Of a stretch of 64,000 nucleotides of DNA, positions 1 to 64,000 are shown piece after piece. The notes under the pieces are model-generated. The model was not told the DNA's origin and searched no databases. It was given only the letters and a program-made list of their open reading frames with translations. Positions within the stretch are counted from its first letter, which is position 1; each line of letters starts with the position of its first letter. The stretch lies in the sequence record NC_031928.1; one strand, written 5' to 3'. Both the position numbers and the translations under genes were made by a program. The stretch comes from Escherichia phage WG01.

Positions 1-66
1 AGCATATTAATTTCCTCAGGTTTGTTTTTACATTATACTCCAAGGGAGGAAATTCCTCCCTATGCT

Positions 67-765
67 TTAGAACGAGTGGCTTGAGCCTGCTTCCATAGCC
101 AATACATAAGAAGCTTGTGAACCTTCAAACTTGGCTGCGAAACGAGCGTCCTGGCCTTCACCACGGGCCCATAACAATACATGGTAATCGGCAGGCATCA
201 TTTTCATATTAGTTTTGTTGATAATGAATTTGAATTCAGGGCCATCATGATCTGCAACCACTAAGGAATACAATGGACGGGCCAGGTCCTTATCATCAAC
301 TTGTTTGTAGCCATTGATTACAATTTTACCATTGTCTACAGTAATAGCAAATGTATCAATACTCAGTCCAGAGGACACACGCATCAACTGCTGGTAATCT
401 TCGGCTTTAAGGTCAAAAATAACTTCAGCCACCGGGAACGGAATAGCTTTGCTTGGGAATGCAATTGTGCTTGGGTCGGCAATAGGCCACTTAATAGTTG
501 AACGTTGGTCTTTAATAATTAAAGTGGTTTGGTCTTCACTTACCGAAACTTCAGCACTTTCAGATACCAATGACAGAATACTTAAGAAGCCGTTCAGGTC
601 GTAGATTGCGGCTTCGATATCAAAGGTGTCATTTACAGTAGCTTCACCATAACTTGCACCCGTTACTGAACGAGTTAGAATAGTGTTACCAGGTTTAAGC
701 ATGATACCTGGGTTAATACCGGAGAAGTTTTTCAGAATGTTCAGAGTTTCTTTAGAGAATTTCAT
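67..765 (-). CDS. 45: DNA polymerase sliding clamp gp45
   Basis: 232 aa, ATG at 765; N-terminus MKFSKETLNILKNF and length match T4 gp45 as recalled; lies 3' of gp46 as in T4. Confidence 0.92.
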   Translation of the reverse strand: MKFSKETLNILKNFSGINPGIMLKPGNTILTRSVTGASYGEATVNDTFDIEAAIYDLNGFLSILSLVSESAEVSVSEDQTTLIIKDQRSTIKWPIADPSTIAFPSKAIPFPVAEVIFDLKAEDYQQLMRVSSGLSIDTFAITVDNGKIVINGYKQVDDKDLARPLYSLVVADHDGPEFKFIINKTNMKMMPADYHVLLWARGEGQDARFAAKFEGSQASYVLAMEAGSSHSF

Positions 766-793
766 AATGTTTCCTTATCAAGTCAAAAATTAA

Positions 794-1222
794 TTAAGCA
801 ATAACGATCATTTGTTTACGAATGGATTCAGGCAGAGATTCAATATACTCTGGAATCTGGGAAGCAACAATAGCACCAGCTTCAAGCAGTTGTTCGTCAA
901 AATCTACACAATAATCATCTTCGAGACGTTCAGAACCATCACGGTCGATAACCAGTTTAGCACCTGCGGCCAGTGAATCATTATAGTGGCGACGCATAAT
1001 TTCTACCCACTTATCGGATACGTCGTTATCAATGATACCGTAGAGCATGAACTTAGTTTCTTGTGGAAGAGACTGCAGACGACGTGCAGAGTCGGTATCA
1101 ATATTCAGTACCCATGATTTACGGATACGGTTTTGATTATGTGGGTTGGAATCAGTACGAATGGTTTTAACTTGGATATCTTTAACAGTAATAGCGTTAG
1201 CAAACATAATATTTTCTCTCAT
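794..1222 (-). CDS. hypothetical protein at the T4 rpbA position
   Basis: ORF track 794..1249 opens with TTG; first ATG at 1222; position between 45 and 46. Confidence 0.4.
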   Translation of the reverse strand: MRENIMFANAITVKDIQVKTIRTDSNPHNQNRIRKSWVLNIDTDSARRLQSLPQETKFMLYGIIDNDVSDKWVEIMRRHYNDSLAAGAKLVIDRDGSERLEDDYCVDFDEQLLEAGAIVASQIPEYIESLPESIRKQMIVIA

Positions 1223-1267
1223 TTGGTTGGTAGATGTATTATAAATCAATATTTTAAAGCACTTAAT

Positions 1268-1459
1268 TTAATCAAAGTATTCATAAACGAACCAGGCAGG
1301 ATTCCTGTTCGACATGATTCTATCATACTCTGACTTAAAAGCATTTCGGAGATAATCTTCAGTAACAAGATGTTCGTCTCCAGAGAAGTTATTAACTAAA
1401 ACATACCGCTTTAGTTCAGGAACGGCCAACAAATGCTGGCCTGTTATAAAATCACTCAT
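1268..1459 (-). CDS. hypothetical protein (63 aa)
   Basis: ATG start overlapping gp46 stop (ATGA); T4 45.2 position. Confidence 0.4.
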   Translation of the reverse strand: MSDFITGQHLLAVPELKRYVLVNNFSGDEHLVTEDYLRNAFKSEYDRIMSNRNPAWFVYEYFD

Positions 1460-3138
1460 TCCATCACCGTGAATCGTCCAACTTTCTTCATTTGAAGATG
1501 TTGGCCATAAGCTTGTGGGTCATGGTCTCGGTGAGAGATAATGAACACGTTCGTATCCTCAAGGCTATTCAAGATGGTTGCAATGGTCTTAACGCCTTCA
1601 GCGTCAGTAGCACTGTCAAATACCTCATCAAGAATTAACGTGCTGATATTAACACCTGATACCTTAGAAGCAATATCGCGCCATGTAAAAAGTAGTGCGA
1701 TATCAATACGTGCTTTCTCACCCTGTGAAAATGAAGCATAACTAAAGTCTTCACGTCCACGTGATTTAATCGTCTCATTGAACTCTTCGTCTAGTGTAAA
1801 GACGTAGTCCGCTTCCATAATCTTCAAATAAGAATTTATCTGCTTATTAAAGATAGGAATGTATTTCTTAATAATGGAACCTTTAATACCAGTATCCTTC
1901 AACATTTCTGTCAGAATTCCACGATGGTATTTTTCCATTACCAAGGACGATTTGGTAGAGACGATTTTATCAAGCTCTGCTTGAAGCGCGGCAATCTCTT
2001 CGGCATTACTTACGAACTCAGCAGCTGCTTGGTCGATTAATACTTTAACTTTTTTAGCTTTCTCTACGGCAGTAATGGCTTGTTGCTTATGAGTAGCTAT
2101 CTGAGATTTAATAGCCAGAGCTTTATTACGTTGTTCGGTTACTTGGTCCTTAATGAGCTTGAGTTCTTGGTACTGTTCGTTAATCTTATCCAAAGATTTT
2201 TGAAGCTCAAAGTTCTTATCCTTAATTTTAGTAAGGATATTTCCATGCTCTTCCAGTCCTTGCATACATGTAGGACAACTACCACCGGTTTCGTATAATT
2301 TCACGACCTTAGTAAAGGTTGCCATATCATTCTTGATTGCAAATCCTTTATTGCTCAGGTCACTCATAGAGTTGCTAGGGTCATCATCGACGATGACATT
2401 GAGTAATTCATCAGTCAGTTTTTCTATATTGCCCTTCGCAGTCCTGGCTTCTTTAACGAGCTCATCGTACATTGTTTGTAGACGTGCTGCGTTCTCACCT
2501 GATAATTTACGCTGACGTTCTTCGTTGTCATTATAAATTTTAATTTGCTGGATAATAGAATCCTGTTTAACGTCGATTACTTGGATTTGGCTATTAGTCT
2601 CACGAATCAAAGATTTGTTCAACTTGTCCATATCCGCTAATACAGAAACCTCTAAGAGGTCTTCCACAAGCTTTCGGCGCGCAGGGGTCGACAAACCCAT
2701 GAAAGGGGTATACCCTGCTGTACCAAGTACGACAATCTGTTTGAAACTGGTATATGACATTCCGATAAGCTGTTCAAATTCTGCTTGGAAGTCTTTACTG
2801 CTGGCAGATTCATCAAGACGTTCACCGCCACAAGAGATTTCAAAAATATTGGGTTTTTGCCCGCGCTTGATATAGTATTCTTTGCCATCATATTCCATCC
2901 ACAGTTCGACCAAAAGGTCTTTCTTATTACTTGAGTTAATCAACTGCCCTTTCTTAACATCACGAAAAGGCTTACCGAACAGAGCAAATGTAACGGCTTC
3001 AAGGAACGTAGATTTACCAGCGCCGTTTTTACCGGTGACTAAGGTCTTTTGGACCTTATCAAGTTGGATTGTAATAGGTTGCTGGCCTACCGACATAATA
3101 TTTTTATACGTTACTTTCTTTAACTTAAACGTTTTCAT
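1456..3138 (-). CDS. 46: recombination endonuclease subunit gp46 (SbcC/Rad50-like ATPase)
   Basis: 560 aa, same length as T4 gp46; Walker A GKNGAGKST; long coiled-coil middle; C-terminal signature region. Confidence 0.93.
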   Translation of the reverse strand: MKTFKLKKVTYKNIMSVGQQPITIQLDKVQKTLVTGKNGAGKSTFLEAVTFALFGKPFRDVKKGQLINSSNKKDLLVELWMEYDGKEYYIKRGQKPNIFEISCGGERLDESASSKDFQAEFEQLIGMSYTSFKQIVVLGTAGYTPFMGLSTPARRKLVEDLLEVSVLADMDKLNKSLIRETNSQIQVIDVKQDSIIQQIKIYNDNEERQRKLSGENAARLQTMYDELVKEARTAKGNIEKLTDELLNVIVDDDPSNSMSDLSNKGFAIKNDMATFTKVVKLYETGGSCPTCMQGLEEHGNILTKIKDKNFELQKSLDKINEQYQELKLIKDQVTEQRNKALAIKSQIATHKQQAITAVEKAKKVKVLIDQAAAEFVSNAEEIAALQAELDKIVSTKSSLVMEKYHRGILTEMLKDTGIKGSIIKKYIPIFNKQINSYLKIMEADYVFTLDEEFNETIKSRGREDFSYASFSQGEKARIDIALLFTWRDIASKVSGVNISTLILDEVFDSATDAEGVKTIATILNSLEDTNVFIISHRDHDPQAYGQHLQMKKVGRFTVME

Positions 3139-3359
3139 GTATTGTTCTCACGAATTGTTTGTTCAGCATATTCTAGCATTTCTTCGGAAGAAGCAAACAC
3201 GTCGTCAAGTTCCATGGCCCATGAAACACCTTCAGAATATTCAGAAGTGACATACATAGTTCCGGTATACCAAGAACCATCCACGTCCCATTCTACATTA
3301 CCGAACCAGCCATCGCCAATATGAAAATCATGTTTATACATTTTCATCATTATAAGCAT
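3135..3359 (-). CDS. hypothetical protein (74 aa)
   Basis: ATG start; T4 46.1 position. Confidence 0.4.
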   Translation of the reverse strand: MLIMMKMYKHDFHIGDGWFGNVEWDVDGSWYTGTMYVTSEYSEGVSWAMELDDVFASSEEMLEYAEQTIRENNT

Positions 3360-3597
3360 CCTTGATGCATGATTCAGCCATATGAATTAATGTTTCTGGA
3401 GTATCATCTACCATTACATTAAAGCTAAATTCCACAGCCCAATCAGTAGCAACATAAACTTTAATAAGCTCGTTGGTATCGCGAGTGCTCACGGCTTCAA
3501 ACCAGAACTTAATGATATTCGTTTGGTTATCGTCATCAATAACGATGCAGTCGTGTTCTAGTTCAAGGCCTGATTTTTTGAATTCATCTAAAGTCAT
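3334..3597 (-). CDS. hypothetical protein (87 aa)
   Basis: ATG start overlapping gp47 stop; T4 46.2 position. Confidence 0.4.
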   Translation of the reverse strand: MTLDEFKKSGLELEHDCIVIDDDNQTNIIKFWFEAVSTRDTNELIKVYVATDWAVEFSFNVMVDDTPETLIHMAESCIKDAYNDENV

Positions 3598-4616
3598 CGT
3601 GTAACCTCATTATAAAGTTGTGCGGCCATAGTCTTAAGGGCTTTAACATCGTCTTCAGTGTGGCCATCAGGAAGGGCATCGATATAATCATACATCATAT
3701 CCAAGAGGGACTTAACTTCATCTTCCTCTTCAGAATCATCGATATCAACACTGTTATCTACCTTAGACACAATACGTAAAGAGTGAACAACCTTTTCAAG
3801 TTCAGATTCGAACTTGGTAAGCCCGTCATCAATTTTATCGACTATAACACGAACCGCAATATTTGTAAAATCTTTGTAATCGATAGTCGCATTCGGATAA
3901 TGAATCTTACGATGCCAACAAGTTTCATTGATGATGAAATCCATTTTATGGGTTTCTGTATCGAAAATCCAGAAGCCACGAGGGTCGTTCTCATCACCTG
4001 CAGTCAGGGTCCATGGCGTACCAATATACTTGACGTTTGCTGCATCAGAAATGGTGTGGAAGTGACCAGACCATACTTGCTTATACTTCTTAAGGAAATC
4101 AGGTTCTAAACCATGTGATTTCATTCCTTTATAGAAATAGAAACCATTTAATTCCCAGTGGCCAATACAGAAATCGGCAGTAGTATTTTTGATATGGTCC
4201 ATGATATCGGTCGTGTTTTCTTCACACATCCATGGAATCAAATCAATTTCTGTACCATCAAAATTAACCGTAGTAGGTTTCTCAATAACCTTGATATGGT
4301 CGTATTTACCCAGAACTTCAGAAGCAGCGTTCGGAGTCAATGTGTTTTTGTAGTGCATATCATGGTTACCAACGACCGTATACATGGTAATGCCGTTGGC
4401 TTTAAGCAAATCGGAGATTTCGCGAGCGAATTCCATACACTTATGGGTAATTGCTTTACGAACGTCAAAGATATCACCGTATTGAATCCATACAGTAATG
4501 CCATTTGCTTTAGAATAATTAATAGCGTCTTGGATACCTTGACGTTGGATATTTTGTACCCACACATCATCGGCCTTCACTCCAAGGTGCCAGTCACCTG
4601 TGTTTAATATTTTCAT
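3594..4616 (-). CDS. 47: recombination endonuclease subunit gp47 (SbcD/Mre11-like)
   Basis: ORF track start is TTG; ATG at 4616 gives 340 aa starting MKILNTGDWHLG; calcineurin-type phosphoesterase motifs DWHLG, GDIFD, GNHD. Confidence 0.92.
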   Translation of the reverse strand: MKILNTGDWHLGVKADDVWVQNIQRQGIQDAINYSKANGITVWIQYGDIFDVRKAITHKCMEFAREISDLLKANGITMYTVVGNHDMHYKNTLTPNAASEVLGKYDHIKVIEKPTTVNFDGTEIDLIPWMCEENTTDIMDHIKNTTADFCIGHWELNGFYFYKGMKSHGLEPDFLKKYKQVWSGHFHTISDAANVKYIGTPWTLTAGDENDPRGFWIFDTETHKMDFIINETCWHRKIHYPNATIDYKDFTNIAVRVIVDKIDDGLTKFESELEKVVHSLRIVSKVDNSVDIDDSEEEDEVKSLLDMMYDYIDALPDGHTEDDVKALKTMAAQLYNEVTR

Positions 4617-4798
4617 AAGCCAAGCGCCGTTATTGCAATGCAAAATAAAATTATTGAAATGAACCCGTCAGGAGTGGAAAAGAATCCTATCCAACAAGCT
4701 CGTGTGAATGTGTAGAATGCCATGAATAACACGACATATCCTAAAAGTAGTTCCATATGTTCTCCTCAGTTGGTTCATTTTATCATCCAAATATAAAG

Positions 4799-4819
4799 CA
4801 AAAAAGGAGCCTAAGCTCC
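4799..4819 (-). terminator. rho-independent terminator
   Basis: minus-strand hairpin GGAGC-TTAG-GCTCC followed by T6. Confidence 0.6.
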
Positions 4820-4984
4820 TTTACCAACTAATACACCGTACAGAGGTTCGTGATTAGACCTGAACTTGATAGGCTTATAGGTAATAGTACCTTCATTTTC
4901 TGCTTTAATACGAGCGGCTTCAAATTGAAGTATCATCTCATTTTTGTCAGATTTAATCTTATCAAAATCCATCGAATTCGTCAT
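4811..4984 (-). CDS. hypothetical small protein (57 aa)
   Basis: ATG with AGAGG 6 nt upstream; stop codon inside the terminator hairpin; not in ORF track (under 60 aa). Confidence 0.25.
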   Translation of the reverse strand: MTNSMDFDKIKSDKNEMILQFEAARIKAENEGTITYKPIKFRSNHEPLYGVLVGKGA

Positions 4985-5042
4985 TCATACAACCTCTTAA
5001 ACTTTTTCGTATTCGTCTTTCATTAGCCGCCTGTCCACGTTA

Positions 5043-5243
5043 TCATCGTTGCCACCATTTCTTAAGTTGATGAGAATCTACCCAAACCTTGGCTACGGGC
5101 TCAATCCGAAAAATTCCATCGGAATACTGGCCGACCATTTTATATTCGGTTTCGGACTGCTTAATACAGATATTACCGTATGAGCGAAGTCTAAAGGCGG
5201 CTCCAATAAGAAGCCGTTTAAAGGGTTTATTTACTAGGGCCAT
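5043..5243 (-). CDS. hypothetical protein (66 aa)
   Basis: ATG start; compact early-gene array. Confidence 0.35.
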   Translation of the reverse strand: MALVNKPFKRLLIGAAFRLRSYGNICIKQSETEYKMVGQYSDGIFRIEPVAKVWVDSHQLKKWWQR

Positions 5244-5538
5244 TGACGATTTCCCAAATTTGTTTGCGGGTAGATTCCCACATCAATTGAACAAGTTCAT
5301 CAGTAACAGGTTGACGGTAAATACCACGTAATTTAATTAAAGCGTACTTATATGCTTCAAAGTTGTTTTCAAGTACAGCGCCTTGGGCATGGAGATTTAA
5401 ACGACGGATTTCACGAGCATTCTTCTTAAGAATCTTAGCCGCTTGAGAATTAGCTTCTTTAATATTGTGCTCTTCTAAACGTTGCTGGGCTTCTTCAATT
5501 TGCTCATCAGTCAATTGAGAAATGTCATGGCTTTGCAT
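5227..5538 (-). CDS. hypothetical protein (103 aa)
   Basis: ATG with AAAGGA RBS. Confidence 0.4.
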   Translation of the reverse strand: MQSHDISQLTDEQIEEAQQRLEEHNIKEANSQAAKILKKNAREIRRLNLHAQGAVLENNFEAYKYALIKLRGIYRQPVTDELVQLMWESTRKQIWEIVNGPSK

Positions 5539-5539
5539 A

Positions 5540-5731
5540 TTAATCCTTTGGAGTCAATTCAATAGTGAAGTAGAAATTAGCGTTCTCAACATGATAACGG
5601 TAATCTACGTTATTGTCAGGAGAAGTGAATTCAATATTCCTGACGTTAAGTGGGTCAATATCAATAGGAAGACCTTTAACATCCCGTAATATCAATTTAA
5701 TAAAATAAGGGAGTGCTTCGAAGTCTTCCAT
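5540..5731 (-). CDS. hypothetical protein
   Basis: ORF track start is GTG inside gp55; first ATG after the gp55 stop is at 5731. Confidence 0.3.
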   Translation of the reverse strand: MEDFEALPYFIKLILRDVKGLPIDIDPLNVRNIEFTSPDNNVDYRYHVENANFYFTIELTPKD

Positions 5732-5753
5732 TCCATCTAAAAGTGGAGTGATA

Positions 5754-6311
5754 TTAATCTGATGTTCCATATAAAAAATCCAGTTCACCAACTTTAGGTT
5801 GGGCACTCTTATCAGACCCTGGTGCTTTAGTTAAAGAGGTTTCATACTGAGTCATTTTGTCGTAGATATCTTGGATAAAGGTTTCATCTGCAATACCTAC
5901 CATGTCGTCATCATTACTGTCATAGACATTATGGACGAAGTAGCTATATTTCTTTGCCATTTCTTTACGTTCTTTTTTGATACGCTGAACGAAGGCATTA
6001 AAACAAGCCATAGTGATATATGCATGTGGGTTGTCGTATTTTGTTTCGTCGAAGTTGTGAAGACCTTTAATCGAAGCTTCGATTCCATCAGCAATCATTT
6101 CTTGCTTCCAAGATTGGGTATATCCTGAGAAGTTGAAACGTTTACTTAGTCCTTCAGCAATGAGCATAATAGCCAAGCCGATAACGTCGTTCTGGCGAAC
6201 TATTTTATTAGGATCGGTATTTTCTCTGAGTTCTGTTTTCCATTGGGTGATAGCTTTCAGAAGCTCCTTATTATTTACATAGTTATTTTTAGTCAGTTTA
6301 ATTTCGGTCAT
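5754..6311 (-). CDS. 55: late-transcription sigma factor gp55
   Basis: 185 aa, ATG confirmed; near-identical to T4 gp55 as recalled ([55 protein letters not shown]). Confidence 0.95.
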
Positions 6312-6377
6312 TGTTACCTCAGATAACTCAAATCATAGGTCTATTATATCATAGTATTTGAAGACCCTTTTAAAGCA

Positions 6378-6641
6378 TCAACGGAGTAAGCAATAAGCCT
6401 GAAATACGGTTTCAAGGATTTGTGTGAACTCGGAATAAGAAATTGTATCAGTACATCCATGTTCAGACATATATCCACAAAATTCTTTAAAAAGACCTGG
6501 ATATTCGCGATGGTTGTATTTGGAAATATGAGACTTCCATACTAAAGAAGTCTCACCACAAACAAACTCAACATCCATACGGTTATCTATTAAGAAAAAT
6601 CCGAGACCTTCGTAGGCGAGGGTGGTGGATATGGGTTTCAT
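6378..6641 (-). CDS. hypothetical protein (87 aa)
   Basis: ATG start; several Cys/His. Confidence 0.4.
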   Translation of the reverse strand: MKPISTTLAYEGLGFFLIDNRMDVEFVCGETSLVWKSHISKYNHREYPGLFKEFCGYMSEHGCTDTISYSEFTQILETVFQAYCLLR

Positions 6642-6904
6642 TGTAGGAATCGAGCTCCTTCTAGTGCGTCATCAAGATTATCAAACTCGTCGACATAATC
6701 AACACCGCCAACTTCGTCCTTCGCATAAAGCCAGTACTGTTTAAATTCGTATTCGATGATGAAGTGGTCACCCTCAATCTGGAGAGCCCCATCACCATTA
6801 AATTGAACTGCATAACCTGTAAAGCGGACATCATTCAAGAGTTCTTCTTTCATAGCAATCATTTCCAAGTTTTTATCGTAATTAGAGAGTTTTATTTTAA
6901 TCAT
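6638..6904 (-). CDS. hypothetical protein (88 aa)
   Basis: ATG start, ATGA overlap with neighbour. Confidence 0.4.
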   Translation of the reverse strand: MIKIKLSNYDKNLEMIAMKEELLNDVRFTGYAVQFNGDGALQIEGDHFIIEYEFKQYWLYAKDEVGGVDYVDEFDNLDDALEGARFLQ

Positions 6905-7230
6905 TTCGCTGCCTTAACAATTTTCAGGTCAACGAATTTTTTCTTACGTTGGTTTTTCATACGACGGATGGTTTTATCCGTGATTTCACCAGGGGCCCAA
7001 GCTTTAGATTCTACACCAAAGGCAGCGACATCGAATTCATCGAGGATATATTGAACCAGGATTTCACGAATACCGTTCTTACCAATTTTCTGGTCTTTAG
7101 AGTGCATGATAGGTAACAGTTCAGCAACCCATTGGTCAAGAACCTGAGGAGTTACAAAACCTGTTTTCATCAGTTCGTTTACTTTATCGAAAGCGAAAGA
7201 GTTCAGTACGTTTTTAATAGCTTGTGACAT
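6901..7230 (-). CDS. hypothetical protein (109 aa)
   Basis: ORF track start is TTG; ATG at 7230 has GAGGA RBS and an early promoter just upstream. Confidence 0.4.
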   Translation of the reverse strand: MSQAIKNVLNSFAFDKVNELMKTGFVTPQVLDQWVAELLPIMHSKDQKIGKNGIREILVQYILDEFDVAAFGVESKAWAPGEITDKTIRRMKNQRKKKFVDLKIVKAAK

Positions 7231-7264
7231 AATAATTTCCTCAGTTTTAAAGTTATAATCCGTA

Positions 7265-7300
7265 GGACCATTATACTCTGGTCCCAAGAGTTTGTAAACT
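7265..7300 (-). promoter_or_regulatory. T4-type early promoter cassette
   Basis: minus strand GTTTACA, 17 nt, TATAAT; dyad GGACCAGAG/TATAATGGTCC. Confidence 0.6.
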
Positions 7301-7499
7301 ATTTTTGACTCATTGCACCTTTCCAGCCTTCGTACATAGATGCAGCTGAAATTAATAAAGCGCCTGAACAACTTGAATATTTGTGGTTCCAAAACCAGTT
7401 CAGAAAAACTTCGTCATCAATACCTTGGGCTATCATATTTTCAAAGAACTGACGACGAGCTTCAGCAATTCGCTGTGATAATTTAGATTCAGGATTCAT
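7299..7499 (-). CDS. hypothetical protein (66 aa)
   Basis: ATG start. Confidence 0.35.
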   Translation of the reverse strand: MNPESKLSQRIAEARRQFFENMIAQGIDDEVFLNWFWNHKYSSCSGALLISAASMYEGWKGAMSQK

Positions 7500-7638
7500 T
7501 TAAATTTTCCAGTTTCCGTGTTTATCAATGAATTTAATCCAGTCATTTACTGACCACGTGGTTGTATCGCCCTTTGGACTAACATTTAAAGTGTATAGTC
7601 CTTGCTTAAAAAGCATTCGTTTGATATTCATATTTTCC

Positions 7639-7932
7639 TCAGCTATAACGATAACATTCGTTTGATTTACGTTTTGCAACTCGATGAGAAGTATTGTAAT
7701 CAGGTTCATCGTCATTGTAAACATCTTTTTTCAGCTTTCTCACTTCTTTACGAAGCTGGCGGTTCATTTCGTTCTTAACTTCAGAATCAACACCGCGCAT
7801 ACGTTTCCACTTGTCGGAACGGAAGATATTTTCTTCAACCAGTTCCTGACTTACGCCGTCCGGTGCTTTACGACGTCCGGAATAATAAAAATCTTTTACA
7901 GACAATTCTTTACGACGAATAGTTTTACCCAT
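7639..7932 (-). CDS. hypothetical basic protein (97 aa)
   Basis: ATG with GAGGT RBS; Lys/Arg-rich. Confidence 0.4.
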   Translation of the reverse strand: MGKTIRRKELSVKDFYYSGRRKAPDGVSQELVEENIFRSDKWKRMRGVDSEVKNEMNRQLRKEVRKLKKDVYNDDEPDYNTSHRVAKRKSNECYRYS

Positions 7933-7934
7933 AG

Positions 7935-8189
7935 TTACCTCAGCAGTTTGTATCCAATAAGATTTTTAATGTATTGGACATCTTTGACATCCAAATCTAA
8001 CTTAATATCTTTCAGACGGTCGCACAGGGTCAAAAAGGTTACATGTTTCCAATTCTTCACTGGGCAACAATAAGTCTTAGGACCATTTGCAATTTCAATA
8101 TTCTTATCAGTGACGGTGAGAAAAATCAGGCGCTCATCATCCAGATTAAGGGTAATGATATTTTTCATTGAATGTAATTTCAGACTCAT
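7935..8189 (-). CDS. hypothetical protein (84 aa)
   Basis: ATG start. Confidence 0.4.
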   Translation of the reverse strand: MSLKLHSMKNIITLNLDDERLIFLTVTDKNIEIANGPKTYCCPVKNWKHVTFLTLCDRLKDIKLDLDVKDVQYIKNLIGYKLLR

Positions 8190-8368
8190 GATTTAATTTC
8201 CTTAGCTACTGAACAAAATAAAGAACGGTCGCACACCATCAATGGAGCATCAGGGTGAGTCAAAGGTTGATACCATACATCGAGATTTGTTACCTTTGTT
8301 ACTTGAACAGGGTAGCCATTTACTGAATAATACTGGTCGGCTTTAATTTCTTTATCTTGGATAGTCAT
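8186..8368 (-). CDS. hypothetical protein (60 aa)
   Basis: ATG with GAGGAG RBS. Confidence 0.4.
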   Translation of the reverse strand: MTIQDKEIKADQYYSVNGYPVQVTKVTNLDVWYQPLTHPDAPLMVCDRSLFCSVAKEIKS

Positions 8369-8387
8369 AATGTTCTCCTCATGTGTT

Positions 8388-8428
8388 GATAGGATAGACT
8401 ATAACACGTGAGGAGAGGAAGTAAATAC
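8388..8428 (-). promoter_or_regulatory. early promoter cassette (degenerate copy)
   Basis: ATTTAC -35-like and TATAGT -10-like, same layout as the other cassettes. Confidence 0.4.
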
Positions 8429-8745
8429 TAATCTTCAATTAAATCTTGGTCATAACCAAGTTCAATCAAAAGCGATTTGAAGGCAGGAATATTTTCTATT
8501 TTCTTATTATCGACAAATATGACAGGATAGCGTATCGCTAAGCTCTTGAAGCCTGCACGTTTGGCCAATGATACTATAAGAGGCTTGTCGTATACTGCGC
8601 CTGACGGCGTCTGGTTAATCACAGGATAGAAAGTATGTGGGATAGAAAGGGAATTTAGGAGCGATAGAACAGCAATGCACCCTGGACAGCGCATGACTGT
8701 CTCAGGGATACCGTAAATCTCAATTTTAGTTAACTTTTGGTCCAC
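8428..8745 (-). CDS. glutaredoxin/thioredoxin-fold protein (NrdH-like?)
   Basis: 105 aa; GTG start with AAGGAG RBS; CPGC after a beta-strand-like KIEIYG; C-terminal YPVIFVDNKKIENIP resembles the glutaredoxin P-x-I-F motif. Confidence 0.5.
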   Translation of the reverse strand: MDQKLTKIEIYGIPETVMRCPGCIAVLSLLNSLSIPHTFYPVINQTPSGAVYDKPLIVSLAKRAGFKSLAIRYPVIFVDNKKIENIPAFKSLLIELGYDQDLIED

Positions 8746-9022
8746 AGGAAATAACTCCTTGGTAGTCCCAAGTTTTTAGAACTTCGTCTTCATTAGTTCC
8801 GTATGGGACGTAAATCTGGATAAGGAACCCGGTATCATCAAAAGAGAAATAGACAGTAGGTTTAATACCATGAATCTCTGACAGAGCATAGATGTCCTTG
8901 AGGTCGTCTTCCTTACCTTTAAAGAATTCAGGGTTCAGGTCACAGTCATGGAAGTACCAATCATCACCAAACTTGTCCCAAGCGGTCCAATTCAAAGCTA
9001 CATATTCTTCAAAACGTTTCAT
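8726..9022 (-). CDS. hypothetical acidic protein (98 aa)
   Basis: ATG with AAGGTGA RBS. Confidence 0.4.
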   Translation of the reverse strand: MKRFEEYVALNWTAWDKFGDDWYFHDCDLNPEFFKGKEDDLKDIYALSEIHGIKPTVYFSFDDTGFLIQIYVPYGTNEDEVLKTWDYQGVISCGPKVN

Positions 9023-9234
9023 TCTTTCACCTTCATCATTTTTGCAATAACACTATGAACAGCCTGGATTCGTTTGTCGAACTCGGACCCTTCAAGACCT
9101 TTTTCAGTACTCAGAGCACCAATAATCATGAACAGCAATCCAAACGGAATAGCCAGGATTAAAAGGCATACGATAAACAGAACCAATGTTATATTAGCCA
9201 GGATATCAGAAACAGCATTACGAAATTTATTCAT
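9019..9234 (-). CDS. small membrane protein
   Basis: ORF track start is GTG; ATG at 9234; one long hydrophobic helix. Confidence 0.35.
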   Translation of the reverse strand: MNKFRNAVSDILANITLVLFIVCLLILAIPFGLLFMIIGALSTEKGLEGSEFDKRIQAVHSVIAKMMKVKE

Positions 9235-9355
9235 TAAAGAACCCACATGTTAGTTACAACAAATAACCATTGAGCAGGATACTCAACACCCATAATACGC
9301 ACCGCATCATTCAGAGATTCGGCTAAAGCATAAAATGTGTAGCCATAAAAATTAA

Positions 9356-9829
9356 TCATTTAAGCGATTTCCTCAGTTGTTTTTTAAATGAATCGACCAT
9401 TTGTTTCTTAGTGTCAGATTCATTATAAGTCATTCCATGTGAAAGCATTTCAGCAATCATTTCTTCCTTACCTAACCTGCTGAACTCTTTGGTTTTATCA
9501 GGAACGAAATTAGGATGGATATTGTTTTCAGTATAATCAGCTTTCAGATAGACCAGCAAATTCTCTAACCATTCGAGGTAGTCAACGTTTTGACCTTTAA
9601 GACCAGAACGGTTGAACTTATGCTTCATTTGTCCTTCTGCAGCATTACACAGATTACATAGTAAACCACGAACCTTACCGGCTTTTGGCCCGTTCAATTC
9701 ATGGTCGTGGTCAAGGTGGTTACTTTGAACATCAGGGTTTAATTCACGTTTACAAATCAAACACTTACCACATTGTGCATCATAAAGTTTTTGTTTTTCT
9801 TCTTTGTATAATTTGCCGGTCAACAACAT
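9356..9829 (-). CDS. 49: recombination endonuclease VII (Holliday junction resolvase) gp49
   Basis: 157 aa, same length and near-identical to T4 endo VII as recalled (MLLTGKLYKEEKQK...CNLCNAAEGQMKHKFNRSGLKGQ). Confidence 0.95.
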   Translation of the reverse strand: MLLTGKLYKEEKQKLYDAQCGKCLICKRELNPDVQSNHLDHDHELNGPKAGKVRGLLCNLCNAAEGQMKHKFNRSGLKGQNVDYLEWLENLLVYLKADYTENNIHPNFVPDKTKEFSRLGKEEMIAEMLSHGMTYNESDTKKQMVDSFKKQLRKSLK

Positions 9830-9864
9830 AATAAACCCTTACCATTATTAGATAAGGGTATTTA

Positions 9865-10062
9865 TTATTTTTCAAATGTACTATAAAACGAGCGATGCAA
9901 CCGTTTAAATTGACGAATCATCTTTTTAGTAGGACGGGTGTATAACCCTACACAAGTGGCCATAAACTGATCAGTAGGACTTCCTTTAATAAGAAGTTTC
10001 CAGACTTTACCGCCATTTAACTTTTCAGTATAAATCAGTTCAGTTTTCATAGTAAAACCCAT
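9865..10062 (-). CDS. hypothetical protein
   Basis: ORF track start is TTG; ATG candidates at 10062 and 10050 with weak RBS. Confidence 0.3.
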   Translation of the reverse strand: MGFTMKTELIYTEKLNGGKVWKLLIKGSPTDQFMATCVGLYTRPTKKMIRQFKRLHRSFYSTFEK

Positions 10063-10094
10063 ATTCCATATCAATTAAATCATTGTTTGAAGGT

Positions 10095-10127
10095 TCATTA
10101 TACTCTATTTCGGAATCGTTGTAAACG
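10095..10127 (-). promoter_or_regulatory. T4-type early promoter
   Basis: minus strand GTTTACA, 17 nt, TATAAT. Confidence 0.6.
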
Positions 10128-10181
10128 GGTTCCTCTGGCTCGGTAGGTTCTATCGTATCCCACCGAGCGACATACCATGGC

Positions 10182-10490
10182 TTAACGGTCACACCACCAA
10201 CTACTTACTTCAAAATCAGGTTCACCGTGTTCCCAGTACCAAGGACCGACTGGATGCCAATCACCGTGTTCATCTTCTTCAAATTCTTCAGATTCAAGGC
10301 CAACGTATTGCCATTGGACTTCGTAAGCGGTGCCGCCGATTACAACAGTGTTCTCGCCATATGGATGGGCTACAGCAAAGTCTATACCTTCTGCTTTAGC
10401 CAACCAAACCATATATTCGTATAGTTTATATTCCAGGTCATCTTCGGTACCATCACCTAGAAAAATGGTTTGTTCGTTTAATTCAATCAT
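10182..10490 (-). CDS. hypothetical acidic protein (102 aa)
   Basis: ORF track start is TTG; ATG at 10490 overlaps the upstream small ORF stop (ATGA). Confidence 0.35.
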   Translation of the reverse strand: MIELNEQTIFLGDGTEDDLEYKLYEYMVWLAKAEGIDFAVAHPYGENTVVIGGTAYEVQWQYVGLESEEFEEDEHGDWHPVGPWYWEHGEPDFEVSSWWCDR

Positions 10491-10648
10491 TTGAAGTTCC
10501 AGAATGAAGCACCAACCAGAAATAAAGGCCAACAAATCATAGACGTCAACCACCAACAAAAGTCACCTGAATCATCTAATTTAGCTAGGGTCTTAGCATA
10601 ACCAATACCGATGATAAGATACAAAACAACCAACATTAATTCAATCAT
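10487..10648 (-). CDS. small hydrophobic protein (53 aa)
   Basis: ATG overlapping nrdC stop (ATGA); MIELMLVVLYLIIGIGYAK; not in ORF track. Confidence 0.3.
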   Translation of the reverse strand: MIELMLVVLYLIIGIGYAKTLAKLDDSGDFCWWLTSMICWPLFLVGASFWNFK

Positions 10649-10908
10649 TTGAAATACGCTCGCAGTTGGTCAAAGCCACCAATATGACTTCCATCAGGGG
10701 CAAATACTTGCGGCATGGTCAAACCGATTTGAGATTCGCGACCAAGCGCAGCCAGGAGTTGAGCAATCTTCTCATCATCAAATACGCCTTTTTCCGGCAT
10801 CACGTTAATGAATTCGTAAGGTTGTTTCTTAACATCAAGCAGACGTTTGGCATTATCACAGAAAACACAACGGTGAATATTTGAATCATAACCATAAACT
10901 TTAAACAT
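10645..10908 (-). CDS. nrdC: glutaredoxin-like thioredoxin NrdC
   Basis: 87 aa, CVFC active site; near-identical to T4 NrdC as recalled. Confidence 0.9.
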   Translation of the reverse strand: MFKVYGYDSNIHRCVFCDNAKRLLDVKKQPYEFINVMPEKGVFDDEKIAQLLAALGRESQIGLTMPQVFAPDGSHIGGFDQLRAYFK

Positions 10909-10909
10909 T

Positions 10910-11146
10910 TTAAATTCCTAATATTTGTTTGAATGCTTCAGAACGGTCAAGTTCTGTTCCATATTTTTCCATGTGCTCATATTTTAAATTATACACATCA
11001 GATAGTATATTATTATACGAGCGAGTTAAAGCAGATTTCAATACTGAATAACTGTCCGGAAATTTACCATGCTCTTTATAATAAGCTAAAGTAAGTTCGC
11101 GGACTGCCTTATCGGCAGCCTCTACATATTCTTTACGCTTTGCCAT
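10910..11146 (-). CDS. hypothetical protein (78 aa)
   Basis: ATG at 11146 downstream of the overlapping Zn-ribbon ORF. Confidence 0.35.
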
Positions 11147-11444
11147 TTTCTTCTCGCTCAAATTTATGTTTACAATGGCGGCATTTGTAACGAAGATTAC
11201 TAGTCTGCCAATGGACCAATTGAACCTGTTCTGTGCCGCACTTAGGACAGTTAGGAACATTCTTAGAAGCTTGTTCTCGTCGTGCGACCATAGCCATTAC
11301 AGCATCCCAATTAACGGCATCACCATAATCATCACAACCATGAATTTTACCAACCAATTCAACTTCAACATCCGCGGCTTTAATAAATTTCAATAAGCCG
11401 GTATTAGATGCTGAAGCAATATCTTCAGCTAAACGTTGTTTCAT
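11133..11444 (-). CDS. zinc-ribbon protein (103 aa)
   Basis: ATG with GGAG RBS; C-terminal CPKCG...CRHCKHKF. Confidence 0.45.
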
Positions 11445-12451
11445 TTCAGCAGCTCCAGAGCCTGTTCAAGACGGTCTAAACGATTGGTAGACTCTTCCCA
11501 AAGTTTCTTGGCAGCGGTATATTGTCCAGCCAGTTTTTTGTTGATAGCAAGGGCATCTTTATACGCTTTTTCTAAGGCAACGACTTCTGGTAACTTGGAT
11601 TTAGTAATTGGTGTAGGGGCCATGATAGGGCCGTTCAAGTCGTTAATCAAATCTTCTAATGTAGCAGGCTCTTTATCAGTGTTCACAATTTCCTCACATT
11701 TTTCTTGGTAAATTTCAGCGTCAGTTTTTGGAACGGTACATTTGATTTCACGGACTGTTACTAAGACTTCATATCCTTTCCAGCCTAAGTGGTGTTTAAC
11801 TTCTTGGGTCTCATATTTCTCTACGGTATCCATCAGAGCTAAAGCCTGTTCGATAGTATTCAAGGTATCGTAAGCAATATCTTGATACTTTACAACTTCC
11901 GCATCATCTTTAGGTTTCCTATTAGGCGACCAAATAACAGAAATAATAGCTTTTCCTTTATAACTATTTGTTTTAATCATGCAATTAGCCATCGGGTGAA
12001 TAGTACGACAATCACCGGAAACTATAGTTTTAGAGGCCGCTTTGAGAATTAATGCAGAGTTAGCCTTGAATTCGCTAACCCAACGTTGCGGAAATAAACT
12101 ATTAGGGTCCATACCTTTAATTTTGATATAACCTTTTATGGTATCACCAAACCATTTGTAGCTAACAACACGGTTGGAACCTGGATATTTCTCTTTACCG
12201 AACTCAGAAAGGATGTCCTTATTGACCAGGCGCGAAAGCAGTCGAGAACCTTTAAATGTTTTAATGATATCATGAATGCACAAACGGCCTGCAATCTTTT
12301 CGATTTCAGCTTTGAAACAGCGCGATAATGCATCATCAATTTGGTCGACCCATTTATTGATATTAGAAACTATTACCTCGTATGGGGTTAACGGAGGGGT
12401 GTTGGTAGTGATATACGTAGTAAAGGCATTGATGTATTCAGTACGAGTCAT
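11441..12451 (-). CDS. conserved hypothetical protein (336 aa)
   Basis: ATG at 12451 with GAGGAG RBS; the 13 upstream codons of the ORF-track version lie in the promoter. Confidence 0.5.
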   Translation of the reverse strand: MTRTEYINAFTTYITTNTPPLTPYEVIVSNINKWVDQIDDALSRCFKAEIEKIAGRLCIHDIIKTFKGSRLLSRLVNKDILSEFGKEKYPGSNRVVSYKWFGDTIKGYIKIKGMDPNSLFPQRWVSEFKANSALILKAASKTIVSGDCRTIHPMANCMIKTNSYKGKAIISVIWSPNRKPKDDAEVVKYQDIAYDTLNTIEQALALMDTVEKYETQEVKHHLGWKGYEVLVTVREIKCTVPKTDAEIYQEKCEEIVNTDKEPATLEDLINDLNGPIMAPTPITKSKLPEVVALEKAYKDALAINKKLAGQYTAAKKLWEESTNRLDRLEQALELLK

Positions 12452-12477
12452 GATATTCTCCTCAGTAGATTTAAAAA

Positions 12478-12509
12478 GATTATACTCCATCCGTCCTTGG
12501 ATGTAAACA
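12478..12509 (-). promoter_or_regulatory. T4-type early promoter
   Basis: minus strand GTTTACA, 17 nt, TATAAT. Confidence 0.65.
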
Positions 12510-13403
12510 TTATTTTAGAGCTAATACTGCCGCGCTAAGCTTGTCACGCTGGATTTCCATGTTCTTGATGCGAATCAATACGTCTTGAATACTCTTTTTC
12601 TCATCTTCGATCTGGCCGTTTAAACGGTGGATTGATTCCTGGAGGTGGTCCTCATGATACTTCTCGATAGGTTTCATCGTAGGGTTAGTAACCACCAAAG
12701 AATTCTCGGGTTTAATTTTCCAATGATACGGTTCGGAATTGAATGGGCTTGGTACAGCAGTGGTTTTGAATTTGTCATAGGCCGCATACTGGCCTACACT
12801 GTCACATGATACTGCAGAGATACGACGTTCCATTTGTGGGTCCTTTTGTTGGGATTGATAAGGGGCATAAGACAAAAGATATTCACGAGTTAGTTTAACA
12901 TTAAAATACACTGCATCAGGCCGTCCGGAACAATCAGCATATTCATCGGTTGTAACTTTATATGATTCTACTGCCTTAATACGAGTCATTGCTTCCCTGA
13001 ATAAGGTTTCGAATGCTTCACGAAGAGCCTTATTGCCTTTTGAGGTGGGACGGAAACGAACTTGAATACCGTCAGGCAGAATATTAATGACTAGGTTACG
13101 AGCCGTAAAATTAATATTCTTGATATTGACAGGAACCGTAGAAATACGTCCTGCGGTAGCCAAGAGGTCTTTGATATTAGCTCGCAGTGTTGCACCAAAT
13201 AAATGAGCAGGGCAACGGCAATAATCGTTCAAAGAACTAATATAAGTCCCTTTACGACCTACACCATAAGTATAATTACCATTACAAATATGGCCAAAGT
13301 CTGCCAGCCGATCGATAGCGATACGACGAGTCGTGTCATGGTCATAGATGGAATATTCTTTACGTGTTTTAATGTTCATATCAGAGTCCAAATAATTTTT
13401 CAT
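12510..13403 (-). CDS. hypothetical protein (297 aa)
   Basis: long ORF; start ambiguous (13403 or 13379). Confidence 0.5.
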   Translation of the reverse strand: MKNYLDSDMNIKTRKEYSIYDHDTTRRIAIDRLADFGHICNGNYTYGVGRKGTYISSLNDYCRCPAHLFGATLRANIKDLLATAGRISTVPVNIKNINFTARNLVINILPDGIQVRFRPTSKGNKALREAFETLFREAMTRIKAVESYKVTTDEYADCSGRPDAVYFNVKLTREYLLSYAPYQSQQKDPQMERRISAVSCDSVGQYAAYDKFKTTAVPSPFNSEPYHWKIKPENSLVVTNPTMKPIEKYHEDHLQESIHRLNGQIEDEKKSIQDVLIRIKNMEIQRDKLSAAVLALK

Positions 13404-13596
13404 AGAGTTTAGCGATAGGCCACAGAATTAGCATACATAACCAGGCAAAGCAAAATACTGGCCATACAAATGTAATGAATACCGCATCATAGCTTGATTC
13501 AATTTTAACCGGGTTCCACGCGCCTGTTTTATGCGCAATCAAAGCAGTAATAAATCCTATCACAAGATAAGCAAGAATAAAACCAATAATTTCCAT
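13381..13596 (-). CDS. small membrane protein (71 aa, two TM helices)
   Basis: ATG with AAGGA RBS; two hydrophobic segments. Confidence 0.45.
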   Translation of the reverse strand: MEIIGFILAYLVIGFITALIAHKTGAWNPVKIESSYDAVFITFVWPVFCFAWLCMLILWPIAKLYEKLFGL

Positions 13597-13598
13597 AA

Positions 13599-14441
13599 TT
13601 AATCCTTAAGAAGATTTAGGATATCGATATATTTTTGACGTTCAGCCTTGGCTTTAGCATTCAGACCAGAGAGTCGGAAAATCTCATCATCTTGTTGTTG
13701 AATTGTAACATTCAAGCAAGTAAGCAAATTGCTAAAATACTCAATCTGGGCTTGATGCTTCTCATTGCTGCGCACTGGCACAGGTTCCGGTTTAGGAGCT
13801 TGTTCTGAATGCTCTTCAGCCAGGTCTTTAATTTTATAAAGTTTAATACGCTGACCCACCCCAGTTTCGGCATCACCAAAACTAAGAACACCGTGCTGTT
13901 CTAATTCGGACAAGGCTAATCGGAGATGGAACTTCCAGTTGTCATATTGACAACCACTAAAAGTTGAAATGGTATACTCATTTTCATTTCTGGGGTGGTT
14001 AACAATACTAAAGATAATCCAATCACCTGAACCATTAGTCTTAAAGGTCATTTGTTTATCTTGACCTTTTGCAAGGCGAGCACCTAGTGCTAGTAGACGT
14101 CGTTGGTTGGCATGAAGGTCTTGAACCACTTCGTCAAATGACATCGCCGGGATTAAACGACCATAGAGGTCGTAGCCTTTGTTATAATTTTTAAGAATAA
14201 TTTTGGCATTAGCACGAGACAACATACCTGTTTTACGAAGAGTTTTCATGACCCGGTCTTCTAAGGTAAACGACCTGGTCTTGTCAAAGATTTTAGTGAA
14301 GTCATCTTTAACAGTACAAACGTTGAACTTGTCCCACATCATATATAGAACCTTTTCAACCACTTCTTTAGAACTCGGAATACGACCAAATTTAACAACT
14401 TTTTTAACTTCAGAACGAATTTGATTAATTGCCTGTGACAT
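13599..14441 (-). CDS. hypothetical protein (280 aa)
   Basis: ATG with GAGGA RBS. Confidence 0.5.
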   Translation of the reverse strand: MSQAINQIRSEVKKVVKFGRIPSSKEVVEKVLYMMWDKFNVCTVKDDFTKIFDKTRSFTLEDRVMKTLRKTGMLSRANAKIILKNYNKGYDLYGRLIPAMSFDEVVQDLHANQRRLLALGARLAKGQDKQMTFKTNGSGDWIIFSIVNHPRNENEYTISTFSGCQYDNWKFHLRLALSELEQHGVLSFGDAETGVGQRIKLYKIKDLAEEHSEQAPKPEPVPVRSNEKHQAQIEYFSNLLTCLNVTIQQQDDEIFRLSGLNAKAKAERQKYIDILNLLKD

Positions 14442-14465
14442 AATAATTTCCTCAGTAAGTAATTA

Positions 14466-14500
14466 AGAACCTAGAACCATTATACCATCCTTGGTATAAA
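14466..14500 (-). promoter_or_regulatory. candidate MotA-dependent middle promoter
   Basis: minus strand GCTTTA (MotA-box-like), 12 nt, TATAAT; no GTTTAC -35. Confidence 0.35.
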
Positions 14501-14504
14501 GCGT

Positions 14505-15029
14505 TTATGCGAGAACCGTCTTTAAACGCTCTTCAAATTTCTGAAGCAGAGCTTGGCGTTCAGCTCGTTGTGATTTGTACTGCTCGATACGACCTGAAGT
14601 GAGGGCGTACTGTTCGTTTACTGATTCCCGCATGAATTCAGGAATCTCTTTACAAGCTTTGATTTCGTCAAACTTATCAATAACAGCTTGTTGTTCAGCA
14701 ATCAGATTATCGAAATAAGCGATATCAGATTTAACGTTTGCCAGGTCAGATTCGGTAGGCATTAAACGTTTGTTACGTTCAGCTTGATAAGCTTGATTGG
14801 TTTCACGACTCCAGTGAAGAGTACGTTTTTTGTTAGTGTTTTTATAGAGCTCTACAATACCAACTGAATCGATGACAACAATCCAGTTCCAACGGCTTTT
14901 GTAAATCTCTCCTCCAGATACAGTAATCTCATTACCACAAGCAACGTCGTTAAAGAACTTGCTTTGTTTTTCGGATTTGAAATTACCATTGTTATAATTG
15001 ATGAGTGAAAAAATATCTTTAGCGTTCAT
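14505..15029 (-). CDS. hypothetical protein (174 aa)
   Basis: ORF with coiled-coil C-terminus. Confidence 0.5.
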   Translation of the reverse strand: MNAKDIFSLINYNNGNFKSEKQSKFFNDVACGNEITVSGGEIYKSRWNWIVVIDSVGIVELYKNTNKKRTLHWSRETNQAYQAERNKRLMPTESDLANVKSDIAYFDNLIAEQQAVIDKFDEIKACKEIPEFMRESVNEQYALTSGRIEQYKSQRAERQALLQKFEERLKTVLA

Positions 15030-15043
15030 GTTAACCTCCAGTA

Positions 15044-15081
15044 GTTGATAGGTCTATAGTATCATTTCTACTGGAGATGTA
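15044..15081 (-). promoter_or_regulatory. early promoter cassette
   Basis: GTTTAC -35 and TACTATAGACC -10 region with dyad CAGTAG/CTACTG. Confidence 0.55.
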
Positions 15082-15086
15082 AACAA

Positions 15087-15428
15087 CTAATAGAAACTTT
15101 TTTCACCGGCTTGACCACTAAACCAAGCGGATTGGGTGTTCTCTTTCCGTTGGTGTTCAATACGAATGCGATATTCATTCCTGATGGCGCAGAGTTCATC
15201 TCGGAAGTCGCCTGCCAACTTTACCTGCTTATGGTCTAGATTTATTAAGGCCTGGGTCTTCGCGGCCAAGAGCAGTCTCTTGTAGTCTCCTTCTTCACAA
15301 TCGGTTTTATAAACTCTATTAGTATATCCATCGATAAGTTCTTTATCATAGTCCTCGACGGACTGTTTCATAGCTTTGGAAAAAGTCTGACCTGCGTTAT
15401 AAAGATTGTAAATAAATTGTTCAAACAT
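15087..15428 (-). CDS. hypothetical protein (113 aa)
   Basis: ATG ORF. Confidence 0.45.
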   Translation of the reverse strand: MFEQFIYNLYNAGQTFSKAMKQSVEDYDKELIDGYTNRVYKTDCEEGDYKRLLLAAKTQALINLDHKQVKLAGDFRDELCAIRNEYRIRIEHQRKENTQSAWFSGQAGEKSFY

Positions 15429-15437
15429 AATTCACCC

Positions 15438-16418
15438 TTATTTCAGAAGTGTAACTTCAGCGATTTCGCTCCAGTCATTTTTATCGGTGGCAATGAAGTC
15501 CGCCAGATAAAGAGCTGTACGTAATGATACGTTACGAAGACGAGATACATTAGCCTTCATCCATGCTAAAGCTTGGTAAGTCTCGGCATCAGTCAGACCA
15601 CGGTTTTGCATCATATCAGTGGACAGGATAACGTCTTCAACACGAACCATAATCTCTTCGTTAGAGTGAACTCCGAGGTCTAAGTAAACTGAACGAGATA
15701 CTAAAGCCTGGAGGTGTGGAGCAAGTTTAGTTCCACGCTCTAATTCACGGTCAATATCAACGTTGGTGATGAACACGATGGTGCCTTCATACTCAAATTC
15801 TTTATCGATATTTTTATCATCAAGATAAGAACTTGAAGTGCTCCAGCACACCTTACGTTTTTCACCAGTATCCAATGCTGCTTTTAACAGGTTCAGGATA
15901 TCCATATCAGAGAATACATCAACATCATCAATAAGAAGAACACTATTAGGGCCGCGGTTATTCCAAAGCTGCTCGTAAAGACCGATTCCACTAATCTTTC
16001 CGTTGATTGATTTATATTCGATAGTTTCATTTTCGTGGGCATTCTGTAATGCTTTATCCAAAGAATATGTTTTACCAATACCTGCGGCACCAGAGATTAT
16101 AAGGGAACGAATTTTACCATCGATGATTCCGTTAGTCATCATGTTCATTACTTTAAAACGTTTGTTGATACGGTGTTTCATTTCTTCAGCGGATTCAGTA
16201 ACCATTGCAGGAGCTGGTGCGCCTTCGGTTTCGATATCACATTTGAATACCCATACACCACGTTCAACACCATCAATCTGTACGAATACCTTGCCATCAC
16301 CGAGGTGAGCTTCGGATTCATGAATTTTGTTAGGGAACCAGGTTTTACCTGAACTCATGAACGTACCAGAGATTTCATTACCGCGATAGATACCTTTGTT
16401 GATTTTGATAGTTAACAT
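15438..16418 (-). CDS. P-loop NTPase (326 aa)
   Basis: ATG at 16418 with GGAGA RBS; Walker A GAAGIGKTYS and Walker B VLLIDDVD; upstream ORF-track codons lie in the promoter. Confidence 0.55.
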   Translation of the reverse strand: MLTIKINKGIYRGNEISGTFMSSGKTWFPNKIHESEAHLGDGKVFVQIDGVERGVWVFKCDIETEGAPAPAMVTESAEEMKHRINKRFKVMNMMTNGIIDGKIRSLIISGAAGIGKTYSLDKALQNAHENETIEYKSINGKISGIGLYEQLWNNRGPNSVLLIDDVDVFSDMDILNLLKAALDTGEKRKVCWSTSSSYLDDKNIDKEFEYEGTIVFITNVDIDRELERGTKLAPHLQALVSRSVYLDLGVHSNEEIMVRVEDVILSTDMMQNRGLTDAETYQALAWMKANVSRLRNVSLRTALYLADFIATDKNDWSEIAEVTLLK

Positions 16419-16444
16419 TATATTCTCCATTTCACTCAGTAGAT

Positions 16445-16485
16445 TTGATAGGTCTATAATAACATGTTTAAAGCAGATGTACACA
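16445..16485 (-). promoter_or_regulatory. promoter cassette variant (GTGTACA -35, TGCTTTA box)
   Basis: same dyad core GATAGGTCTATAATAACATG; -35 reads GTGTACA and a MotA-box-like TGCTTTA overlaps it. Confidence 0.45.
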
Positions 16486-16486
16486 C

Positions 16487-16717
16487 TTATTTTGCAATAA
16501 TTTCACAGAAGCCATCTTTATAGCGGGCCCATGTTTCACCATTTACTGTATAAAGAGCAGCTTTACGGCCATTAGGCATAACAACTTGTTTACCTTTGTT
16601 TTTAGTTACTGCTTCAATAATTTCGTATTCTTCAGCACGATCAGCTTTAAAGGTATCTTCCAGAGCGATCAAGTTAGTAGTGTAAGAACCGTATTTGTAA
16701 TTTTTGATAGCGTACAT
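16487..16717 (-). CDS. hypothetical protein (76 aa)
   Basis: ATG ORF between two identical promoter cassettes. Confidence 0.4.
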   Translation of the reverse strand: MYAIKNYKYGSYTTNLIALEDTFKADRAEEYEIIEAVTKNKGKQVVMPNGRKAALYTVNGETWARYKDGFCEIIAK

Positions 16718-16757
16718 TTTTATATCTCCGTTTGGTTTAAGTTTTCAGCTCTTTAGC

Positions 16758-16796
16758 TGATAGGTCTATAATAACATGTTTAAAGCAGATGTACAC
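16758..16796 (-). promoter_or_regulatory. promoter cassette variant (duplicate of 16445..16485)
   Basis: near-identical ~40-bp copy. Confidence 0.45.
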
Positions 16797-16816
16797 TACT
16801 TTTTTGCACTAAACCC

Positions 16817-16838
16817 AAAAAAGGCCCGAAGGCCTTTT
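16817..16838 (-). terminator. rho-independent terminator (bidirectional shape)
   Basis: GGCC-CGAA-GGCC hairpin flanked by A6 and T4. Confidence 0.55.
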
Positions 16839-16839
16839 A

Positions 16840-17850
16840 TCATTTATAATACGAGTTATGGTTTTCTAGGTAAACCTGCTCAACGAACTTGTCCCAGAAC
16901 TTCATGTCTACCTTCTCAGGCATACCGTTCTTGGCCGCCCAGATGGCATTGGTTTCGACTTCATCAACGATAGCTTCAAGTTCGGCCTGTACATCTTTAA
17001 AAGCATGAAGCCCTTGTTTGATTTCAAGGATAAACGGTGCTGTACGTAAAGGATATTGGAGGTCACCTGTTTGATAGATTTCCTTCAACTGGTATCCAGC
17101 ACGATAAGCGTGGCTCAGAGCTTTCCAGTCAATACCTTCGTTAGCTTCAGCTTTACGAGCACGTTCACCATATTCCGCATCAAGCTTATTCAGGGATTGC
17201 TTGAGCTCTGTAATTGATAACGTTGTTTGGTACTTACGTCCGAGAACAGTATAGAACGTTTGCGGACCTGTTTTCTCATGGTTATGGAATACCCATTCAC
17301 AGAACTCATTTTCAGGGAGTCTGTGTTTGATATCTTCTACCTTAGTACGACGAAGTCTATCAGGGATTCCTTCTTGATAATCGACCCACTGTTCAGGAAT
17401 CTGGTTAACAATAGCCAGTACACCACGCAGTGCAGCTAGTCGAGAACCCTTAACACCATATTTAGAAGCTTGCTTACGGACGTACCCTAAATAGGCTTTC
17501 ATGTTAGTCGTATAGAACCGAGAACGATTGTCTTGGATAAATTTCCATACACCAGGTAAATCAGATTTAACCACCAGTTCAGGTGGAGTGTGGAGCATAT
17601 CCAGAGCAACGGTTTCGCCTTCAGCAGCCAGTTTAAAGAAATATTTCAGACTGTAAAGCTCGTGGTCAACATCATCTTTAGTGTTTTTGGAAGCAGTGTT
17701 ATTCGTATTCAGGTTGGTATGGTTCATAGCCGTACCTAACAGAATATCACGCGGATGTGGAACAAAGATTTCTTTAAAATCAACATCAGATTCTGGAGTA
17801 CTTGTTCCATAAAGGTGGCTACCGAAGTAGCCTTTCATAACTGTTCTCAT
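16840..17850 (-). CDS. hypothetical protein with minimal nucleotidyltransferase-like motif
   Basis: 336 aa; N-terminal GYFGSHLYGTSTPESDVDF fits the pol-beta superfamily pattern hG[GS]x(9-13)Dh[DE]h; remainder predicted helical. Confidence 0.45.
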   Translation of the reverse strand: MRTVMKGYFGSHLYGTSTPESDVDFKEIFVPHPRDILLGTAMNHTNLNTNNTASKNTKDDVDHELYSLKYFFKLAAEGETVALDMLHTPPELVVKSDLPGVWKFIQDNRSRFYTTNMKAYLGYVRKQASKYGVKGSRLAALRGVLAIVNQIPEQWVDYQEGIPDRLRRTKVEDIKHRLPENEFCEWVFHNHEKTGPQTFYTVLGRKYQTTLSITELKQSLNKLDAEYGERARKAEANEGIDWKALSHAYRAGYQLKEIYQTGDLQYPLRTAPFILEIKQGLHAFKDVQAELEAIVDEVETNAIWAAKNGMPEKVDMKFWDKFVEQVYLENHNSYYK

Positions 17851-18299
17851 TCTTTGTCCTCGAAGTGGATTACCGGACAGACCTTAGATTTACGAGCTTT
17901 AATGTATTGAATAACGATGTTTTCTTTAGTTTCTCGGCCTTCACGCTCAGCTTGAATACGTTGCCATTCCTTTTCTTCTCTACGGGCATCATACCATGCG
18001 TGTAAATTCATCGCACCGAATGCCAAACCAATGGATAGCGCAATAATAAGAGCTATTGCAACCAATCCTAAAACAAACCCTAGACTCAACAGAACAGGGG
18101 TACTTAATACAAAGAAATGCTCTAATACACCAACACCTGCAACAGTTAATCCAAAAAGCGTACTACCTGCAACAACAGCACAAGCAAAACAAGCCCAAAC
18201 CATTTTCCAGAAGTAAGCACACAAAGAGTGTGGTCGAGAATGACGGTCATAAAAACGGTCATGAAGTTTAGCGTGCCAAGAGTTTGCATTGATAATCAT
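17847..18299 (-). CDS. membrane protein (150 aa)
   Basis: ATG with AAGGA RBS; three or four hydrophobic helices. Confidence 0.45.
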   Translation of the reverse strand: MIINANSWHAKLHDRFYDRHSRPHSLCAYFWKMVWACFACAVVAGSTLFGLTVAGVGVLEHFFVLSTPVLLSLGFVLGLVAIALIIALSIGLAFGAMNLHAWYDARREEKEWQRIQAEREGRETKENIVIQYIKARKSKVCPVIHFEDKE

Positions 18300-18309
18300 A
18301 ATATTTTCC

Positions 18310-18870
18310 TTAAGAGTTCATAGTTGGGATAACAGAGTTCAGATAAGAGACTAAAACTTTTAGTTCGTCTTTAGTAAATACCACTTCACTTTCACCATCG
18401 TGTCTTTGGGTCAAGGATAACAAATCACGGCCCTGATGTTGATACACGGTTAATTCAGTATCATAATTCAGTTCTTCTTCATCACCTTCAAAGGTTTCAC
18501 TAGAACGAATCACGGCATCTTGGCCAGGGACTTTCCATTCAACTTCCGGCTTGCATTCTTCCTGGAACAGTTTGAAAATACAATCAAAGAATTTATCAGA
18601 ATCGCTGATGCTCAGACATTCAATACCATTTTCCAGATTAAACCCGGTTTCATTTTTATAGATATAGGCAAACATATCATCATTGATATCGATAGGAGCA
18701 CTAGCCCGACCGTTAAGATAATCGTGTCTATCTAAAACCATTAAATCATAAAGCGGTTTAATATCAGCGATAGTCAGTACGATTTTATCGTCTTCTTGTG
18801 AAAGCTCAATTGCGTTATTAACTACTTCAGCGGACAGTTCGCCAAACAATTCAGTTGTTTCAATAATCAT
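18310..18870 (-). CDS. hypothetical highly acidic protein (186 aa)
   Basis: ATG with GAGGA RBS; strong D/E excess. Confidence 0.45.
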   Translation of the reverse strand: MIIETTELFGELSAEVVNNAIELSQEDDKIVLTIADIKPLYDLMVLDRHDYLNGRASAPIDINDDMFAYIYKNETGFNLENGIECLSISDSDKFFDCIFKLFQEECKPEVEWKVPGQDAVIRSSETFEGDEEELNYDTELTVYQHQGRDLLSLTQRHDGESEVVFTKDELKVLVSYLNSVIPTMNS

Positions 18871-18880
18871 TTTCTATTCC

Positions 18881-19078
18881 TCAACGGTTATGTTTTAAAA
18901 TACTATAAAGCTCTTCGACTTGGTCTGCATTCAGACAAATCATATCATTTTCTTGTTGGAGCGTGATTCCACCTTTTTCTTCCCAATCTTTAACAAAGAC
19001 GTCATCGTCAGATTCTTCAACATCTGCTAAAAGGGCAATCACACCATCTTCAGAACAACCATTTGGATCGTATAACAT
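18881..19078 (-). CDS. hypothetical acidic protein (65 aa)
   Basis: ATG ORF. Confidence 0.35.
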   Translation of the reverse strand: MLYDPNGCSEDGVIALLADVEESDDDVFVKDWEEKGGITLQQENDMICLNADQVEELYSILKHNR

Positions 19079-19199
19079 TTACAATTTCCTCACTAACCAT
19101 GAAAAGAATAAACCGATTAAAATAGGGCCTATAATCATTGTTGACCAAGCCCAGGGTTCTAAGTAATAAATCATCTTCATGCTCCTATGCCGACAGCCA

Positions 19200-19382
19200 T
19201 TAGGCTTTCAACCCATTCAGATACTCAACCAATGCCGCTTTAGAGTTATCCAAATCTCGTTTACACTGCTCTATTGCGGAATATGAATAGCCTTCGCAAT
19301 GTTCTACTGCACTATCATAAGAATCACGTTCAATAGCAGTAGCTAGTTTAAGGATTTGTTCAATCTGTTCAGTAGTTAACAT
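19200..19382 (-). CDS. hypothetical protein (60 aa)
   Basis: ATG ORF. Confidence 0.35.
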   Translation of the reverse strand: MLTTEQIEQILKLATAIERDSYDSAVEHCEGYSYSAIEQCKRDLDNSKAALVEYLNGLKA

Positions 19383-19386
19383 AATA

Positions 19387-19623
19387 TCACCAGTATTTGT
19401 TGATAGTAGAAATTAATTCTTGGGCTTGGGTAGTCTTCAGTTTACATCCACAACCCTTTAATGTGTCTTTAAGGAGCCACGGTTCCTTGAGCTCGTCCTT
19501 TTCTAGACGAATTCTGTATCCTCGATAATCAGCGAAGATACTTCGGTCGTCGAATATCTTAATCTCAAGGATACGACCGTTGATTTCATATTCTAATGAA
19601 ACCGTAGTACTTGTAAGTTTCAT
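19387..19623 (-). CDS. hypothetical protein (78 aa)
   Basis: ATG ORF directly downstream of a promoter cassette. Confidence 0.4.
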   Translation of the reverse strand: MKLTSTTVSLEYEINGRILEIKIFDDRSIFADYRGYRIRLEKDELKEPWLLKDTLKGCGCKLKTTQAQELISTINKYW

Positions 19624-19640
19624 ACTGTTCTCCTCATTAG

Positions 19641-19680
19641 TTGATAGGTCTATAGTATCATGTTCCTAGAGGATGTAAAC
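19641..19680 (-). promoter_or_regulatory. early promoter cassette
   Basis: GTTTACA -35, TACTATAGACC -10 region, same cassette. Confidence 0.55.
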
Positions 19681-19687
19681 ACCTAAA

Positions 19688-19714
19688 CGAAAAAAGGTCC
19701 CACCGAAGTGAGAC
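19688..19714 (-). terminator. rho-independent terminator
   Basis: 8-bp stem with CGAA-type loop followed by T6 on the minus strand. Confidence 0.55.
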
Positions 19715-19720
19715 CTTTGA

Positions 19721-20104
19721 TTATTCTAACGTCAGCAAATACTTAGTCTGGTAAAAGACGCCAGTGATATCGTCCAAAGTCGACTGGATGGCCTTAGGAA
19801 GGGTGTCATAGATTTTATCAGATGCTTTAAGAAGCTCGTCAAGGAAATCTACAGGGTCCTTAGGCAAGTCTGAAGCAGACGGTAATGATGCTTTATATTC
19901 TTTGCCACTGAATCCAAGATATTGCTCACTAAATTGGTCCAGCGGTCCTTGAACTTCTACATAATAGAAGTCATACGCTTTGTGTCTTGCATAGCTTTTG
20001 GTTTCTAAATGGGCTGACTTAAAATAGGCTAAAGAAACCAGTAGCCAACCAATATAAGAATCCACTTCAGACCCTCGACTGGGTACGAAATCATTGAACT
20101 TCAT
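19721..20104 (-). CDS. hypothetical protein (127 aa)
   Basis: ATG ORF; T4 rI.-1 position. Confidence 0.4.
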   Translation of the reverse strand: MKFNDFVPSRGSEVDSYIGWLLVSLAYFKSAHLETKSYARHKAYDFYYVEVQGPLDQFSEQYLGFSGKEYKASLPSASDLPKDPVDFLDELLKASDKIYDTLPKAIQSTLDDITGVFYQTKYLLTLE

Positions 20105-20384
20105 CTTCCACCTTCATTAGTTTTACATAACGCTCTCCGATGGCCCGACCTTCAATTGAGCACGCTTCTATAGTCCGACAACTTGAAATCTTCCAGGAAG
20201 CCGTAACATAGGCCCAATAGTCTTCGGAGGCCTTTACGCTGGGTCTACTCATTTGCGCATAAACAGGCATCGCACTACTAGCAAATGCATCCATCAATTT
20301 ATCATTGGCACCATTTGCTAGTGAAACTGTAGGGCTTAAACATCCCGCCATAAGGATACAAGCCGCTGTACGGAAAATATCCAT
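20091..20384 (-). CDS. secreted protein, candidate RI-like antiholin
   Basis: 97 aa (T4 RI length); N-terminal signal-like segment; position adjacent to tk as rI is in T4; sequence similarity only loosely recalled. Confidence 0.4.
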   Translation of the reverse strand: MDIFRTAACILMAGCLSPTVSLANGANDKLMDAFASSAMPVYAQMSRPSVKASEDYWAYVTASWKISSCRTIEACSIEGRAIGERYVKLMKVEDEVQ

Positions 20385-20473
20385 ACAAAAGTCCTTTGTT
20401 GTTTTATACTATTTGCCTTTCGGCCTTAACCGATAGCGATTACCAAAAGCTAAAGCTCTACGGTTAGTATTAT

Positions 20474-20481
20474 TATTTATA
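20474..20481 (-). promoter_or_regulatory. candidate late promoter TATAAATA
   Basis: exact TATAAATA on the minus strand ~90 nt upstream of the ATG at 20384. Confidence 0.3.
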
Positions 20482-20755
20482 GCTTTTTAAGCTTACGACA
20501 ATAAGAATAGAACACGTCGTTAAAATTATATTCAACCCAATTCCTCTGTATAGGCGAGGTAATGGAAAGCATATAATGCGCTTTAATTAAATCCATCCCG
20601 TTTTTATTAGGACACTCTTTATTATTAGCATTATACGTCGCTGCTACAACCTCTATCTCTCTTTTGTAAGCCACATCATCCATGATAGGCGAAAGAACAA
20701 TATAAGAAATAGCCACAGCGAACGCTAGAATTAAAATCTTTGAATTTAGGTCCAT
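20477..20755 (-). CDS. membrane-anchored/secreted protein (92 aa)
   Basis: N-terminal hydrophobic segment ILILAFAVAISYIVL. Confidence 0.4.
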   Translation of the reverse strand: MDLNSKILILAFAVAISYIVLSPIMDDVAYKREIEVVAATYNANNKECPNKNGMDLIKAHYMLSITSPIQRNWVEYNFNDVFYSYCRKLKKL

Positions 20756-20762
20756 AATACCC

Positions 20763-21335
20763 TCAACTCGTTATTTCTATCCAGTGCTTCCTGCACAATG
20801 ACACGTAAGAATCGTTGCCACCTATAGAAACTTGGGCGCCGTCCTTAATTGCGATACCATCCTGGACCCTAGCAGTCATAGTAGCTTTACGGCCACAATG
20901 GCACACACCTTTGTACTCAACGAGTTTATCTGCCGTAGCGAGTAATTCAGCAGAGCCAGGAAACAGTTTACCCTGAAAATCAGTTCTTAGCCCATAGCAC
21001 ATAACTGGAACATTATAATTGTCTACTATCTTTGCCAGTTGTTTTATCTGTGCAGGTTCTAAGAACTGTGCTTCATCCACAAATACACAGTGGATATCTT
21101 TTTGAGATTCAGCCCAACGATAGAACTCGTATAGGTCCATATCCGGAGTCACGGCATTAGCCTCTTGACTAATCCCTATACGAGACGAAATGCTATGGCT
21201 TGATTCTCTATTGTCTATCGCAGGCTTTAAAAGGAGTACGCCCATACCGCGTTCTTTGTAGTTATGAGCCGCTGTTAGCAATGAAGCGGTCTTCCCAGAA
21301 TTCATCGCCGCATAGTGAAAATAAAGTTGAGCCAT
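20763..21335 (-). CDS. tk: thymidine kinase
   Basis: 190 aa; P-loop AAMNSGKT; C-terminal CHCG...C zinc site; close match to T4 Tk as recalled. Confidence 0.93.
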   Translation of the reverse strand: MAQLYFHYAAMNSGKTASLLTAAHNYKERGMGVLLLKPAIDNRESSHSISSRIGISQEANAVTPDMDLYEFYRWAESQKDIHCVFVDEAQFLEPAQIKQLAKIVDNYNVPVMCYGLRTDFQGKLFPGSAELLATADKLVEYKGVCHCGRKATMTARVQDGIAIKDGAQVSIGGNDSYVSLCRKHWIEITS

Positions 21336-21344
21336 ATTACCTTC

Positions 21345-21551
21345 TTAAAGACTATTTACATAAGCAATTAATTCATTTTCTTTCTCATCAAATCGATTAG
21401 CAAATTCTTCCAGATGGTCGGCATCTATAGGGCCGTATTCATCATAAAAGGCGTTTGCTTCTGTATGCTCGTCCAAAAGCTCATGGATAAGCTCAAACAA
21501 TTTATCTTTCTGTTCTTTACTCAGACTCATAACCATTGCACCTTTAAGCAA
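21345..21551 (-). CDS. hypothetical acidic protein (68 aa)
   Basis: ATG ORF. Confidence 0.35.
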   Translation of the reverse strand: MLKGAMVMSLSKEQKDKLFELIHELLDEHTEANAFYDEYGPIDADHLEEFANRFDEKENELIAYVNSL

Positions 21552-21739
21552 TATTCTTCTACATGCTGTTTACGTTTATTTTTATCTATAAAAGTATATT
21601 CAACATATTCACCAATATACCATTTATCGGTGTTGTGTTGACTTTTTATAGGGCATTTAGTTACTCGTGTTTCGGTCCAGCGTCGAATAATTTCCGCTTT
21701 GTTTTTAGGGTCAAACGGATGCGGGTAATGGGCTTTCAT
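21527..21739 (-). CDS. hypothetical protein (70 aa)
   Basis: ATG ORF. Confidence 0.35.
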   Translation of the reverse strand: MKAHYPHPFDPKNKAEIIRRWTETRVTKCPIKSQHNTDKWYIGEYVEYTFIDKNKRKQHVEEYCLKVQWL

Positions 21740-22178
21740 AATCTACCACCACTAAATTAATATCAGGAGTAAACAAATTAATCAATTGGTAAACCTTGTC
21801 CCAATCACCACCAGCAATACCACAACCAATGCGAGGAATATAAATTCTTGGTTTAAACAAAAGACCTTTTGCGGTACGGTTTAATTCTATCATACAGTTT
21901 ACTAAAGCACCATAATCAAGATTAGGGCCTGGTTCGTATTGGGTATATAAATTATAGCAAATTTGGCCATTATTACCTGTAGCTTGAGTAAACGTGCCAA
22001 GTTTTGCCAAATTGCCTAAATAAGTAGTTTTATCGATAGCGAGAATAGGCGGATAAGCCTTAGCCAATTGCCCAGCTACACCTGAACCCATTGTGTGGAA
22101 ACAGTTGCACCCGTGTGCAACATTATTACCTTGAAGAAACAGGGCGACGATATCGCCCTTAATATAATCAATAATCAT
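21711..22178 (-). CDS. macro-domain protein (ADP-ribose binding/processing fold)
   Basis: 155 aa; Gly-rich loops NVAHGCNCFHTMGSGVAGQL and IGCGIAGGDW resemble macro-domain ligand-binding motifs. Confidence 0.55.
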   Translation of the reverse strand: MIIDYIKGDIVALFLQGNNVAHGCNCFHTMGSGVAGQLAKAYPPILAIDKTTYLGNLAKLGTFTQATGNNGQICYNLYTQYEPGPNLDYGALVNCMIELNRTAKGLLFKPRIYIPRIGCGIAGGDWDKVYQLINLFTPDINLVVVDYESPLPASV

Positions 22179-22531
22179 TTAGAGTTTAATCCTCGATTGT
22201 ATGAGTCAACGAGTCTGTCTACCATAGACGCGCACATTTCTTTGTACTTTTTATCAGATGGAATACATTCAGTAACGTTTAGACGTTGCTCGTATCTTTT
22301 AGAAAGAGTTTTCTCTTTCATTCGGCGATGCTCTACGTCATTCTGGCCATCTTTAAAAGCAGCTGTGATTTTTGAACTGAATTCGATAATGCATTCAGTA
22401 TTGCTCGGATGACAATAATCTTTTGCTGTACGGGTAGCATACTCGACAATTGAATTATTACTATCATCAACTTGTGACGCTAATACTCCCGGAGCAATCA
22501 ACATAAGCGCTATAGTCATCTGCTTAATCAT
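22175..22531 (-). CDS. secreted Cys-containing protein (118 aa)
   Basis: signal peptide MIKQMTIALMLIAPGVLASQ; four Cys. Confidence 0.4.
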   Translation of the reverse strand: MIKQMTIALMLIAPGVLASQVDDSNNSIVEYATRTAKDYCHPSNTECIIEFSSKITAAFKDGQNDVEHRRMKEKTLSKRYEQRLNVTECIPSDKKYKEMCASMVDRLVDSYNRGLNSK

Positions 22532-23071
22532 TTAATACACCGCCTCAAACATCTTTTTAGATTTTAGGTAATTGGCCTTTTCTAGAACTTCAGAAGCATA
22601 TTTACTGCCTGCTTTGGCGTTCCAGCCCGCATTATAAGAAGCAATCGCTTTTCTCAGGTCACCTTTGTGAACATCAATCCAATAAGACAGTTCAATGTAG
22701 GCCCAAGAGGCACTGTTCTGTCGTTTTTGGACCATACGAATTATTTCTTTGTCTGACATCTTCCAACCTACCTGTTGAACACGACTTCTTAACGTAGGCA
22801 AGTAATTTTGGAACATGCCATAAGCATGGTGCTTATCTTTATTTAAACCCTGATTAATTCCGGCAGATGATTCCTGCCATAGTAATCCGGCCATGATATA
22901 TCCTAATCCTTTTTGATTAGGGTTTTCTTTGAACTTTCCCGACTTTTGGTATTGTTCACCGAAAGCATATGCATAATGCAAATTGTCGAGTTGCTCACTG
23001 TTGAAAGTAGGCTCTACGCTATAGGCAGACATACTAACTGTCAATAGTAAAGTGGCTAATACTTTTTTCAT
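22532..23071 (-). CDS. periplasmic lytic transglycosylase-like protein (SLT domain)
   Basis: 179 aa; signal peptide MKKVLATLLLTVSMSAYS; SLT-like motifs WQESS, AYGMFQ, SYNAGWN. Confidence 0.5.
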   Translation of the reverse strand: MKKVLATLLLTVSMSAYSVEPTFNSEQLDNLHYAYAFGEQYQKSGKFKENPNQKGLGYIMAGLLWQESSAGINQGLNKDKHHAYGMFQNYLPTLRSRVQQVGWKMSDKEIIRMVQKRQNSASWAYIELSYWIDVHKGDLRKAIASYNAGWNAKAGSKYASEVLEKANYLKSKKMFEAVY

Positions 23072-23083
23072 GAGACCTCATTA

Positions 23084-23542
23084 TTAAAGATAGATTACTT
23101 TCGTGCTGGTTTTACCTTCTAAACGTTTAGAGTTAACAAATGCCATACGACATTTAAGGGAATATCCTTTATCAGGATGTTTACGGTCTACAGTCATACC
23201 TAGCCATAAGGTTTTATCGGTAATTTCGAGACGCAATGGGCGATACACTTTACCAGGAATGATTTCGGCTTCTACATCAGGCAGAGGTTCCTGGATTAAA
23301 AATTCATGAATTTCTTTAACATGGTTATGGAGTTGCTTGAATAAAGCAAAAACGTATTTTTCGTCGATTTCACGTTGGATAGCACGGTCCAACAAGTGAT
23401 TAGAGTACTTAATAAAGAAGGCTGGGACTCCGCTCTTAATGGCGGCTTTTTTGATGGACGCATTCAGTTCACGGAATTCGGTTTCGAACTGACGACGTAA
23501 TTTATTGCGGCGGATGAATACTTCTGAATTAATTTCTGACAT
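23084..23542 (-). CDS. regB: RegB site-specific endoribonuclease
   Basis: ATG at 23542 gives 153 aa (T4 RegB length) starting MSEINSEVFIRRNKLRR, closely matching T4 RegB as recalled; the longer ORF-track version runs into the promoter. Confidence 0.85.
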   Translation of the reverse strand: MSEINSEVFIRRNKLRRQFETEFRELNASIKKAAIKSGVPAFFIKYSNHLLDRAIQREIDEKYVFALFKQLHNHVKEIHEFLIQEPLPDVEAEIIPGKVYRPLRLEITDKTLWLGMTVDRKHPDKGYSLKCRMAFVNSKRLEGKTSTKVIYL

Positions 23543-23559
23543 TTTGTAATCTCCTGTAG

Positions 23560-23600
23560 TTGATAGGTTTATAGTATCATACCTACAGGAGATGTAAACT
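23560..23600 (-). promoter_or_regulatory. early promoter cassette
   Basis: GTTTACA -35, TACTATAAACC -10 region, dyad CCTGTAG/CTACAGG. Confidence 0.6.
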
Positions 23601-23603
23601 GCT

Positions 23604-23882
23604 TTAGTACTTTTCTTCCGGTTGGAAAACGGAACGACACGCCCACATACTAGCTTCTTTAAGACGGTCAATTGCATTACGAATCTGGGTAATGCGTTCA
23701 TGAGCCTGGTCTAGTTCTTGTTCAGAAACCTCTTCGGTATCTAAGTTCATATAATAGGTAACATGTTCTTCTTCTAGAGCTTTAAACATCAGCCCTAACC
23801 GAATTTCGGCATCTTTAATAGCATTCACTTTACCGATTTTATCGTCGGTATGTGGTTTGTAACCCTTGATATCTTCAATCAT
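23604..23882 (-). CDS. hypothetical protein (92 aa)
   Basis: ATG ORF; T4 vs.3/vs.4 position. Confidence 0.4.
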   Translation of the reverse strand: MIEDIKGYKPHTDDKIGKVNAIKDAEIRLGLMFKALEEEHVTYYMNLDTEEVSEQELDQAHERITQIRNAIDRLKEASMWACRSVFQPEEKY

Positions 23883-24097
23883 TTCACTTCCTCGCCAGTT
23901 GCGATATCATATTCTACCAAACGAAGGCCTTCAGTCCAACCTTGCACGGAGATATAGGTAGTCGGGTAAATCATTTCTTTACCGTTCCACCGACCGCCAT
24001 CCCAGACTTCCAGAAAGTCTTGTTCACCTGGTCCATTAAGCCATTCAACAAATCTTTTCAGAGCTTCTTCAGAACCTTCAATTGTCAATTTAGACAT
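23879..24097 (-). CDS. hypothetical protein (72 aa)
   Basis: ATG ORF. Confidence 0.4.
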   Translation of the reverse strand: MSKLTIEGSEEALKRFVEWLNGPGEQDFLEVWDGGRWNGKEMIYPTTYISVQGWTEGLRLVEYDIATGEEVK

Positions 24098-24434
24098 ATT
24101 TTTTCCAATCAGAAATCATATGAATCTCTTGGTCATAAGTCAAGAGACTACGAGCAATAATACCCTTACAAGGCCCTGAGATGAACTCGAGAGTGAAGTA
24201 AGGAACCTGTTTCATTAATCGGATACTAGGAGCATGACATCTAAAACGAGAGCCCTTAAAGGGCCCTGTCATGAATACATATTCCAATGGGTAGAAATAA
24301 GCATATTCGAAATTTGCAGTAAGGTCCTCTCTTCGAACCTTACGTGAGAAATAACAGAACTCAAAAAGTTCTTCATCAGTCATCATTGCATTCCTATCAC
24401 AAAGAACAGAGGCAAAGGCTTGTCGCCTTGGCAC
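24090..24434 (-). CDS. hypothetical protein (114 aa or shorter)
   Basis: ORF; start uncertain. Confidence 0.35.
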   Translation of the reverse strand: MPRRQAFASVLCDRNAMMTDEELFEFCYFSRKVRREDLTANFEYAYFYPLEYVFMTGPFKGSRFRCHAPSIRLMKQVPYFTLEFISGPCKGIIARSLLTYDQEIHMISDWKKYV

Positions 24435-24910
24435 ATAAATTTATTAATCATTACCTGGTAAGCTTCATAGAACTTATCCATCGCTGGAAGGCGCATTGGC
24501 TCTTCGATAATAATCAATAATCGAGTAACAGATAGTCCACGATACTTATGGAAATTGTCTTCATCAAGGAAACTGCGCACAGTATCATAGACAACAAAAC
24601 CAGGACCTTCGACTTGGAGATGTGGGTGTGCCTTAGAAACCTGTTTTATTACATTACAAATTTCTCGCGAGCGATGCGAAGAACTCGACATAACAATCAC
24701 ATCATTACCCTTGGAAACCCAATCAGCGGCGAACTGAGCAAGGGCACTTGTTTTACCTGTTTGGCGTCCGCCATCAAGTCGAAGAGTACCAAACTCTTGC
24801 ATTCTTGAAGCAGGTTCATACCAGGTATATTGGTCTGAGTCTAAACGTTCAATGGCGCGTTCAGCGAAGGCGTGCATTAAGGTTAGATAAATGGGAGTTA
24901 AAAATTTCAT
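24383..24910 (-). CDS. small P-loop protein (175 aa)
   Basis: ATG at 24910 with AAGGA RBS; GRQTGKTS Walker-A-like loop. Confidence 0.4.
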   Translation of the reverse strand: MKFLTPIYLTLMHAFAERAIERLDSDQYTWYEPASRMQEFGTLRLDGGRQTGKTSALAQFAADWVSKGNDVIVMSSSSHRSREICNVIKQVSKAHPHLQVEGPGFVVYDTVRSFLDEDNFHKYRGLSVTRLLIIIEEPMRLPAMDKFYEAYQVMINKFMCQGDKPLPLFFVIGMQ

Positions 24911-25059
24911 AGTATTTCCTTTGAGGGCCGTTCCTTGGCACATTAATTCGTCCCTTTCTGCATTTACCCATTACCGCACTTGGGCTCGACCTTATTACAG
25001 GTTGGCGGGAGTCCCTCACAGAATTGTGAGGTCCAGGTTGCTCCCATTTAAAATGCTAA

Positions 25060-25317
25060 TTAACGTTCTTCGTGTTTAAAACCTTTCTTAGTAAACAGCT
25101 TAACAACATCTGCTACTTTACGAAGTTGATCTGCATCAGCAACCAGTTGCTTAACCACTTTCTCGTCAGTTTCTTTAGAGCTAAAAGCGTGCTCAAGTTC
25201 GTCATCATTAGGGTCGGCCATAGAAACTTCAGTGCCGGAAGGTTTAACGTTTACAATCATATTCCAACGTTTAGAAACTAAAGTGGATTCTGTAATAAAT
25301 TCTTGGTAAGTTTTCAT
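25060..25317 (-). CDS. internal-protein-like packaged protein (CTS-tagged, 85 aa)
   Basis: N-terminus MKTYQEFITE, the T4 capsid-targeting sequence ending in the prohead-protease motif I/L-x-E. Confidence 0.6.
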   Translation of the reverse strand: MKTYQEFITESTLVSKRWNMIVNVKPSGTEVSMADPNDDELEHAFSSKETDEKVVKQLVADADQLRKVADVVKLFTKKGFKHEER

Positions 25318-25325
25318 ATTAAGCC

Positions 25326-25685
25326 TTAAAGATGGTCTAGTGCCGGGTTATGAGGTTTTTCTGCTTTAGTAGTGTTTTTATGCCAATCTGATTTAGAAAC
25401 ACGGATGGCATCCGCGCCATAAGAACTCTTAAGGAGACCTTTTTTATTGTACACACTTATTGAAGTAAGAGAATCACCATTCCATGTAGCATGAATGAAG
25501 TTAGATTTAGATTTAAGTTCTTTAGCCAAGCTCTGGTTAGTGGCCATGGAAGCAAAGTCTTTACCTGTAACTTTAAAAACTTCAGATGGGTTCAGCCCTT
25601 CTTTGGCCTTAGCCAATTGTTCAGGAGACATAGCTTCGTTAATGCGCTGAGTAGATTCAGTAATAAATTGTTGGTAAGTTTTCAT
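25326..25685 (-). CDS. internal-protein-like packaged protein (CTS-tagged, 119 aa)
   Basis: N-terminus MKTYQQFITE. Confidence 0.6.
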   Translation of the reverse strand: MKTYQQFITESTQRINEAMSPEQLAKAKEGLNPSEVFKVTGKDFASMATNQSLAKELKSKSNFIHATWNGDSLTSISVYNKKGLLKSSYGADAIRVSKSDWHKNTTKAEKPHNPALDHL

Positions 25686-25727
25686 ATTATTCCTTAAGTT
25701 GATAGAAGTATTCTATCACGGATTTAA

Positions 25728-26144
25728 TTAAGCGTAAATAGCCTTGCCGTAATGTTTGTACCAGGTAGAGCGTTGTGCAATTTTTTCGTCCAAACGGGCC
25801 TGAGATATAGCAATAGAAGCTTCGTGTGGAGTATAGTCACCACGGAATTCCTGAGGAATGTCACTAATGTCCTGGACAGTAGTATCCTTGATATTAAAAC
25901 CACGTTTTAAACATTCGGCTATAAGCTCAATTTGTCGCTTACGTAAAAATTCAAGCTTATCGTAAAAGAATGTAACATGGCCTGTGCCAAGGATAAAAGT
26001 AGGACTGATTTTGAAATCACGGACACGTTTACCATTAGCAACATGCTTACGAACTGCACCGAAAACACGTGGTAATTCACGATATTCAGCCATTAAGTGT
26101 TGGTCAGCCAATTCAGATACTAAGGTAAGGTTGATACGAGTCAT
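25728..26144 (-). CDS. denV: endonuclease V (pyrimidine-dimer DNA glycosylase) DenV
   Basis: 138 aa; near-identical to T4 DenV as recalled ([34 protein letters not shown]...). Confidence 0.95.
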
Positions 26145-26159
26145 TTTTAATCTCCTGTA

Positions 26160-26200
26160 GTTGATAGGTCTATAGTATCATGACTACAGGAGATGTAAAC
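26160..26200 (-). promoter_or_regulatory. early promoter cassette
   Basis: GTTTACA -35, TACTATAGACC -10 region, dyad CCTGTAG/CTACAGG. Confidence 0.6.
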
Positions 26201-26224
26201 AACTTTTATCAAGTATAGGCTTTA

Positions 26225-26821
26225 TTAATTACCACGGGCAGCATTAGCAACGGCGTAAGCGTACTGAATATTAGCGTCTTTAAACGTACCTTTAGAGGTA
26301 TCTATTTCTGCCTTAAAGCCGCCTTTAGCCATAACATCGGCAAATTCTTTACGGAAAGTCATTGCATCAAGACCTTTCCATGCGGATTTATGCTTGGCAA
26401 ATTCAAGACCGGCGAAGTTGACCGCCTTAGCCAATTTATTATCAATAGTCCATTTACCTGCTTTAGGTACAAATACAGGACCTTTCTGTTTAGAGAACAG
26501 TTTTAAATTCCAGCGACGAAGGTCGCCGTCAGCTTTAACAAAAGCTGCGTCCAAGTTACTAGCAACAACATCTTGGATATGGGCAAATTTAAGTCCATCA
26601 GCTTCAATATTTAGGTCGTTACGCCAGCGAAGTCCTTCCCAGGCGAAAGCTTTAAAATCAGAAGCTTTTGTAGCCAAGTACCGTTCAATAGGAGCTGTTT
26701 TAGCGTCAAAACCGTTTCCTGGGTTGTCAACGCCGTTTCCTTTGTAAGTCCACTCATCTTTATTAATGCCTTGGACCTTTCCTACAGAAGCTTCGGCGAT
26801 AAATTCTTTATACGTTTTCAT
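26225..26821 (-). CDS. ipIII: internal protein III-like (CTS-tagged, 198 aa)
   Basis: N-terminus MKTYKEFIAE; length and position next to e match T4 IPIII. Confidence 0.7.
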   Translation of the reverse strand: MKTYKEFIAEASVGKVQGINKDEWTYKGNGVDNPGNGFDAKTAPIERYLATKASDFKAFAWEGLRWRNDLNIEADGLKFAHIQDVVASNLDAAFVKADGDLRRWNLKLFSKQKGPVFVPKAGKWTIDNKLAKAVNFAGLEFAKHKSAWKGLDAMTFRKEFADVMAKGGFKAEIDTSKGTFKDANIQYAYAVANAARGN

Positions 26822-26867
26822 ACGGGTTCCTTAAAGGAAAATATTTTAATTGGTCTGTTCAAGTAAC

Positions 26868-26903
26868 TGTAGATATACTATCACAATTCTAGGAGATGTA
26901 AAC
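26868..26903 (-). promoter_or_regulatory. early promoter cassette (short copy)
   Basis: GTTTACATCTCCTAG followed by TAGTAT. Confidence 0.45.
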
Positions 26904-27302
26904 TTATTTATAGGTCTTCATCCAATTCTTGAACAAAGCCGCGACGTCTTTCTCTTTAACGTTCAGTTTAATGTCCAACATTTTACCACCCGCTGCTCTG
27001 GTTTGGCGAATCTTAGCAGTACCGGTTTCGCCATTCCACTCAACATAATACTGTCCAGTGTTCATTGCAATACCATCACCGTAGTCTTCATTTTTAGAAG
27101 TGGTGAATGCTAGCTTCATAGTCTTAGATACACGAGCCTGCATGCCTGTCTGAAGGGCATTACGAACGCGAATAACCTGAGGAGTGGCCTGGGTCAAGTT
27201 CTCATTCAGTTCTTCAGTGAACTCTTCAGATTCAAACATCGCCAAAAGTTCTTTAGATGCAGGAATTACATTCTCTGCGATAAATTCATTATAAGTTTTC
27301 AT
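26904..27302 (-). CDS. internal-protein-like packaged protein (CTS-tagged, 132 aa)
   Basis: N-terminus [10 protein letters not shown]; T4 ipII position. Confidence 0.6.
26905..26912 (-). promoter_or_regulatory. candidate late promoter TATAAATA
   Basis: exact TATAAATA on the minus strand upstream of ipIII, overlapping the upstream stop codon. Confidence 0.4.
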
Positions 27303-27783
27303 ATGCTTTCCAAGTACCTGTTTTAAATGTTGAAATCACGCGCTTAGCACGATTAGGAGTTTGTTTATACCAACGGGATTGAGCCAGGTTAACTGCCGCA
27401 TCGTTCCAACGTTTCTGTTGGAGCATACGTAAAGAGTTAGTGAACCCTGCTACGCCTGCTTCACCCATTTGGAAGACCATGTTAATTAAAGCACAACGAC
27501 GAACTTCGTCCAGTACATCATAAACAGGTTTCAATTTAGGATTACGCAGAATAGCTCTACGAGCATTTTCAACCGATCGGTTAAAGAGTTGTTCAGCTTC
27601 AGCCATAGTAATACGACCATTACAAACTCGACCCATAAGCTTATCAAGTTCAGCACGAGCAACATCTTTAGAAGGGTTCTTAGTAATCAATTGGCCAATG
27701 CCAATAGTCCAATAACCTTCAGTGTCTTTATAAAGATTTAAATCAAGACCTTCGTCTTGACGTAACATATCAAAAATATCCAT
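27289..27783 (-). CDS. e: lysozyme (endolysin) e
   Basis: 164 aa, same length as T4 lysozyme; catalytic Glu11/Asp20/Thr26 context [21 protein letters not shown] conserved. Confidence 0.95.
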
Positions 27784-27787
27784 AATA

Positions 27788-27813
27788 CCTCCTGAGTATA
27801 GGAGGTATTTATA
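27788..27813 (-). promoter_or_regulatory. late promoter TATAAATA with RBS-sequestering hairpin for e
   Basis: minus strand TATAAATA-CCTCC-tatactca-GGAGG-tatt-ATG; the 5' arm CCTCC can pair with the RBS GGAGG. Confidence 0.6.
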
Positions 27814-28263
27814 TCAAAAGAGTGAATCCAAAACCTTAAACATCGACGGGCCCATGACATATTCCCATTGTGGCCGTTTAATCAAGGCAAAAGCATCGAA
27901 TTCAGGAATAGTACGACCATCAGGGAACGTATGGTAAGCCGTACATTTGCAATCCTTGAACTGCTCGTGTTCCACAGGAACTGTATATAAGAACAGATGT
28001 AGATTCTTATTGCTTGAATATTTGAACTCACCTAGGTCTTTCAGGAACGCAGGATCGTATGCTGTGAATCCAATCTCTTCTTCGGTTTCGCGCATTGCCG
28101 CTTGAATGGGCTCTTCGCCTGGTTCGACATGACCCTTAGGAATGTCCCATTTATGACGCATATTCTCTGGATTACGAGAGCCTGTTACACGGCCCATGAC
28201 CAGTTCTTTATCAACGGTCATGAATAAAATACCGGCAGATAGTTCTTTCACTTTCTTACTCAT
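27814..28263 (-). CDS. nudE: Nudix hydrolase NudE
   Basis: ATG at 28263 gives 150 aa; Nudix box GHVEPGEEPIQAAMRETEEEIG; follows e as in T4. Confidence 0.85.
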   Translation of the reverse strand: MSKKVKELSAGILFMTVDKELVMGRVTGSRNPENMRHKWDIPKGHVEPGEEPIQAAMRETEEEIGFTAYDPAFLKDLGEFKYSSNKNLHLFLYTVPVEHEQFKDCKCTAYHTFPDGRTIPEFDAFALIKRPQWEYVMGPSMFKVLDSLF

Positions 28264-28492
28264 CGTCTCGTTCCCATGATTGTTTAAAAATATCTTGCAT
28301 AATAATTTGAAGTCTATTTTCTGATGATGGACTTTCACTATCAGACACTTGAAGCATATAGTCACCAATAGGACAGAACATATCCATATCGCTTTCTAAG
28401 TCTTCTTTAATTTTCTCTTCTGATGTTCCGGTATCATAGGAATACAGATAAGAATCACATGACTCAGATTTAATATAAATTGCAATGCTCAT
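28256..28492 (-). CDS. hypothetical acidic protein (78 aa)
   Basis: ATG with AAGGAA RBS lying in the conserved junction motif. Confidence 0.35.
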   Translation of the reverse strand: MSIAIYIKSESCDSYLYSYDTGTSEEKIKEDLESDMDMFCPIGDYMLQVSDSESPSSENRLQIIMQDIFKQSWERDDE

Positions 28493-29076
28493 TTACGGCA
28501 TTCCTTAATAAAAGAGTTTAATGTATTTTTCTTAGTGATATCGTCATATACCTTTTTAACTTTAGAAATACGAAAAGGTACTTCGATAACAGAGGTCCAT
28601 AAAAATGATGCGATAAGACCTAAGATAGCAGCAGACATCGCTGAAGCGAATACACAAATAGGCAGGTCATTATCTGTTGTCAGGAAAAACCCTAGGAGTG
28701 GGAAAAATAATATACCCATCCAAACATAGAATCTAGAACTCACCAATTTGTCGTATTCATCACTCCAGGCACGGAAGCCGTATTTTTTGCTATAACAAAT
28801 CAATGGGTCTGGAGTCTGTTCTTTATATGGTTCCGCTTGCCAGCCGTTTACAATATAGCCCATTTTATATTCCTCAATTAAAAGCTGTTTCATTTCGGCA
28901 GTACAACCTGACCAATCTATTGTACTGGCTGAAATTCCTTCATCACAGTCATCGATATTTCGCCAGGACTTTTTAATAATCATATTCTCACCACTTGGGA
29001 TAATAATTCCAGCATTTTCCGACCGACGGATGAAGTTTGTATCAATACCCATACAACCAGGTTCATAAAGGGCCAT
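28489..29076 (-). CDS. membrane protein with conserved C-terminal FIKEC tail (195 aa)
   Basis: ATG start; two C-terminal TM helices; tail ...NSFIKECRK. Confidence 0.45.
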   Translation of the reverse strand: MALYEPGCMGIDTNFIRRSENAGIIIPSGENMIIKKSWRNIDDCDEGISASTIDWSGCTAEMKQLLIEEYKMGYIVNGWQAEPYKEQTPDPLICYSKKYGFRAWSDEYDKLVSSRFYVWMGILFFPLLGFFLTTDNDLPICVFASAMSAAILGLIASFLWTSVIEVPFRISKVKKVYDDITKKNTLNSFIKECRK

Positions 29077-29762
29077 TACCAGCCCTCCATAGGGAATTCC
29101 AGATATACTTGAGCATTAACGCGGATTTCATTTGTAATCTTTTTAACACGGTCTGTATTACGAGACACACGACCAAACCAGCGCCAACCGTTACTTACTG
29201 CACGAGAACCTGTATGCCATGTCTGCCAATCAAACTGGAGCAACGTGCGGTCAGGAGCATCCCACTTAGTTAATTCATTAGACTCAATTTTTTCCAGAAC
29301 TTCTTTATGCCACTGGCGATAGATAAGTTCGCCTTCAGGAATCTGACTGAACTGGGCAGTTCCGGTTGCAAAATGAGTAGGACACACATCAGCGTTAACA
29401 AGACCAAGAATATGTTCAGAATGGTATCGAGGATTATCATAATCAGGTTGCCCTGCGGTAATAAAGTGTTGACCCACCGGAATATCCGGGCGTGGTACAT
29501 CATCATGGTGGAAGCCTGGAATTGCAGGGTACCAGCCGGGCATTAACATGTGTACACGGGAATCAAATACGCATTCAACGGCTTTCCACTCATCAGGGAG
29601 ATTAGTAATAAAGCTACGAGTAATAGGACCACCATTTTGTGCAGCAAAATTCAAATCACAGTTAAAGAACATAGGCTCGTTTTTAATATCATCATTAGAA
29701 ATATGACCTGCAAAACCACCTACTGCACGAGCTTTAGAATTAAAAGTTTTCGGACCGTTCAT
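29076..29762 (-). CDS. hypothetical protein (228 aa), His/Asp-rich
   Basis: ATG with GAGGA RBS; HHDD...H cluster. Confidence 0.5.
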   Translation of the reverse strand: MNGPKTFNSKARAVGGFAGHISNDDIKNEPMFFNCDLNFAAQNGGPITRSFITNLPDEWKAVECVFDSRVHMLMPGWYPAIPGFHHDDVPRPDIPVGQHFITAGQPDYDNPRYHSEHILGLVNADVCPTHFATGTAQFSQIPEGELIYRQWHKEVLEKIESNELTKWDAPDRTLLQFDWQTWHTGSRAVSNGWRWFGRVSRNTDRVKKITNEIRVNAQVYLEFPMEGW

Positions 29763-29776
29763 AATATTTTCCTCAC

Positions 29777-29989
29777 TTACTTTTTGTTGAAAAAGTACAT
29801 TTTACCTTTAGGAGATAAGGATACACGAAGTGCGTTACCAATACCAACTGAACATTTAACCAGGTCAGCAGATTTCAATTCACCAAATGCTTGACGAAGG
29901 TCACCATCACGAGTGTTAACCATCAGGCATTTAGCACCAGCTGCACGAACTTCGTTTAACATGTTGATTGCTTGGTTAGAAAGTTTCAT
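29777..29989 (-). CDS. hypothetical protein (70 aa)
   Basis: ATG at 29989 with GGAGA RBS; upstream ORF-track codons lie in the promoter. Confidence 0.4.
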   Translation of the reverse strand: MKLSNQAINMLNEVRAAGAKCLMVNTRDGDLRQAFGELKSADLVKCSVGIGNALRVSLSPKGKMYFFNKK

Positions 29990-30015
29990 TTTATTCTCCA
30001 TTTCACTCTGTTGTT

Positions 30016-30056
30016 TTGATAGGTCTATAGTATCACACCTATAGACCTTGTACACT
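30016..30056 (-). promoter_or_regulatory. promoter cassette variant (GTGTACA -35)
   Basis: dyad GGTCTATAG/CTATAGACC around TACTATAGACC. Confidence 0.5.
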
Positions 30057-30067
30057 GTTTTGTGCAA

Positions 30068-31027
30068 TTATTTTTCGAAAGGACGAATTAAATGTTGGTT
30101 ACGCTTAAACCGTTCAATGTAGTCGTTTTCACCTAAAGTCTTGTACATATTAACCACAGCTTGGTAGTTTTCCCATGCATAAGTGCGGAACCAACCTGAA
30201 GTGATTGAGGTGCACACTTTCTCAAGGGCCATATAGAAACTTAATGATGGTGAAATATTGAAGTCATTAGGAACCTGTGAACGTTCTAGTGCCAGGACAC
30301 AAGTTTCTTCATACACACCAGCCAGTTTAATAGCTTCAGGCAAAGCCTCGAACTTCTCACGAGAGGTCATGACTTCAGAACCTTCCTTCATATAAAAGGT
30401 ATATGCAGGGCGCCCTGCCAATGCCACTGCTTCATGGATAGAGTCGTGGTCTAGGGTATAAATGGTATCATTAAAGAACGATGATTTGTTTACATCCAAT
30501 TTAGGGTGGGAATAGCTCAACGTTTCTTTTTGACGTTGCAACATAATTTCCTGGAGTTCTTCGTTAAGGGTGATACCTTTATTACGAAGGTATTTGATGT
30601 GGGACATGGTTTTCAAGAAGAACGGATTATTCTTCAAGAAACGATGGGAGGTTTTGATAGCCAGACAGATATCAGGGGTTGCCCAATAGAAACCTGTAAG
30701 ACGGTCCTTTTTAATATGATTTTCAGCATATTTCAGAAGACGATAACTTGAGGTGAAATCTTCATCTTGGAGCTCACCGGTGATTTCTCGTACGTTAGTC
30801 AGAGCACGAACGATATATGCTTCAAAATAGGTTTCTTTACCGTTGTACATGCATTTAAAAGCCTGGACATCAGGATTATCCACAGGAACATGGGCACCAA
30901 ACATCCGAGCTTTAAAGTGATTCCATGAGCCTTGGTCGGCAATGAAATCCCAATCAGAATTTTCGATATGCTTACTTTCAATCAGACCAGCGTGGTGCAG
31001 TGCACGAGAACCAATAACTAACATCAT
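30068..31027 (-). CDS. hypothetical protein (319 aa)
   Basis: ATG at 31027 with GAGGA RBS; N-terminal VIGSRALHH...SDWDF is only weakly nucleotidyltransferase-like. Confidence 0.45.
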   Translation of the reverse strand: MMLVIGSRALHHAGLIESKHIENSDWDFIADQGSWNHFKARMFGAHVPVDNPDVQAFKCMYNGKETYFEAYIVRALTNVREITGELQDEDFTSSYRLLKYAENHIKKDRLTGFYWATPDICLAIKTSHRFLKNNPFFLKTMSHIKYLRNKGITLNEELQEIMLQRQKETLSYSHPKLDVNKSSFFNDTIYTLDHDSIHEAVALAGRPAYTFYMKEGSEVMTSREKFEALPEAIKLAGVYEETCVLALERSQVPNDFNISPSLSFYMALEKVCTSITSGWFRTYAWENYQAVVNMYKTLGENDYIERFKRNQHLIRPFEK

Positions 31028-31046
31028 AATATTTTCCTCAGTAAAC

Positions 31047-31286
31047 TTAAATTTCAGCGACGTAATCGTTATGCAATTCCCACATATCATCAGAATTATT
31101 CTTAATGATAGGAATTATCTCATTAGAGATTTCTTCAGCATAAGGGTCATTGATACAGTGGGCATCTTCAAAACGAACACCGTAATCAGACTTCTTATAA
31201 GAGAAGCCATAAATCTTTTTAAACTTGGCGCGAGTAATGCGTACCGGTTCATTAGACTTATCGGACATCGGAGCGTAATACCACAT
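31047..31286 (-). CDS. hypothetical protein (79 aa)
   Basis: ATG ORF downstream of a promoter cassette. Confidence 0.4.
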   Translation of the reverse strand: MWYYAPMSDKSNEPVRITRAKFKKIYGFSYKKSDYGVRFEDAHCINDPYAEEISNEIIPIIKNNSDDMWELHNDYVAEI

Positions 31287-31305
31287 ATGTTCTCCTCATG
31301 TTTGT

Positions 31306-31350
31306 GTAGGGTAATAGTAACATGATTTTCTAGAGTTGTACATCACTTCT
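31306..31350 (-). promoter_or_regulatory. promoter cassette variant
   Basis: TGTACA -35-like and TACTAT -10-like with dyad GGGTAATAG. Confidence 0.4.
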
Positions 31351-31680
31351 GCAATATTCTAAAAATAATTTATCATTGTCTACTGTATCCCAACGACGCC
31401 AAGACGGGTTCCAGACCAAAGCGTTGTCACCACAATCATTGAGCTTAAAATGGTCGTAGTACATAGCTATGTGTCTAGTCTCGTCACCAGAGAACCCCAG
31501 TATAGGCTCACCGCGGGTGTGATACATATGATGGTGCATTGAGAGGTCGCATTTGTAAAACATCTCACGTTTACCACGAACGAACAAGAAGGCCTGTCCA
31601 TTCATATAGAATTCTTTATTTGTTTTCAAAAGATATTTGAATACTGAATCTTTATGCATAAGTCCTCCTACCACATCCAT
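31330..31680 (-). CDS. hypothetical protein (116 aa)
   Basis: ATG ORF; His/Cys-rich. Confidence 0.4.
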   Translation of the reverse strand: MDVVGGLMHKDSVFKYLLKTNKEFYMNGQAFLFVRGKREMFYKCDLSMHHHMYHTRGEPILGFSGDETRHIAMYYDHFKLNDCGDNALVWNPSWRRWDTVDNDKLFLEYCRSDVQL

Positions 31681-31689
31681 GTGGTTAAA

Positions 31690-31917
31690 TTATTTTCCTA
31701 ACGAAATACGAGTAGGTTTTTTACCGAAATAGTCTTCATAAGAACCATCTAAACGACCTGCTTTAGACCGACAATATGAATCGTACTTTTTGTAATAAGT
31801 CATCTCAGTATTATAACGCGGGTGTCTATCAGCCATAATAATACTTAACGGCCAACCTTTGGCATAATCGCGAAGACCATTTATTTTACGAATGTATCTT
31901 TTCTTTAATTTTAGCAT
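31690..31917 (-). CDS. hypothetical basic protein (75 aa)
   Basis: ATG overlapping upstream stop. Confidence 0.4.
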   Translation of the reverse strand: MLKLKKRYIRKINGLRDYAKGWPLSIIMADRHPRYNTEMTYYKKYDSYCRSKAGRLDGSYEDYFGKKPTRISLGK

Positions 31918-32135
31918 GAGCTCGGATACCAGATTTTACCATCGGCCTGAGCAACGAAGGTGCGACCAGCTTCTTCGCCATAACACGAGCTATTCAGCCA
32001 ATCTTCGAGACGAACTTCACCGTCATAATCGTCGAGCTCAACACCAAAACTTTGAGCAGAAGCCATATCTTTTACTTTCTTATACAGTGCAGCCAGTTCA
32101 AGTGCAGCTTTTTCTAATTCATTAATATCAGACAT
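31911..32135 (-). CDS. small acidic protein, paralog family member (C-terminal W..SSC)
   Basis: 74 aa; ATG with AAGGTGA RBS; ends WYPSSC. Confidence 0.45.
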   Translation of the reverse strand: MSDINELEKAALELAALYKKVKDMASAQSFGVELDDYDGEVRLEDWLNSSCYGEEAGRTFVAQADGKIWYPSSC

Positions 32136-32146
32136 TTTTTATCACC

Positions 32147-32359
32147 TTAGCAAGACATAGAGGATGTAAACCAGAAACCTTCACCTTCCGGAATACCGTA
32201 GTCATCACGGACCCATTCGTAATCATCATATTCCGGGTTCTTTGGAGAAATGTATTCTCCACGACCAGAAACACGGAACTCTTCACCCGTTTCGTCAGCC
32301 ACAGACTGGCCTTTACGTACTAATTCACGGATTTGGTTTTCAATTTCATCAATAGTCAT
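32147..32359 (-). CDS. small acidic protein, paralog family member
   Basis: 70 aa; ATG with AAGGA RBS; ends FWFTSSMSC. Confidence 0.45.
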   Translation of the reverse strand: MTIDEIENQIRELVRKGQSVADETGEEFRVSGRGEYISPKNPEYDDYEWVRDDYGIPEGEGFWFTSSMSC

Positions 32360-32368
32360 TTTATTTCC

Positions 32369-32650
32369 TTAACATTCAGAAGAAGAGGACACCCAACCAC
32401 CATTTTCTAGGCTGGTAGTGTAATCATGTTGGTTTACAATAGCGTACTGAGCTTCACCGTATTCTTCCCAGTGGGCAAGGTCGGCTTTCAAGGCGCCAGG
32501 AGAATAATAGTCACCGCCCATACCGCGAGCAGGGTATATATTAAAATGAGTCTCATATTTGTTTGCAATTTCCTCGGCACGACGAATAGCTTTATGGATA
32601 TCATTTACTGCTTCAGCCAATTCTTTATTTTTATGGTAATCATTCATCAT
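32369..32650 (-). CDS. small acidic protein, paralog family member
   Basis: 93 aa; ends GGWVSSSSEC. Confidence 0.45.
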   Translation of the reverse strand: MMNDYHKNKELAEAVNDIHKAIRRAEEIANKYETHFNIYPARGMGGDYYSPGALKADLAHWEEYGEAQYAIVNQHDYTTSLENGGWVSSSSEC

Positions 32651-32659
32651 AAAATTTCC

Positions 32660-32950
32660 TTAGCACATTGCCGAAGAGGAGATCCAAGCACCAACTGTAA
32701 CGACGCCATTTTCAACTTCACCACCGTTGTTTTCAATTTCATCTTTAAACCATTGGGAGCATTCATAACCGACAGGATAATATGTACGGCCTGAACCATA
32801 ATCACCAGTACCGAATTGGATACCATACTTATCGGCAATAGCTTCACATTCATGTTCGATGGTATTCACTTTATTCAGAAGAGCATAGATAGCCTTTTCT
32901 GCAGATTTCTCGTCATTGTGTTCCGGGATTTCAATTTCAATTTTATTCAT
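32660..32950 (-). CDS. small acidic protein, paralog family member
   Basis: 96 aa; ends GAWISSSAMC; shares IA.KY..F...YY core with 32369..32650. Confidence 0.45.
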   Translation of the reverse strand: MNKIEIEIPEHNDEKSAEKAIYALLNKVNTIEHECEAIADKYGIQFGTGDYGSGRTYYPVGYECSQWFKDEIENNGGEVENGVVTVGAWISSSAMC

Positions 32951-33300
32951 GATTTACATTCCTTAATAAAGGTTTCAAGGTCATTACGTTTAGTTTGTTT
33001 TACATACTCATTATAATTAGCCATAGCTAAAGCATATCTCTTTTTACGTGGCTTGTTTATTTTATTAGTTTGGGCAATATCAAAGACCCATGGGATAAAA
33101 AATCCTATTAAAGCCGGAACCCAAATCCACGCGAGGCTCATATCTTCAAACGGATGGCGAGGCATACCATTAATAATCCCACCGACAAGAAATCCAATTA
33201 TCCCTGCAGTCATACTAGTAGCAATGCCGAGGAATAATGAAATAGAGATATCGTAATCTGCTAATGCGTAACCAGGGTCGGTTTTACTAGGCTTATGCAT
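32947..33300 (-). CDS. membrane protein with conserved C-terminal FIKEC tail
   Basis: ATG at 33300; two TM helices; tail ...LETFIKECKS. Confidence 0.4.
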   Translation of the reverse strand: MHKPSKTDPGYALADYDISISLFLGIATSMTAGIIGFLVGGIINGMPRHPFEDMSLAWIWVPALIGFFIPWVFDIAQTNKINKPRKKRYALAMANYNEYVKQTKRNDLETFIKECKS

Positions 33301-33829
33301 TTTGAACCTCTTTAGCGTATTCGCGACATTCAGCAATAAAACGATCAAGCTTACGGTGTTGTTTACGACTTTCTAATGTGTACTCATTAGCCAAAATAAT
33401 AAGCTCATCTTTATCGTAATTTTTAATATCAGAGTAAGATGGGCGACGGTCAACCATTCCAAATACATCACCATTTTCTAAAGCTACATAGCATACTAAA
33501 TGGTAATCATCGTCTGCCATATTAAGAAGCACACAATCAGCGCTCTCGTTTAAAGAATATACTGAATAACGTAGTCCAGCGAATTCCACTCGTTGAATAG
33601 CCAGATTTACGTCAATAATTTCCAAAGCATCTTCAAAAGAAAGGTCTTCAGCTAAAGCAAAAATAAAAGGTAATTTGGTAGTATCGCCACGGCTAGATGT
33701 TCTGCTTAAGAAATCGTTTGAATAGCCTAGGTCTTGGCGAATTCTATAAAGAACTGAATTGGTTTCATGGGAAAGACCACTATTTTTAAACCAATCAATA
33801 TTTGATATCAGGTCGTCATATAAACTCAT
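33293..33829 (-). CDS. hypothetical protein (178 aa)
   Basis: ATG with GGAGGAGAGGAG RBS; C-terminal DRFIAECRE resembles the FIKEC tail. Confidence 0.45.
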   Translation of the reverse strand: MSLYDDLISNIDWFKNSGLSHETNSVLYRIRQDLGYSNDFLSRTSSRGDTTKLPFIFALAEDLSFEDALEIIDVNLAIQRVEFAGLRYSVYSLNESADCVLLNMADDDYHLVCYVALENGDVFGMVDRRPSYSDIKNYDKDELIILANEYTLESRKQHRKLDRFIAECREYAKEVQNA

Positions 33830-33877
33830 AATATTCTCCTCTCCTCCAAATAGGGAGACCGAAGTCTCCCGGTAACA

Positions 33878-34471
33878 TTACTTAAGTGAATTAATGTAGT
33901 CTTCGATATCAGCAGAAGTCGTATCCATTCCAACTTGCGGGCCTTTAAACGTTTCTACGCGCATCAGGGTGTCTTCGATATCAATCTTGGTCAGTGCAGC
34001 AATTTCAACAACATCGTCGGCAGTAGCAATACCAAGGGCAGCCATATTACGAGTTTCACGGATGTACTCGAGCTTAACAGCCAGTTCCTGACGAGAGTCA
34101 TCAAGTTCCTTAACCTTCAGTTTAATTTCATTACGCATTTCGATATAATCATCGGCTTTCTTACGAAGCTGGGTAGCTGTACGACGATAAAGGAGGCCAA
34201 GTTTAGCATGTACCTGGACATCAGCGCCTTCGGCAATCAGTTTACGAATTTCACGTTCTTTAGAAGCAGCGAGCTGGTCTTTTTCATTAGCCAATGCACG
34301 AATACGTTTTTCTTCATTCACAGACTTAACATGAGCAGTCTGGAGTTCAGTGATTTTATCAATCAGAGTAGAAGCAGCTTTGGTGTATTGGTCTTCGATT
34401 GACAGGTTCTGAGCCATTGCGGTGCCCAGTTTAGAACGAATGAATTCAACGATTTTCTTTAAAGTGTTCAT
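33878..34471 (-). CDS. coiled-coil protein (197 aa)
   Basis: ATG at 34471 with GAAGGA RBS; upstream ORF-track codons lie in the promoter. Confidence 0.45.
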
Positions 34472-34500
34472 AGTATTTCCTTCAGTTGGTTGATATTTTG

Positions 34501-34545
34501 TAATCCATGAGGACATTATACCCTGTCCTCTGAGGTTTGTAAACA
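34501..34545 (-). promoter_or_regulatory. T4-type early promoter with stem-loop
   Basis: minus strand GTTTACA, 17 nt, TATAAT; dyad GAGGACA/TGTCCTC. Confidence 0.6.
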
Positions 34546-34547
34546 TT

Positions 34548-34946
34548 TTATTTCATTTTTGCGAGGCAGATTTCATTGGCTTCCCATTGAGCTTGCTTAA
34601 TAATAGCTTTGGATACAGGAGCCCTTTGGCCATAAGTTTTTGACGTTGAGAGAACAATACATTTGTTTGCTTCATTATGCCAGCCCCATGATTTTTCGCC
34701 ATGAGTACCTTTAACTACAGCTGACACCTCAACAGAGCAACCACCATCAGAAATCTTGGTTTCGACAACCCATTCATTTCTCTCAGCAGCTTCAATTTCT
34801 AATCTAGTTTTTTCTTCATACATCGCGGCCCAATCAGTTTTTGCCAAGTTGAAAGTAAGAGCTTTCTCTAATTCTTTGGCATATTTTTGTTGTTCAGGTG
34901 TTAATGAATTATACAACTCTTGCATTTCTTTATCTTCGATATTCAT
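34548..34946 (-). CDS. hypothetical protein (132 aa)
   Basis: ATG with GAGGAG RBS. Confidence 0.45.
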
Positions 34947-35004
34947 TATGTTCTCCTCAAATTATGGGCTCATAATATCTTAATCATGAGCCCATGTAAA
35001 CGTT

Positions 35005-35268
35005 TTATTTCATATTATTGAAATAATTTTCTGCATCAAAATCATTACCATGGTAAACTTTGGTAGACGATTTGGCGTAACCTTCAGCTGAGAACATATT
35101 AATCACAACTTTAATTGTATACCACTGTCCATCTTCATTACCCATTACTGCATAGGTTTCATACACCGGGTGTTCAGGACCGATAACCTTAATATCGTTA
35201 ACTGTGGCACCAAATTCTTCCGGAACACATTTCATAAAGAAATTAAACACTTCACCATAATTATCCAT
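35005..35268 (-). CDS. hypothetical protein (87 aa)
   Basis: ORF track start is GTG in the promoter; ATG at 35268 with AAGGAG RBS. Confidence 0.4.
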   Translation of the reverse strand: MDNYGEVFNFFMKCVPEEFGATVNDIKVIGPEHPVYETYAVMGNEDGQWYTIKVVINMFSAEGYAKSSTKVYHGNDFDAENYFNNMK

Positions 35269-35291
35269 TTTACTCTCCTTCACTCTGTTGT

Positions 35292-35332
35292 TTTGATAGG
35301 TCTATAGTATCATGTTCTACGAAAGAGTAAAC
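35292..35332 (-). promoter_or_regulatory. early promoter cassette
   Basis: GTTTAC -35, TACTATAGACC -10 region. Confidence 0.55.
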
Positions 35333-35355
35333 ATCTTTTTTAAACCTTTTAGAAA

Positions 35356-35384
35356 CAAAAAAGGCCCAACCTTTCGGAAGGGCC
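35356..35384 (-). terminator. rho-independent terminator
   Basis: GGCCC-TTCCGAAAGG-TTGGGC hairpin followed by T7 on the minus strand. Confidence 0.55.
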
Positions 35385-35389
35385 TAGAA

Positions 35390-35944
35390 TCAGTTCTTGT
35401 AGAACCGGAATGGGTTTATGTGGAAGGCTAACATAGCCTTAGGGATTTTACGAGACAAAAGACTCTTAAGTTTCCAACCACAGTATACACGAAGGTAAAA
35501 GGTAATCCCACCTACTTTAAGATACGGAACTGAAGCAAAGACTCCCCATGCTTCGTCATTCCACATCCATAACCATCCATGATGAGCTTTATCAGGAGAA
35601 CCGGATTCAACGTCAGGATTACCACGATAATGGAATTCTGAGCTACAATCGCGTCCAAGTTTATGGTAAGCAAAGTTATAAGCTTTATTTCGCCATAGCC
35701 AAGCTACCCTCTGGAGATAAACACCGCCCGGCATTTTCCTGATTTTAGCCCAACGTTTAATATGACCTTTGTCACCGTCAATTGGATTATCGTATGTCAT
35801 CATCCAATCAAAGCCATAAGGCAATTTACCGGTCTTTTTATTATGGAAAGGAACTACAAAAGGCGCAAGGATAACGGCCAGAACCATAGAGATGAAATCC
35901 AGTGGAACCAACAGAACCCAACTCAAATATTTTAAAAGTTTCAT
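35390..35944 (-). CDS. membrane protein (184 aa)
   Basis: ORF track start is TTG; ATG at 35944; N-terminal TM helices; Trp-rich. Confidence 0.45.
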   Translation of the reverse strand: MKLLKYLSWVLLVPLDFISMVLAVILAPFVVPFHNKKTGKLPYGFDWMMTYDNPIDGDKGHIKRWAKIRKMPGGVYLQRVAWLWRNKAYNFAYHKLGRDCSSEFHYRGNPDVESGSPDKAHHGWLWMWNDEAWGVFASVPYLKVGGITFYLRVYCGWKLKSLLSRKIPKAMLAFHINPFRFYKN

Positions 35945-35988
35945 ATATTTCTCTAAGTTAACCAAAAAAGCCCCAGACGGGGCTTTCG

Positions 35989-36453
35989 TTATTTGATTTG
36001 TTTAGCAGACCAGATACGGTCTTTGATGATTTTCTGAATATCTTCAACATACTCTAAGTCGTGAGCATGTGGATTATCTTTGAAGCTATGTGCTCGTGCC
36101 AGTTTCTGGCCTTCTGTTTTGATTACTAAAAGCTCTTTAAGAATTGCTTCATACTTAGAAATAATTCCTTTGGCGATATTTTTTTCTTGAGCGGCTTTAG
36201 GGTCCGCTTTTGACGCAGGTGCTTTACCTGTAGCTTTCTGGAACAATTCACCTGATGCAGCTAGGCTTTTAAAAACTCGGCTAACAGTATTGGCATTAGT
36301 AAAACCTTCGGCTTTAAAATCTTTAATAAAACGGAAACGTTCTTCATCAGAGGCGTCTTTGTAAGAATATTTACCTGCTTGAATTGCTGCAATCGCAGCG
36401 GCTTTTACATCTGAACTAGATTGTTCAGTCAAAAATTCATTGTAAGTTTTCAT
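35989..36453 (-). CDS. internal-protein-like packaged protein (CTS-tagged, 154 aa)
   Basis: N-terminus [10 protein letters not shown]; late promoter ~27 nt upstream. Confidence 0.6.
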   Translation of the reverse strand: MKTYNEFLTEQSSSDVKAAAIAAIQAGKYSYKDASDEERFRFIKDFKAEGFTNANTVSRVFKSLAASGELFQKATGKAPASKADPKAAQEKNIAKGIISKYEAILKELLVIKTEGQKLARAHSFKDNPHAHDLEYVEDIQKIIKDRIWSAKQIK

Positions 36454-36479
36454 ATTATTTCCTAAGTTAGTTTACTACA

Positions 36480-36487
36480 TATTTATA
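36480..36487 (-). promoter_or_regulatory. late promoter TATAAATA
   Basis: exact TATAAATA on the minus strand ~27 nt upstream of the ATG at 36453. Confidence 0.55.
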
Positions 36488-36488
36488 C

Positions 36489-36518
36489 AAAAAAAGCCCA
36501 ACCTTTCGGAAGGGCCTT
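36489..36518 (-). terminator. rho-independent terminator ending the tRNA/stable-RNA transcript
   Basis: same hairpin as 35356..35384 (GNRA loop) followed by T7. Confidence 0.55.
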
Positions 36519-36559
36519 TAACCTAGGGTAACCTTGTCGGGGTTCCACCTGCTAGGCAA

Positions 36560-36898
36560 GTGTTTGTACGAAACGCCGGGATTCGAACCCGGTTATTAAG
36601 TAGTTGACGCCACTCAATATTTTTAAAAGGCCATATCTCGACCATATCCGAACGTTCCGTCAAAAACGCTACTCGGCTTACGGCAAAGATATTTCCTCGA
36701 ATCGATAATTCGGTGCGCCGTTTCTGCTGTGATGTAAGGGGACGTTAACAGATCGTAAAGATTTGTTAATGCCAGTCCTTACTCAGGGAACATCAGTCCG
36801 ACGACTTACCGGTAGCGACCCGGTTTCTTGTTTGTTGCGCCGGTGAATGCTGGTAATCAGTCTTCATACGACGGCTTGACTATATAATAGTCTTCATT
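36560..36898 (-). ncRNA. candidate stable RNA(s) downstream of the tRNAs
   Basis: ~340 bp with no ORF of 60 aa or more; minus-strand T-arm-like hairpin CCGGG-TTCGAAT-CCCGG at ~36575-36595; no full cloverleaf found by eye. Confidence 0.25.
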
Positions 36899-36973
36899 TG
36901 GTATCCCGCCCTGGGATCGAACCAGGACCGCAAACTTAGAAGGATCGTATGCTATCCATTACACCAGCGGGAC
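36899..36973 (-). tRNA. tRNA-Arg (anticodon TCT)
   Basis: minus strand cloverleaf with anticodon loop CTTCTAA, T-loop GGTTCGATCC and encoded CCA. Confidence 0.8.
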
Positions 36974-36978
36974 GTAGT

Positions 36979-37055
36979 TGGTGACCCAGACCAGATTTGA
37001 ACTGGTAACCTTTCCCTTATGAGGGGACTGCTGCTAACCATTGAGCTACAGGGCC
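36979..37055 (-). tRNA. tRNA with CAT anticodon (Met or lysidine-type Ile)
   Basis: minus strand GGCCCTGTAGCTCAATGGTTAGCAGCAGTCCCCTCATAAGGGAAAGG...GTTCAAATC...CCA. Confidence 0.7.
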
Positions 37056-37060
37056 TTAAA

Positions 37061-37327
37061 TCAAACTACAAATCCAGCAGGAGCATTATCATCTTTAGCC
37101 ATGTGCTGAATTGTATGATAAGTCATTTCTTCAGGAGCAACCAGATAAGCCGCAGCGTTAACTAGTGGAATTATTTTTGGTTTAGCGAATGTGCTATCGG
37201 CAATTGCCATAAAGGGCTCGCCGTCGGTCTCAACTTCACCAAATTGACATTCATACGAAATAGAACAACGTTTGGTAGTGGTTGTCTTGGTTGCCGGGTC
37301 ATAAAAAGCTAATTTTAATACTAACAT
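37061..37327 (-). CDS. hypothetical protein (88 aa)
   Basis: ORF track start is GTG; ATG at 37327 with GAGGTG RBS. Confidence 0.4.
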   Translation of the reverse strand: MLVLKLAFYDPATKTTTTKRCSISYECQFGEVETDGEPFMAIADSTFAKPKIIPLVNAAAYLVAPEEMTYHTIQHMAKDDNAPAGFVV

Positions 37328-37506
37328 AAACACCTCAAATAAAATTAAGTAAAGTAAGTTTGATTAATAGACCTTGTCTATTATGAAAGGTTCTTTGAGG
37401 GAAGAACCTTTGGTAATAGAGGGTTACTTAATAATGTTAGAGTAATAATAACACATTACTCTTAAAGCATATTACTATTTTTAGGAATAGTCTGGTCAAA
37501 TTTGAT

Positions 37507-37797
37507 TCATTGTGGCCACATATTAATGTAATCAAGTTTAATAGAAGCAATCTTCAAAGGATTTTTAAAGATGTCGTATTCGACCAACCCGTTTTCAGTT
37601 GCGGTGTAGAAAGTAAAGTTAACAGAATTATAACGGCGACCATTAACTTTTAGTTTAACGTCGCTTGAACTACGACCAATATTAACCTGTTGGACATCAA
37701 GCACAGCACCTTTGCCAAAGTTGCGAATCAGTAGCTCTGCTGCAACCTGGTCTGAATTATATCCATTCTCTGGATTAGTAACCTTAACGTATAACAT
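37507..37797 (-). CDS. hypothetical protein (96 aa)
   Basis: ATG ORF. Confidence 0.4.
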   Translation of the reverse strand: MLYVKVTNPENGYNSDQVAAELLIRNFGKGAVLDVQQVNIGRSSSDVKLKVNGRRYNSVNFTFYTATENGLVEYDIFKNPLKIASIKLDYINMWPQ

Positions 37798-38199
37798 TTA
37801 ACCCTCGTCTACAATAGTATGGGTATTGGCATTAACAATCTGCCACCAGTCAAAACGATCTGAGCCGTAAAGAGGATTATTCTCGTTTTCTTTAACAATT
37901 TCACGTAGTTCGTCTTCAGAAAATGCTTTAGCGATTAAATCGGTATAGCCACCACGTGGATAATAGTTATCACCAGCGAACAAAAGGAAATTTACCTTTC
38001 CAGAAGGAACATATGCTTCCTTAGGATACTTGTTTCCTGCATGGTCTACCACTTCAATATAACGGTAAGGAATATCAGTACTTTCAACCCATTGCCAAGC
38101 CGCAGCAGGGGATTCAAAAGCATCAACACCTAAACGGTTATCTTCATCTTTAGACGGATTATTTTCATAATCCGCATATACATAATATTCAACGTTCAT
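37798..38199 (-). CDS. hypothetical acidic protein (133 aa)
   Basis: ATG ORF. Confidence 0.4.
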   Translation of the reverse strand: MNVEYYVYADYENNPSKDEDNRLGVDAFESPAAAWQWVESTDIPYRYIEVVDHAGNKYPKEAYVPSGKVNFLLFAGDNYYPRGGYTDLIAKAFSEDELREIVKENENNPLYGSDRFDWWQIVNANTHTIVDEG

Positions 38200-38384
38200 T
38201 ATTCACCTTTAGAGATTTTATCCATAACGATAGCGATTAAGCCGATTAGAAATGCTACTACCAATGAGATAGAATTTTCTGTTGTTGTCAGTAGTCCACA
38301 AATGAATCCTACAAACATCGAAAAGCTAAAAGCCATTGAAGCAATTACTACAGCAACATTACGAATCAGTTCAGCGCGTTTCAT
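38199..38384 (-). CDS. small membrane protein (61 aa)
   Basis: two hydrophobic helices. Confidence 0.4.
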   Translation of the reverse strand: MKRAELIRNVAVVIASMAFSFSMFVGFICGLLTTTENSISLVVAFLIGLIAIVMDKISKGE

Positions 38385-38401
38385 TTTATTCTCCTCAGTA
38401 G

Positions 38402-38442
38402 TTGATAGGGTAATAGTATCACTACCCTATCTAAAAGTAAAC
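38402..38442 (-). promoter_or_regulatory. early promoter cassette
   Basis: GTTTAC -35 and dyad AGGGTAATAGTATCACTACCCT. Confidence 0.5.
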
Positions 38443-38453
38443 GGTTTTATAAA

Positions 38454-38762
38454 CTATTTTATTCCGCGTGATGCAATCGTATTCTGCCGTTTAACGCCAG
38501 TTTGTTTAAAGTTATGATTGTCGAGTTGATCGGTACGAGCAACTCCGAATGATGATTTAATCTTAGCTTTAGATCCTTTAGTTATAGAAATAAACATCTC
38601 GGGAGCCCCTTTCTTAAAGTCCGAAGCAATTACTTCAACACCGTTCTTAGCAAGTGACCTCAGAATTGCTTCCACATACTCATCATCAAGACCTGCTTGA
38701 GTATGAATAACGAATGTCTTTGGTGCAGCCGCTTCATTGATAAATTCTTGGTATGATTTCAT
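38454..38762 (-). CDS. internal-protein-like packaged protein (CTS-tagged, 102 aa)
   Basis: N-terminus MKSYQEFINE. Confidence 0.6.
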   Translation of the reverse strand: MKSYQEFINEAAAPKTFVIHTQAGLDDEYVEAILRSLAKNGVEVIASDFKKGAPEMFISITKGSKAKIKSSFGVARTDQLDNHNFKQTGVKRQNTIASRGIK

Positions 38763-38784
38763 TTTATTTTCCTAATTAATTTTG

Positions 38785-38822
38785 ATGAGATAATAGTACC
38801 ACAACCCTATTTAAAAGTAAAC
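38785..38822 (-). promoter_or_regulatory. early promoter cassette
   Basis: GTTTAC -35 and TACTAT -10-like. Confidence 0.45.
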
Positions 38823-39095
38823 TCATTTTAAATAAATTGCATATTTTTTATAACCCGCTGTCTCATGACGAAGACCCTTATCATTAGCAAAACGCTCAAT
38901 GTTGTTAATTTGATTCTGGTCAAGTTCAGAGATGTCAAACACGAAAAAGTTACGTTTGTTGCCTAAAGTTACGTGATTAGTCAAATCGATGTTATAGAGA
39001 TGATTTATATTATCAATCATGGTCTTAACAGATTTGTTAATTTTTACTTCTTCATTAAGAATAGATTCAGCGATAAATTCTTGGTATGATTTCAT
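38823..39095 (-). CDS. internal-protein-like packaged protein (CTS-tagged, 90 aa)
   Basis: N-terminus MKSYQEFIAE. Confidence 0.6.
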   Translation of the reverse strand: MKSYQEFIAESILNEEVKINKSVKTMIDNINHLYNIDLTNHVTLGNKRNFFVFDISELDQNQINNIERFANDKGLRHETAGYKKYAIYLK

Positions 39096-39096
39096 T

Positions 39097-39318
39097 TTAT
39101 TCTACGCCTGCGGCTTTCAAAAGTTTTTTAAGATTGGCTATGCCGCCAGCAGAAAACGTGACCTTGCCACCTTTTTCATTGATAGAGCCAGTCAATTTAG
39201 CAAGCTTATCACTAGGGACTTTTTTAAAATCAGCCAGTATGCCATCAAAGGTTTTTGTAACAACCGGCAGTTGGTCATGTTTTTTGGCTTCTGTAATAAA
39301 TTCTTGATAAGCTTTCAT
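39097..39318 (-). CDS. internal-protein-like packaged protein (CTS-tagged, 73 aa)
   Basis: N-terminus MKAYQEFITE. Confidence 0.6.
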   Translation of the reverse strand: MKAYQEFITEAKKHDQLPVVTKTFDGILADFKKVPSDKLAKLTGSINEKGGKVTFSAGGIANLKKLLKAAGVE

Positions 39319-39345
39319 TTTTGATTTCCGTTTGGTTAGTTTGTT

Positions 39346-39385
39346 TTGATAGGTCTATAGTATCATGCCTATAGACCTTGTAAAC
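39346..39385 (-). promoter_or_regulatory. early promoter cassette
   Basis: GTTTACA -35; dyad GGTCTATAG/CTATAGACC. Confidence 0.55.
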
Positions 39386-39396
39386 AACTTTTTAAA

Positions 39397-40295
<899 letters not shown>

Positions 40296-40303
<8 letters not shown>

Positions 40304-41057
40304 TTTTATTTCCTAATAATTTATCAATAGTGGTGTATAGTTCAGAAAGAGTGCCGTTATTTTCAACAACAACGTCACCAGGTAAAATTGGTAGACCCGC
40401 TTCAGTGATGTGCGAGTCTTGTACTTGACCGGTTTCAGCGCGAACTACATGAATAATCGTAGCACCCATCGCTCTGAGCGAATCAATTTCGTGTGTTTGA
40501 CGAACATCAGGTACGACATAGTATTTCGCATCAGAGTATATTTTATCAAAATAGTCTAAAGCGAACAACTTAACCCAATACATCTTATCAAATTGGTTAA
40601 CAATAATATCAGTCCCAAGGGTCTGCATGAGACGACGTACTGACCAATTGTTATTTTTATTTATTACTTCAAACAGTTGGTCTTTTGTTTCTTCAGACAG
40701 ATACTGGACTGGGGTAAGACCATAATGATATGCGGTACGAACATCCATTCCTGGAATAGGAAGGATATTATTCAGTTTGACAATAGCATTTTCAAAGATA
40801 TCAATCACATCATATGGTTTTAAAGGAATGATTTCTTCACGGTCGTAACCGATACCTTCAAAACAGTTAAAATCTAGTTTAGGCATGTAACTACGGTCGA
40901 ATACAGGGTCATCAGAGATGTATTCATAGGCTTCAGCCAGATACTTTTTAATAGGACCTGCGAGCTGAAATTTTACCGAATCCATATTTTCGATTACATA
41001 GTTAGCAACGGTATCCTTACCGCTACGTTTGATTCCTACAATTGATATTAGTTTCAT
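40296..41057 (-). CDS. 1: deoxynucleoside monophosphate kinase gp1
   Basis: 253 aa; N-terminal P-loop GIKRSGKDT; matches T4 gp1 as recalled. Confidence 0.9.
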
Positions 41058-41647
41058 TATTTTCTCATAGATGGATGCATAGACATACGAGCCACTCGTT
41101 GTTCGGCATACGAATCAATTTGTGGACGACCTGTAACTATTGTACCATCTATTTCTACAGCAAACGATTTGAAGTTGAATGTTGCTGTGGCGATAATCGC
41201 CGGGTCAGAATCCTCTTTATAAGAGTACTGGATTTCCGAGAGGTCGGATGGCCAACCACCGTAGTAATGAATGCTCATTACGATTTTCTGTTTGTTGTTA
41301 TCAAGGATGTGGAGGGTGATAGCTTCCGGTTGACCTTTAGGATGCCAGGCTTCTGAATCATGGGTTACATAGTTGTTTAATGACAACATCCACTTATAAA
41401 CGTCAAGCCACGATTTCAATTCACGGTCCACAAGAAAGTTCACAATCAACGGGTCGAATTCTACAGTAGAACCTGGCAGCTTAGCACGATGTATGCCCTG
41501 GGTCGATCCTGGGACGTCTGAGACCGGAATATGGATACCCGGTAGTGTTACATCTTGTACGTTCAATTTGAATGCCTGTGTCATTCCTGCGTCACTAACC
41601 TCTAAGATAAAGTTAGTAGTGTTAGTTTGGTTAAATAAACCGTTCAT
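41057..41647 (-). CDS. 3: tail completion/sheath stabilizer gp3
   Basis: 196 aa; position between genes 1 and 2 as in T4. Confidence 0.7.
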   Translation of the reverse strand: MNGLFNQTNTTNFILEVSDAGMTQAFKLNVQDVTLPGIHIPVSDVPGSTQGIHRAKLPGSTVEFDPLIVNFLVDRELKSWLDVYKWMLSLNNYVTHDSEAWHPKGQPEAITLHILDNNKQKIVMSIHYYGGWPSDLSEIQYSYKEDSDPAIIATATFNFKSFAVEIDGTIVTGRPQIDSYAEQRVARMSMHPSMRK

Positions 41648-41729
41648 AGGGTTCCTATATTGCTTAAGTCCCAGACAGTGTATAATGGTCCTAGGTCTGT
41701 TCCATTCAATAACTGGCTGGGATAATAGA

Positions 41730-42557
41730 TTATGAATTCTTCCATACTTTCTGAGCTGAATAACGCTTGCCTTTAGACATGAACTGTTGGAGCGGCATCA
41801 TTACGACATTAGCCCAATCAGACGGTTTTATCTCTACTAAAGGTCCCTTAATATTTCCAGGGATATAAGCCTTAATCATCACGTCGGCGCCAGCGAATCC
41901 TTTTACCTTACTCCAATCGATTTTTAATTTAGTCGAGTTCGTAATGGTAGGCGTACTCGCGTATTGCTTCAGCAATTCTTCCAGAAATTGCTGACGTGCT
42001 TTAGGTGGAATATAGTGTAAGTTCAGTCCGTACATTAAATTATGCTTACCTAACCCAAGATAAATTATTAAAGGATATTTGTCCCAGTATGGTAGGGTAT
42101 CCTTATGTTTGGCATCATAGATATAAGCATAAAGCTTACCAGGAGACGGTTTAGATACCTGGTGCCCACGAATTCCTTTCTTTAATGTTTCTGTAAACCA
42201 TTTAGCCGATTTATTGTTTACAGCGGCGCCCTCGTTAGCAATCTTATCACGAATACTCTTTCTAAAACTATTCACCAAAATTAATTGACGTTCTGCTTTG
42301 GTTAATTTATTGCCAGGTTTCTTCTGAAGTTTTTCAACCTGTACAGCAGTTTTAATTCGACTCGAGTATCGAGACATCGCAGATGTAAAGCTAGAATACT
42401 TGATGCCTTTATCTTCAGCGAATTTCTTAGCCGAAACACCTTTAGCCTTAGCGTTGGCATATTCAACGCCTAAAGTTATCCATTGTTGTTCTGAACGAGT
42501 AGGCTTGGAACCTTTTGTAGTTTCAGTAGCCTCGTTGATGTAAGAAAATATACTCAT
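41730..42557 (-). CDS. 2: DNA end protector gp2
   Basis: ~275 aa; ATG at 42557 overlaps gp4 stop; position as in T4. Confidence 0.8.
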
Positions 42558-43003
42558 CCTTTCCATCCTAATTTTTTCAGTGAGTTTTCGGTAATCAATC
42601 TGAAATTAATTCCCATTTTATCTGCTGTAGCTTTAGCAGCTTTCCATTTATCTTTATTTACACTCCATGTATAATGTTCGTTGATATATCTCTTTTTAGC
42701 AGCTGTAGTCATTTTAGCAGGCGCCGCTGGAGGATGGGTCTCTTTAAAAGGTTTGACTTCGAAAAAGAATTGTTGACCATTGTCGAACTTCACCCAGAAG
42801 TCCATAAAATACCGACGTTTCTTTCCATCAGCGTTACTAAAATATGGAATCACAACCTCTTCCGAGTTCCACTGGACGACATTAGGATGGTTGTCAAGCC
42901 AACGCATAAGCCATGCTTCCCAAGAGGAACGATATTGGATTTTCTTCCAATCACCTTTATATTTTTGTAAGTTTGTAGGTTTAAATTTCCCTGAGTAGGC
43001 CAT
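42554..43003 (-). CDS. 4: head completion protein gp4
   Basis: 149 aa (T4 gp4 is 150); AGGAGG RBS; divergent from gene 53. Confidence 0.85.
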
Positions 43004-43048
43004 AGTGCCTCCTTATAAATATTAATATTATTTATACTCGGAGGCACT
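43003..43048. promoter_or_regulatory. divergent late-promoter region for genes 4 and 53
   Basis: TATAAATA on the plus strand (43014..43021) and on the minus strand (43029..43036), bracketed by a perfect 9-bp inverted repeat AGTGCCTCC/GGAGGCACT that contains both RBSs. Confidence 0.65.
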
Positions 43049-43651
43049 ATGCTCTTCTCATTTTTCGATCCTATAAATTACGAATCAAAAACAGTCAAGC
43101 CAGATTCCGGCTCATTAACTGATGCCGATGTACTGAGCGTACCGATGACTGATATATTTAGAAACTATAAAGAATATTTTGATAAAGTGGCTAAAAATTA
43201 TACACTTAAAACATATTATATCAGTGGGGCCCCTCGTCCAGAAGAATTAGCCCATCAACTTTATGGTAACGTGCAATTATATTGGGTTTTATTGATGTGT
43301 AATAACGTATATGACCCTTATTACGGCTGGATTACAGGCCAAGAATCTGCGTATCAAGCAGCTATTCAACGTTATGCTACTGCAGGCGGAAACCAAGTCC
43401 TTTATCATGTCAATGAAAAGGGTGAGAAATTCTGGAATCTAGTAAATACTCCGGAAAATCCTTATACTTGGTACGATAAAGGTGATACAGAAAAACGTTA
43501 TCCTCAATATGAAGGTCCTTTGGCTGCAGTAGATATTTACGAGGACGCCATTCGTAAAAATGAATATAAGCGCGAAATAAAGATTATAGACCCTAATGAC
43601 ATCGAGTCCTTTGTTTCCGCTTTAATTAGAGAAATGGAGAAAGCCCTCTAA
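43049..43651 (+). CDS. 53: baseplate wedge protein gp53
   Basis: 200 aa; MLFSFFDPINYESKT matches T4 gp53 as recalled. Confidence 0.9.
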   Translation: MLFSFFDPINYESKTVKPDSGSLTDADVLSVPMTDIFRNYKEYFDKVAKNYTLKTYYISGAPRPEELAHQLYGNVQLYWVLLMCNNVYDPYYGWITGQESAYQAAIQRYATAGGNQVLYHVNEKGEKFWNLVNTPENPYTWYDKGDTEKRYPQYEGPLAAVDIYEDAIRKNEYKREIKIIDPNDIESFVSALIREMEKAL

Positions 43652-45438
43652 TGATTAACATGTCTGATAATGTAAGTTGGTTCGTCGGTGTAGTTGAAGA
43701 CCGAATGGACCCACTCCAACAAGGCCGAGTACGCGTGCGCGTATGGGGTATGCATCCCTATGAAAAGGTGCAAGGTCCTGTAAAAGGCCTTCGTACAGAA
43801 GATTTACCATGGATGTCGGTATTAATGCCTACATCTTCTGCCTCTGTTTCAGGTATCCAAACCGCTATGACTGGTATGGTCCCCGGTACACAAGTTTATG
43901 GTCACTTTCTTGATAAGTGGAAATTAAACGGACTTGTCCTTGGTACATACGGTTCCGCTTCAAGACAGAAGGCTAATCCTAATGAAGGGTTTAGTGACCC
44001 TACAGGCCAATATCCGCTTTATTTAGGTAACGATGCTGCTGCTTTAAACCGAGGTGGTGAAGTTGGATACGATGCCACTTCTAACGTAATACAAGATGCA
44101 AACACTGATGTAGGTATTAATCCTGACGGGTTGGATTTAAGTCAAGTCAAACCAGACGATAATCCTAATTTCACAATAGAAAACATGCTTCATCGTGATG
44201 AAGGGCTTAGACTGAAGGTATATTGGGATACCGAAGGTTATCCTACTATAGGTATAGGCCACCTTATCACACCACAACCTATTAGAGATATGAATCGAAT
44301 AAACAAAATATTATCTAATCAGGTAGGACGAGAAGTTAAAGGTAACCCTGGTGCAATATCAATGGATGAGGCTTCTAAATTATTCCAAGAAGACCTTAAA
44401 AAAGTCCAAAACGATATAGGTCGGCATAGTGTTGTAGGTCCTGTTTACAATAAAGAAAACCGTTCAAGACAAATGGCTCTTGAAAACATGGCTTTCCAAA
44501 TGGGATTAGGTGGATTGGCTAAATTCCGTGGAATGCTTAGTGCAATGCTAATAGGCGATTATAAAAAGGCATTTGAGGAAGCTCGTAATTCAGTATGGTT
44601 TAACCAAACTAAAGGTCGCGCATCAAGGGTGTCAATGATTATCCTCACAGGTAACATGGAATCATATGGTATTATGGCCCCTAAAGAAAGGTCATTTAAT
44701 GGCCGTTCGTATAGAATGATTCAAACCTTTGTGGCCCCTACAAATTCAGACCCTGCCGACCCGTGGACTCCAGAAGACACAAGGATTCTTTTTAAAGAAC
44801 CTGATTCTAGTTATAAAGGCGAATATCCATATGTCCAAACCATGCAAACTGAAGGCGGGCATATCCAAGAATTCGATAATACCCCAGGGCAAGAACGATA
44901 CCGTTTAATCCATCCTACCGGTAGTTATGAAGAAGTTGCTCCTGATGGACGTAAAACTTCTAAGACGGTAGCCGATGGTTATTATATGACCCAAGGCGAT
45001 TCAAATACTTATGTTGGTGGTAATAATAAAGTCAACGTTGGTGGCGATGAAACCTATTATAATATGGCAAACGTGCGCCGTCAAACTGATGGGTCTGAAA
45101 GCATTCATATTCGAGGGAATGAAACCAAAACTGTAGAAGGTAATGGAACTCTGCTTGTTAAAGGAAATGTTAAAATAGTTATTATGGGTACTGCTGATAT
45201 AACTGTTGAACAAGAAGCATATATTACGGTTGAAAAAGATACAACAGTTAATGTCAACCAGAATGCAGATATAAGCGTTAAACAAAAGGCCACAATCAAT
45301 GCTCAAAATATGGATGTAAATGTCGAACAAGATTTAAATTTTGCAGCGACGAACATTAATTTAAACGCATCAAATACTGTGCATATGGATGGCGGTTCAT
45401 TAGCTAAAGTATCTGGTGGCAACGTACAGGTCGGTTAA
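43651..45438 (+). CDS. 5: baseplate hub/central spike protein with lysozyme domain gp5
   Basis: 595 aa; N-terminal WFVGVVEDRMDP; lysozyme domain DEGLRLKVYWDTEGYPTIGIGHL; C-terminal beta-helix repeats. Confidence 0.93.
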   Translation: MINMSDNVSWFVGVVEDRMDPLQQGRVRVRVWGMHPYEKVQGPVKGLRTEDLPWMSVLMPTSSASVSGIQTAMTGMVPGTQVYGHFLDKWKLNGLVLGTYGSASRQKANPNEGFSDPTGQYPLYLGNDAAALNRGGEVGYDATSNVIQDANTDVGINPDGLDLSQVKPDDNPNFTIENMLHRDEGLRLKVYWDTEGYPTIGIGHLITPQPIRDMNRINKILSNQVGREVKGNPGAISMDEASKLFQEDLKKVQNDIGRHSVVGPVYNKENRSRQMALENMAFQMGLGGLAKFRGMLSAMLIGDYKKAFEEARNSVWFNQTKGRASRVSMIILTGNMESYGIMAPKERSFNGRSYRMIQTFVAPTNSDPADPWTPEDTRILFKEPDSSYKGEYPYVQTMQTEGGHIQEFDNTPGQERYRLIHPTGSYEEVAPDGRKTSKTVADGYYMTQGDSNTYVGGNNKVNVGGDETYYNMANVRRQTDGSESIHIRGNETKTVEGNGTLLVKGNVKIVIMGTADITVEQEAYITVEKDTTVNVNQNADISVKQKATINAQNMDVNVEQDLNFAATNINLNASNTVHMDGGSLAKVSGGNVQVG

Positions 45439-45439
45439 T

Positions 45440-47503
45440 ATGAATTACTACGATAAAGTTGATGAAGTGGTAGGGACTGTAACAAGTCCCTGTGATGACG
45501 CAGTAGGACCCGGTGAATATCGCCGGGTTAAATGGGAATTATATAACCCAACAGGTGCTTTTATTCAACCTGGGAATGGCGTTGAATGGGATACCGAGAT
45601 TATTCCACTAGCTACACATTTATACACACAAAATCCATTTGGTAATAAGTCCGAAACTTTTCCTGCACCTCCCCCACCGGAAGATGGAACAAGTCAAGGT
45701 ATCTGGTGTGCTAAACTCGGAATATTCTTTATTACGCAATTGGATTTAGAAAATTATGTAGAATCGATTGGTGCAACTCTTTTGCCCGGTAATGATTGGT
45801 ACGGCGCTGATTTATCAAAATCTGTATTGTATAAAACATCTATTGAATATGATATGTATCGCATCGAAAACTGTGGCGGTGTATGGACATCACAAGGCCC
45901 CAGAATGGACCCCAGGACGATGATTGCAGTTACGGCTGATTATCATATGTATGTCAACTTTAACGGCCTTGGTGACTCCCGCAGGGCTTATTTGAAGTAC
46001 TATGAGACAAAACCTTGTACTTATGTTGGACTGGTATTAAATCTAGATGTTGATATGAGTATCCCAGGAACTCCGATTCCGGGACCGGTATCCATCGGGT
46101 CTTTACCGCCAGAAATAACCGGGCGAGCCAGGGCAATAAGCTGTGTTCCTTTTACAGCGGAATTCCCTTACAACGGATTGACCAATGCGATTATGGCTTC
46201 ATGGAATACATCTAGGAATTCATTCAAATTATATTGGGATATGCTCCCTGGATGGCCATCATCTGGTGGAACCGATTGGGAAAAATTCTTCGATTCTGGT
46301 TATAGTAAGCTATCGGTCGCAATGGAAGAGCTAGGCAACTCGGCTGTTGCTATGTGTCAATATGTTCAGCAAATGGCTTTTCTTGCATTTAAAGATGCCA
46401 TATCACAGGTCTTGAATATTGTTGGCGGTGGGTGGGACTTACTTAAAAGCTTTTTACCCTCGATTACTATTATGGGCATGACTATTGACCTAGAAGACCT
46501 CTGCACTTCAGGTGATGGTGTACAGAAATTAAAAGAAGCATGGAAAAACTTTAATTTAGAAGAAACCATCCAATCGATTTATTCTGCCATTGGGTCTGCA
46601 TACGATTATTCGGTTGAACGCGTCAAGATGTATTCGCGTGACCTTATTGATGCAATTACAGACTTGTATGACTGGGCCTGGTCTCAATTGCTTATGGCTG
46701 GTGTTGCATTATCAAAACTGTGTGTAGACCTCGCTCAAATATGGAGTATGCCTCCTATAGTTCCGAACCCAGTTTGGAGCGTTATTACTGCGGTCAAGGA
46801 AATGATGAAGCAAGTTAAACCACTGGACATGATAATGAGCGGTAACTTTCCAGGATTCACAGCATCAGATGTTTATCAAATGGTTATGGAAAAGGTAGAC
46901 CAGAAAATAGACGAAGCTTATGCAATGATTGAGGCTCTTAAAACCCAGGCACTCAATCTGTGGAATGAGATTAAGCTCAAAAAGCAAGAAGTACAAAAAC
47001 AAGCTATTGAATTTAAACAATATCTTTCAGGAATGTACGAAAAAGTTACAGACGAGCTAACTGCTCAGAAGGAAGCCGCATTAGCACAAGCTGAAGCTGC
47101 ACTCGAACTTTTAAAGAATAAATATAATCAGATTAAGAACTCTATTACCGAAAGTCAAACCTCCGTTTCTGATGTATTAGATATGGCTTTAGAAGAATTC
47201 AAAAAACTTCCTATTGTGGCTCAAATGGAAGAACTTCTCGGTATGCTCGGAGCTACTGTAGATGATATCATGGTTATATACGAGAACTCAGTAACTAAAG
47301 CAAAATCTTTATATCACGAATTTACTGATGGTTCCAGGTCAATGAAAGACTTGTGCAAATCAATGTATAACCAAATATCAACATTATCCTTAAGTAAGGT
47401 GGTACAATGGATTAATAAGATGCTGGGAATATTCGGTTTAACGATTGCATTTCCATCCCTTTCCATTTGCATACCTTGTTTAGAATCTCCTACTAGGAAT
47501 TAA
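45440..47503 (+). CDS. large hypothetical protein (687 aa) between genes 5 and 6
   Basis: ATG at 45440 directly after the gp5 stop; mixed N-terminal half, long coiled-coil C-terminal half, hydrophobic C-terminus; no motif recognised. Confidence 0.6.
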   Translation: MNYYDKVDEVVGTVTSPCDDAVGPGEYRRVKWELYNPTGAFIQPGNGVEWDTEIIPLATHLYTQNPFGNKSETFPAPPPPEDGTSQGIWCAKLGIFFITQLDLENYVESIGATLLPGNDWYGADLSKSVLYKTSIEYDMYRIENCGGVWTSQGPRMDPRTMIAVTADYHMYVNFNGLGDSRRAYLKYYETKPCTYVGLVLNLDVDMSIPGTPIPGPVSIGSLPPEITGRARAISCVPFTAEFPYNGLTNAIMASWNTSRNSFKLYWDMLPGWPSSGGTDWEKFFDSGYSKLSVAMEELGNSAVAMCQYVQQMAFLAFKDAISQVLNIVGGGWDLLKSFLPSITIMGMTIDLEDLCTSGDGVQKLKEAWKNFNLEETIQSIYSAIGSAYDYSVERVKMYSRDLIDAITDLYDWAWSQLLMAGVALSKLCVDLAQIWSMPPIVPNPVWSVITAVKEMMKQVKPLDMIMSGNFPGFTASDVYQMVMEKVDQKIDEAYAMIEALKTQALNLWNEIKLKKQEVQKQAIEFKQYLSGMYEKVTDELTAQKEAALAQAEAALELLKNKYNQIKNSITESQTSVSDVLDMALEEFKKLPIVAQMEELLGMLGATVDDIMVIYENSVTKAKSLYHEFTDGSRSMKDLCKSMYNQISTLSLSKVVQWINKMLGIFGLTIAFPSLSICIPCLESPTRN

Positions 47504-47504
47504 A

Positions 47505-49463
47505 ATGGCTACTCCTACGAATTACCAATTAACAAGAACCGTTAACGCTATCCCAAAAGTATTTGTGGGAGCTACGTTTGAAGAGATTAAAAAGAATATT
47601 ATCGATTGGCTTTCTAGCCAGGACGAATTTAAGGATTACGATTTCGTTGGTTCGCGAATGAATATCCTGATTGACATGTTAGCTTACAACACCCTGTATA
47701 TGCAGCAGTTTGCTAATACCGCGGTATATGAATCTTTCATCGGTACTGCTAACTTGCGTTCCTCCGTCGTCCAGGCTGCACAGGATAACGGCTATTTGCC
47801 AAGTTCTAAATCAGCAGCCAAAACAAGTATCATGTTGACCTGTACCCAAGCCCTGAATGAAAAGAATATTCGTATCCCACGTGGTACTAAATTCTTGGCC
47901 TATGCCCGTGATACTTCAGCAGACCCGTATGCTTTTGTTACCACGGAAAACGTTATTGCCGTACGTGATGTTAATAACCAATATCTTCCTATCGTATCTT
48001 TAGCACAAGGTCGTATTATCCGTACTGAACTTAAGTATGACCCTAAAACTCCTATTCTTATTCGTGACCCGGATATTGATAGACAGGAAGTTAAACTTTA
48101 TGTCGATGGCGCAGAATGGACTAACTGGACTAATAAATCCATGGTTCATGCTGGTAGTACATCAACAATTTACTATATGCGTGAAACCGTAGATGGTAAT
48201 ACTGAATTCTTCTTTGGTGAAGGTGTTGCTGAAAAATCAGTTGCAGGTGGGGTATTAGAAGCTAATTATATTGGTGGTTTAAAACCTGTTAAAGATGCTA
48301 CCATTGTTATAGAATACCTTCGTACAGATGGTGAAGTTGCTAACGGGGCAGTGGACTTTAGTTATGCGGATTCTTTGGCATATATTACGGTTGAAAAAAT
48401 TACAGAAAACTACGATGAAAACCCGGATTATGTAGGTGCTGACGGTGGTGGTGACCCTGAAGATATTGAACGTATTCGTGAACTTGCTGTAGTTAAACGT
48501 GAAGCCCAGATGCGTGCTGTAACCGGTACAGATTATGATACATTCGTTTCGGAGCGATTTGGTTCTATTGTACAAGCAGTACAAACCTTTACAGACCCAA
48601 ATAAACCAGGTTATGCCTTTGTTACCATTAAACCTAAATCAGGATTGTATTTGACTGCGGTTCAACGCGAAGATATCCAAAATTATCTTTCAGAATTTAA
48701 CTTGGCACCTATTACCCCTTCGGTTATTTCTCCTGACTACTTGTTCTTGAAGCATAAAATTAAGGTTTCATATGCACTGAACAAATTACAGGAATCCGAA
48801 CAATGGTTAACGGCTCAAATCCTTTCCCAAATAGACCGTTATTATATTAACGAAGTTGAAATATTCAACCACGGATTTGCCAAGTCTAAAATGCTGACTT
48901 ATATTGATAATGCAGACCACAGTATCCTTGGCTCTTCGGCTACGGTAACAATGGTTCGCGAGGTATTAAACTTCTTCAAAACACCTGAAGCAGGTATTAA
49001 ATACTATAATCAATACACCAACCGTTCTGTAACTTCTAGTGAATTTGAGTTCGTCCCAACAAACGTATCTGATGTTGTTAAATCTTACAACGTACGTATT
49101 GTTGCCACAGATAAAGACGAACGAGGCGATGGTAAAATGGTTATAGGTCCTTTCCGACCTGGCGATGTAATTGAAAACCAATACATCCAACCTTACACCG
49201 GAGATGACTTCGATAAAATGGCAGCGCCTGCAGACCAATCGGTCTACTATGTTATTGGCGAAATTGATTATTACTCGGACTTTATTTTCTGGGATATCGC
49301 CGCAATAGGCCTTACTTCCGACCGTTTTGAAGTCCAGTCTATTGAACTTTATGCAGGGCCAGACCAAGACAACATCTTTACCAAAGACGGTTCTTTAATC
49401 GTATTTGAAGATGACCTTCGTCCTCAGTACACAACTATAGAGTTGGAACCAATTACAATATAA
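47505..49463 (+). CDS. 6: baseplate wedge protein gp6
   Basis: 652 aa; NYQLTRTVNAIPKVFVGATFEEIK and later blocks match T4 gp6 as recalled. Confidence 0.93.
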   Translation: MATPTNYQLTRTVNAIPKVFVGATFEEIKKNIIDWLSSQDEFKDYDFVGSRMNILIDMLAYNTLYMQQFANTAVYESFIGTANLRSSVVQAAQDNGYLPSSKSAAKTSIMLTCTQALNEKNIRIPRGTKFLAYARDTSADPYAFVTTENVIAVRDVNNQYLPIVSLAQGRIIRTELKYDPKTPILIRDPDIDRQEVKLYVDGAEWTNWTNKSMVHAGSTSTIYYMRETVDGNTEFFFGEGVAEKSVAGGVLEANYIGGLKPVKDATIVIEYLRTDGEVANGAVDFSYADSLAYITVEKITENYDENPDYVGADGGGDPEDIERIRELAVVKREAQMRAVTGTDYDTFVSERFGSIVQAVQTFTDPNKPGYAFVTIKPKSGLYLTAVQREDIQNYLSEFNLAPITPSVISPDYLFLKHKIKVSYALNKLQESEQWLTAQILSQIDRYYINEVEIFNHGFAKSKMLTYIDNADHSILGSSATVTMVREVLNFFKTPEAGIKYYNQYTNRSVTSSEFEFVPTNVSDVVKSYNVRIVATDKDERGDGKMVIGPFRPGDVIENQYIQPYTGDDFDKMAAPADQSVYYVIGEIDYYSDFIFWDIAAIGLTSDRFEVQSIELYAGPDQDNIFTKDGSLIVFEDDLRPQYTTIELEPITI

Positions 49464-49464
49464 A

Positions 49465-49486
49465 CCTCTTCGGAGGTTTAAGGAGA
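49465..49486 (+). promoter_or_regulatory. intergenic hairpin between genes 6 and 7
   Basis: AACCTC-TTCG-GAGGTT stem-loop with no T-run, immediately before the gene 7 RBS. Confidence 0.3.
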
Positions 49487-49490
49487 TTTA

Positions 49491-52400
49491 ATGTCTGTAC
49501 AAGCGCCTTATGTTACTAGTCTGAGAATTGATAAACTCTCGGCTAACCATGTGAGCATTCTTTGGGATGACGTAGGCGCCAACTTCTATTATTTCGTAGA
49601 ACTGGCCCAAACGAAGGATGCGGGTGTAGAAATTCCCGACGATAGATTATTTTGGAGAAATTTAGGTTACACCCCTAATAACGAATGGTTTGAAGAGGCA
49701 TTCATTTCTCCTAATTCATTTTATAAAATGCGAGTTGCGGTGGCCGCCCAGGGGTTTGAGCAGTCCGAATGGGTTTACACTGAAGAATTTGAAACTTTCT
49801 CTACCAACGCATATACATTTGAGCATATGCGCGAATTCACTTTGTCTAATAAATTTATTGAAGAAAAATTCACAAAAAATAATCAGAATTATGTGAACTT
49901 TAATACCGATGCCATTATGGCTTCCTTAATGACGGAAGATTTTAACTTTACGCCAGCGTATTCGCATTTGTCATCTATATCAAATTATGTTTTAAAAGCC
50001 GACCGTTTCCATGAAATCCAAGGAAGCATCCAAGCGGTTTGTAAAGACCCTAAACGTTCTATTTTAATGGAACTTGGTGGTGTACTTTACCTTTTAGAAA
50101 GATTCCAAAGTACTGCTAAGGTTTCTAATGATAAAGGGCAGAACTGGCATTATATCCGTTTGTTTAATGACCGAGTAGGTAACCCTGTTTCGCGTACAGC
50201 ACATTACCAAACTGAAACTACTACGTATGTTCTAGGTTATGACCAAATATTTTACGGACGTAAATCAAGTGATATTCGTTGGTCTGCTGATGATGTCCGT
50301 TTTAGCTCCCAAGATATAACATTTGCTAAAATAGGTAGTGATATCGACCTTCCATTTGAAATCGAGATATTTGGGTCATATGCAAAACTTCCTTTGCCTA
50401 TTTCCACTATTGCTGAAGCTATATGCGCTTCTGATGATTTCATTTATGTTGCAGGTAGAGACAGAGTTTATAAAGCAAAAACATCTGAGGCCCCTATAGA
50501 CACCGACCCTAGTTCTCCGACTTATGGAGAGAAGATATTTGAAAGCGGATATTCGACTATCACAGGGAACCCTAAAGCAGTTTGTTATAAATTAGATTCT
50601 ATCCAAGGCCATACATTTGCTTTAATTACAGGTGAAGTTAAAGAAGAAAAAATGGACCCTACGGTCGAATCCAATGTGGTTGATTCTGAATCCAAAGGTG
50701 TTTATTGGTTAGACACTTCAACTGATACATGGACCCGTGTATTTGGAAACACTGAAGAAGAACGTCGTCGTATAGAGCATGGATATACCAGCATGTCTAC
50801 TGATGGAGAGGAATTATTTTTCAGTTCAAGCAACTTTAGATATGAAGTAGAGGTTGATTCTGAGCTTCCTTTGGAATACCCTGAAATTGTCACCTCCGCC
50901 GTTAAATATGTTAAAGATGAACAATGGATTCACGATAAACATTATTTGATGATGAGTTTTAGGTCTAACTCTAAATCCGATTTCAAAGAATTTAAACCTG
51001 GGCGTATGGCTTATTATGCCGAACCATTCTTTAGTTGGTCTCGACGCGATGGAACCCGTTCATGGATTACCACTGGTGACCATGCGATGGTTGTTTATAA
51101 CGATGCTTTATACCAGAAAATTATCGACCTGAACAGTGGTTCTTCACCTGAACGTATTGTTCATGAGATTTGGAATAAAGGTTTTTGTAAAGTCACATCT
51201 CCTAATATAGAGTTCAACGGCTTTAAGAAATATTCTTCTGGAATGATGATTCACAAATCTACAGGTGAATTGGTTGGATATTTTGAATTCGACTATCGTG
51301 TACGCGATGAAGTCCGTGTTATTTGGAAGCCTAAAGAAATTATGTTTACGGCTGAATTGCAAAACCAAGAACATGAAATCCCGTGGAAACCTAAAGAGGA
51401 AGTTGGTGAGCAAGACCCGGACCTCCAGCCTTTACTGGTTAAAATGATTCCAGATAGTTATTTGCTTCAAGATAGCAACTTTGAAAAATTCTGTGAATAC
51501 TATCTCCAATTTATTAGTGATGGCTCAGGTACACACTATAATAATTTGTTGAATCTTATTCGTAACCAATACCCACGTGAAGAAGATTCATGGGAATATT
51601 TGTGGTCGGAAATCTATAAGCGTAATATCTATTTGTCGAAAGAAAAACGCGACGAAGTAGTTCGTTTTTTCCAGGCGCGCCAAACCGATTTTTGGTCTAC
51701 AAAAGGTACCGAAGCTTCATATAAATTCCTGTTTAAATTGCTTTACAATGAAGATGTAGAAATTGATATCGAGTCCAAGAACTCTATCGAATATGATATC
51801 ATCGTAGAATCTGATAATATCAGTGAAGATATCGTAGGCCAAACGATTTATACTCCTACAGGTCGTAGTAATGTTACTTATATAGAACGAAATTACAAAG
51901 ATGGTAAACTGCAATGGCGTTTAACCATTCATAATCTTTTAGGTCGTTTTATAGTCGGACAGGAAATTAAATCTGAACGTACTTCGTTCAAGGGTATGAT
52001 TGTTCAGGGCGTACGTGGTAAAGAGCTTTTGAGTAACAATATCGACTATATCAACCGTAACCGTTCTTATTATGTGATGACCATTAAGTCTAATCTCCCT
52101 ACTTCTCGTTATCGCAACGATGTTTTGAGATTTGTTCATCCAGTAGGTTTCGGCTTTGTAGGTATAACTTTGCTTTCTATGTTCGTTAACGTAGGTTTAA
52201 CGCTAAAACATACAGAAACTATTATTAATATCCTTAAGAACTACAAATGGGACTCAGGTTTGCCATCTGAATGGTATGATAGAGTTGCTGTAATAGGTTT
52301 TGATGGTAATATAGAACGAGACCCTAGAACAGGACTTCCGGTTTATAACGTTGGACCTAAAGCAGGAGAACCGTTTGATATCCCTGCAGATTATGATGCG

Positions 52401-52586
52401 GAAAATGATTTCTCTGTATTCCAAGGTCAATTACCACACGAACGTATTAAAAAGCATAGTCCATTGTTTGACCAAAGTGCTGTGACCTTTGCCAATTGGC
52501 GTGCACTGGTTGATAAGCGTCTTAAAGACGATATTGGAAATCCTAGAGACCCTAAAGTTCCAACTCAGGTAAAAATTAATGATTAA
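49491..52586 (+). CDS. 7: baseplate wedge protein gp7
   Basis: 1031 aa (T4 gp7 is 1032); position between 6 and 8. Confidence 0.9.
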   Translation: MSVQAPYVTSLRIDKLSANHVSILWDDVGANFYYFVELAQTKDAGVEIPDDRLFWRNLGYTPNNEWFEEAFISPNSFYKMRVAVAAQGFEQSEWVYTEEFETFSTNAYTFEHMREFTLSNKFIEEKFTKNNQNYVNFNTDAIMASLMTEDFNFTPAYSHLSSISNYVLKADRFHEIQGSIQAVCKDPKRSILMELGGVLYLLERFQSTAKVSNDKGQNWHYIRLFNDRVGNPVSRTAHYQTETTTYVLGYDQIFYGRKSSDIRWSADDVRFSSQDITFAKIGSDIDLPFEIEIFGSYAKLPLPISTIAEAICASDDFIYVAGRDRVYKAKTSEAPIDTDPSSPTYGEKIFESGYSTITGNPKAVCYKLDSIQGHTFALITGEVKEEKMDPTVESNVVDSESKGVYWLDTSTDTWTRVFGNTEEERRRIEHGYTSMSTDGEELFFSSSNFRYEVEVDSELPLEYPEIVTSAVKYVKDEQWIHDKHYLMMSFRSNSKSDFKEFKPGRMAYYAEPFFSWSRRDGTRSWITTGDHAMVVYNDALYQKIIDLNSGSSPERIVHEIWNKGFCKVTSPNIEFNGFKKYSSGMMIHKSTGELVGYFEFDYRVRDEVRVIWKPKEIMFTAELQNQEHEIPWKPKEEVGEQDPDLQPLLVKMIPDSYLLQDSNFEKFCEYYLQFISDGSGTHYNNLLNLIRNQYPREEDSWEYLWSEIYKRNIYLSKEKRDEVVRFFQARQTDFWSTKGTEASYKFLFKLLYNEDVEIDIESKNSIEYDIIVESDNISEDIVGQTIYTPTGRSNVTYIERNYKDGKLQWRLTIHNLLGRFIVGQEIKSERTSFKGMIVQGVRGKELLSNNIDYINRNRSYYVMTIKSNLPTSRYRNDVLRFVHPVGFGFVGITLLSMFVNVGLTLKHTETIINILKNYKWDSGLPSEWYDRVAVIGFDGNIERDPRTGLPVYNVGPKAGEPFDIPADYDAENDFSVFQGQLPHERIKKHSPLFDQSAVTFANWRALVDKRLKDDIGNPRDPKVPTQVKIND

Positions 52587-53583
52587 TTCTACAGTAGTTT
52601 ATCGTTCTATTGTTACTTCAAAATTTAGAACGGAAAAAATGTACAACTTTTACAGAACAATAGGTGATGGTGAAGACCAGAACACCATGTATGTATCTTT
52701 CGGAAGGGCCCGACCATGGGCCGATAACGAAAACGACCCAGGTTTTGCCCCGCCATATCCTGTAGATGATTCTGAAGGCGTAGAAGACGTCTGGACAAAC
52801 ATGATGGGATGCGTTAAGGTTTATAAGAGCATGTTGGATTGTGTTGTCCCGCGCAAAGACTGGGGCGATACCTCTTATCCTAATCCGTTTACTTTCCAGA
52901 TTGGTGAAATTGTAGTGGCGAACAGCCAGCCGCAAAACCGTACTGATGTCGGTGCCGGGTGGATGGTTTATCGTTGTGTAGATATCCCAGAATCAGGTAC
53001 ATGTTCTATTTTGTCCCTTGATAATAAAACTGAGTGTATTAAACTTGGTGGTAAATGGACCTCAAATGTACAGTCGGTTAAAGCTCCAGCAGGTCAAGGT
53101 GATACGGAAGGTATGGTTGATACGGGTGATGGGTATCTCTGGGAATATTTGTATGAGATTCCACCTGATGTAAGTATTAACCGTTGCACTAATGAATATA
53201 TTGTAGTACCATGGCCAGAAGAAATTGCCGAAGACCCTGAACGTTGGGGATACGAGAATAATCTTACTTGGCAGCAAGACGATTATGGATTGATTTATCG
53301 TATTAAAGGCAATACCATTCGTTTTAAAGCATTCTTAGATTCAGTTTACTTCCCTGAATTTAGTCTTCCTGGTAACAAAGGATTTAGACAGCTTTCGATA
53401 ATTTCTAATCCATTAGAAGCTAAAGCTCACCCATCCGATCCGATCATTAAAGCCGAAAAAGAGTACTATGATGTTATAGACCTCTCCCGCCATTCAGGTG
53501 AAATGATTTATATGGAAAACCGTCCTCCGGTTATTCGTTCCATGGACCAAACAGAAGAAATTAACATTATCTTCGAATTCTAA
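52579..53583 (+). CDS. 8: baseplate wedge protein gp8
   Basis: 334 aa, same as T4 gp8; start overlaps gp7 end. Confidence 0.9.
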   Translation: MINSTVVYRSIVTSKFRTEKMYNFYRTIGDGEDQNTMYVSFGRARPWADNENDPGFAPPYPVDDSEGVEDVWTNMMGCVKVYKSMLDCVVPRKDWGDTSYPNPFTFQIGEIVVANSQPQNRTDVGAGWMVYRCVDIPESGTCSILSLDNKTECIKLGGKWTSNVQSVKAPAGQGDTEGMVDTGDGYLWEYLYEIPPDVSINRCTNEYIVVPWPEEIAEDPERWGYENNLTWQQDDYGLIYRIKGNTIRFKAFLDSVYFPEFSLPGNKGFRQLSIISNPLEAKAHPSDPIIKAEKEYYDVIDLSRHSGEMIYMENRPPVIRSMDQTEEINIIFEF

Positions 53584-53586
53584 TAA

Positions 53587-53610
53587 GGGCCGCAAGGCCC
53601 TTTCGGGTTT
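53587..53610 (+). terminator. candidate terminator after gene 8
   Basis: GGGCC-GCAA-GGCCC hairpin followed by TTTCGGGTTT. Confidence 0.4.
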
Positions 53611-53644
53611 AATAAATACAGTATATCAATAATGAGGCATACCT

Positions 53645-54505
53645 ATGATTAAGCAAACTGGTAAAGAACTAATTGACGTCGGTGAAATTGGTAATGCCAG
53701 CACCGGCGACATTCTTTATGATGGCGGTGTTAAACTGAACACTGACTTAAACAACATATATAATACTTTCGGCGACCAACGCAAAACTGCTTTAACTGGT
53801 GAATTAACCGGTCAGAAATTACACGCTACAGGTTATTATCAAAAATTTGGTGATATGGACCAAGCAAGCTCAGTAGATTTAGGCTCTTTGGTGGATATCG
53901 ATGCTTCTACCGGTTCTATCGTATTAACCACTGTAAAAGGTGCAGTCGGTGAAGGAATCGAGATTATCAACTCTAACGGGAGTATTTCTTCCACTAATTA
54001 TCTTGAAATCCGTATATTGGATACTTTTGCAAGCCATTCAACTTCGACTTTGCGTATCGTAACACCCTATACACGGGTTCTTTTATGGTGTGTATCGGAT
54101 ACAAACGGCGTTGCAGTATGGGATTATTCAATTGAAAGTATGTTTGGTGATAAACGAGTTCCATTAAATAAGACATATAATATATCTTCTGTCGCTCGTG
54201 ATATTCCGGTGGTTTATTCCGGCCAGTATTCATTGGTCAAACTTTTAGTTACGGCAGTGAATGCCAACGAAACCATTTACAAAGCTTCAGAATATCTTGT
54301 GTTTATCGACAACCAAGCTAAAAAGATTTATTCCACCGAATACGCTGTTATTAAACGTGGGCAAACTTCAGATGATGACGAAATTTATTCCCTAGATTTT
54401 AAATTCGATACATCAAACTATATTATCGCGACCGCTTCTTCTGTCAATCCTATGAGGCTTGCAATTAAGGTCGTAGAAACCCAAACTATTGGAGTTCCAG
54501 TATAA
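53645..54505 (+). CDS. 9: baseplate protein gp9 (long tail fiber socket)
   Basis: 286 aa (T4 gp9 is 288); order 8-9-10. Confidence 0.88.
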   Translation: MIKQTGKELIDVGEIGNASTGDILYDGGVKLNTDLNNIYNTFGDQRKTALTGELTGQKLHATGYYQKFGDMDQASSVDLGSLVDIDASTGSIVLTTVKGAVGEGIEIINSNGSISSTNYLEIRILDTFASHSTSTLRIVTPYTRVLLWCVSDTNGVAVWDYSIESMFGDKRVPLNKTYNISSVARDIPVVYSGQYSLVKLLVTAVNANETIYKASEYLVFIDNQAKKIYSTEYAVIKRGQTSDDDEIYSLDFKFDTSNYIIATASSVNPMRLAIKVVETQTIGVPV

Positions 54506-56316
54506 TGAAACAAGACTTAAAAGTAGGTTCCGCTGTTGATGACGGGTCCGGTGATTACCTGCGTGCAGGTGGTCTTAAAATTAATAACAACTTCAATGAG
54601 CTTTATTACCAATTAGGTGATGGCAACAACCCTCATGCAGCAGGCGCTTGGAAACAGCATTCTACTGCAGATGGTGCTTTGTTGAACGCTGTAATGGGTC
54701 ATAGCTATACCCTTAATACTCAAGGTGGGCGTATTAACGTTCAGCTTCCTAAAGGCTCTCCTGAAGAATATAACTTTGTTATCCGTGTACGTGATGTGTA
54801 TTCCTCATGGCAAGCTAACCCTGTAACCCTAATCCCTGCCACGGGTGATACCATTAAGGGTTCAGCTACTCAAGTAGAAATTGCTCGCAACTTCTCGGAC
54901 CTTGAATTAGTTTATTGTGCCCCAGGACGATGGGAATACGTTGAAAATAAGCAAGTAAACCGTATTCCAAATAACGACCTCGCTACTGTAGCAACTAAGC
55001 AGTTTATTGCCACTGAAGGTCAAACAGACTTTCTAGACATTTTCCCAGGGCTTTCTTATAACGTAGCAAGTTTAAGCGTTTCGCAACGTGGTAACAATTT
55101 GTTCTACGGTATTGATGATATTTTTGATGCGGCTACTGCAGAATTCGGTTCTCCGGGTGCTCAACCAGGTGAATTGGTTGCCTTGAATGGTAAAGACATC
55201 CGTTTAAAATATCCTTGTGAAGCAGGTGATACTGTTATTATCAAATCATATAATGACGGGCTTGCTCAATGGCGCAGTTCTTATAACCGCCGTGATATAA
55301 CAATCCAAAGTTCAGAATTGACTAAAAACGTTTCTGTTCCTGGTTCTTCTTTCGTGGCTGATTTGAATACTTCGCATGTTATATCGGCCGCAGATTTGAA
55401 TATTTCTGTTAATAGTCCTATCAACCCAAATGCTTGCCAAGTTATGCTGAATAGCACATTACTTCATCAAGCTGGTACGGCAGGACTTCCTTCGTTTTAT
55501 TGTGAAGGTGCTGATGGTCGTACTGCTACCGAGTGTTTTAATGCTGGTGGTCAATGGACCCAATCTAAATCAGATTATATTTTTAATTTGACTCCTGAAG
55601 ACAAGATTGAATCTATTGAATTTGGACGTAACTTTGAACACGGCGATATTCTTACAGTAATTTGGTACAATAATGATATCGGTACCACCATGGAAATTGA
55701 TGAGATTTTGGATTATACCAACAACATCTATATTTCTAAAGGGCCTTCTATCGATATAACAGGTCAAGTTCGTATCACTGATGTAGACAATCCTTTTGCA
55801 CCTAACGTTGAACCGGTCGCCGCGTCCAATATTACAATAGATACAGCAGCAACGTTTTTTGATTTGGTTTATCCAATAGGAACCATCTATGAGAATACGG
55901 TGAACCCTAATAACCCTAAAACTTATATGGGCTTTGGTTCATGGAAGCGTTTATCTGATGTGTTCTTGGTAGGTTGGTCTCCTGACGCTAGTTCTTTGTT
56001 TAATGCAAATAACAACGATCTGGATTCTGCTGGTATTCCACAGTCAACTGCTGGCGGTACTGGTGGCGCTCATGTGGCTAATTTGAAATATGAGAATATC
56101 CCTGAACTTAATACCGATGATAAAGTCCTTATTGCTGATAACGATGGCCCTATTTTTGTAGGTGGATGTTTAGTTGACCCTGATTCACAAGGACCGGCTT
56201 ATACAAAATATCGTGAAGATAAAGCCAGTATTAATAAGGCTCAAGGAACCACTCCTATCCCGGTTAATACTCTACCACCATACTTAACTGTTCATCGCTG
56301 GATGAGGATTGCATAA
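54505..56316 (+). CDS. 10: baseplate wedge protein gp10
   Basis: 603 aa (T4 gp10 is 602). Confidence 0.88.
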   Translation: MKQDLKVGSAVDDGSGDYLRAGGLKINNNFNELYYQLGDGNNPHAAGAWKQHSTADGALLNAVMGHSYTLNTQGGRINVQLPKGSPEEYNFVIRVRDVYSSWQANPVTLIPATGDTIKGSATQVEIARNFSDLELVYCAPGRWEYVENKQVNRIPNNDLATVATKQFIATEGQTDFLDIFPGLSYNVASLSVSQRGNNLFYGIDDIFDAATAEFGSPGAQPGELVALNGKDIRLKYPCEAGDTVIIKSYNDGLAQWRSSYNRRDITIQSSELTKNVSVPGSSFVADLNTSHVISAADLNISVNSPINPNACQVMLNSTLLHQAGTAGLPSFYCEGADGRTATECFNAGGQWTQSKSDYIFNLTPEDKIESIEFGRNFEHGDILTVIWYNNDIGTTMEIDEILDYTNNIYISKGPSIDITGQVRITDVDNPFAPNVEPVAASNITIDTAATFFDLVYPIGTIYENTVNPNNPKTYMGFGSWKRLSDVFLVGWSPDASSLFNANNNDLDSAGIPQSTAGGTGGAHVANLKYENIPELNTDDKVLIADNDGPIFVGGCLVDPDSQGPAYTKYREDKASINKAQGTTPIPVNTLPPYLTVHRWMRIA

Positions 56317-56981
56317 TGACTTTAACTGAAATGAAAAGCGGGTTAAAATCCCGCTTAGCCGATTATTTGGAATTATCTTACACTAGTGACAAGCCTACTG
56401 CTGTCGCTGACCAACGTCCTATTGGTGGTCCTTCTGCAAACCAAACCCAGAAGGGTGTTTATTTTCCTACGGTCCAAAGTGCAATAGATGATATTGCATT
56501 TAGAACAGAGCTTCCTGTGAACTCTGTTATTATTACCACAGAAAACAGAGCACCTGGATTTATCCAGCAATCTGATAAAATTACATTTACCGGTTCTATT
56601 TCTTCAGGCGGTGAACTTGGCGACCCGGTTATTATTAAAGTGTTCGGACTTCCTGTAGAGGTCTTAGTTGGCGATTCATCTGTATTGGTTGCATCTAAAG
56701 TAAATGATGTGTTTTTAGACGCTATTGCTAATAGCTATATTTTGGCCGAAACTGCTATTGATGCCTTAGACCAATCTACCTTGAATATTAAATACAATGA
56801 CTATCAGAATCATATTTTTTCACCATATAAACAATCGGGTTGTACAATTTCCCATACTATAGTCCAACAGCCAAGGGCTGGATACGGTAAGTGGGAATAC
56901 TTAGGTAACTCTACCCAATCGTTAGCAGGTGGTACAGTTAACGGCACGATTCCTTTATATTACTATAAGAGATTATATTAA
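56316..56981 (+). CDS. 11: baseplate protein gp11 (short tail fiber attachment)
   Basis: 221 aa (T4 gp11 is 219). Confidence 0.88.
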   Translation: MTLTEMKSGLKSRLADYLELSYTSDKPTAVADQRPIGGPSANQTQKGVYFPTVQSAIDDIAFRTELPVNSVIITTENRAPGFIQQSDKITFTGSISSGGELGDPVIIKVFGLPVEVLVGDSSVLVASKVNDVFLDAIANSYILAETAIDALDQSTLNIKYNDYQNHIFSPYKQSGCTISHTIVQQPRAGYGKWEYLGNSTQSLAGGTVNGTIPLYYYKRLY

Positions 56982-58507
56982 TGTCAACAAACACACTAAA
57001 ACACATTAGTGATAAATCGGAATTCAAATCATTCGACCCTACTGGGTCGAATTTCCCGCCTGATATTACTAATGTTCAAGAAGCATTGGCAACTATTTCA
57101 TTAATCGGCGTCACAGGTAATGTTCCTTCAGCTACAGAAACGTCCCAAGGCATTATTCGTCTTGCCACAACACAAGAAGTAATGGATGGTCTGGATGCTT
57201 ATAGTGCAGTGACACCGGCAACTTTAAAAGCCCGTTTAGATATTCCTACTCAGGCAACAGAAACTTATGTAGGTATCACCCGTTATGCTACTAACGCTGA
57301 AGCTATAGCAGGCACAGAGCCCCAGGCTGCAATCGTAGCAACTTCTTTGAAAGCGGTAATGGATTATACATTTGAGAACCGTTTATCAACAGAGAACGCC
57401 ACAGGCGTTATCAAGATTTCAACTACACCTGCCGCATTAGCTGGTACCGATGATACCACAGCAATGACCCCACTTAAAGTATCTCAGGCAATTGGTGCAG
57501 CGACGGCCGCGTTACCGGTTTATTCTACAGCAACGACTACAAATGAAGGTTTAGTTCGTTTAGCGACCAATGCAGAGGTTGGTAATGGAAGTCTTTCGGT
57601 AGGTATCGCTATTTCTCCGGCAGGATTAGCCACATTAACTTCCACCGAAGAACGAAGCGGTATTATTAAACTCGCAGGTTGGGATATGGTATCTAATGGT
57701 ACCGACCATACCGCCGCAGTTACACCGGCTTCTTTGTTAGCTCGTACAGGTAATACTGGACGTATTGGGTTGGTTCGTTTATCTACTACTGTAGGCCAAG
57801 GCGATGGTAATACGGCGCTGGCTTATAATGCTAACGTTATTTCTACTTCAGGCGGCGAAATATGGGGTACTTTAAACGTTAATGGAGCATTACGTCGTAA
57901 TGGTGTTGATGTTGTTACCCATGACCAATTATCAGATAGCGTTCCGGTGGGTACTATTTGCATGTGGGGTGGCAATGAAGGTAATATACCTGGTAAATGG
58001 CGTGCTTGTGTAGGTGGGACTTACACTGGTGGTGCATATTTAAATGCTGTTGGTGGGCGTTGGGGATGGTGGGGTGCTATTCCAGATTTCCGTGGATTAT
58101 ATCCTCGTGGCGCTAACATGGTCGGTGGATATTCTGAAGGCGAAGTTAACCCGCATATTGCCGGTAACCGAGGAGAAGACGGTAAAGGTAAAGCCCGTTT
58201 AGGTAATGGTGTTGGTTCTTTCCCGCAATCTTCCGTTCAAGCCCAAGCATTACGTTATCATAAACATGCTGGTGGTTTTGGTGAACATGATAACTATGGC
58301 GCTTTTGGTAACACCGCTAACTCCGGATATGTTGGTACTCGTAAAGGCCTTGACTGGGATAACCGTAGTTATTATACCAACGAAGGTTTTGAGACCACCG
58401 ATCCTTGGAACCGTGATGGACATACCACATTGAATAGTGAAGGTCTTATTGCCAACGAAACACGTCCATGGACAATGTCCGTTCTTTTTATTATTAAAGT
58501 AGAATAA
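56981..58507 (+). CDS. 12: short tail fiber protein gp12
   Basis: 508 aa; repeated motif G(I/V)xRLATxxE (GIIRLATTQE, GITRYATNAE, GLVRLATNAE, GLVRLSTTVG). Confidence 0.9.
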   Translation: MSTNTLKHISDKSEFKSFDPTGSNFPPDITNVQEALATISLIGVTGNVPSATETSQGIIRLATTQEVMDGLDAYSAVTPATLKARLDIPTQATETYVGITRYATNAEAIAGTEPQAAIVATSLKAVMDYTFENRLSTENATGVIKISTTPAALAGTDDTTAMTPLKVSQAIGAATAALPVYSTATTTNEGLVRLATNAEVGNGSLSVGIAISPAGLATLTSTEERSGIIKLAGWDMVSNGTDHTAAVTPASLLARTGNTGRIGLVRLSTTVGQGDGNTALAYNANVISTSGGEIWGTLNVNGALRRNGVDVVTHDQLSDSVPVGTICMWGGNEGNIPGKWRACVGGTYTGGAYLNAVGGRWGWWGAIPDFRGLYPRGANMVGGYSEGEVNPHIAGNRGEDGKGKARLGNGVGSFPQSSVQAQALRYHKHAGGFGEHDNYGAFGNTANSGYVGTRKGLDWDNRSYYTNEGFETTDPWNRDGHTTLNSEGLIANETRPWTMSVLFIIKVE

Positions 58508-58516
58508 GGGTAAAAA

Positions 58517-60106
58517 ATGATTAACAAATTGGAACTTAGTGAGTTACCATTTGTTGACGGCGTACCTGATGCTCCTCAAAAGCGTATCCAATGGATACGC
58601 GAGGGTGATTGTATGTCTGCAGCAAAAACAAAATACGGCAATGAAGGTAATTTGAACGCTGCTGCTTTAGGAGTTCAGAAAAACGTTGAAGCTCTTGATG
58701 CGAATGATTTGAAAACCGCAGATAAAGTTAACGAACTGGTAGAAAACGTTAATAATATCAATGATGCCTTAGAAATGGCTACGGATATTTCCGTCATCCA
58801 ACAAATTGAGAAAAACCGTGTTGATATCGTAGAGCTTAAGAGAGTAGAAGGCGAAACCACTACTGGGCTAAACAATTTAACCATAAATTTAGACCACCTA
58901 AAAGAAGACGTTGGTTACCATGACCCTTTACAAGATGGCCCATATTTAACTGTACGTGAAAATATTGTTCTTCTTAAAACCGAAATAGGTCATTATGAAA
59001 ACCAGGATATAAATGGTAATCCGTTGCCTCCTGGTGAAACCAGCGAAGCCACCGGTATGAAACGTCGCATCATTGATAATACCACTCAATTGGTCGACCA
59101 TCGTCTTCGCATTGATACCCTTGAAAGGAATTATGAAGATTCTGACGTCGGGCAACTAGGTATTAAATTAAATGAAATTCGTGCTGAACTCGGGCCCCAT
59201 TCCGATACGGTAGGTAAACAACAGGCTTATACCCGAATTTCTGTATTAGAAACGGCTGCAATTAATTTCAATACATCTATCGACGAAATTAAGACTAATA
59301 TTGATTTCTCCGGTATGCCTATAAAGGACCGAGTAACTACTTTAGAAAGCAAAACTCTTACCCTAGAAAATTCAGTCAACGTTGATTTAAAACCTCGTGT
59401 AACATCAATTGAAACCCAAATAGGTTCTGAATCAACTCCTACTTCTATTAATGGACGTTTAAGCGGTCTTCGTACTGATGTAAATGACCTTAAAACCATA
59501 GTGGGTGTTAGTTCAAGTGATGGCTTACGTTTCCAAGTTACTGATATCAACCGCCGTTTAGGTAGTGAAGTATCTCCGGCAGCTGGGACCATTAATAAGC
59601 GTTTAAATGACGTTATTATCCAAGCAAACCAATCTACTTCATCTATCCAGGATATTCAAGTAGAAATTGGAAATAACCAATCCGGTATTAAGGGTACTTT
59701 ACTTAAACTCACCAATAAGGTTGACGGGACAAACCCTAACGGTACTACTGTAGAAGAACGTGGTCTTATTAACGCGGTTACTTCTTTAGAAACCCGGATG
59801 TTAGGTAAGTTGAATGATGCCCCTTCCGATGGTAAGCTTTATGCTCGTCGTAATGCTACGTGGACCGAAGTTCCTAACGTTTCTACTGAAATAGGGACCG
59901 TTAAAGCTGATTTAGTTGTTACCGATGGTAATGTGGCAGCTTTAACTTCTAGAGTTACTACAGCAGAAGATAAAATCACTGCATTAGAAACTGAACTTGC
60001 TAAACGTCCACCAGTGGCTCCAGTTGCTGATGGACTTCCATATGTTCTTGTTAATAATGCGTGGGTGCTATTGTCAGATTTTGTGACTTTAAACCCAGCA
60101 CCATAA
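58517..60106 (+). CDS. wac: fibritin (whiskers) Wac
   Basis: 529 aa; N-terminal LPFVDGVPDAPQ; long coiled coil; C-terminal foldon-like GLPYVLVNNAWVLLSDFV. Confidence 0.9.
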   Translation: MINKLELSELPFVDGVPDAPQKRIQWIREGDCMSAAKTKYGNEGNLNAAALGVQKNVEALDANDLKTADKVNELVENVNNINDALEMATDISVIQQIEKNRVDIVELKRVEGETTTGLNNLTINLDHLKEDVGYHDPLQDGPYLTVRENIVLLKTEIGHYENQDINGNPLPPGETSEATGMKRRIIDNTTQLVDHRLRIDTLERNYEDSDVGQLGIKLNEIRAELGPHSDTVGKQQAYTRISVLETAAINFNTSIDEIKTNIDFSGMPIKDRVTTLESKTLTLENSVNVDLKPRVTSIETQIGSESTPTSINGRLSGLRTDVNDLKTIVGVSSSDGLRFQVTDINRRLGSEVSPAAGTINKRLNDVIIQANQSTSSIQDIQVEIGNNQSGIKGTLLKLTNKVDGTNPNGTTVEERGLINAVTSLETRMLGKLNDAPSDGKLYARRNATWTEVPNVSTEIGTVKADLVVTDGNVAALTSRVTTAEDKITALETELAKRPPVAPVADGLPYVLVNNAWVLLSDFVTLNPAP

Positions 60107-60131
60107 TAAAAGGGCTTCGGCCCTTTTTTGC
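60107..60131 (+). terminator. rho-independent terminator after wac
   Basis: AAGGGC-TTCG-GCCCTT hairpin followed by T6. Confidence 0.6.
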
Positions 60132-60139
60132 TATAAATA
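60132..60139 (+). promoter_or_regulatory. late promoter TATAAATA for gene 13
   Basis: exact TATAAATA 22 nt upstream of the ATG at 60161. Confidence 0.6.
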
Positions 60140-60160
60140 CGGTTATTAGAGGAATAAACC

Positions 60161-61096
60161 ATGGCAAGTGAATCATATAACCCTAAGCAACTCAAGGACG
60201 CAATCCTGCGCCGCCTGGGTGCACCGATTACGAATATTGAAGTAACTACAGACCAAGTATACGATTGCATCCAGCGCGCCCTGGAGCTCTACGGTGAGTA
60301 TCATTATAACGGCTATAACAAAGGTTATCAGGCTTTTTATATAGGCCATGATGACGAAGAAAAATTCCGTAACGGCGTATTTGACCTTAAAGGCCGTAAT
60401 ATATTTGCAGTAACACAAATTTTAAGAACTAATGTAGGTTCTTTAACATCTATGGATGGCCAAGCGACTTATCCATGGTTTACTGATTTTGTATTAGGCC
60501 TAGCTGGTATTAACGGCGGTCTTGGAACTTCTTGTAACAGCTTTGGGCCTAATGCCTTTGGTGCTGACCTCGGGTATTTTACACAATTAATGCAATATCG
60601 TTCTATGATGCAGGACCTTTTGGTTCCATTGCCTGATTATTGGTATAACGATGCCACTGAACAGTTGAAGGTAATGGGTAACTTTGTTAAAGGCGATTTT
60701 ATTGTAATTGAAGTTTATACTCGCTCTTTTAATGGGGTCGATTCTATGGTAGGAAATACCGCAGGATATGGATATGCCTCTGGTGGGTGCGACGAAAATG
60801 AATGGAGCCCCGGAGCTATTTGGGATAACCCGGCTCGTCGTATTTCAGGTATGAGGGCAGGTGAAGACCTTGGTTTGCAAGATGGTTCATATAATAACCG
60901 TTGGGTCAAAGATTATGCGACGGCATTGGTTAAAGAAGTCAATGGTAATATTTTGGCCAAACACCAAGGCATGCAACTTGCGGGTGGAACCACTGTAGAT
61001 GGTATTCGATTGATTGAAGAAGCTCGTTTAGAAAAAGAACGCCTTCGCGAAGAATTAGATTTACTCGACCCACCAACACCTATTTTAATTGGATAA
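60161..61096 (+). CDS. 13: neck protein gp13
   Basis: 311 aa (T4 gp13 is 309); order wac-13-14. Confidence 0.88.
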
Positions 61097-61098
61097 TT

Positions 61099-61872
61099 AT
61101 GGCTACTTTCGATTCGAGTTTATTTGCCAAGCTGGAAAATAATACTGGCTATGCTAACACGAACGAAACTGAAATAATGAATCCGTTCGTCAACTTCTAC
61201 AAGCATGAGAATACCCAAACATTGGCTGATGCTTTAGTTGCTGAGTCTATTCAAATGCGTGGTATTGAGCTTTATTATATACCACGTGAATACGTTAATC
61301 CAGACCAGCTATTTGGCGAAGACCTTCAGAACAAATTTACTAAAGCCTGGAAATTTGCAGGTTATTTGGATTCCTTTGAAGGTTATTCCGGTGACAATAC
61401 TTATTTCAGTAAGTTCGGTATGATGGTTAATGATGAAGTAACAATCACAATTAACCCTAACCTTTTTAAACATCAATGCAATGGCACTGAACCTGTTTCA
61501 GGTGATTTGATTTATTTCCCAATGGACAACAGCCTATTCGAAATTAACTGGGTACAACCTTACGACCCATTCTATCAAGTAGGAGCTAACGTCCAGCGGC
61601 GCATCACCGCTACCAAGTTCATTTACAATGGTGAAGAACTTCGCCCTGAATTACAGAGAAATGAAGGTATTAATATCCCTGAGTTTAGTGAGCTTGATTT
61701 AATGCCTGTTAAGAATATCGACGGATTGGCTGATATCTCCGACATTCAATATGAAGAGGTCAATGAGATTAATGCTGAAGCGGCGGAATTCGTACATCCT
61801 TATGTTGTAATTAATGGACGAGGAGAGGATGCTCCTCCTACAGCATTTGATGATGCTTTTTTAGATGATTAA
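61099..61872 (+). CDS. 14: neck protein gp14
   Basis: 257 aa (T4 gp14 is 256). Confidence 0.88.
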
Positions 61873-61880
61873 ATAATACA

Positions 61881-61905
61881 TGGCGCATGGTGCGCCATTT
61901 TAGGA
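61881..61905 (+). terminator. candidate terminator after gene 14
   Basis: ATGGCGCA-TGG-TGCGCCAT hairpin followed by TTTT. Confidence 0.45.
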
Positions 61906-61911
61906 GGTTTG

Positions 61912-62774
61912 ATGTTTGGACATTGGTATAATAGTTCGCTACGTCGCTATATTGTTTTGATGGGTGATTTATTTTCCCATGTTCAAGTAGCACGTCAAAG
62001 AGAAGATACAGGACTTAAATTTATTAAGGTTCCTATTACGTATGCTTCTAAAGAAAGATTTATGGCAAATTTGGGTAAATGGACGGCAGTACAGAATATT
62101 CCAAATCCTAATATGACAGCTAAAGAACGGGCCGAACAAAAAGCTAAAGTGGAAACAGTTCTTCCGCGTATGAACCTCCAAATGGTTGATATGCTTTACA
62201 ACTCACAATATAAAACAGCCCTTCAAAACAGAACACAAATTCAATTTGAGAATGGCGACCCACGTAAGCGTGTCAGCCAATATTCTCCTACTCCGGTTAA
62301 AATGATTTTCGAACTGGGTATTTACACTAGAACCCAAGATGATATGTTCCAAATTGTAGAACAGATTATGCCTTATTTCCAACCTCACTTCAATACAACT
62401 ATCACTGAACTCTATACAAACGAAATTAAATTTGACCGTGATATCCGTATTGTGTTCCAATCTATAGCAATGGATGAACAATTAGAAGGTGATACCACTT
62501 CTAGACGTCGCTTAGAGTGGTCTATGATGTTTGAGGTTAATGGTTGGTTATATCCTCCTGTGAAGGAAATGGAAGGCGAAATTAAAACCATTTATCTTGA
62601 TTTCTTTGCCAACTCAAAGGAACTCGCTCCTGAAGGTAATTTCGAATCGGTTGATAGCGAAGTGGTTCCTAGAGGTGTAGAAGAAAAAGAATGGGATGGT
62701 AAGTCCATTCAAACATATTCACAAGATATTCCAGTGCCTGTCGAGCCAGCGCCTCCAGCACCAAGGAGAAACCC

Positions 62775-62778
<4 letters not shown>
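61912..62778 (+). CDS. 15: tail sheath stabilizer/tail terminator gp15
   Basis: ORF track start is TTG; ATG at 61912 with AGGAGG RBS; [21 protein letters not shown] matches T4 gp15 as recalled. Confidence 0.9.

Positions 62779-64000
<1,222 letters not shown>

Follow-up and report, generated by a model that had tools for sequence, protein, structure and literature searches.

The tRNA repair carried out by Pnkp and Rnl1 of phage T4 was the first RNA repair pathway to be discovered. RlaP, the nucleotidyltransferase (NTase) family to which we assign the phage protein described here, was reportedly defined by Burroughs and Aravind in 2016. Two members, PfRlaP from P. fluorescens and PaRlaP from P. 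aeruginosa, were characterised in a preprint of December 2025 (10.64898/2025.12.29.696909): both add one or two NMPs (or dNMPs) to the 3'-OH of RNA, are inactive on 3'-phosphorylated RNA and on DNA, and favour a cleaved-tRNA mimic, on which PfRlaP prefers the 3' end at the anticodon side to that of the acceptor. In the crystal structure of PfRlaP an N-terminal NTase domain and a C-terminal helical domain form a cleft. The same study places T4 NrdC.11 in cluster 5 of the SSN of the Pfam family PF10127, with function unknown, and its authors concede that a template-independent enzyme would seldom restore the correct wobble base (10.64898/2025.12.29.696909). All these activity data come from short Pseudomonas enzymes, not from the long, NrdC.11-type form. 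In 2008 it was proposed that RloC overcomes T4 repair by excising the wobble nucleotide (PMC2610378), and a predicted function of RlaP is to replace, ahead of ligation, the nucleotides that RloC-type nucleases trim off (PMC7824862).

Here, we describe an NrdC.11 orthologue from a T4-like phage, its relation to short RlaP and the genes that accompany its subfamily in bacteria and viruses, and we discuss how it might act on broken RNA.

The nrdC.11 gene and its transcription unit

The gene lies in a stretch of 64,000 nucleotides of Escherichia phage WG01 (NC_031928.1), which was analysed as a whole and is called the window in the following. The gene and its flanking signals are:

16840..17850, minus strand: CDS of the NrdC.11 orthologue, a 336-aa long-form RlaP-family Pol-beta nucleotidyltransferase (ORF, homology, PF10127, phrog_388)
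17847..18299, minus strand: upstream ORF of a 150-aa membrane protein, its stop overlapping the nrdC.11 start (ATGA), in the same transcription unit
16838..16819, minus strand: terminator-like hairpin, 8-bp stem AAAAGGCC-UUCG-GGCCUUUU followed by the T-run UUGGGUUU (MFE, sequence)
16796..16758, minus strand: promoter-like cassette of 39 bp, GTGTACATCTGCTTTAAACATGTTATTATAGACCTATCA, TGTACA-16-TATTAT with TG extension (sequence)
19718..19644, minus strand: terminator hairpin (19718..19693) and related promoter-like cassette (promoter-like site 19679..19652, with TG extension)

The 336-aa ORF of the original prediction was borne out as an ATG-started frame on the minus strand, with GAGGA located 6 nt ahead of the ATG. 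Its product is 81% identical to T4 NrdC.11 (NP_049709.1; alias tk.-11) over 336/336 aa without a gap, shares with it the RefSeq product name 'nucleotidyltransferase' and matches phrog_388 'nucleotidyltransferase' with E = 1.4e-132. The DNA around nrdC.11, compared over 3.8 kb, shows 99.5% identity to Shigella phage PSD9. For Escherichia phages JS10 and JS98 (Straboviridae, Tevenvirinae, Dhakavirus), which have the gene annotated as nrdC.11, the value is ~93%; judged by these matches, the window genome is that of a JS98/JS10-type T4-like phage. The full-length, high-identity match and the synteny with JS10 and T4 place the protein in the orthologous group of T4 NrdC.11 (phrog_388). In the window as well as in T4 the gene is found on the early strand between nrdC.10-like and mobD.1-like genes. 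The two loci differ in what precedes the gene, i.e. the homing endonuclease mobD in T4 and the 150-aa membrane-protein ORF in the window, and in a 76-aa ORF with a duplicated promoter-like cassette that separates nrdC.11 from nrdC.10 in the window lineage.

NrdC.11 is found in 1,546 phage records by tblastn, with a coverage of at least 80% in 1,442, and PF10127 is present in all 120 homologues listed. The orthologues were flagged as COG3541 nucleotidyltransferases in 2006 (PMC1524935), and the nrdC.11-mobD.3 block can be deleted from T4, i.e. nrdC.11 is dispensable in the laboratory (PMC9825161). The gene is thus already named, its family is already assigned and has recently been characterised at the family level, and the protein is not a new one. 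Among the more than 1,500 sequenced phages that carry it, the gene is often mislabelled as 'thioredoxin' or 'hypothetical'.

The gene had been predicted to be insulated by a promoter cassette upstream and a terminator downstream, of which the terminator held and the promoter did not. The hairpin begins 1 nt past the nrdC.11 stop and has an MFE of -12 kcal/mol (z = -2.36). The cassette at 16796..16758 lies downstream of this terminator, precedes the next ORF (16487..16717) and serves that ORF, not nrdC.11. An identical copy of the 39 bp, with 0 expected by chance, is located 312 bp further on (16484..16446, minus strand), ahead of the nrdC.10-like gene. On its other side, nrdC.11 overlaps with its start the stop of the membrane-protein ORF (phrog_944 'membrane protein', E = 4e-57), and the 900 bases upstream of the start contain no promoter-like site on the minus strand; the first such site, at 18809..18782 within the mobD.1-like ORF, matches only weakly (9/12). 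The nearest upstream terminator-plus-promoter is the module at 19718..19644 (GTGTTTACATCC...CATGATACTATAGACCTATCA), which is five ORFs away, is related to the 16.8-kb cassette and probably starts a six-ORF unit closed by nrdC.11. Thus, with no promoter close upstream and the cassette downstream, nrdC.11 closes a unit of six ORFs and is not insulated on its own.

The sigma-70-like -35 element and the extended -10 element suggest that the cassettes are T4 early-type promoters. In T4 middle promoters the MotA box is spaced by ~12 nt. In the cassette TGCTTTA is only 7 nt from TATTAT, and so a reading of this element as a MotA box was dropped in favour of the sigma-70-like promoter with extended -10, which fits better.

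Catalytic residues, fold and relation to short RlaP

The regions of the protein that the following analysis draws on are encoded at these positions:

17776..17826, minus strand: hG[GS] turn (G10, S11) and metal-binding DxD (D22, D24) on strand beta2, residues 9-25 (alignment of 147, AF2, short-RlaP alignment)
17665..17667, minus strand: codon for D62, the third catalytic acidic residue (conservation, AF2, short-RlaP alignment)
17221..17403, minus strand: variable beta-rich insert of the long (NrdC.11-type) form, residues ~150-210 (entropy, gaps, AF2)
17101..17172, minus strand: C-terminal conserved block Y-G-x-R ... D-W-K-x3-H-A-x-R, residues 227-250 (alignment of 147)

Residues 9-25 of the window protein, FGSHLYGTSTPESDVDF, match the pattern hG[GS]x(9-13)Dh[DE]h, which occurs only once in the 105 six-frame window ORFs of at least 100 aa (21,809 aa), namely in NrdC.11, and appears in 84 of 20,000 shuffles of the NrdC.11 protein (0.4%). 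By itself such a loose pattern is only suggestive, and its weight comes from homology. We used two alignments, one of 116 sequences from a word-indexed search (25-88% identical to the query) and one of 147 representatives from an exhaustive search (33-56% identical to the query and at most 50% to one another). In the latter G10, D22 and D24 are present in 147/147 sequences and S11 in 145/147, while the column of D62 contains 141 Asp and 6 Glu; in the alignment of 116 sequences D62 is invariant. The signature from which the original prediction started is therefore genuine and of catalytic grade, its key residues being conserved across the 147 relatives, and in neither alignment did the motif residues prove to be non-conserved. 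The third catalytic acidic residue, which had still to be located at that time, is D62, with Asp or Glu in all 147 sequences.

An AlphaFold2 (AF2) model based on the 116-sequence alignment (pLDDT 91.0, pTM 0.81) contains a Pol-beta nucleotidyltransferase core, in which strand beta1 (residues 2-9) is followed by the G-S turn, strand beta2 (residues 23-30) is associated with D22 and D24, and D62 starts the strand of residues 61-67. The best matches of the model among solved structures are NTases of the Pol-beta fold, i.e. HalB, 3c18, kanamycin NTase and LinB, and the MNT antitoxin (7ae9) and an NTase/HEPN protein (4nqf) are among its structural neighbours, too. Short viral NTases in BFVD match the model with a target-normalised TM of 0.5-0.73. 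Sequence searches of the PDB, both with the single protein and with the 116-sequence profile, gave no meaningful match. A predicted structure lacking the NTase core would have spoken against the original prediction; the core is present, and the inference of a Pol-beta-superfamily nucleotidyltransferase is supported by the PF10127 score, the conserved motif together with D62, the AF2 model and the matches to solved structures. The rest of the protein, which had been called unfamiliar, is so in that neither a Pfam model nor, by sequence, a solved structure matches its C-terminal 200 residues; the protein as a whole, however, is the product of the conserved T4 gene nrdC.11.

The Pfam model RlaP (PF10127) matches the window protein with 42.5 bits (E = 8e-11), the gathering score being 23 bits, but this match is confined to profile positions 25-143 of 249, i.e. 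to the N-terminal half, whereas a canonical short RlaP of 259 aa scores 223 bits over positions 1-248. G10/S11, D22, D24 and D62 align to G37/S38, D49, D51 and D82 of short RlaP, where D82 is invariant; the three acidic residues and the G-S turn of the RlaP active site are thus all present in the window protein. In hhalign, the first ~90-135 residues of the long and short forms align (E = 1e-4, probability 57%), while the profile-profile comparison of the C-terminal halves is not significant (E = 0.24), and full-length alignment after removal of the insert gives E = 3e-4 and a probability of 38%, with the K/H/R motif one residue out of register. Based on these alignments, NrdC.11 is a divergent long subfamily of RlaP with a homologous core. 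With the alignment to short RlaP limited to the first ~90-135 residues, NrdC.11 could differ in its substrate specificity, for which the C-terminal domain and the insert are probably responsible.

The AF2 model of short RlaP (pLDDT 95.3) is colinear with the long form in its secondary structure apart from an insert of ~80 residues. Residues ~150-210 of NrdC.11 have the highest column entropy and 10-28% gaps in the alignment of 147 sequences, contain the AF2 strands 154-157, 165-168, 184-191, 195-202 and 205-208, and are without equivalent in the order of secondary-structure elements of the short-RlaP model. Since the C-terminal halves do not align significantly, we base homology of the C-terminal domains on this colinearity of the models, according to which it is probable. 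The conserved block of residues 227-250 (of 147 sequences, G228 in 143, R230 in 146, K243 in 146, H247 in 147 and R250 in 147) is a candidate for the NTP/RNA-binding face. Short RlaP contains an invariant K157-x3-Y161-A162-x-R164, and in both forms the K-x3-[H/Y]-A-x-R motif runs from the second residue of the equivalent helix, which suggests that the two motifs correspond, an equivalence that is not significant by sequence.

RNA repair genes next to the long subfamily

A profile scan found no RNA-repair genes among the window ORFs, and JS10 encodes rnlB, pseT and rnlA, all at least 58 kb from nrdC.11. As nrdC.11 is unlinked to RNA-repair genes in the window and in T4-like genomes, the long subfamily was sampled elsewhere, in 60 bacterial loci and 80 viral contigs (query: an 18-sequence subset), of which 47 bacterial loci, namely those with a full-length long RlaP gene, and 79 viral loci were counted.

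In bacteria, short RlaP is encoded directly downstream of long RlaP in 24/47 loci according to a profile search, usually with a 4-nt overlap, and in 22/42 loci by a stricter count of adjacent genes, which implies non-redundant roles of the two forms; none of the 79 viral loci contains short RlaP. A gene for an HD protein of the SpoT/RelA-hydrolase type (PF13328, HD_4) adjoins long RlaP in 15/79 viral and 7/47 bacterial loci, the latter being distinct from the 24 loci with short RlaP. It lies on the same strand, often with a 4-nt overlap, and within 1 kb in 14 of the 15 viral cases; the encoded protein matches the N-terminal region of TIGR00691 with E = 1e-27 to 1e-29. On one viral contig (L093, 1035-2702) the two are fused to an RlaP-HD protein of 556 aa.

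An RNA ligase flanks long RlaP in 21/79 viral and 9/47 bacterial loci, and some RNA-repair gene is present in 30 of the 79 viral loci. Over all these loci the recurring neighbours include T4-type Pnkp (13 loci), RtcB (6 loci) and Rnl-type ligases, and furthermore bacterial Pnkp-ligase, Hen1, RtcA and Ro60. Unbiased clustering of 715 neighbour genes yielded short RlaP, HD_4, T4-type Pnkp, RtcB and Rnl ligase, in this order; further recurring clusters near long RlaP are NUDIX and several without annotation that occur on viral contigs only. RNA-repair genes occur at a density of 6.5-7.5 per 100 kb within 3 kb of the gene as compared to 0-0.2 per 100 kb at a distance of 6-10 kb (P = 1.7e-7 for viral and 1.3e-4 for bacterial loci). 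This concentration within 3 kb connects RNA end-healing and sealing with the long subfamily as such, in addition to the short one. The RNA-repair neighbourhood of RlaP is thus found in the NrdC.11-type clade, but not in the window or in T4-like genomes.

Possible functions and comparison with known systems

By analogy with the short enzymes and with the neighbourhood of the long subfamily, we think it fairly likely that NrdC.11 is a template-independent nucleotidyltransferase of the Pol-beta fold that adds to RNA 3' ends in RNA repair. The protein would be expressed early, as the product of the final gene of the six-ORF unit, and D22, D24 and D62 would bind two divalent metals, allowing the transfer of one or two NMPs from NTP onto the 3'-OH of a broken RNA. 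The most plausible substrate would be a tRNA half left by a host ribotoxin of the RloC type, which removes a nucleotide in addition to cleaving. The phage Pnkp (pseT) would act first, converting the 2',3'-cyclic or 3'-phosphate end to a 3'-OH, and RNA ligase 1 or 2 (Rnl1/Rnl2) would reseal the RNA after NrdC.11 has acted; in other genomes the HD partner may take over the 3'-healing role of Pnkp. The ORF, its orthology, fold, catalytic residues and family and the gene context of the subfamily are shown here, and the RNA substrate, the addition of 1-2 nt, the cooperation with Pnkp and Rnl and a role in counter-defence are inferred. Such a mechanism would agree with the restoring role predicted for RlaP (PMC7824862) and would bear on the proposal that RloC overcomes T4 repair (PMC2610378). 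Counting against the proposed role, nrdC.11 is unlinked to RNA-repair genes in the window and in T4-like genomes and can be dispensed with in the laboratory, and template-independent addition would rarely give the correct wobble base, which in tRNA-Lys is a modified one.

The same chemistry could instead be directed at the 3' acceptor (CCA) end of tRNAs that have been damaged or blocked by host defences, e.g. once a 3'-(pyro)phosphate attached by toxSAS/CapRel-type enzymes has been taken off again. The SpoT-like HD gene next to long RlaP in the 15 viral and 7 bacterial loci and the single fusion would suit such a target, as would the ability of some small alarmone hydrolases to undo the pyrophosphorylation of tRNA CCA ends (10.1101/2021.04.30.441581) and the position of the homologue in Aeromonas phage CC2, where 4 kb separate it from a tRNA nucleotidyltransferase and an HD protein. 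However, the HD partner is missing in T4-like phages, the window included, and could equally be a generic 3'-phosphate end healer for anticodon-loop repair; moreover, only 1/126 loci has a CCA-adding enzyme among its neighbours, PfRlaP favoured the anticodon-side over the acceptor 3' end of the tRNA mimic, and CCA is encoded in both window tRNA genes. We regard an acceptor-end target as unlikely. The completion of phage tRNA CCA ends, a related candidate, is not suggested either, as both tRNA genes of the window already encode CCA.

Nucleotidylylation of a protein or a small molecule, like that by MntA on HEPN RNase toxins or by KNTase/LinB on antibiotics, might serve e.g. to inactivate a host HEPN-type anticodon nuclease. 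The structural neighbours KNTase/ANT(4'), LinB, 7ae9 and 4nqf speak for such an activity, as does the NCBIfam MntA model, which matches weakly across the GS motif (E = 0.068); we nevertheless consider this activity highly improbable. HEPN is absent from the recurring neighbours of the 126 loci and from the genes next to the window gene, and the MntA model NF047752 reaches 13.1 bits over 18 matched residues against a cut-off of 60; with this score below the cut-off and no adjacent HEPN toxin gene, an MntA-type antitoxin (type VII TA) is not supported. A third activity, de novo synthesis of an oligonucleotide or nucleotide signal in the manner of HalB or a CD-NTase, which would act as a decoy or signal against host defence, perhaps together with the upstream, translationally coupled membrane protein, is hardly credible: the alignment to HalB covers 125 residues and reflects the shared NTase core, no CD-NTase is among the top fold matches and PADLOC gives no match, although PADLOC-DB v2 (2023) may predate Hailong. 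With no PADLOC match the reading as a defence system or CD-NTase was dropped. For the membrane ORF no similar PDB chain was detected, and the ORF is missing beside T4 nrdC.11, where mobD is found, and at distant loci, so that its adjacency reflects lineage synteny; a Hailong-like pairing with this ORF was rejected as it matches no PDB entry, including the membrane effector HalA, and is restricted to close T4-like relatives. Among the kinds of enzyme that the original prediction had named for this fold, 'tRNA-modifying enzymes' thus come closest in spirit, whereas neither cGAS/DncV-like signalling enzymes, for lack of a PADLOC match and of a CD-NTase among the top fold matches, nor antitoxin-type nucleotidyltransferases, with 13 bits against 60 for MntA and no HEPN partner, are supported.

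Returning to the addition of nucleotides to broken RNA, the neighbourhoods allow a bolder version, which we put forward tentatively and consider possible, though doubtful: long RlaP may be a functionally distinct subfamily that is always paired with a 3'-end healer, i.e. short RlaP in bacteria, a SpoT-like HD protein, sometimes fused, in numerous viruses and, for T4-like phages, Pnkp. NrdC.11 may then be the overlooked third part of Pnkp-Rnl1 tRNA repair and may reverse lesions that are considered irreparable, e.g. a wobble nucleotide excised by RloC or a 3' end blocked by toxSAS enzymes. If NrdC.11 indeed restores a missing nucleotide, T4-like phages would already hold a counter-measure to RloC-type nucleases, and the partners short RlaP, SpoT-like HD protein and Pnkp suggest a testable role against nucleotide-removing ribotoxins. 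The value of the window finding as such is a correct annotation; otherwise, nrdC.11 is an ordinary conserved gene of a recently characterised family.

Several described NTases resemble NrdC.11 in their fold and differ from it in what surrounds this fold. The enzymes of the kanamycin nucleotidyltransferase ANT(4')/LinB/3c18 family are adenylyltransferases of antibiotics, i.e. of small molecules, with 8-16% identity to NrdC.11, and the gene context of NrdC.11 relatives gives no hint of antibiotic modification. Hailong HalB (PDB 9dbh/9dbj; 14% identity) has 217 aa and lacks a counterpart of the C-terminal 200 residues of NrdC.11; it makes oligodeoxyadenylate in a defence system, whereas NrdC.11 is the product of a phage gene whose relatives adjoin RNA-repair genes. 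The CCA-adding enzyme (class II, with C-terminal HD) is, like NrdC.11, a Pol-beta NTase, and its untemplated addition of nucleotides to an RNA 3'-OH is the chemistry proposed here; its combination of NTase and HD has a parallel in other genomes, where a SpoT-like HD partner is encoded next to long RlaP or fused to it. It differs in that NrdC.11 has no match to the PolyA_pol/CCA head-domain families and that the HD partner of long RlaP belongs to another HD subfamily (HD_4) and is missing from T4-like phages. As compared to short RlaP, NrdC.11 is ~75 residues longer, lacks the N-terminal helix and contains an extra beta-rich insert plus helix (~150-235). Nevertheless, both forms have a Pol-beta NTase core with aligned G-S, D-x-D and third Asp and a genomic linkage to RNA ligases and RNA-repair genes, and the colinear AF2 models suggest that they may also have in common the two-domain architecture of an NTase and a helical domain.

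Partner genes of long RlaP

Long RlaP, i.e. the NrdC.11-type subfamily of the RlaP nucleotidyltransferases (PF10127), is frequently paired in bacteria with the canonical, short form of the family. In a profile search short RlaP was found directly 3' of long RlaP and on the same strand in 24 of the 47 bacterial loci with a full-length gene, a stricter count of adjacent genes gave this pair in 22/42 bacterial loci, and the two reading frames usually overlap by 4 nt. The bacterial loci showing the pair fall within L014-L063 of our sample, with L011 as an additional example:

L014, 8001-8984 and 8981-9769: long and short RlaP
L018, 7935-8978 and 8975-9742: long and short RlaP
L011, 6001-6984 and 6981-7760: long and short RlaP

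As no further conserved neighbour accompanies this two-paralogue module in the bacterial loci, its conservation suggests that long and short RlaP form a heteromer or act sequentially. The pair is found in none of the 79 viral loci.

A second partner, present next to long RlaP in 22 of all 126 loci, is a gene for an HD domain of the SpoT/RelA hydrolase type (PF13328, ~170-210 residues), and at one locus both domains reside in a single 556-residue polypeptide (RlaP, residues 33-159; HD_4, residues 360-444):

L093, 1035-2702, plus strand: RlaP-HD fusion gene
L081, 2965-3468: HD domain gene beside long RlaP
L146, 10960-11496: HD domain gene beside long RlaP
L064, 9017-9520: HD domain gene beside long RlaP

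Among the bacterial loci sampled the short RlaP and the HD partner never occur at the same locus.

In Sinorhizobium phage phiN3 (L002, 1646-11101) an annotated RNA ligase gene lies on either side of the NrdC.11 homologue, and the genes directly 3' of the homologue encode a homing endonuclease and a NUDIX hydrolase. NUDIX genes near long RlaP are recurrent, being found on five viral contigs.

Promoter-like cassettes and tRNA genes in the window

Three promoter-like cassettes lie around nrdC.11, and the window also encodes two tRNAs:

16446-16484, minus strand: 39-bp cassette
16758-16796, minus strand: 39-bp cassette, identical to the preceding copy
19644-19682, minus strand: third, related cassette
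36899-36973 and 36979-37055, minus strand: tRNA-Arg(TCT) and tRNA-Met(CAT) genes

The identical cassettes contain TGTACA-16-TATTAT with a TG extension and end with TATAGACCTATCA. The 16.8-kb and 19.7-kb cassettes are each directly preceded by a terminator with a UUCG tetraloop, and together these elements look like a modular terminator-promoter unit that punctuates the early region. The tRNA genes are separated by 5 nt and both encode their 3'-CCA.

Naming and neighbours of nrdC.11

The NrdC.11 protein (16840-17850) is named 'thioredoxin' in many GenBank/UniRef records and 'HNH homing endonuclease' in one database record. Neither domain is detectable in the window protein, and the names were probably carried over from the neighbouring genes nrdC and mobD. 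Three ORFs flank the gene:

15438-16484, minus strand: nrdC.10-like ORF, listed start GTG
16487-16717, minus strand: 76-aa ORF, between nrdC.11 and nrdC.10
17847-18299, minus strand: 150-aa predicted membrane protein (phrog_944)

Matches of the nrdC.10-like ORF to AAA/STAND-NTPase and HTH domains are weak, all being below the Pfam cut-offs. As its listed GTG falls inside a promoter-like cassette and the phrog_1250 alignment begins only at residue 23, the true start is probably an internal ATG near 16428 (MENIM...).

The 76-aa ORF is preceded by a promoter-like cassette of its own, has GGAGA as ribosome-binding site, matches phrog_33156 (E = 2e-18), and its stop codon is immediately followed by the cassette copy at 16484..16446. 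As the RefSeq annotation of the close relative JS10 contains no CDS in the corresponding nrdC.11-nrdC.10 gap (7012-7430), this ORF is possibly an unannotated small gene.

The membrane protein ORF is translationally coupled to nrdC.11 via an ATGA overlap. A search for a PDB relative of the protein found none; homologues occur in 704 records of T4-like phages and adjoin nrdC.11 in the sampled records with comparable positions. In T4 the position of this ORF is occupied by the homing endonuclease gene mobD.

Follow-up and report, generated by a model that had tools for sequence, protein, structure and literature searches.

The tk.4 (adfM) gene of Escherichia phage WG01 is predicted to encode a Gln-type macrodomain ADP-ribosyl hydrolase with a probable role against DarTG2

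The window analysed here, 64,000 nt of Escherichia phage WG01 (NC_031928.1), carries on its minus strand a 155-aa macrodomain gene that, judged by its sequence and gene order, is the syntenic orthologue of T4 tk.4 (AdfM). The gene is already known as tk.4, and its T4 orthologue has an assigned counter-defence function. We consider it probable that the window gene encodes a stand-alone macrodomain hydrolase, an orphan antitoxin-like enzyme directed against DarTG2-type defences. The annotation would accordingly read tk.4/adfM, macrodomain ADP-ribosyl hydrolase, anti-DarTG2 factor, in place of 'hypothetical protein' or a mere 'phosphatase'. Our analysis adds modestly to what is known, namely a predicted Gln-type active site, the distinction from a chimallivirus protein of the same name, and a link between AdfM and the macrodomain Adpp, which suggests a testable dual-substrate hypothesis.

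Genomic context and orthology to T4 tk.4

A sequence-only reading of this DNA had placed a 155-aa product at 21711..22178, between tk and regB. An ATG-to-stop ORF is present there on the minus strand, and Pfam matches to TK on one side and REGB_T4 on the other confirm its position. The features of the gene and its surroundings are as follows.

20763..21335, minus-strand run: tk, downstream of tk.4 (Pfam TK, 5.4e-57)
21527..21739, minus-strand run: tk.3, direct neighbour (Pfam DUF7202, 2.5e-37)
21711..22178, minus strand: tk.4 (AdfM) coding sequence, 155 aa (ATG-to-stop ORF, Pfam match, orthology, synteny, model)
21711..21713, minus strand: tk.4 stop codon (ORF)
21711..21739, minus strand: overlap of the tk.4 3' end with the tk.3 start, 29 nt (ORF coordinates)
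21801..21830, minus strand: ADP-ribose-binding loop 2 (diphosphate, distal ribose), residues 117-126, IGCGIAGGDW (alignment)
21939..21941, minus strand: Gln80 codon, motif N-L-Y-T-Q (alignment with reference enzymes)
22065..22124, minus strand: ADP-ribose-binding loop 1, residues 19-38, NVAHGCNCFHTMGSGVAGQL (translation)
22104..22106, minus strand: Asn25 codon, within loop 1 (alignment)
22175..22194, minus strand: tk.4 translation start region (read from the sequence)
22176..22178, minus strand: tk.4 ATG, preceded by an 11-nt spacer and GAGGA at 22190..22194 (sequence)
22175..22531, minus-strand run: vs, direct neighbour (PHROG 'valyl tRNA synthetase modifier', 3.2e-34)
23084..23701, minus strand: regB ORF, upstream of tk.4 (Pfam REGB_T4, 2.6e-68)

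The gene lies within a long run of minus-strand genes, and the order regB, vs.1, vs, tk.4, tk.3, tk.2, tk is common to T4, Bp7 and the window. Over 3.1 kb around tk.4 the nucleotide identity to Shigella phage PSD9 and Escherichia phage Bp7 is 97-98%, by which the phage type belongs to the genus Dhakavirus. PSD9 encodes a protein 100% identical to the window product, the Bp7 orthologue is annotated as tk.4, and close relatives list the gene as 'phosphatase' or 'macro domain protein'. Compared with the Bp7 orthologue the gene shows a pN/pS of 0.17, calculated from 16 differences. In the window and the rest of the Bp7 genome tk.4 is the sole significant macrodomain locus. The window protein aligns end to end with T4 Tk.4 at 53% identity and 72% positives (E 1e-62 over 155 aa); both are single-domain proteins of 155 aa encoded between vs and tk.3, and both carry H22, G23, N25, N76, Y78 and Q80. 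They differ in loop 2, which reads IGAGIGKGNW in T4 whereas the window has the family consensus.

At its start the tk.4 ATG overlaps the TGA stop codon of vs (22175..22177) as ATGA, and the same 4-nt overlap is annotated in T4 and Bp7, which suggests that translation of tk.4 is coupled to that of vs. The overlap with tk.3 at the other end measures 29 nt in Bp7 as in the window, in contrast to 4 nt in T4, and covers some of the codons for the C-terminal tail beyond residue 150 (SPLPASV), a segment disordered in the structural model. Two plus-strand ORFs overlapping tk.4, at 22095..22412 and 21563..21760, found no match in the PHROG search and were treated as spurious. A promoter scan of 20500..26500 gave 16 promoter-like sites against 16.8 expected and does not inform on the timing of expression, while terminator-like sites in the scanned region numbered 8 against 4.0 +/- 2.3 expected. 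One of these, a GC-rich hairpin with a T-rich stretch after it, is located on the coding strand within tk.4 codons 7-13 (22141..22159, minus strand) and could be due to chance or form an mRNA structure near the coupled start. The regB ORF comprises 205 aa from its first ATG, but the Pfam RegB match starts at residue 57 and the Bp7 annotation gives 152 aa; translation of regB probably begins at the internal Met54 (MSEINSE...).

Macrodomain fold and breadth of the family

The product had been read as a macro domain on account of two Gly-rich loops. Both loops are found in the translation at residues 19-38 and 117-126, and the domain itself is borne out by profile and structure searches. Pfam Macro (PF01661) matches residues 22-132 with 32.8 bits, the gathering cut-off being 22, and covering profile positions 2-117 of 118, and PHROG 335 matches at 1.4e-66. 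With the single sequence, solved structures were matched in the order BT1257 (7.5e-9), SCO6735 (3.9e-7), Poa1p (2.1e-6) and the DarG macrodomain of M. tuberculosis (6.6e-5); a profile built from 65 homologues gave stronger matches, to BT1257 (1.4e-19), TARG1 (3.3e-18), SCO6735 (2.5e-16), Poa1p (2.2e-14) and DarG (2.4e-11). The AlphaFold2 model, made from 64 sequences, has a mean pLDDT of 94.1 and a pTM of 0.88, with disorder limited to the last five residues (151-155, pLDDT <50). It shows the three-layer alpha/beta/alpha macro fold, and a Foldseek search against the PDB ranked TARG1 first (3.9e-10). The glycine loops are kept on alignment: D9 (the adenine Asp), N25, G31-x-G33 and G118-x-G120 share columns with residues that bind the ligand in TARG1, DarG and SCO6735, and are retained within the family. 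By structure as well as sequence the nearest neighbours are TARG1, DarG, SCO6735/BT1257 and Poa1p, and not the MacroD, PARG or viral X-domain classes. Because Pfam, structure matches, profile, AlphaFold2 model and Foldseek agree, we assign the protein, on sequence and model, to the ALC1-like/TARG1-like macrodomain class.

Homologues were detected by tblastn in 2,731 of 50,697 phage records (about 5%), with carriers among T4-like, rV5-like, Felix-O1-like, Ackermannviridae, PAK_P1-like and Vibrio phages. Searched against 1.84 billion cluster representatives, the family profile collected 1,256 clusters at 50% identity with E<=1e-30 and 9,836 with E<=1e-10; among the best 150 profile matches, nearly every one is a stand-alone protein of about 150-160 aa. 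Shortened homologues of 130, 127, 120 and 92 aa occur in several T4-like phages, and in Escherichia phage vB_Eco_TB37 the tk.4 match is split in two pieces. Such sequences would fit a dispensable accessory gene that decays without selection.

A predicted Gln-type active site

For comparison of the active site we aligned with MAFFT the window protein, T4 Tk.4, 63 family members, BT1257, SCO6735, TARG1, two DarG macrodomains and PhiKZ gp104. Loop 1 contains His22, Gly23, Asn25 and the phosphate-binding turn G31-S-G33; all 65 aligned family members have H22, G23, N25 and G33, which are also nearly invariant in 261. In loop 2, whose counterparts are IGCGLAGGTW in SCO6735 and IGCGLDRLQW in TARG1, no variation is seen at G118, G120 and W126, and A122, G123 and G124 are conserved to at least 90%. 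Gln80, together with Asn25, His22, Asn76 and Tyr78, is invariant among the 65 family sequences; in the wider set of 261, Gln80 is kept in 260 and the remaining member has a gap there.

Asn25 falls in the same column as SCO6735 Asn27, DarG Asn22 and PhiKZ AdfM Asn23, all needed for activity (SCO6735: PMC9411070). Gln80 occupies the position of the catalytic Lys in DarG (K80), TARG1 (K84) and PhiKZ AdfM (K78), and of the essential Gln85 in SCO6735; BT1257 has Gln here as well. The register of Gln80 was obtained from MAFFT with the reference enzymes and from a profile alignment to TARG1 and BT1257. A pairwise BLAST alignment with PhiKZ gp104 mis-registered the catalytic position by two residues, and family-anchored MAFFT and HMM alignments were therefore used. 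For SCO6735, hydrolysis of thymidine-linked ADP-ribose on DNA has been demonstrated, as has the rescue of cells from DarT; activity is abolished in its Q85A mutant and nearly so in N27S, and the proposed mechanism is water-mediated (PMC9411070). These alignments place T4-type AdfM among the Gln-type enzymes and, in its predicted mechanism, nearer to SCO6735 than to DarG, the protein with which T4 AdfM was compared in the HIDEN-SEQ preprint (bioRxiv 10.1101/2025.11.20.689424).

SCO6735 and BT1257, Gln-type ALC1-like macrodomains, are nevertheless cellular and not viral proteins, 26-27% identical to the window protein, and have Val25 or Ile where it has Gly23; Val25 of SCO6735 has a proposed role through its backbone. 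SCO6735 also has a mobile loop with Lys89 and Lys94, whereas the loop after Gln80 in the window protein is 5-6 residues shorter and without lysines; the extended lysine-bearing loop of SCO6735 holds DNA. In addition, SCO6735 is basic (pI 9.5) and the window protein mildly acidic (pI 6.0). Charge was dropped as a test of DNA binding, as PhiKZ AdfM, a proven DNA enzyme, is also acidic (pI 5.1).

The Lys-type enzymes are more distant. DarG macrodomains (M. tuberculosis 5M3I, T. aquaticus 5M31/5M3E; K80) and the chimallivirus AdfM, PhiKZ gp104 (K78), differ from the window protein in the catalytic residue, share about 20% identity with it and sit on a separate tree branch. DarG further has a C-terminal DarT-binding domain, whereas the window protein ends after the macrodomain. 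The NCBIfam DarG model NF048014 scored 20.4 bits against a cut-off of 250, and of the 329 positions of the PADLOC DarG profile the window protein covers 3-142, the macro part. By score, domain content and catalytic residue (Gln80 for Lys) we rejected an identity as DarG. TARG1/OARD1 and Poa1p are 20-23% identical to the window protein. The Lys84/Asp125 dyad of TARG1 is replaced by Gln80/Ala122, and in the Poa1p alignment His22, Thr29 and Ala122 correspond to His23, Ser30 and Phe152, residues changed in deposited mutants; a search for literature on the roles of these three Poa1p residues found no describing paper.

A probable role against DarTG2

DarT2 ADP-ribosylates thymidines in single-stranded DNA, and the DarG2 macrodomain reverses the modification. 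In T4, transposon sequencing on a DarTG2-expressing host (HIDEN-SEQ) returned tk.4 as the single significant gene, and a clean tk.4 knock-out confirmed the DarTG2 sensitivity (bioRxiv 10.1101/2025.11.20.689424, November 2025 preprint). Because its deletion sensitises T4 to DarTG2, tk.4 was there named adfM, for anti-DarT factor macrodomain; the removal of ADP-ribose from DNA is the authors' proposal from genetic evidence, and within the Tk.4 orthologous group the phenotype has been shown for T4 only. PhiKZ gp104, separately also named AdfM in a 2026 paper, removes thymidine-linked ADP-ribose in vitro, and PhiKZ without it is sensitised to DarTG2.

By analogy with these relatives, the most likely job of the window protein would be the removal of ADP-ribose from phage DNA. 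After infection the host toxin DarT2 would put ADP-ribose on thymidines in single-stranded phage DNA and thereby block replication. The window protein would grip the ADP-ribose moiety by its two glycine-rich loops and cut the bond at C1'' of the distal ribose, releasing free ADP-ribose and restoring the DNA. Catalysis is predicted to be of SCO6735 type, with Asn25 positioning Gln80, Gln80 orienting the distal ribose and water carrying out the chemistry, and not to follow the lysine mechanism of DarG and TARG1. From the T4 phenotype and the biochemistry of the relatives we infer both thymidine-ADP-ribose hydrolase activity and an anti-DarTG2 role. The earlier suggestion of a regulator or counter-defence enzyme is supported in its counter-defence part by the DarTG2 phenotype of the T4 orthologue; its regulator part fared poorly against the linkage and distribution evidence considered below.

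A link between AdfM and Adpp

The RES-domain defence aRES converts NAD+ to nicotinamide and ADP-ribose-1''-phosphate, and some NARP1 operons encode a macrodomain, Adpp, that dephosphorylates ADPR-1''-P and so lets NARP1 rebuild NAD+; the purified Adpp of Vibrio phage Gary (gp137) performs this dephosphorylation (bioRxiv 10.64898/2026.01.28.702374, January 2026 preprint). Taking the Adpp sequences from Table S1 of that preprint, we found Gary Adpp to have 40% identity with the window protein (E 9e-30) and to score 121.6 bits on the Tk.4-family HMM. It shares the His, Asn, Tyr-x-Gln and IGCGLAGGDW motifs as well as PHROG 335. It differs near the active site, with Gln23, Arg29 and Gly79 for Gly23, Thr29 and Thr79; in its location between Adps and Namat, whereas the window gene is flanked by vs and tk.3; and in its demonstrated substrate, a small molecule and not DNA. 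PAK_P1-type proteins in the Adpp table are the same as our Pseudomonas tblastn matches (phiMK, 36.5% identity). A further homologue, 35% identical to the window protein, was found in Acinetobacter phage vB_AbaM_B09_Aci02-2.

1905..5474 of the Aci02-2 piece examined: operon of ribose-phosphate pyrophosphokinase, a small ORF, nicotinamide phosphoribosyltransferase and a Tk.4-like macrodomain

The macrodomain start abuts the nicotinamide phosphoribosyltransferase stop, and the pyrophosphokinase gave no Pfam match at E<=0.001. By gene content this looks like a NARP1-AP operon, its macrodomain carrying the Tk.4-type Gly23 and Thr79. Residues 23, 29 and 79 were considered as a NARP1 signature and discarded, because NARP1-linked proteins of Acinetobacter phages carry the Tk.4 residues and no clean signature results. 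PHROG 335 was likewise too broad to discriminate AdfM from Adpp and includes the Lys-type PhiKZ gp104 too. In a neighbour-joining tree, a rough distance tree that carries no support values, the Tk.4 proteins group with the NARP1-associated ones in a single clade whose sister is SCO6735/BT1257, with the Aci02-2 protein nested among Tk.4-like sequences and with DarG and PhiKZ AdfM on another branch.

We tentatively propose, at somewhat less than an even chance, that Tk.4/AdfM and Adpp constitute one family in which one active site hydrolyses different C1'' substituents of ADP-ribose (thymine N3, phosphate), and that the window protein is bifunctional and blunts DarTG2 as well as RES-type NAD+ phosphorolysis. 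The AdfM and Adpp preprints mention neither each other's protein nor each other's system. If the bifunctional reading is true, the two names describe the same catalyst, and one active site serving both substrates would amount to a two-way counter-defence carried by about 5% of sequenced phages. The presence of the gene could then be used in host-range prediction for therapeutic T4-like phages on strains bearing DarTG2 or aRES.

Alternative readings of the window protein

Several observations speak against the DarTG2 role: no more than 53% of its residues are shared with T4 Tk.4, loop 2 departs from the T4 sequence, the pI is 6.0, the lysine-bearing extended loop of SCO6735 is missing, and Gary Adpp of the same family is an ADP-ribose-1''-phosphate phosphatase and not a DNA hydrolase. 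A rival reading is an Adpp/Poa1p-like phosphatase whose main substrate is a small molecule, ADPR-1''-P, supplied by the RES-domain NAD+ phosphorylases of the aRES defence or from elsewhere and turned into ADP-ribose. The two roles are compatible, since both reactions replace the C1'' substituent of ADP-ribose. The published pathway, however, needs Adps and Namat to convert ADP-ribose to NAD+, and neither was found: tblastn with the Aci02-2 queries against the window and Bp7 1-133,500, together a whole genome, gave a best E of 1.0, annotations of the window and the Bp7 genome list none, Pfam on nine of the window's larger ORFs returned none, and Escherichia phages do not figure in Table S1 of the preprint on Adpp. 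With the NARP1 genes absent from the phage type, a role in the NARP1 pathway does not apply, although the activity itself might; dephosphorylation of the 1''-phosphate without NARP1 would not restore NAD+. We regard a mainly phosphatase role as unlikely, and rank de-ADP-ribosylation of DNA first, because the closer relative T4 Tk.4 is syntenic and shows the DarTG2 phenotype and the NARP1 genes are absent.

The protein might also neutralise DarT2 or another ADP-ribosyltransferase mainly by binding and blocking it, with catalysis secondary or absent. Catalytically dead SCO6735 Q85A does inhibit DarT in vitro, more strongly than DarG and TARG1 mutants (PMC9411070), and AdfB of phage ICP1 counters DarT through direct binding (PMC11481870). 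The residues for ADP-ribose binding and hydrolysis are, however, all invariant over hundreds of diverged homologues, a pattern that argues for an enzyme and not for a toxin-specific binder, and the DarT-binding domain of DarG is missing from the 155-aa protein, so that we hold binding as the main function to be quite improbable. A further reading is regulation of the phage's own ADP-ribosylation, by reversal of Alt, ModA or ModB marks on host proteins or RNA. T4-type phages encode ADP-ribosyltransferases, as had been stated for this DNA, and the Bp7 genome has two alt copies together with modA and modB; TARG1-class macrodomains are able to act on protein- and nucleic-acid-linked ADP-ribose. 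Yet the target of the T4 ADP-ribosyltransferases is arginine, and the resulting linkage is one that ARH/DraG-type enzymes remove and that macrodomains are not known to cleave, which makes it a poor fit here. The gene is not near alt or mod, T4 tk.4 is non-essential and scored on DarTG2 only, and the family is common in Pakpunavirus, Felixounavirus and Thalassavirus, phages without a stated Alt/Mod link; we give such a regulatory role very little credence.

Other ADP-ribose and accessory genes

The following features were located in the near-identical Bp7, outside the window.

24929..25387 and 28075..32214 of Bp7 piece 83501-133500, with 21645..22883 of Bp7 piece 33501-83500: gp30.3 orthologue, two tandem alt genes, modA and modB

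T4 30.3, or AdfN, is a NADAR enzyme against DarTG1. Because Bp7 encodes a gp30.3 orthologue, the phage type probably carries both known enzymatic anti-DarT factors along with its own ADP-ribosyltransferases. Within the window we noted three further loci.

26225..26821 and 26904..27302, minus strand: ORFs for an internal virion protein (PHROG 5341, 3.9e-115) and a protein of unknown function (PHROG 15461, 8e-92)
27814..28368, minus strand: nudE orthologue, NUDIX-domain ORF (Pfam 1.3e-14), about 6 kb from tk.4
36899..37055, minus strand: adjacent tRNA-Arg (TCT) and tRNA-Met (CAT)

T4 NudE is reported to hydrolyse ADP-ribose, and the nudE product could dispose of what the macrodomain releases. 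The nudE ORF as listed starts at TTG, and the real gene is probably shorter. In Bp7 the lysozyme gene e adjoins denV, whereas in the window these two genes are separated by the ORFs at 26225..26821 and 26904..27302, both of which Bp7 lacks. The two tRNA genes are the only ones found in the window.

Follow-up and report, generated by a model that had tools for sequence, protein, structure and literature searches.

Four genes of Escherichia phage WG01 begin with nearly the same ten amino acids, are otherwise unrelated to one another, and lie on both sides of denV. What are they doing there, and how did they come to be arranged in this way? The genes are o85 (25060-25317), o119 (25326-25685), ipIII (26225-26821) and o132 (26904-27302), in a stretch of 64,000 nt which we refer to as the window; these and all other features located below are on the minus strand. 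In our opinion one answer fits best, and we give it a probability of roughly 80%: the e-denV-vs.8 interval of this WG01-like Dhakavirus is a known T4-type internal protein (Ip) locus, in the form of a tag-mediated array of cassettes whose products are injected and counter host defences.

The interval is one of the two known Ip loci in T4-type phages. Descriptions of variable internal-protein loci go back to 1994 (Repoila et al., as cited in PMC3012670 and PMC2839356), and the passages of PMC2839356, PMC3012670 and PMC12373910 that cite Repoila 1994 and Comeau 2007 place alternative T-even Ip genes (Ip4-Ip10; 'more than 30 IP variants') at two polymorphic IP loci. Swappable tagged genes at Ip loci are a well-documented T4-type feature and not a new one. 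It was reported in 2025 that T4 Ip1, Ip2 and Ip3 each inhibit one variant of GmrSD, a type IV restriction system, and 'the two Ip loci' were called a counter-defence hotspot (PMC12373910).

Four coding genes with one tag

The initial annotation described four capsid-tagged genes flanking denV, and its coordinates, strand and N-termini are all confirmed. The reading frames share the start MKTY..FI.E: o85 (85 aa) begins with MKTYQEFITE, o119 (119 aa) with MKTYQQFITE and ipIII (198 aa) with MKTYKEFIAE, and all four, o132 included, fit the pattern M-K-T-Y-x-[EQ]-F-I-x-E, i.e. the tag formed by residues 1-10 of IPIII. Residues 8-10 are I-T-E or I-A-E in every case, which agrees with the motif (L/I)-x-E at which gp21 would be predicted to cleave. 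The back-translated pattern matches the window nine times, always on the minus strand and always at the start of an ORF, against 0.00 matches in shuffled sequence. Codons of the tag vary synonymously among the copies in the window (TAC/TAT, ATT/ATC, GAA/GAG), hence the constraint is on the protein and not on the DNA alone. Positions 4 and 7 of the IPIII tag are critical for targeting, 8 and 10 for processing (PMC9026906); among 79 tagged proteins of the e-denV-vs.8 locus, F7, I/L8 and E10 are present in all 79 and Y4 in 78.

Beyond the tag there is nothing in common, just as had been claimed for the downstream parts: with the tag removed, no pairwise similarity was found among the four proteins and four other tagged ORFs (best E = 0.15 in this database of eight sequences). 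All four ORFs are real genes, with dN/dS values of 0.02-0.16, as expected of protein-coding sequence. Their products are exact matches to phage WG01 proteins; o85, o119 and o132 are hypothetical proteins in all database records, none of the four matches a family in Pfam or NCBIfam, and a PDB sequence search matched nothing for o85 or IPIII. The predicted mature lengths are 75 aa for o85, 109 aa for o119, 188 aa for IPIII and 122 aa for o132, and the predicted pI of the last three is 8.8-9.5.

From e to denV

The left boundary of the array is e, the T4-type lysozyme gene (27289-27783); a late promoter (TATAAATA, 27813-27806) and an SD-sequestering hairpin lie upstream of it. The next gene, o132 (phrog_15461, E = 8e-92), begins inside e, whose last 14 nt it shares, and with its stop codon it overlaps a late promoter TATAAATA at 26912-26905. 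It is under strong constraint (dN/dS 0.02-0.05) and is found in 48 phage records (Dhakavirus, Marfavirus, Serratia 4S, Erwinia Cronus), the tag being invariant across 12 homologues. We disagree with the label 'ipII-position gene' that was given to it. The T4 gene order is e-ipIII-ipII-denV-vs.8, and o132 is flanked by e and ipIII, which in T4 have nothing between them; BLASTP gave no match of o132 at E<0.01 to IPII of T4 or of ABTNLS3, and where ipII should be (26145-26224) there is a promoter and a stem-loop but no gene. Two other ideas about o132 were rejected. Its C-terminus (...NWMKTYK, then stop) could be taken for a recombination scar of the tag start, which does not hold because W-[ML]-K-T-[YH]-K is kept as protein in homologues down to 47% identity. 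A PDB match to the target-recognition domain of M.HhaI (E = 0.01) was lost with the family profile, which gave flagellin instead (E = 0.02).

The 198-aa product of ipIII (phrog_5341, E = 4e-115) shows 87% full-length identity to T4 IPIII (188 residues), with a dN/dS of 0.16 versus JS98. Judged by this similarity it is the true IPIII orthologue, and the earlier description of an 'IPIII-like gene' at these coordinates was sound. It is followed by denV (25728-26144), which encodes endonuclease V, a pyrimidine-dimer glycosylase (Pfam PF03013 Pyr_excise, E = 1.2e-14; phrog_1183, E = 1e-62), and is a fixed gene inside the array, separating the two pairs of tagged genes.

Promoter and stem-loop modules

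Promoter-like sites are recognizable at 26902-26875, 26199-26172 and 25738-25710. The first is part of a regulatory module upstream of ipIII (26847-26912), in which the late-promoter consensus TATAAATA is followed by an early-type promoter, TTTACA-16-TAGTAT. The second lies in the module upstream of denV that occupies the empty ipII slot (26144-26206) and combines GTTTACA-16-TACTAT with a 12-bp stem, the SD of denV (GGAG) being in the 3' arm of the stem. This module belongs to repeat family D2, of which the window has six copies, three of them within 3 mismatches (chance expectation 0.00); it is also found at the junction of the ipII indel relative to ABTNLS3, and in L010 it stands directly after e. 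The third, upstream of o119 (25710-25738), is a consensus match only: a sequence resembling an early-type promoter, TTTACG-17-TAGAAT with TG upstream of it, extends across the denV end and overlaps a small stem-loop, GATAGAA...TTCTATC.

These modules are PeSL-like. The T4-group PeSL early-promoter consensus is TTTACW-N17-TAYWAT, to which the match is approximate (spacer 16, TAGTAT). The likeness consists of a TTTACA-N16/17-TA..AT promoter repeated within a stem-loop at cassette junctions, and of the position of the D2 repeat, which adjoins the ipII indel as well as the e-denV junction of L010. The difference is that here the best-resolved breakpoints are in the coding tag, and not in the promoter and stem-loop. 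The IP-associated elements of T-even phages are called by their authors 'analogues', not homologues, of RB49-type PeSLs.

The genes downstream of denV

The first cassette downstream of denV is o119 (phrog_3966, E = 4e-26), which has matches in 88 phage records, RB69 ORF123c (32% identity) among them, and whose mature product has a predicted pI of 9.5. Its PDB match, to an apparently designed repeat protein (E = 4e-4 over 28 residues), is regarded as noise. The last cassette before vs.8, o85, starts 8 nt past the o119 stop with a Shine-Dalgarno (SD) sequence of its own, AAGG. The mature o85 product is, with a predicted pI of 6.1, not basic, unlike the classical Ips; it is found in only five of 50,697 phage records and in two clusters among 1.84 billion representatives. 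Word-indexed searches for homologues of o85 and o119 returned their own clusters only.

Could these two genes simply be what is left of former Ip genes, in decay and no longer translated? The initial annotation had itself raised the possibility of untranslated remnants, and indeed both are annotated as hypothetical only and o85 is extremely rare. In our opinion there is next to no chance of it. No copy has an interrupted reading frame, synonymous changes outnumber non-synonymous ones by 27 to 5 in o119 (dN/dS 0.04 versus AnYang) and by 12 to 4 in o85 (dN/dS 0.07 versus L010), both genes have good SD sequences at the correct spacing, and the sole distant relative of o85, at 56% identity, matches it in length, in slot and, exactly, in the tag. 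The dN/dS values effectively refute decay.

A more serious objection is that o85 and o119 are expressed, but remain unpackaged in the cytoplasm, the tag and leader being a portable translation-initiation module that is reused by recombination. Neither gene has a late-promoter consensus of its own, and they rely for expression on an early-type promoter or on transcription that reads through from ipIII. Further, the exchange junctions described below fall exactly at the 3' end of the tag, which means that any incoming ORF gains the tag automatically. Yet selection keeps the tag residues despite synonymous drift, and the T4 Ips are themselves produced from early times onward. In T4, moreover, the ten-residue tag alone loads foreign proteins such as GFP or a nuclease (PMC3012670, PMC9026906), hence a tagged protein that is present at assembly should be packaged. 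We consider cytoplasmic products very unlikely, and packaging of both remains our preferred reading.

Exchange of cassettes among related phages

Membership of the four genes in an Ip locus follows from synteny with T4, JS98, RB69 and Marfa. Alignment of the locus across relatives supports its earlier description as a swap site, since the cassettes vary from strain to strain. The arrangement in the window is e-o132-ipIII-denV-o119-o85. ABTNLS3 has ipII in addition and PSD9 is without o132; in AnYang a 99-aa cassette replaces o85, in JS98 o132 occupies the ipII slot and o119 is missing, in Marfa ipIII is downstream of denV, and one metagenomic contig has o119 and o85 only. At least eight different arrangements exist among the relatives. 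Across 34 related phage contigs with e-denV-vs.8 synteny the number of tagged genes ranges from 0 to 2 upstream of denV and from 0 to 3 downstream; 23 of the contigs have tagged ORFs on the downstream side. Sixteen of 19 unrelated tagged-protein families occur at this locus, counting the window and two added loci together with those surveyed; four families, including IPIII, are found on both sides of denV, and some phages have no tagged genes here. The family of a 99-aa JS98 cassette also occurs in the ipI locus of the window (48% identity).

The comparisons of the window with AnYang and with JS98 show a near-identical leader and tag and then divergence from codon 11; that is, the swap breakpoints coincide exactly with the 3' end of the 30-mer that encodes the tag. 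Homology returns at 25005, within the conserved element before vs.8 (24925-25045).

It might be argued that the tagged proteins, once packaged, serve chiefly within the head itself, in assembly kinetics, DNA condensation or charge neutralisation. In T4 IPIII mutants head assembly is indeed slowed and polyheads build up, and the T4 Ips are abundant (~360 copies each) and basic (PMC9026906), as mature o119, IPIII and o132 are predicted to be. Such a role would favour conservation, yet 16 unrelated families alternate at the locus and some phages do without; o85, besides, is not basic. Laboratory strains can be infected without T4 Ip1-3, each of which is directed at a specific defence (PMC12373910), and infection of ECOR17, which requires ipIII, is restored by tagless IPIII supplied in the host (PMC9391042). 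A mainly structural function is in our opinion improbable, although less so than the two alternatives discussed above, and we prefer counter-defence.

The likeness to the T4 IPs is close: the same ten-residue tag with I-x-E, the same e-ipIII-ipII-denV locus, small and mostly basic proteins, and mature parts that are mutually unrelated in both cases. What differs is that o85, o119 and o132 resemble IPI, IPII and IPIII in sequence in nothing but the tag, and that two of them are located beyond denV, on a side without tagged genes in T4. With the alternative T-even Ip genes the array shares tag-only similarity and mutual replacement at fixed loci flanked by an early promoter and stem-loop. It also resembles the anti-CRISPR and anti-defence hotspots of Pseudomonas phages and integron arrays, in which small, unrelated, rapidly exchanged genes have a fixed address with conserved bounds. 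Unlike in integrons, there is no integrase or attC-type site, and we propose that homologous recombination acts on a coding tag which the cassettes share and which is a delivery signal as well.

The conserved element before vs.8

The array is bordered on the right by a conserved non-coding element of 121 nt (24925-25045) with base-pair covariation. According to comparative analysis it is the right boundary and the right homology arm of the array. Its core is modelled as a three-way junction with a closing helix (25007-25003/24970-24965) and two hairpins (25002-24989 and 24985-24974). The structure is revealed by comparison only: the single-sequence fold of the GC-rich stretch before vs.8 is unremarkable (z = -0.45), and a candidate pseudoknot has the same position in five sequence variants and is significant in no single sequence. 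We rejected the GC-rich stretch as coding, no frame having consistent starts and stops across 34 versions. Rfam covariance models gave no match at E<=1 over 24300-27900 and noise only at E<=10 over 24880-25080, no tRNA or tmRNA was found in the element, and a literature search for a known RNA near vs.8 gave nothing usable.

A bolder proposal combines this element with the cassettes: o85, o119 and o132 might be injected inhibitors of defences beyond the three GmrSD variants targeted by T4 Ip1-3, in an array anchored on the right by an undescribed single-copy structured RNA (24925-25045), conserved from T4 to unrelated phages and perhaps a small RNA gene of its own. We offer it tentatively and are ourselves rather doubtful that it holds as a whole.

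How the array may work

By analogy with T4, each tagged gene would encode a precursor whose first ten residues are the T4 capsid-targeting sequence (CTS). As in T4 IPIII, the tag would attach to the scaffolding core as the prohead assembles; cleavage after Glu10 by the prohead protease gp21 would follow, and the mature proteins would remain in the head and be injected with the DNA, most likely disarming first-line defences of the host. The gp21 protease and gp22 scaffolding core are expected in Tevenvirinae genomes; the window ends near genes 15-16, with gp21 and the scaffold genes outside it. In our literature search neither virion proteomics nor N-terminal mapping turned up for the o85, o119 and o132 families, thus their packaging is judged from the tag alone. 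The IPIII orthologue probably inhibits GmrSD, as T4 IPIII does. This target is not guaranteed for the others, since Ip4-10 gave no reproducible inhibition of 15 GmrSD groups (PMC12373910). It also counts against our reading that mature o85 is not basic and that o85 and o119 are without a late-promoter consensus of their own.

Exchange would occur by recombination between co-infecting relatives, through homology in the 30-nt tag with its ribosome-binding leader, in the early-promoter/stem-loop modules and in the element before vs.8, and would be limited to the part of each cassette that codes for the mature protein.

Significance

The existing picture of T4 biology is unchanged by these findings, and their new part is modest: three candidate internal-protein families, unannotated in the database records and possibly already among the variants listed in Repoila 1994 and Comeau 2007. 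One of them, o85, is nearly an orphan; o119 is common to RB69-type phages and o132 to Klebsiella, Serratia and Erwinia phages. The breakpoints, resolved to the base, show a design rule, in which a 30-nt tag is both a packaging address and a recombination handle. Because internal proteins arrive together with the phage DNA, they can counter host defence before phage gene expression, and the three T4 examples have been matched to their targets only recently. Given this, o85, o119 and o132 are ready candidates for counter-defence screens, and they may help to explain differences in host range among therapeutic Dhakavirus phages.

Tagged genes around denV

The e-denV-vs.8 interval, one of the two internal protein (Ip) loci of this phage, holds four minus-strand ORFs that begin with the ten-residue capsid-targeting tag (MKTY..FI.E type): o85 (25060-25317, 85 aa, MKTYQEFITE), o119 (25326-25685, 119 aa, MKTYQQFITE), a 198-aa ORF (26225-26821, MKTYKEFIAE) and o132 (26904-27302, 132 aa). 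They stand as two pairs with denV (25728-26144, Pfam Pyr_excise match) between them, and here the initial annotation was right in coordinates and N-termini. The back-translated tag pattern has nine matches in the 64-kb window, every one at a minus-strand ORF start (shuffles: 0.00). Pairwise comparison within the window found no similarity among the tagged proteins once the tag was stripped, so the claim that their downstream parts are mutually unrelated stands as well. The 198-aa protein, described earlier as IPIII-like, is 87% identical to T4 IPIII and matches phrog_5341; by these matches it is a true IPIII orthologue.

We disagree with the initial annotation regarding o132, which it placed in the ipII position. 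The T4 order is e-ipIII-ipII-denV-vs.8, with ipII between ipIII and denV, while the window reads e, o132, ipIII, an empty ipII slot (26145-26224), denV, o119, o85, vs.8. Hence o132 lies between e and ipIII, outside the ipII slot. Nor is its product similar to IPII, and the assignment of o132 as the ipII-position gene must be rejected. The closest DNA matches of the locus are in Dhakavirus (JS98-like) phages, and any one record of the phage collection spans at most 89% of its 2.5 kb. All four products are identical to WG01 proteins, namely gp114, gp115 and gp118, which are annotated as hypothetical, and one annotated internal virion protein.

Coding status and expression signals

An alternative view of o85 and o119 is that they are untranslated remnants. 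However, synonymous changes dominate between o119 and its copy in the related phage AnYang (27 against 5 non-synonymous, dN/dS 0.04) and between o85 and a metagenomic copy (12 against 4, dN/dS 0.07). Relative to the copies in phage JS98, dN/dS is 0.02 for o132 and 0.16 for ipIII; denV, the comparison gene, gives 0.03. Each tagged gene is also preceded by a normally spaced Shine-Dalgarno (SD) sequence. Because of both features the remnant reading is ruled out, and the pattern of substitution indicates that all four ORFs are real genes.

Consensus matches assign to ipIII a putative late promoter TATAAATA at 26912-26905 (minus strand) together with an early-type promoter, and one early-type promoter each to denV and o119. 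The o85 start follows the o119 stop by 8 nt. A scan found no terminator-like site between the genes of the locus; its three sites all lie within coding sequence (one inside o119), a count not above that of shuffles. A 12-bp hairpin (26144-26190) has the denV SD (GGAG) in its 3' arm and the -10 box in its loop: the SD would be free in transcripts that start at this promoter and sequestered in read-through transcripts. Gene e has a late promoter TATAAATA and an SD-sequestering hairpin (27784-27813) in the classical T4 layout.

Exchange of cassettes among relatives

The suggestion that the locus is a swap site for packaged proteins gains support from its alignment across T4-like relatives, in which arrangements vary, 16 unrelated families occupy the locus and breakpoints fall at the end of the tag. 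Phage ABTNLS3 has e-o132-ipIII-ipII-denV-o119-o85, PSD9 is without o132, and AnYang carries a 99-aa cassette in place of o85. JS98 reads e-ipIII-o132-denV-99aa, so that o132 fills the ipII slot and o119 is missing; Marfa reads e-o132-ipII-denV-ipIII-104aa. In RB69, three tagged ORFs lie downstream of denV and a single ORF with a degenerate tag lies upstream of it. One metagenomic contig (L010) has only e-denV-o119-o85, and another contig (L012) has five tagged genes, three of these downstream of denV.

Among 34 IMG/VR contigs with e-denV-vs.8 synteny, the number of tagged ORFs is 0-2 upstream of denV and 0-3 downstream. At least one lies downstream in 23 of the 34, and the T4 pattern, two upstream and none downstream, occurs in only 2. 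These counts are evidence that it is normal, not exceptional, for denV to have tagged genes on both sides. The tagged ORFs of this survey, eight from the window, four L012 proteins and T4 IPII were clustered together (79 in all). This gave 19 unrelated families, and 16 of them occur at the e-denV-vs.8 locus. Four families are present on either side of denV, among them IPIII (5 upstream, 7 downstream), and one of the 19 is common to the e-denV locus and the window's ipI locus.

The families of o85, o119 and o132 differ in distribution. The mature part of o85 is found, always identical, in 5 of 50,697 phage records, and among 1.84 billion representatives it forms only two clusters at 50% identity; in the second, 56% identical, the tag is unchanged and the slot, last before vs.8, is the same. 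Of 88 records of o119, 11 are closely related and the other 77 share about 32% identity (type: RB69 ORF123c). For o132 there are 48 records, across Dhakavirus, Klebsiella Marfavirus, Serratia 4S and Erwinia Cronus, with a tag invariant across 12 homologues and variable residues 11-30.

Breakpoints at the tag

Both o85 against the AnYang 99-aa gene and o119 against the JS98 99-aa gene show a near-identical leader and ten tag codons, and are unalignable from codon 11. On the right side homology returns at 25005, within a conserved element. The o132 indel relative to PSD9 (27310 to 26904) is exactly the gene. Since tag copies differ at synonymous sites yet keep Y4, F7, I/L8 and E10, the residues on which targeting and processing are reported to depend (PMC9026906), the tag is under protein-level selection and doubles as a 5' homology arm.

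The ipII indel adjoins a 63-nt early-promoter/stem-loop module (PeSL-like), of which six copies lie within 22-41 kb of the window, at gene junctions of variable regions (23543-23605, 26144-26206, 26847-26909, 29999-30061, 38385-38447 and 39329-39391). Its promoter part has a seventh close copy at 15051-15084.

The second (ipI) locus

Five further tagged ORFs lie on the minus strand by a 57B-like gene, at 35989-36453, 38454-38762, 38823-39095, 39097-39318 (73 aa, variant tag MKAYQEFITE with Ala at position 3) and 39397-39606. Families evidently move between the two Ip loci, because a 102-aa ORF here shares 48% identity with the 99-aa cassette found downstream of denV in JS98 and AnYang. A GC-rich terminator-like hairpin (AAAAAGGCCCAACCTTTCGGAAGGGCCT, plus strand) occurs in two 97%-identical copies, 35355-35385 and 36487-36517, which flank the 154-aa tagged ORF plus the next ORF. 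A late promoter, TATAAATA at 36487-36480, comes directly after the upstream copy, an arrangement that would give the 154-aa Ip gene its own late transcription unit.

A structured element before vs.8

Between o85 and vs.8 lies a conserved non-coding element of 121 nt (25045-24925, minus strand; core 24961-25009). It is 89% identical to T4, and blastn leaves the rest of vs.8 unaligned with T4. The T4 annotation counts it as the 5' end of vs.8 (219 aa), in a frame that other phages do not maintain; indeed, in the 34 versions compared no reading frame is conserved. The longest vs.8 ORF (24383-24943) starts at 24943 (MCQGTALKGNT...), and because the PHROG vs.8 match begins only at residue 12, the true start is likely the ATG at 24910 (MKFLTP...), with SD AAAGGAAA. 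The vs.8 product contains GGRQTGKT, a Walker-A-like motif, and weakly matches P-loop NTPases.

In a gapless alignment of 26 distinct 49-nt core sequences, with slid partners as controls, a three-way junction model has standard pairs in 90% of cells against at most 47%, and a covariation score of 0.307 against at most 0.077. Three pairs of the closing helix are canonical in 26/26, with 8, 10 and 18 double substitutions, and an outer helix on the 5' side covaries too. This supports a three-way junction in the core.

In 38 viral contigs the element occurs once per genome; 17 metagenome contigs carry it too, and a search of 185,579 bacterial and archaeal genomes found none. No Rfam family matches it, and by tRNA search it is not a tRNA. 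Two unrelated phage contigs have the core with different flanks, away from vs.8, and about 100 nt after it terminator-like sites of the intrinsic type, by eye clear in one (L121) and probable in the other (L127). Such stand-alone cores with apparent terminators suggest that the core is a small RNA gene there, and the element as a whole may be an undescribed small RNA or leader. It is present twice in tandem in some T4-like phages (L144, metagenome contig OGVK01003213.1; L022; L031), a complete copy and then a more degenerate one ~100 nt downstream. Nor is it always beside vs.8, since Marfa-like phages (L007, L133, L141) have a tagged ORF downstream of it.

Function and novelty

The tag by itself loads foreign proteins into T4 heads (PMC3012670, PMC9026906). 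T4 Ip1, Ip2 and Ip3 each block one GmrSD type IV restriction enzyme, distinct from those of the other two, and the paper that shows this calls the Ip loci a counter-defence hotspot (PMC12373910); ipIII is needed on ECOR17 (PMC9391042). A T4-like counter-defence role is thus a reasonable inference for the window's IPIII orthologue. For o85, o119 and o132 such a role would follow by guilt by association only, and since Ip4-10 gave no inhibition of the GmrSD variants tested (PMC12373910), their targets may lie outside GmrSD. Structure prediction and fold and sequence searches for these three gave nothing informative, and a literature search found no virion proteomics for their families. An alignment of o132 residues 5-97 with the M.HhaI target-recognition domain (E=0.01), plausible by eye, was lost with the family profile and is noise.

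Three genes downstream of vs.8 lies a vs.4 homologue (92 aa, 23604-23882, minus strand), whose counterpart in the near-identical contig L010 (5073-5351) encodes a product with Pfam Acb2_Tad1_hairpin, an anti-CBASS sponge family; a Macro-domain gene lies further along. Because of these two neighbours, the Ip locus sits within a wider counter-defence neighbourhood.

It is already established that unrelated proteins sharing a capsid tag replace one another at two loci with promoter and stem-loop elements at their flanks. Our additions are modest: a corrected map of the locus, the occurrence of tagged genes on both sides of denV as a rule, breakpoints at the tag boundary at base resolution, and three unannotated candidate Ip families.

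Follow-up and report, generated by a model that had tools for sequence, protein, structure and literature searches.

The window analysed here, that is, the whole stretch of 64,000 nucleotides from Escherichia phage WG01 (NC_031928.1), belongs to a Dhakavirus, or JS98-like relative of T4, with 99.8% identity to Escherichia phage PSD2002 and 90% to JS98 (1.2 kb). On its minus strand, the early-type gene nudE (27814..28263), a Nudix hydrolase CDS recognized by its Pfam NUDIX match (7.5e-15) and by the annotation of nudE at the homologous position of JS98, lies directly upstream of gene e (27289..27783), which encodes the T4-type lysozyme, or endolysin, of 164 amino acids. The latter was assigned by homology and Pfam: gene e has 75.6% identity to the T4 e locus, residues 1-164 of its protein align end to end with the T4 lysozyme of the PDB (E ~1e-81), the PF00959 (Phage_lysozyme) family is matched, and residues E11, D20, and T26 are invariant. 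The gene order nudE-e-two internal-protein-like genes-denV, with a Pfam Pyr_excise match in this context, is that of T4, and e sits within a long array of co-directional ORFs. The window also carries gene 55 (5754..6311, minus strand; phrog_234 late sigma transcription factor, 1e-68), whose product recognizes TATAAATA as the late sigma factor and acts in trans, as well as the gp45 clamp (67..765; phrog_223, 1e-77).

At its 3' end, e overlaps the start of a 132-aa ORF by 14 nt (27289-27302). This ORF (26904..27302) and two other minus-strand ORFs (26225..26821 and 35989..36453) begin with MKTY(N/K)EF..., a start that resembles the capsid-targeting N-terminus of the T4 internal proteins. The order of the 132-aa and 198-aa ORFs is reversed relative to JS98; one copy of TATAAATA (36487-36480) precedes ORF 35989..36453, and another (26912-26905) overlaps the stop of the 132-aa ORF, 84 nt ahead of the next ATG.

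The minus-strand leader of e consists of the 30 nt separating the nudE stop from the e ATG, TATAAATA-CCTCC-TATACTCA-GGAGG-TATT, flanked by ...ctc ttt TGA upstream and ATG gat att ttt... downstream. The nudE stop TGA (27816-27814) adjoins TATAAATA (27806..27813), an exact consensus octamer and therefore a predicted late promoter box of the gp55 type, which is followed by CCTCC (27805-27801), an anti-Shine-Dalgarno sequence (anti-SD, CCUCC in the RNA); after an intervening loop region (27800-27793), the Shine-Dalgarno sequence (SD) of e, GGAGG (27792-27788), the TATT spacer (27787-27784), and the ATG (27783-27781) complete the leader. A previous sequence-only reading had given this same minus-strand string, which matches the sequence exactly, and had placed the element at 27783-27815, a range that covers the leader and reaches into the ATG by one base only.

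Predicted folding of read-through and late-type e transcripts

In T4, the late box occupies promoter positions -13..-6 (PMC1524935), and with TATAAATA taken in this position, CCTCC falls at -5..-1 and the predicted transcription start is near 27800, directly beyond CCUCC. Both this rule and the transcript ends of T4 (PMC3014915, Fig. 5) point to a late start region at 27797..27800. The predicted +1 lies 6 nt past the last A of TATAAATA, in a CCTYC-TATA context that is identical in T4; its base is T, and the true late start may be 1-3 nt off.

The RNA fold (ViennaRNA) is a stem of 10 perfect pairs, 27809-27800 with 27793-27784, closed by a 6-nt loop and with a stability of -13.4 kcal/mol. Its 5' arm, AAUACCUCCU (27800..27809), contains CCUCC and corresponds to positions -9..+1 of the predicted start; the loop is AUACUC (27794..27799); and the 3' arm, AGGAGGUAUU (27784..27793), contains GGAGG and the spacer up to the AUG, so that the stem takes in the final four bases of the promoter octamer as well as the entire SD-to-AUG spacer. 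The pairing of CCTCC with GGAGG had already been noticed in the sequence-only reading, and it holds, with the correction that the stem extends over 10 bp rather than 5 bp. The hairpin has a z of -4.81, and 0/200 dinucleotide shuffles were equally stable.

Folding the leader from different 5' ends gave two clearly separate predicted states. With 5' ends from 28263 to 27809, as in read-through RNA, opening the segment from the SD to the AUG (27793-27781) would cost 11.7-14.8 kcal/mol, and GGAGG is unpaired with a probability of ~0.0001 (a mean of 0.013 in another sequence context); with late-type 5' ends from 27802 to 27795, the predicted cost falls to 4.75-3.7 kcal/mol and the unpaired probability rises to ~0.21-0.24 (0.49 in another sequence context). 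The late-type leader is thus still partly closed, with an unpaired SD probability of ~0.2-0.5. This comparison of early and late leaders had been proposed as a check of the earlier reading, and it came out as predicted there, with GGAGG paired in the read-through RNA and freed when the 5' arm is absent; the accompanying logic of a late start past the 5' arm, for which the +1 is itself deduced, is consistent with all of our in silico tests.

As for the origin of a read-through RNA, the nearest upstream early-type promoter-like site on the same strand is TGTACA-16 nt-TGaTACTAT at 30054-30027 (-), ~2.2 kb upstream of e, and this putative promoter (30027..30054), one of nine near-identical copies, might supply the early RNA that reads through into e. 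MotA-box-type matches number 8 in the window vs 1.4 expected, one of them lying on the same strand at 33034-33010. A terminator scan of the minus strand found no terminator-like site between either 30027 or the MotA-type site at 33034-33010 and e.

The e start site is the most strongly folded of the window: its fold (-35..+3) has -14.1 kcal/mol and ranks 1/106 among the gene starts, taken from crude gene calls within the window, with a median of -2.95. When the same starts are ranked by SD accessibility over a fixed -14..-5 interval, e falls to rank 46, since four of these ten bases belong to the loop, and for this reason that ranking was set aside in favor of the local MFE rank and of the GGAGG bases themselves. 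The e leader is one of only 4 hairpins of the window that have a perfect stem of 10 bp or more and a loop of 3-10 nt, compared with 0.6 +/- 0.9 in 30 dinucleotide shuffles. The Rfam covariance models detected two tRNAs only in the whole window, with no match for the hairpin; at 27600-28000, the best E was 1.6, and the matches were on the opposite strand only.

The octamer itself is not enriched, with 7 copies of TATAAATA in the window vs 7.6 expected, and in 5/7 copies, the last A is followed by a start codon on the same strand at a distance of 22-28 nt. Immediately past the box, T4 late promoters are usually AT-rich (PMC2988020), and downstream of the six other TATAAATA sites of the window, the sequence is AT-rich or mixed, none of them having CCTCC. 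The GC-rich CCTCC of the e leader is therefore atypical for a late promoter and looks selected as an anti-SD, not as a part of the promoter.

Conservation of the leader across Tevenvirinae

The e loci of annotated phages of eight genera (Tequatro-, Mosig-, Dhaka-, Kanagawa-, Marfa-, Winkler-, Karam-, and Jiaodavirus) and of IMG/VR contigs provided 23 distinct leaders once duplicates were removed. In 23/23 leaders, (T/A/G)ATAAATA is present and starts 28-35 nt ahead of the ATG, and, likewise in all 23, the five bases of the CCUCC-type pentamer at -5..-1 are paired to SD purines. The stems have 7-12 bp, with stabilities of -8.7 to -15.9 kcal/mol and z values of -3.3 to -8.4. The earlier statement that the T4 gene e arrangement is conserved in this phage is borne out, and the box and the paired SD are kept in all of the 23 leaders.

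The remainder of the stem follows two registers. In the outward register, found in Tequatro-, Mosig-, and Dhakavirus, the promoter AAUA pairs with the UAUU of the spacer; in the inward register, found in Kanagawa-, Marfa-, Winkler-, Karam-, and Jiaodavirus, the stem is extended inward (CUCCUAUC/GAUAGGAG), as UAUC/GAUA, and the spacer is unrelated. The five inward-register genera have in common with the window the xATAAATA box followed by a CUCC-type anti-SD at -5..-1 paired to GGAG, but they differ from it in leaving the promoter bases and the SD-AUG spacer outside the stem and in having A or G, not T, at position -13. Given that ATAAATA is invariant even in the genera whose stem excludes those bases, its conservation is argued to be that of a promoter, and not that of a stem. 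In the lineage represented by L019, L031, and L043, the SD is GGGGG and the anti-SD is CCCC, the two having changed together. In every genus examined, the stop codon of the upstream gene is within or beside the promoter box.

Base pairs were counted on a hand-made, N-padded structural alignment, which was fitted by hand to the per-sequence folds of related sequences, so that all of the following counts are biased towards structure. In this alignment, no cell of the five core pairs is unpaired; one compensatory double change, U-A to C-G, and six G-U changes occur; overall, 84.8% of the cells are paired, vs at most 54.9% with slid partners; and 0/500 shuffles reach any of the observed measures. 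Strict covariation is thin, as the promoter and the SD impose constraints of their own on the two arms. A plain MAFFT alignment of the 23 leaders was discarded, given that it places the two registers one column out of phase and is unusable for pair counts.

The element is absent from the leaders examined of the e-like genes of Justusliebigvirus, Angelvirus, and Tulanevirus, in agreement with the list of phages having e without the structure in a published review (PMC3014915, Fig. 5 legend). Another set of leaders belongs to distant e-like lysozymes of IMG/VR (loci L063-L074, positions ~640-703), with 37-50% identity and located in viral contigs of ~30 kb. These leaders contain long hairpins of similar appearance, CCTC(T)CATAAATA...TATTTATGAGG-ATG, where the purine run ahead of the ATG faces a 5' arm made up of a CCUC segment and an ATAAATA-like run. 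A genome scan for lysozymes of this type returned four loci only, the best in a Sphingobacterium MAG, and this set was given no weight as evidence for the e leader.

From this comparison, we tentatively suggest, as a possibility that we would still hold to be rather doubtful, that what is constant across at least eight genera is the rule placing the anti-SD at -5..-1 and not the stem sequence, that the rest of the stem can be built in two exchangeable ways, and that ribosomes terminating at the upstream stop may belong to the switch as a conserved component. Over known work, the present analysis adds only the cross-genus picture, in which the stem follows two registers while the anti-SD stays at -5..-1, and a figure of the 2010 review (PMC3014915) may already show part of it. 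The comparison speaks for selection on the structure itself, not on its sequence, and it supplies a natural test set for models of RBS accessibility; the leader comparison opens no new question.

Related hairpins and promoters elsewhere in the window

The same design as that of e is found in the leader (9820-9880) of the gene 49 orthologue (ORF 9356..9829, minus strand; endonuclease VII, phrog_423 1e-59), which reads AATAAATA-CCCUUAUC...GGUAAGGG-UUUAUU-AUG with a CCCUUA...UAAGGG stem. Its read-through RNA folds with -15.5 kcal/mol (z = -3.65, 0/200 shuffles) vs -2.3 when begun 6 nt past the box. Gene 49 of T4 is a known case of control by a promoter within a hairpin (PMC3014915).

At 42992-43060, the divergent intergenic region of 45 nt between a gp4-like ORF (42554..43003, minus strand) and a gp53-like ORF (43049..43651, plus strand) is a near-perfect palindrome, in which two back-to-back TATAAATA boxes make the inner stem and CAUAGUGCCUCC/GGAGGCACUAUG the outer stem of 12 bp. 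In the RNA of either strand, the outer stem covers the SD and the AUG of the respective gene (-27.9 and -27.4 kcal/mol; z = -7.4 and -6.1), and RNAs begun past the boxes have -5.4 and -5.9 kcal/mol. Weaker versions of the gp4/gp53 palindrome are present in T4, Kosakonia phage 305, CHI14, Roth51, and a Mosigvirus.

The minus strand also has nine near-identical early-type promoters, GT(T/G)TACA-N14-TGa-TACTAT-AGACCTATCAA, with their -10 hexamers starting at 39362, 35309, 30032, 26177, 23576, 19657, 16773, 16461, and 15061, and these are comparable to the PeSL cassettes (PMC2839356, PMC4122927). In several of them, the spacer includes a segment complementary to the following gene's SD, as before denV at 26144 (aTCTCCTGTAG...CTACAGGAGAt) and before ORF 14505..15029 (TCTCCAGTAG...CTACTGGAGG), and, because of this complementarity, the design of a promoter inside the blocking arm may also serve early promoters. 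Two of the four perfect 10-bp hairpins of the window, at 30021-30048 and 39351-39378, are the same element, AGGTCTATAG-N8-CTATAGACCT, and overlap the spacer, the -10, and the +1 of two of these early-type promoters. The fourth perfect 10-bp hairpin (37386-37411), AAAGGTTCTT-TGAGGG-AAGAACCTTT, lies ~330 nt upstream, in the minus-strand sense, of a tRNA-Met/tRNA-Arg pair (36899-37055).

Proposed control of e and its relation to T4 gene e

We regard it as very probable that the element of the window is the JS98-like Dhakavirus orthologue of the translational control of T4 gene e, with its transcript ends, early read-through, and size of the translational effect taken as predictions. In this mechanism, early in infection, the host RNA polymerase would start from upstream promoters on the same strand and read via nudE into e; in the resulting read-through RNA, AAUACCUCCU would pair with AGGAGGUAUU, burying the SD and the spacer to the AUG in the 10-bp hairpin, and with the SD buried, 30S subunits could not bind and no premature lysozyme would be made. 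After the onset of replication, the polymerase modified by gp55, gp33, and gp45 would start at TATAAATA, inside the 5' half of the hairpin itself, and the late RNA, beginning from ~27800 just past CCUCC and without the blocking arm, would be translated.

A leaky or coupled variant of this control, in which ribosomes ending at the nudE stop unfold the 5' arm, allow re-initiation at e, and let the element tune a low early lysozyme level, takes its main argument from the layout of the leader: the nudE stop TGA (27816-27814) abuts TATAAATA at 4 nt from the first paired base, a neighborhood of stop and box found in all genera examined, and a ribosome terminating there would sit on roughly six bases of the 5' arm, opening it for a short time. 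Nevertheless, the layout of T4 is closely similar, and yet its early e RNA gives ~100-fold less lysozyme (PMC3014915); furthermore, a local hairpin of 10 bp and -13.4 kcal/mol should refold fast after the ribosome leaves, and 30 nt lie between the nudE stop and the AUG, so that on this evidence we hold coupling to be improbable, although it is a real caveat and some coupled translation of e may take place early. The stable stem, placed right after a stop codon, could also be read as chiefly a 3' stabilizer or terminator of the early nudE RNA, with an incidental overlap with the RBS, and we consider this very improbable, given that the partner of the 5' arm is the SD itself in 23/23 leaders, which is unneeded for a terminator, and that the stem is followed by AUGGAUAUUUUUG without any U-run, its 3' arm ending in UAUU beside the AUG. 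The hairpin was in fact tried as an intrinsic terminator and rejected: a GC-rich stem with a U-run is not what is found there, the tail is AUGGAUAU, and the terminator scan does not call it.

It is also conceivable that e is silenced early not by the hairpin but by the RegB endonuclease, through cleavage at the GGAG within the SD, since the SD of e does hold GGAG and RegB cuts this motif in many early translation initiation regions of T4 (PMC3014915, sections 5-8). Strong RegB sites, however, fit GGAGRAYARAA (PMC3014915), and the e site, GGAGGUAUUAU, fits only 2/7 positions past GGAG; structure protects GGAG, RegB does not cut late transcripts readily (PMC3014915, section 8), and GGAG is paired in the predicted fold of the read-through RNA, all of which makes RegB scarcely credible as the explanation. 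No regB was identified in the scanned part of the window, and the ORF expected to be regB by T4 order (21711..22178, minus strand, 155 aa) turned out to be a Macro-domain protein (PF01661, 7.4e-08).

The preferred reading, that of translational control by an embedded late promoter, would prevent the synthesis of the endolysin from early read-through RNA and, with it, a possible premature lysis of the cell, and the switch would work without a protein regulator, by the choice of the transcription start alone. The element is of help in annotating late promoters and in designing engineered phages.

In T4, early transcripts running into e form an inhibitory structure, and lysozyme synthesis from them is ~100-fold lower (McPheeters et al. 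1986, Nucleic Acids Res 14:5813, as cited in PMC3014915, section 29), whereas the RNAs from either of two late promoters a short way upstream of the RBS are without the 5' strand and are well translated (PMC3014915, section 29). Closely related T4-type phages were predicted to have similar e leaders, each holding a late promoter within its 5' strand (Uzan & Miller 2010, PMC3014915); the text of that review makes no mention of JS98. To judge from its leader, the element of the window is the orthologue of this T4 control device, already known and conserved in Dhakavirus. The two have in common an orthologous e, the upstream nudE, and the strand, as well as the order TATAAATA, anti-SD, loop, GGAGG, UAUU, AUG and the stem register AAUACCUYCU/AGGAGGUAUU, and their stabilities are -12.6 kcal/mol in T4 and -13.4 in the window. 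They differ in that T4 has two late promoters, with the second TATAAATA in the loop, whereas in the window, the loop copy is degenerate (TATACTCA) and there is one promoter; the loop of the fold has 8 nt in T4 and 6 nt in the window; the anti-SD of T4 is CCUUC with a G-U pair, whereas the CCUCC of the window pairs perfectly; and the nudE stop is 7 nt from the first paired base in T4 and 4 nt in the window, that is, 3 nt closer to the promoter in the latter. The mechanism is experimental for T4 e, whereas in the phage of the window, it is deduced from the sequence. Other translational controls with a promoter within a hairpin are those of T4 genes 49, soc, and I-TevI (PMC3014915, section 29; PMC2988022), which share with the e leader the common logic by which the RNA from an upstream promoter hides the RBS and the RNA from the embedded late promoter is without the 5' arm, but they concern different genes with unrelated stem sequences and are therefore analogous, not homologous, to the e leader.
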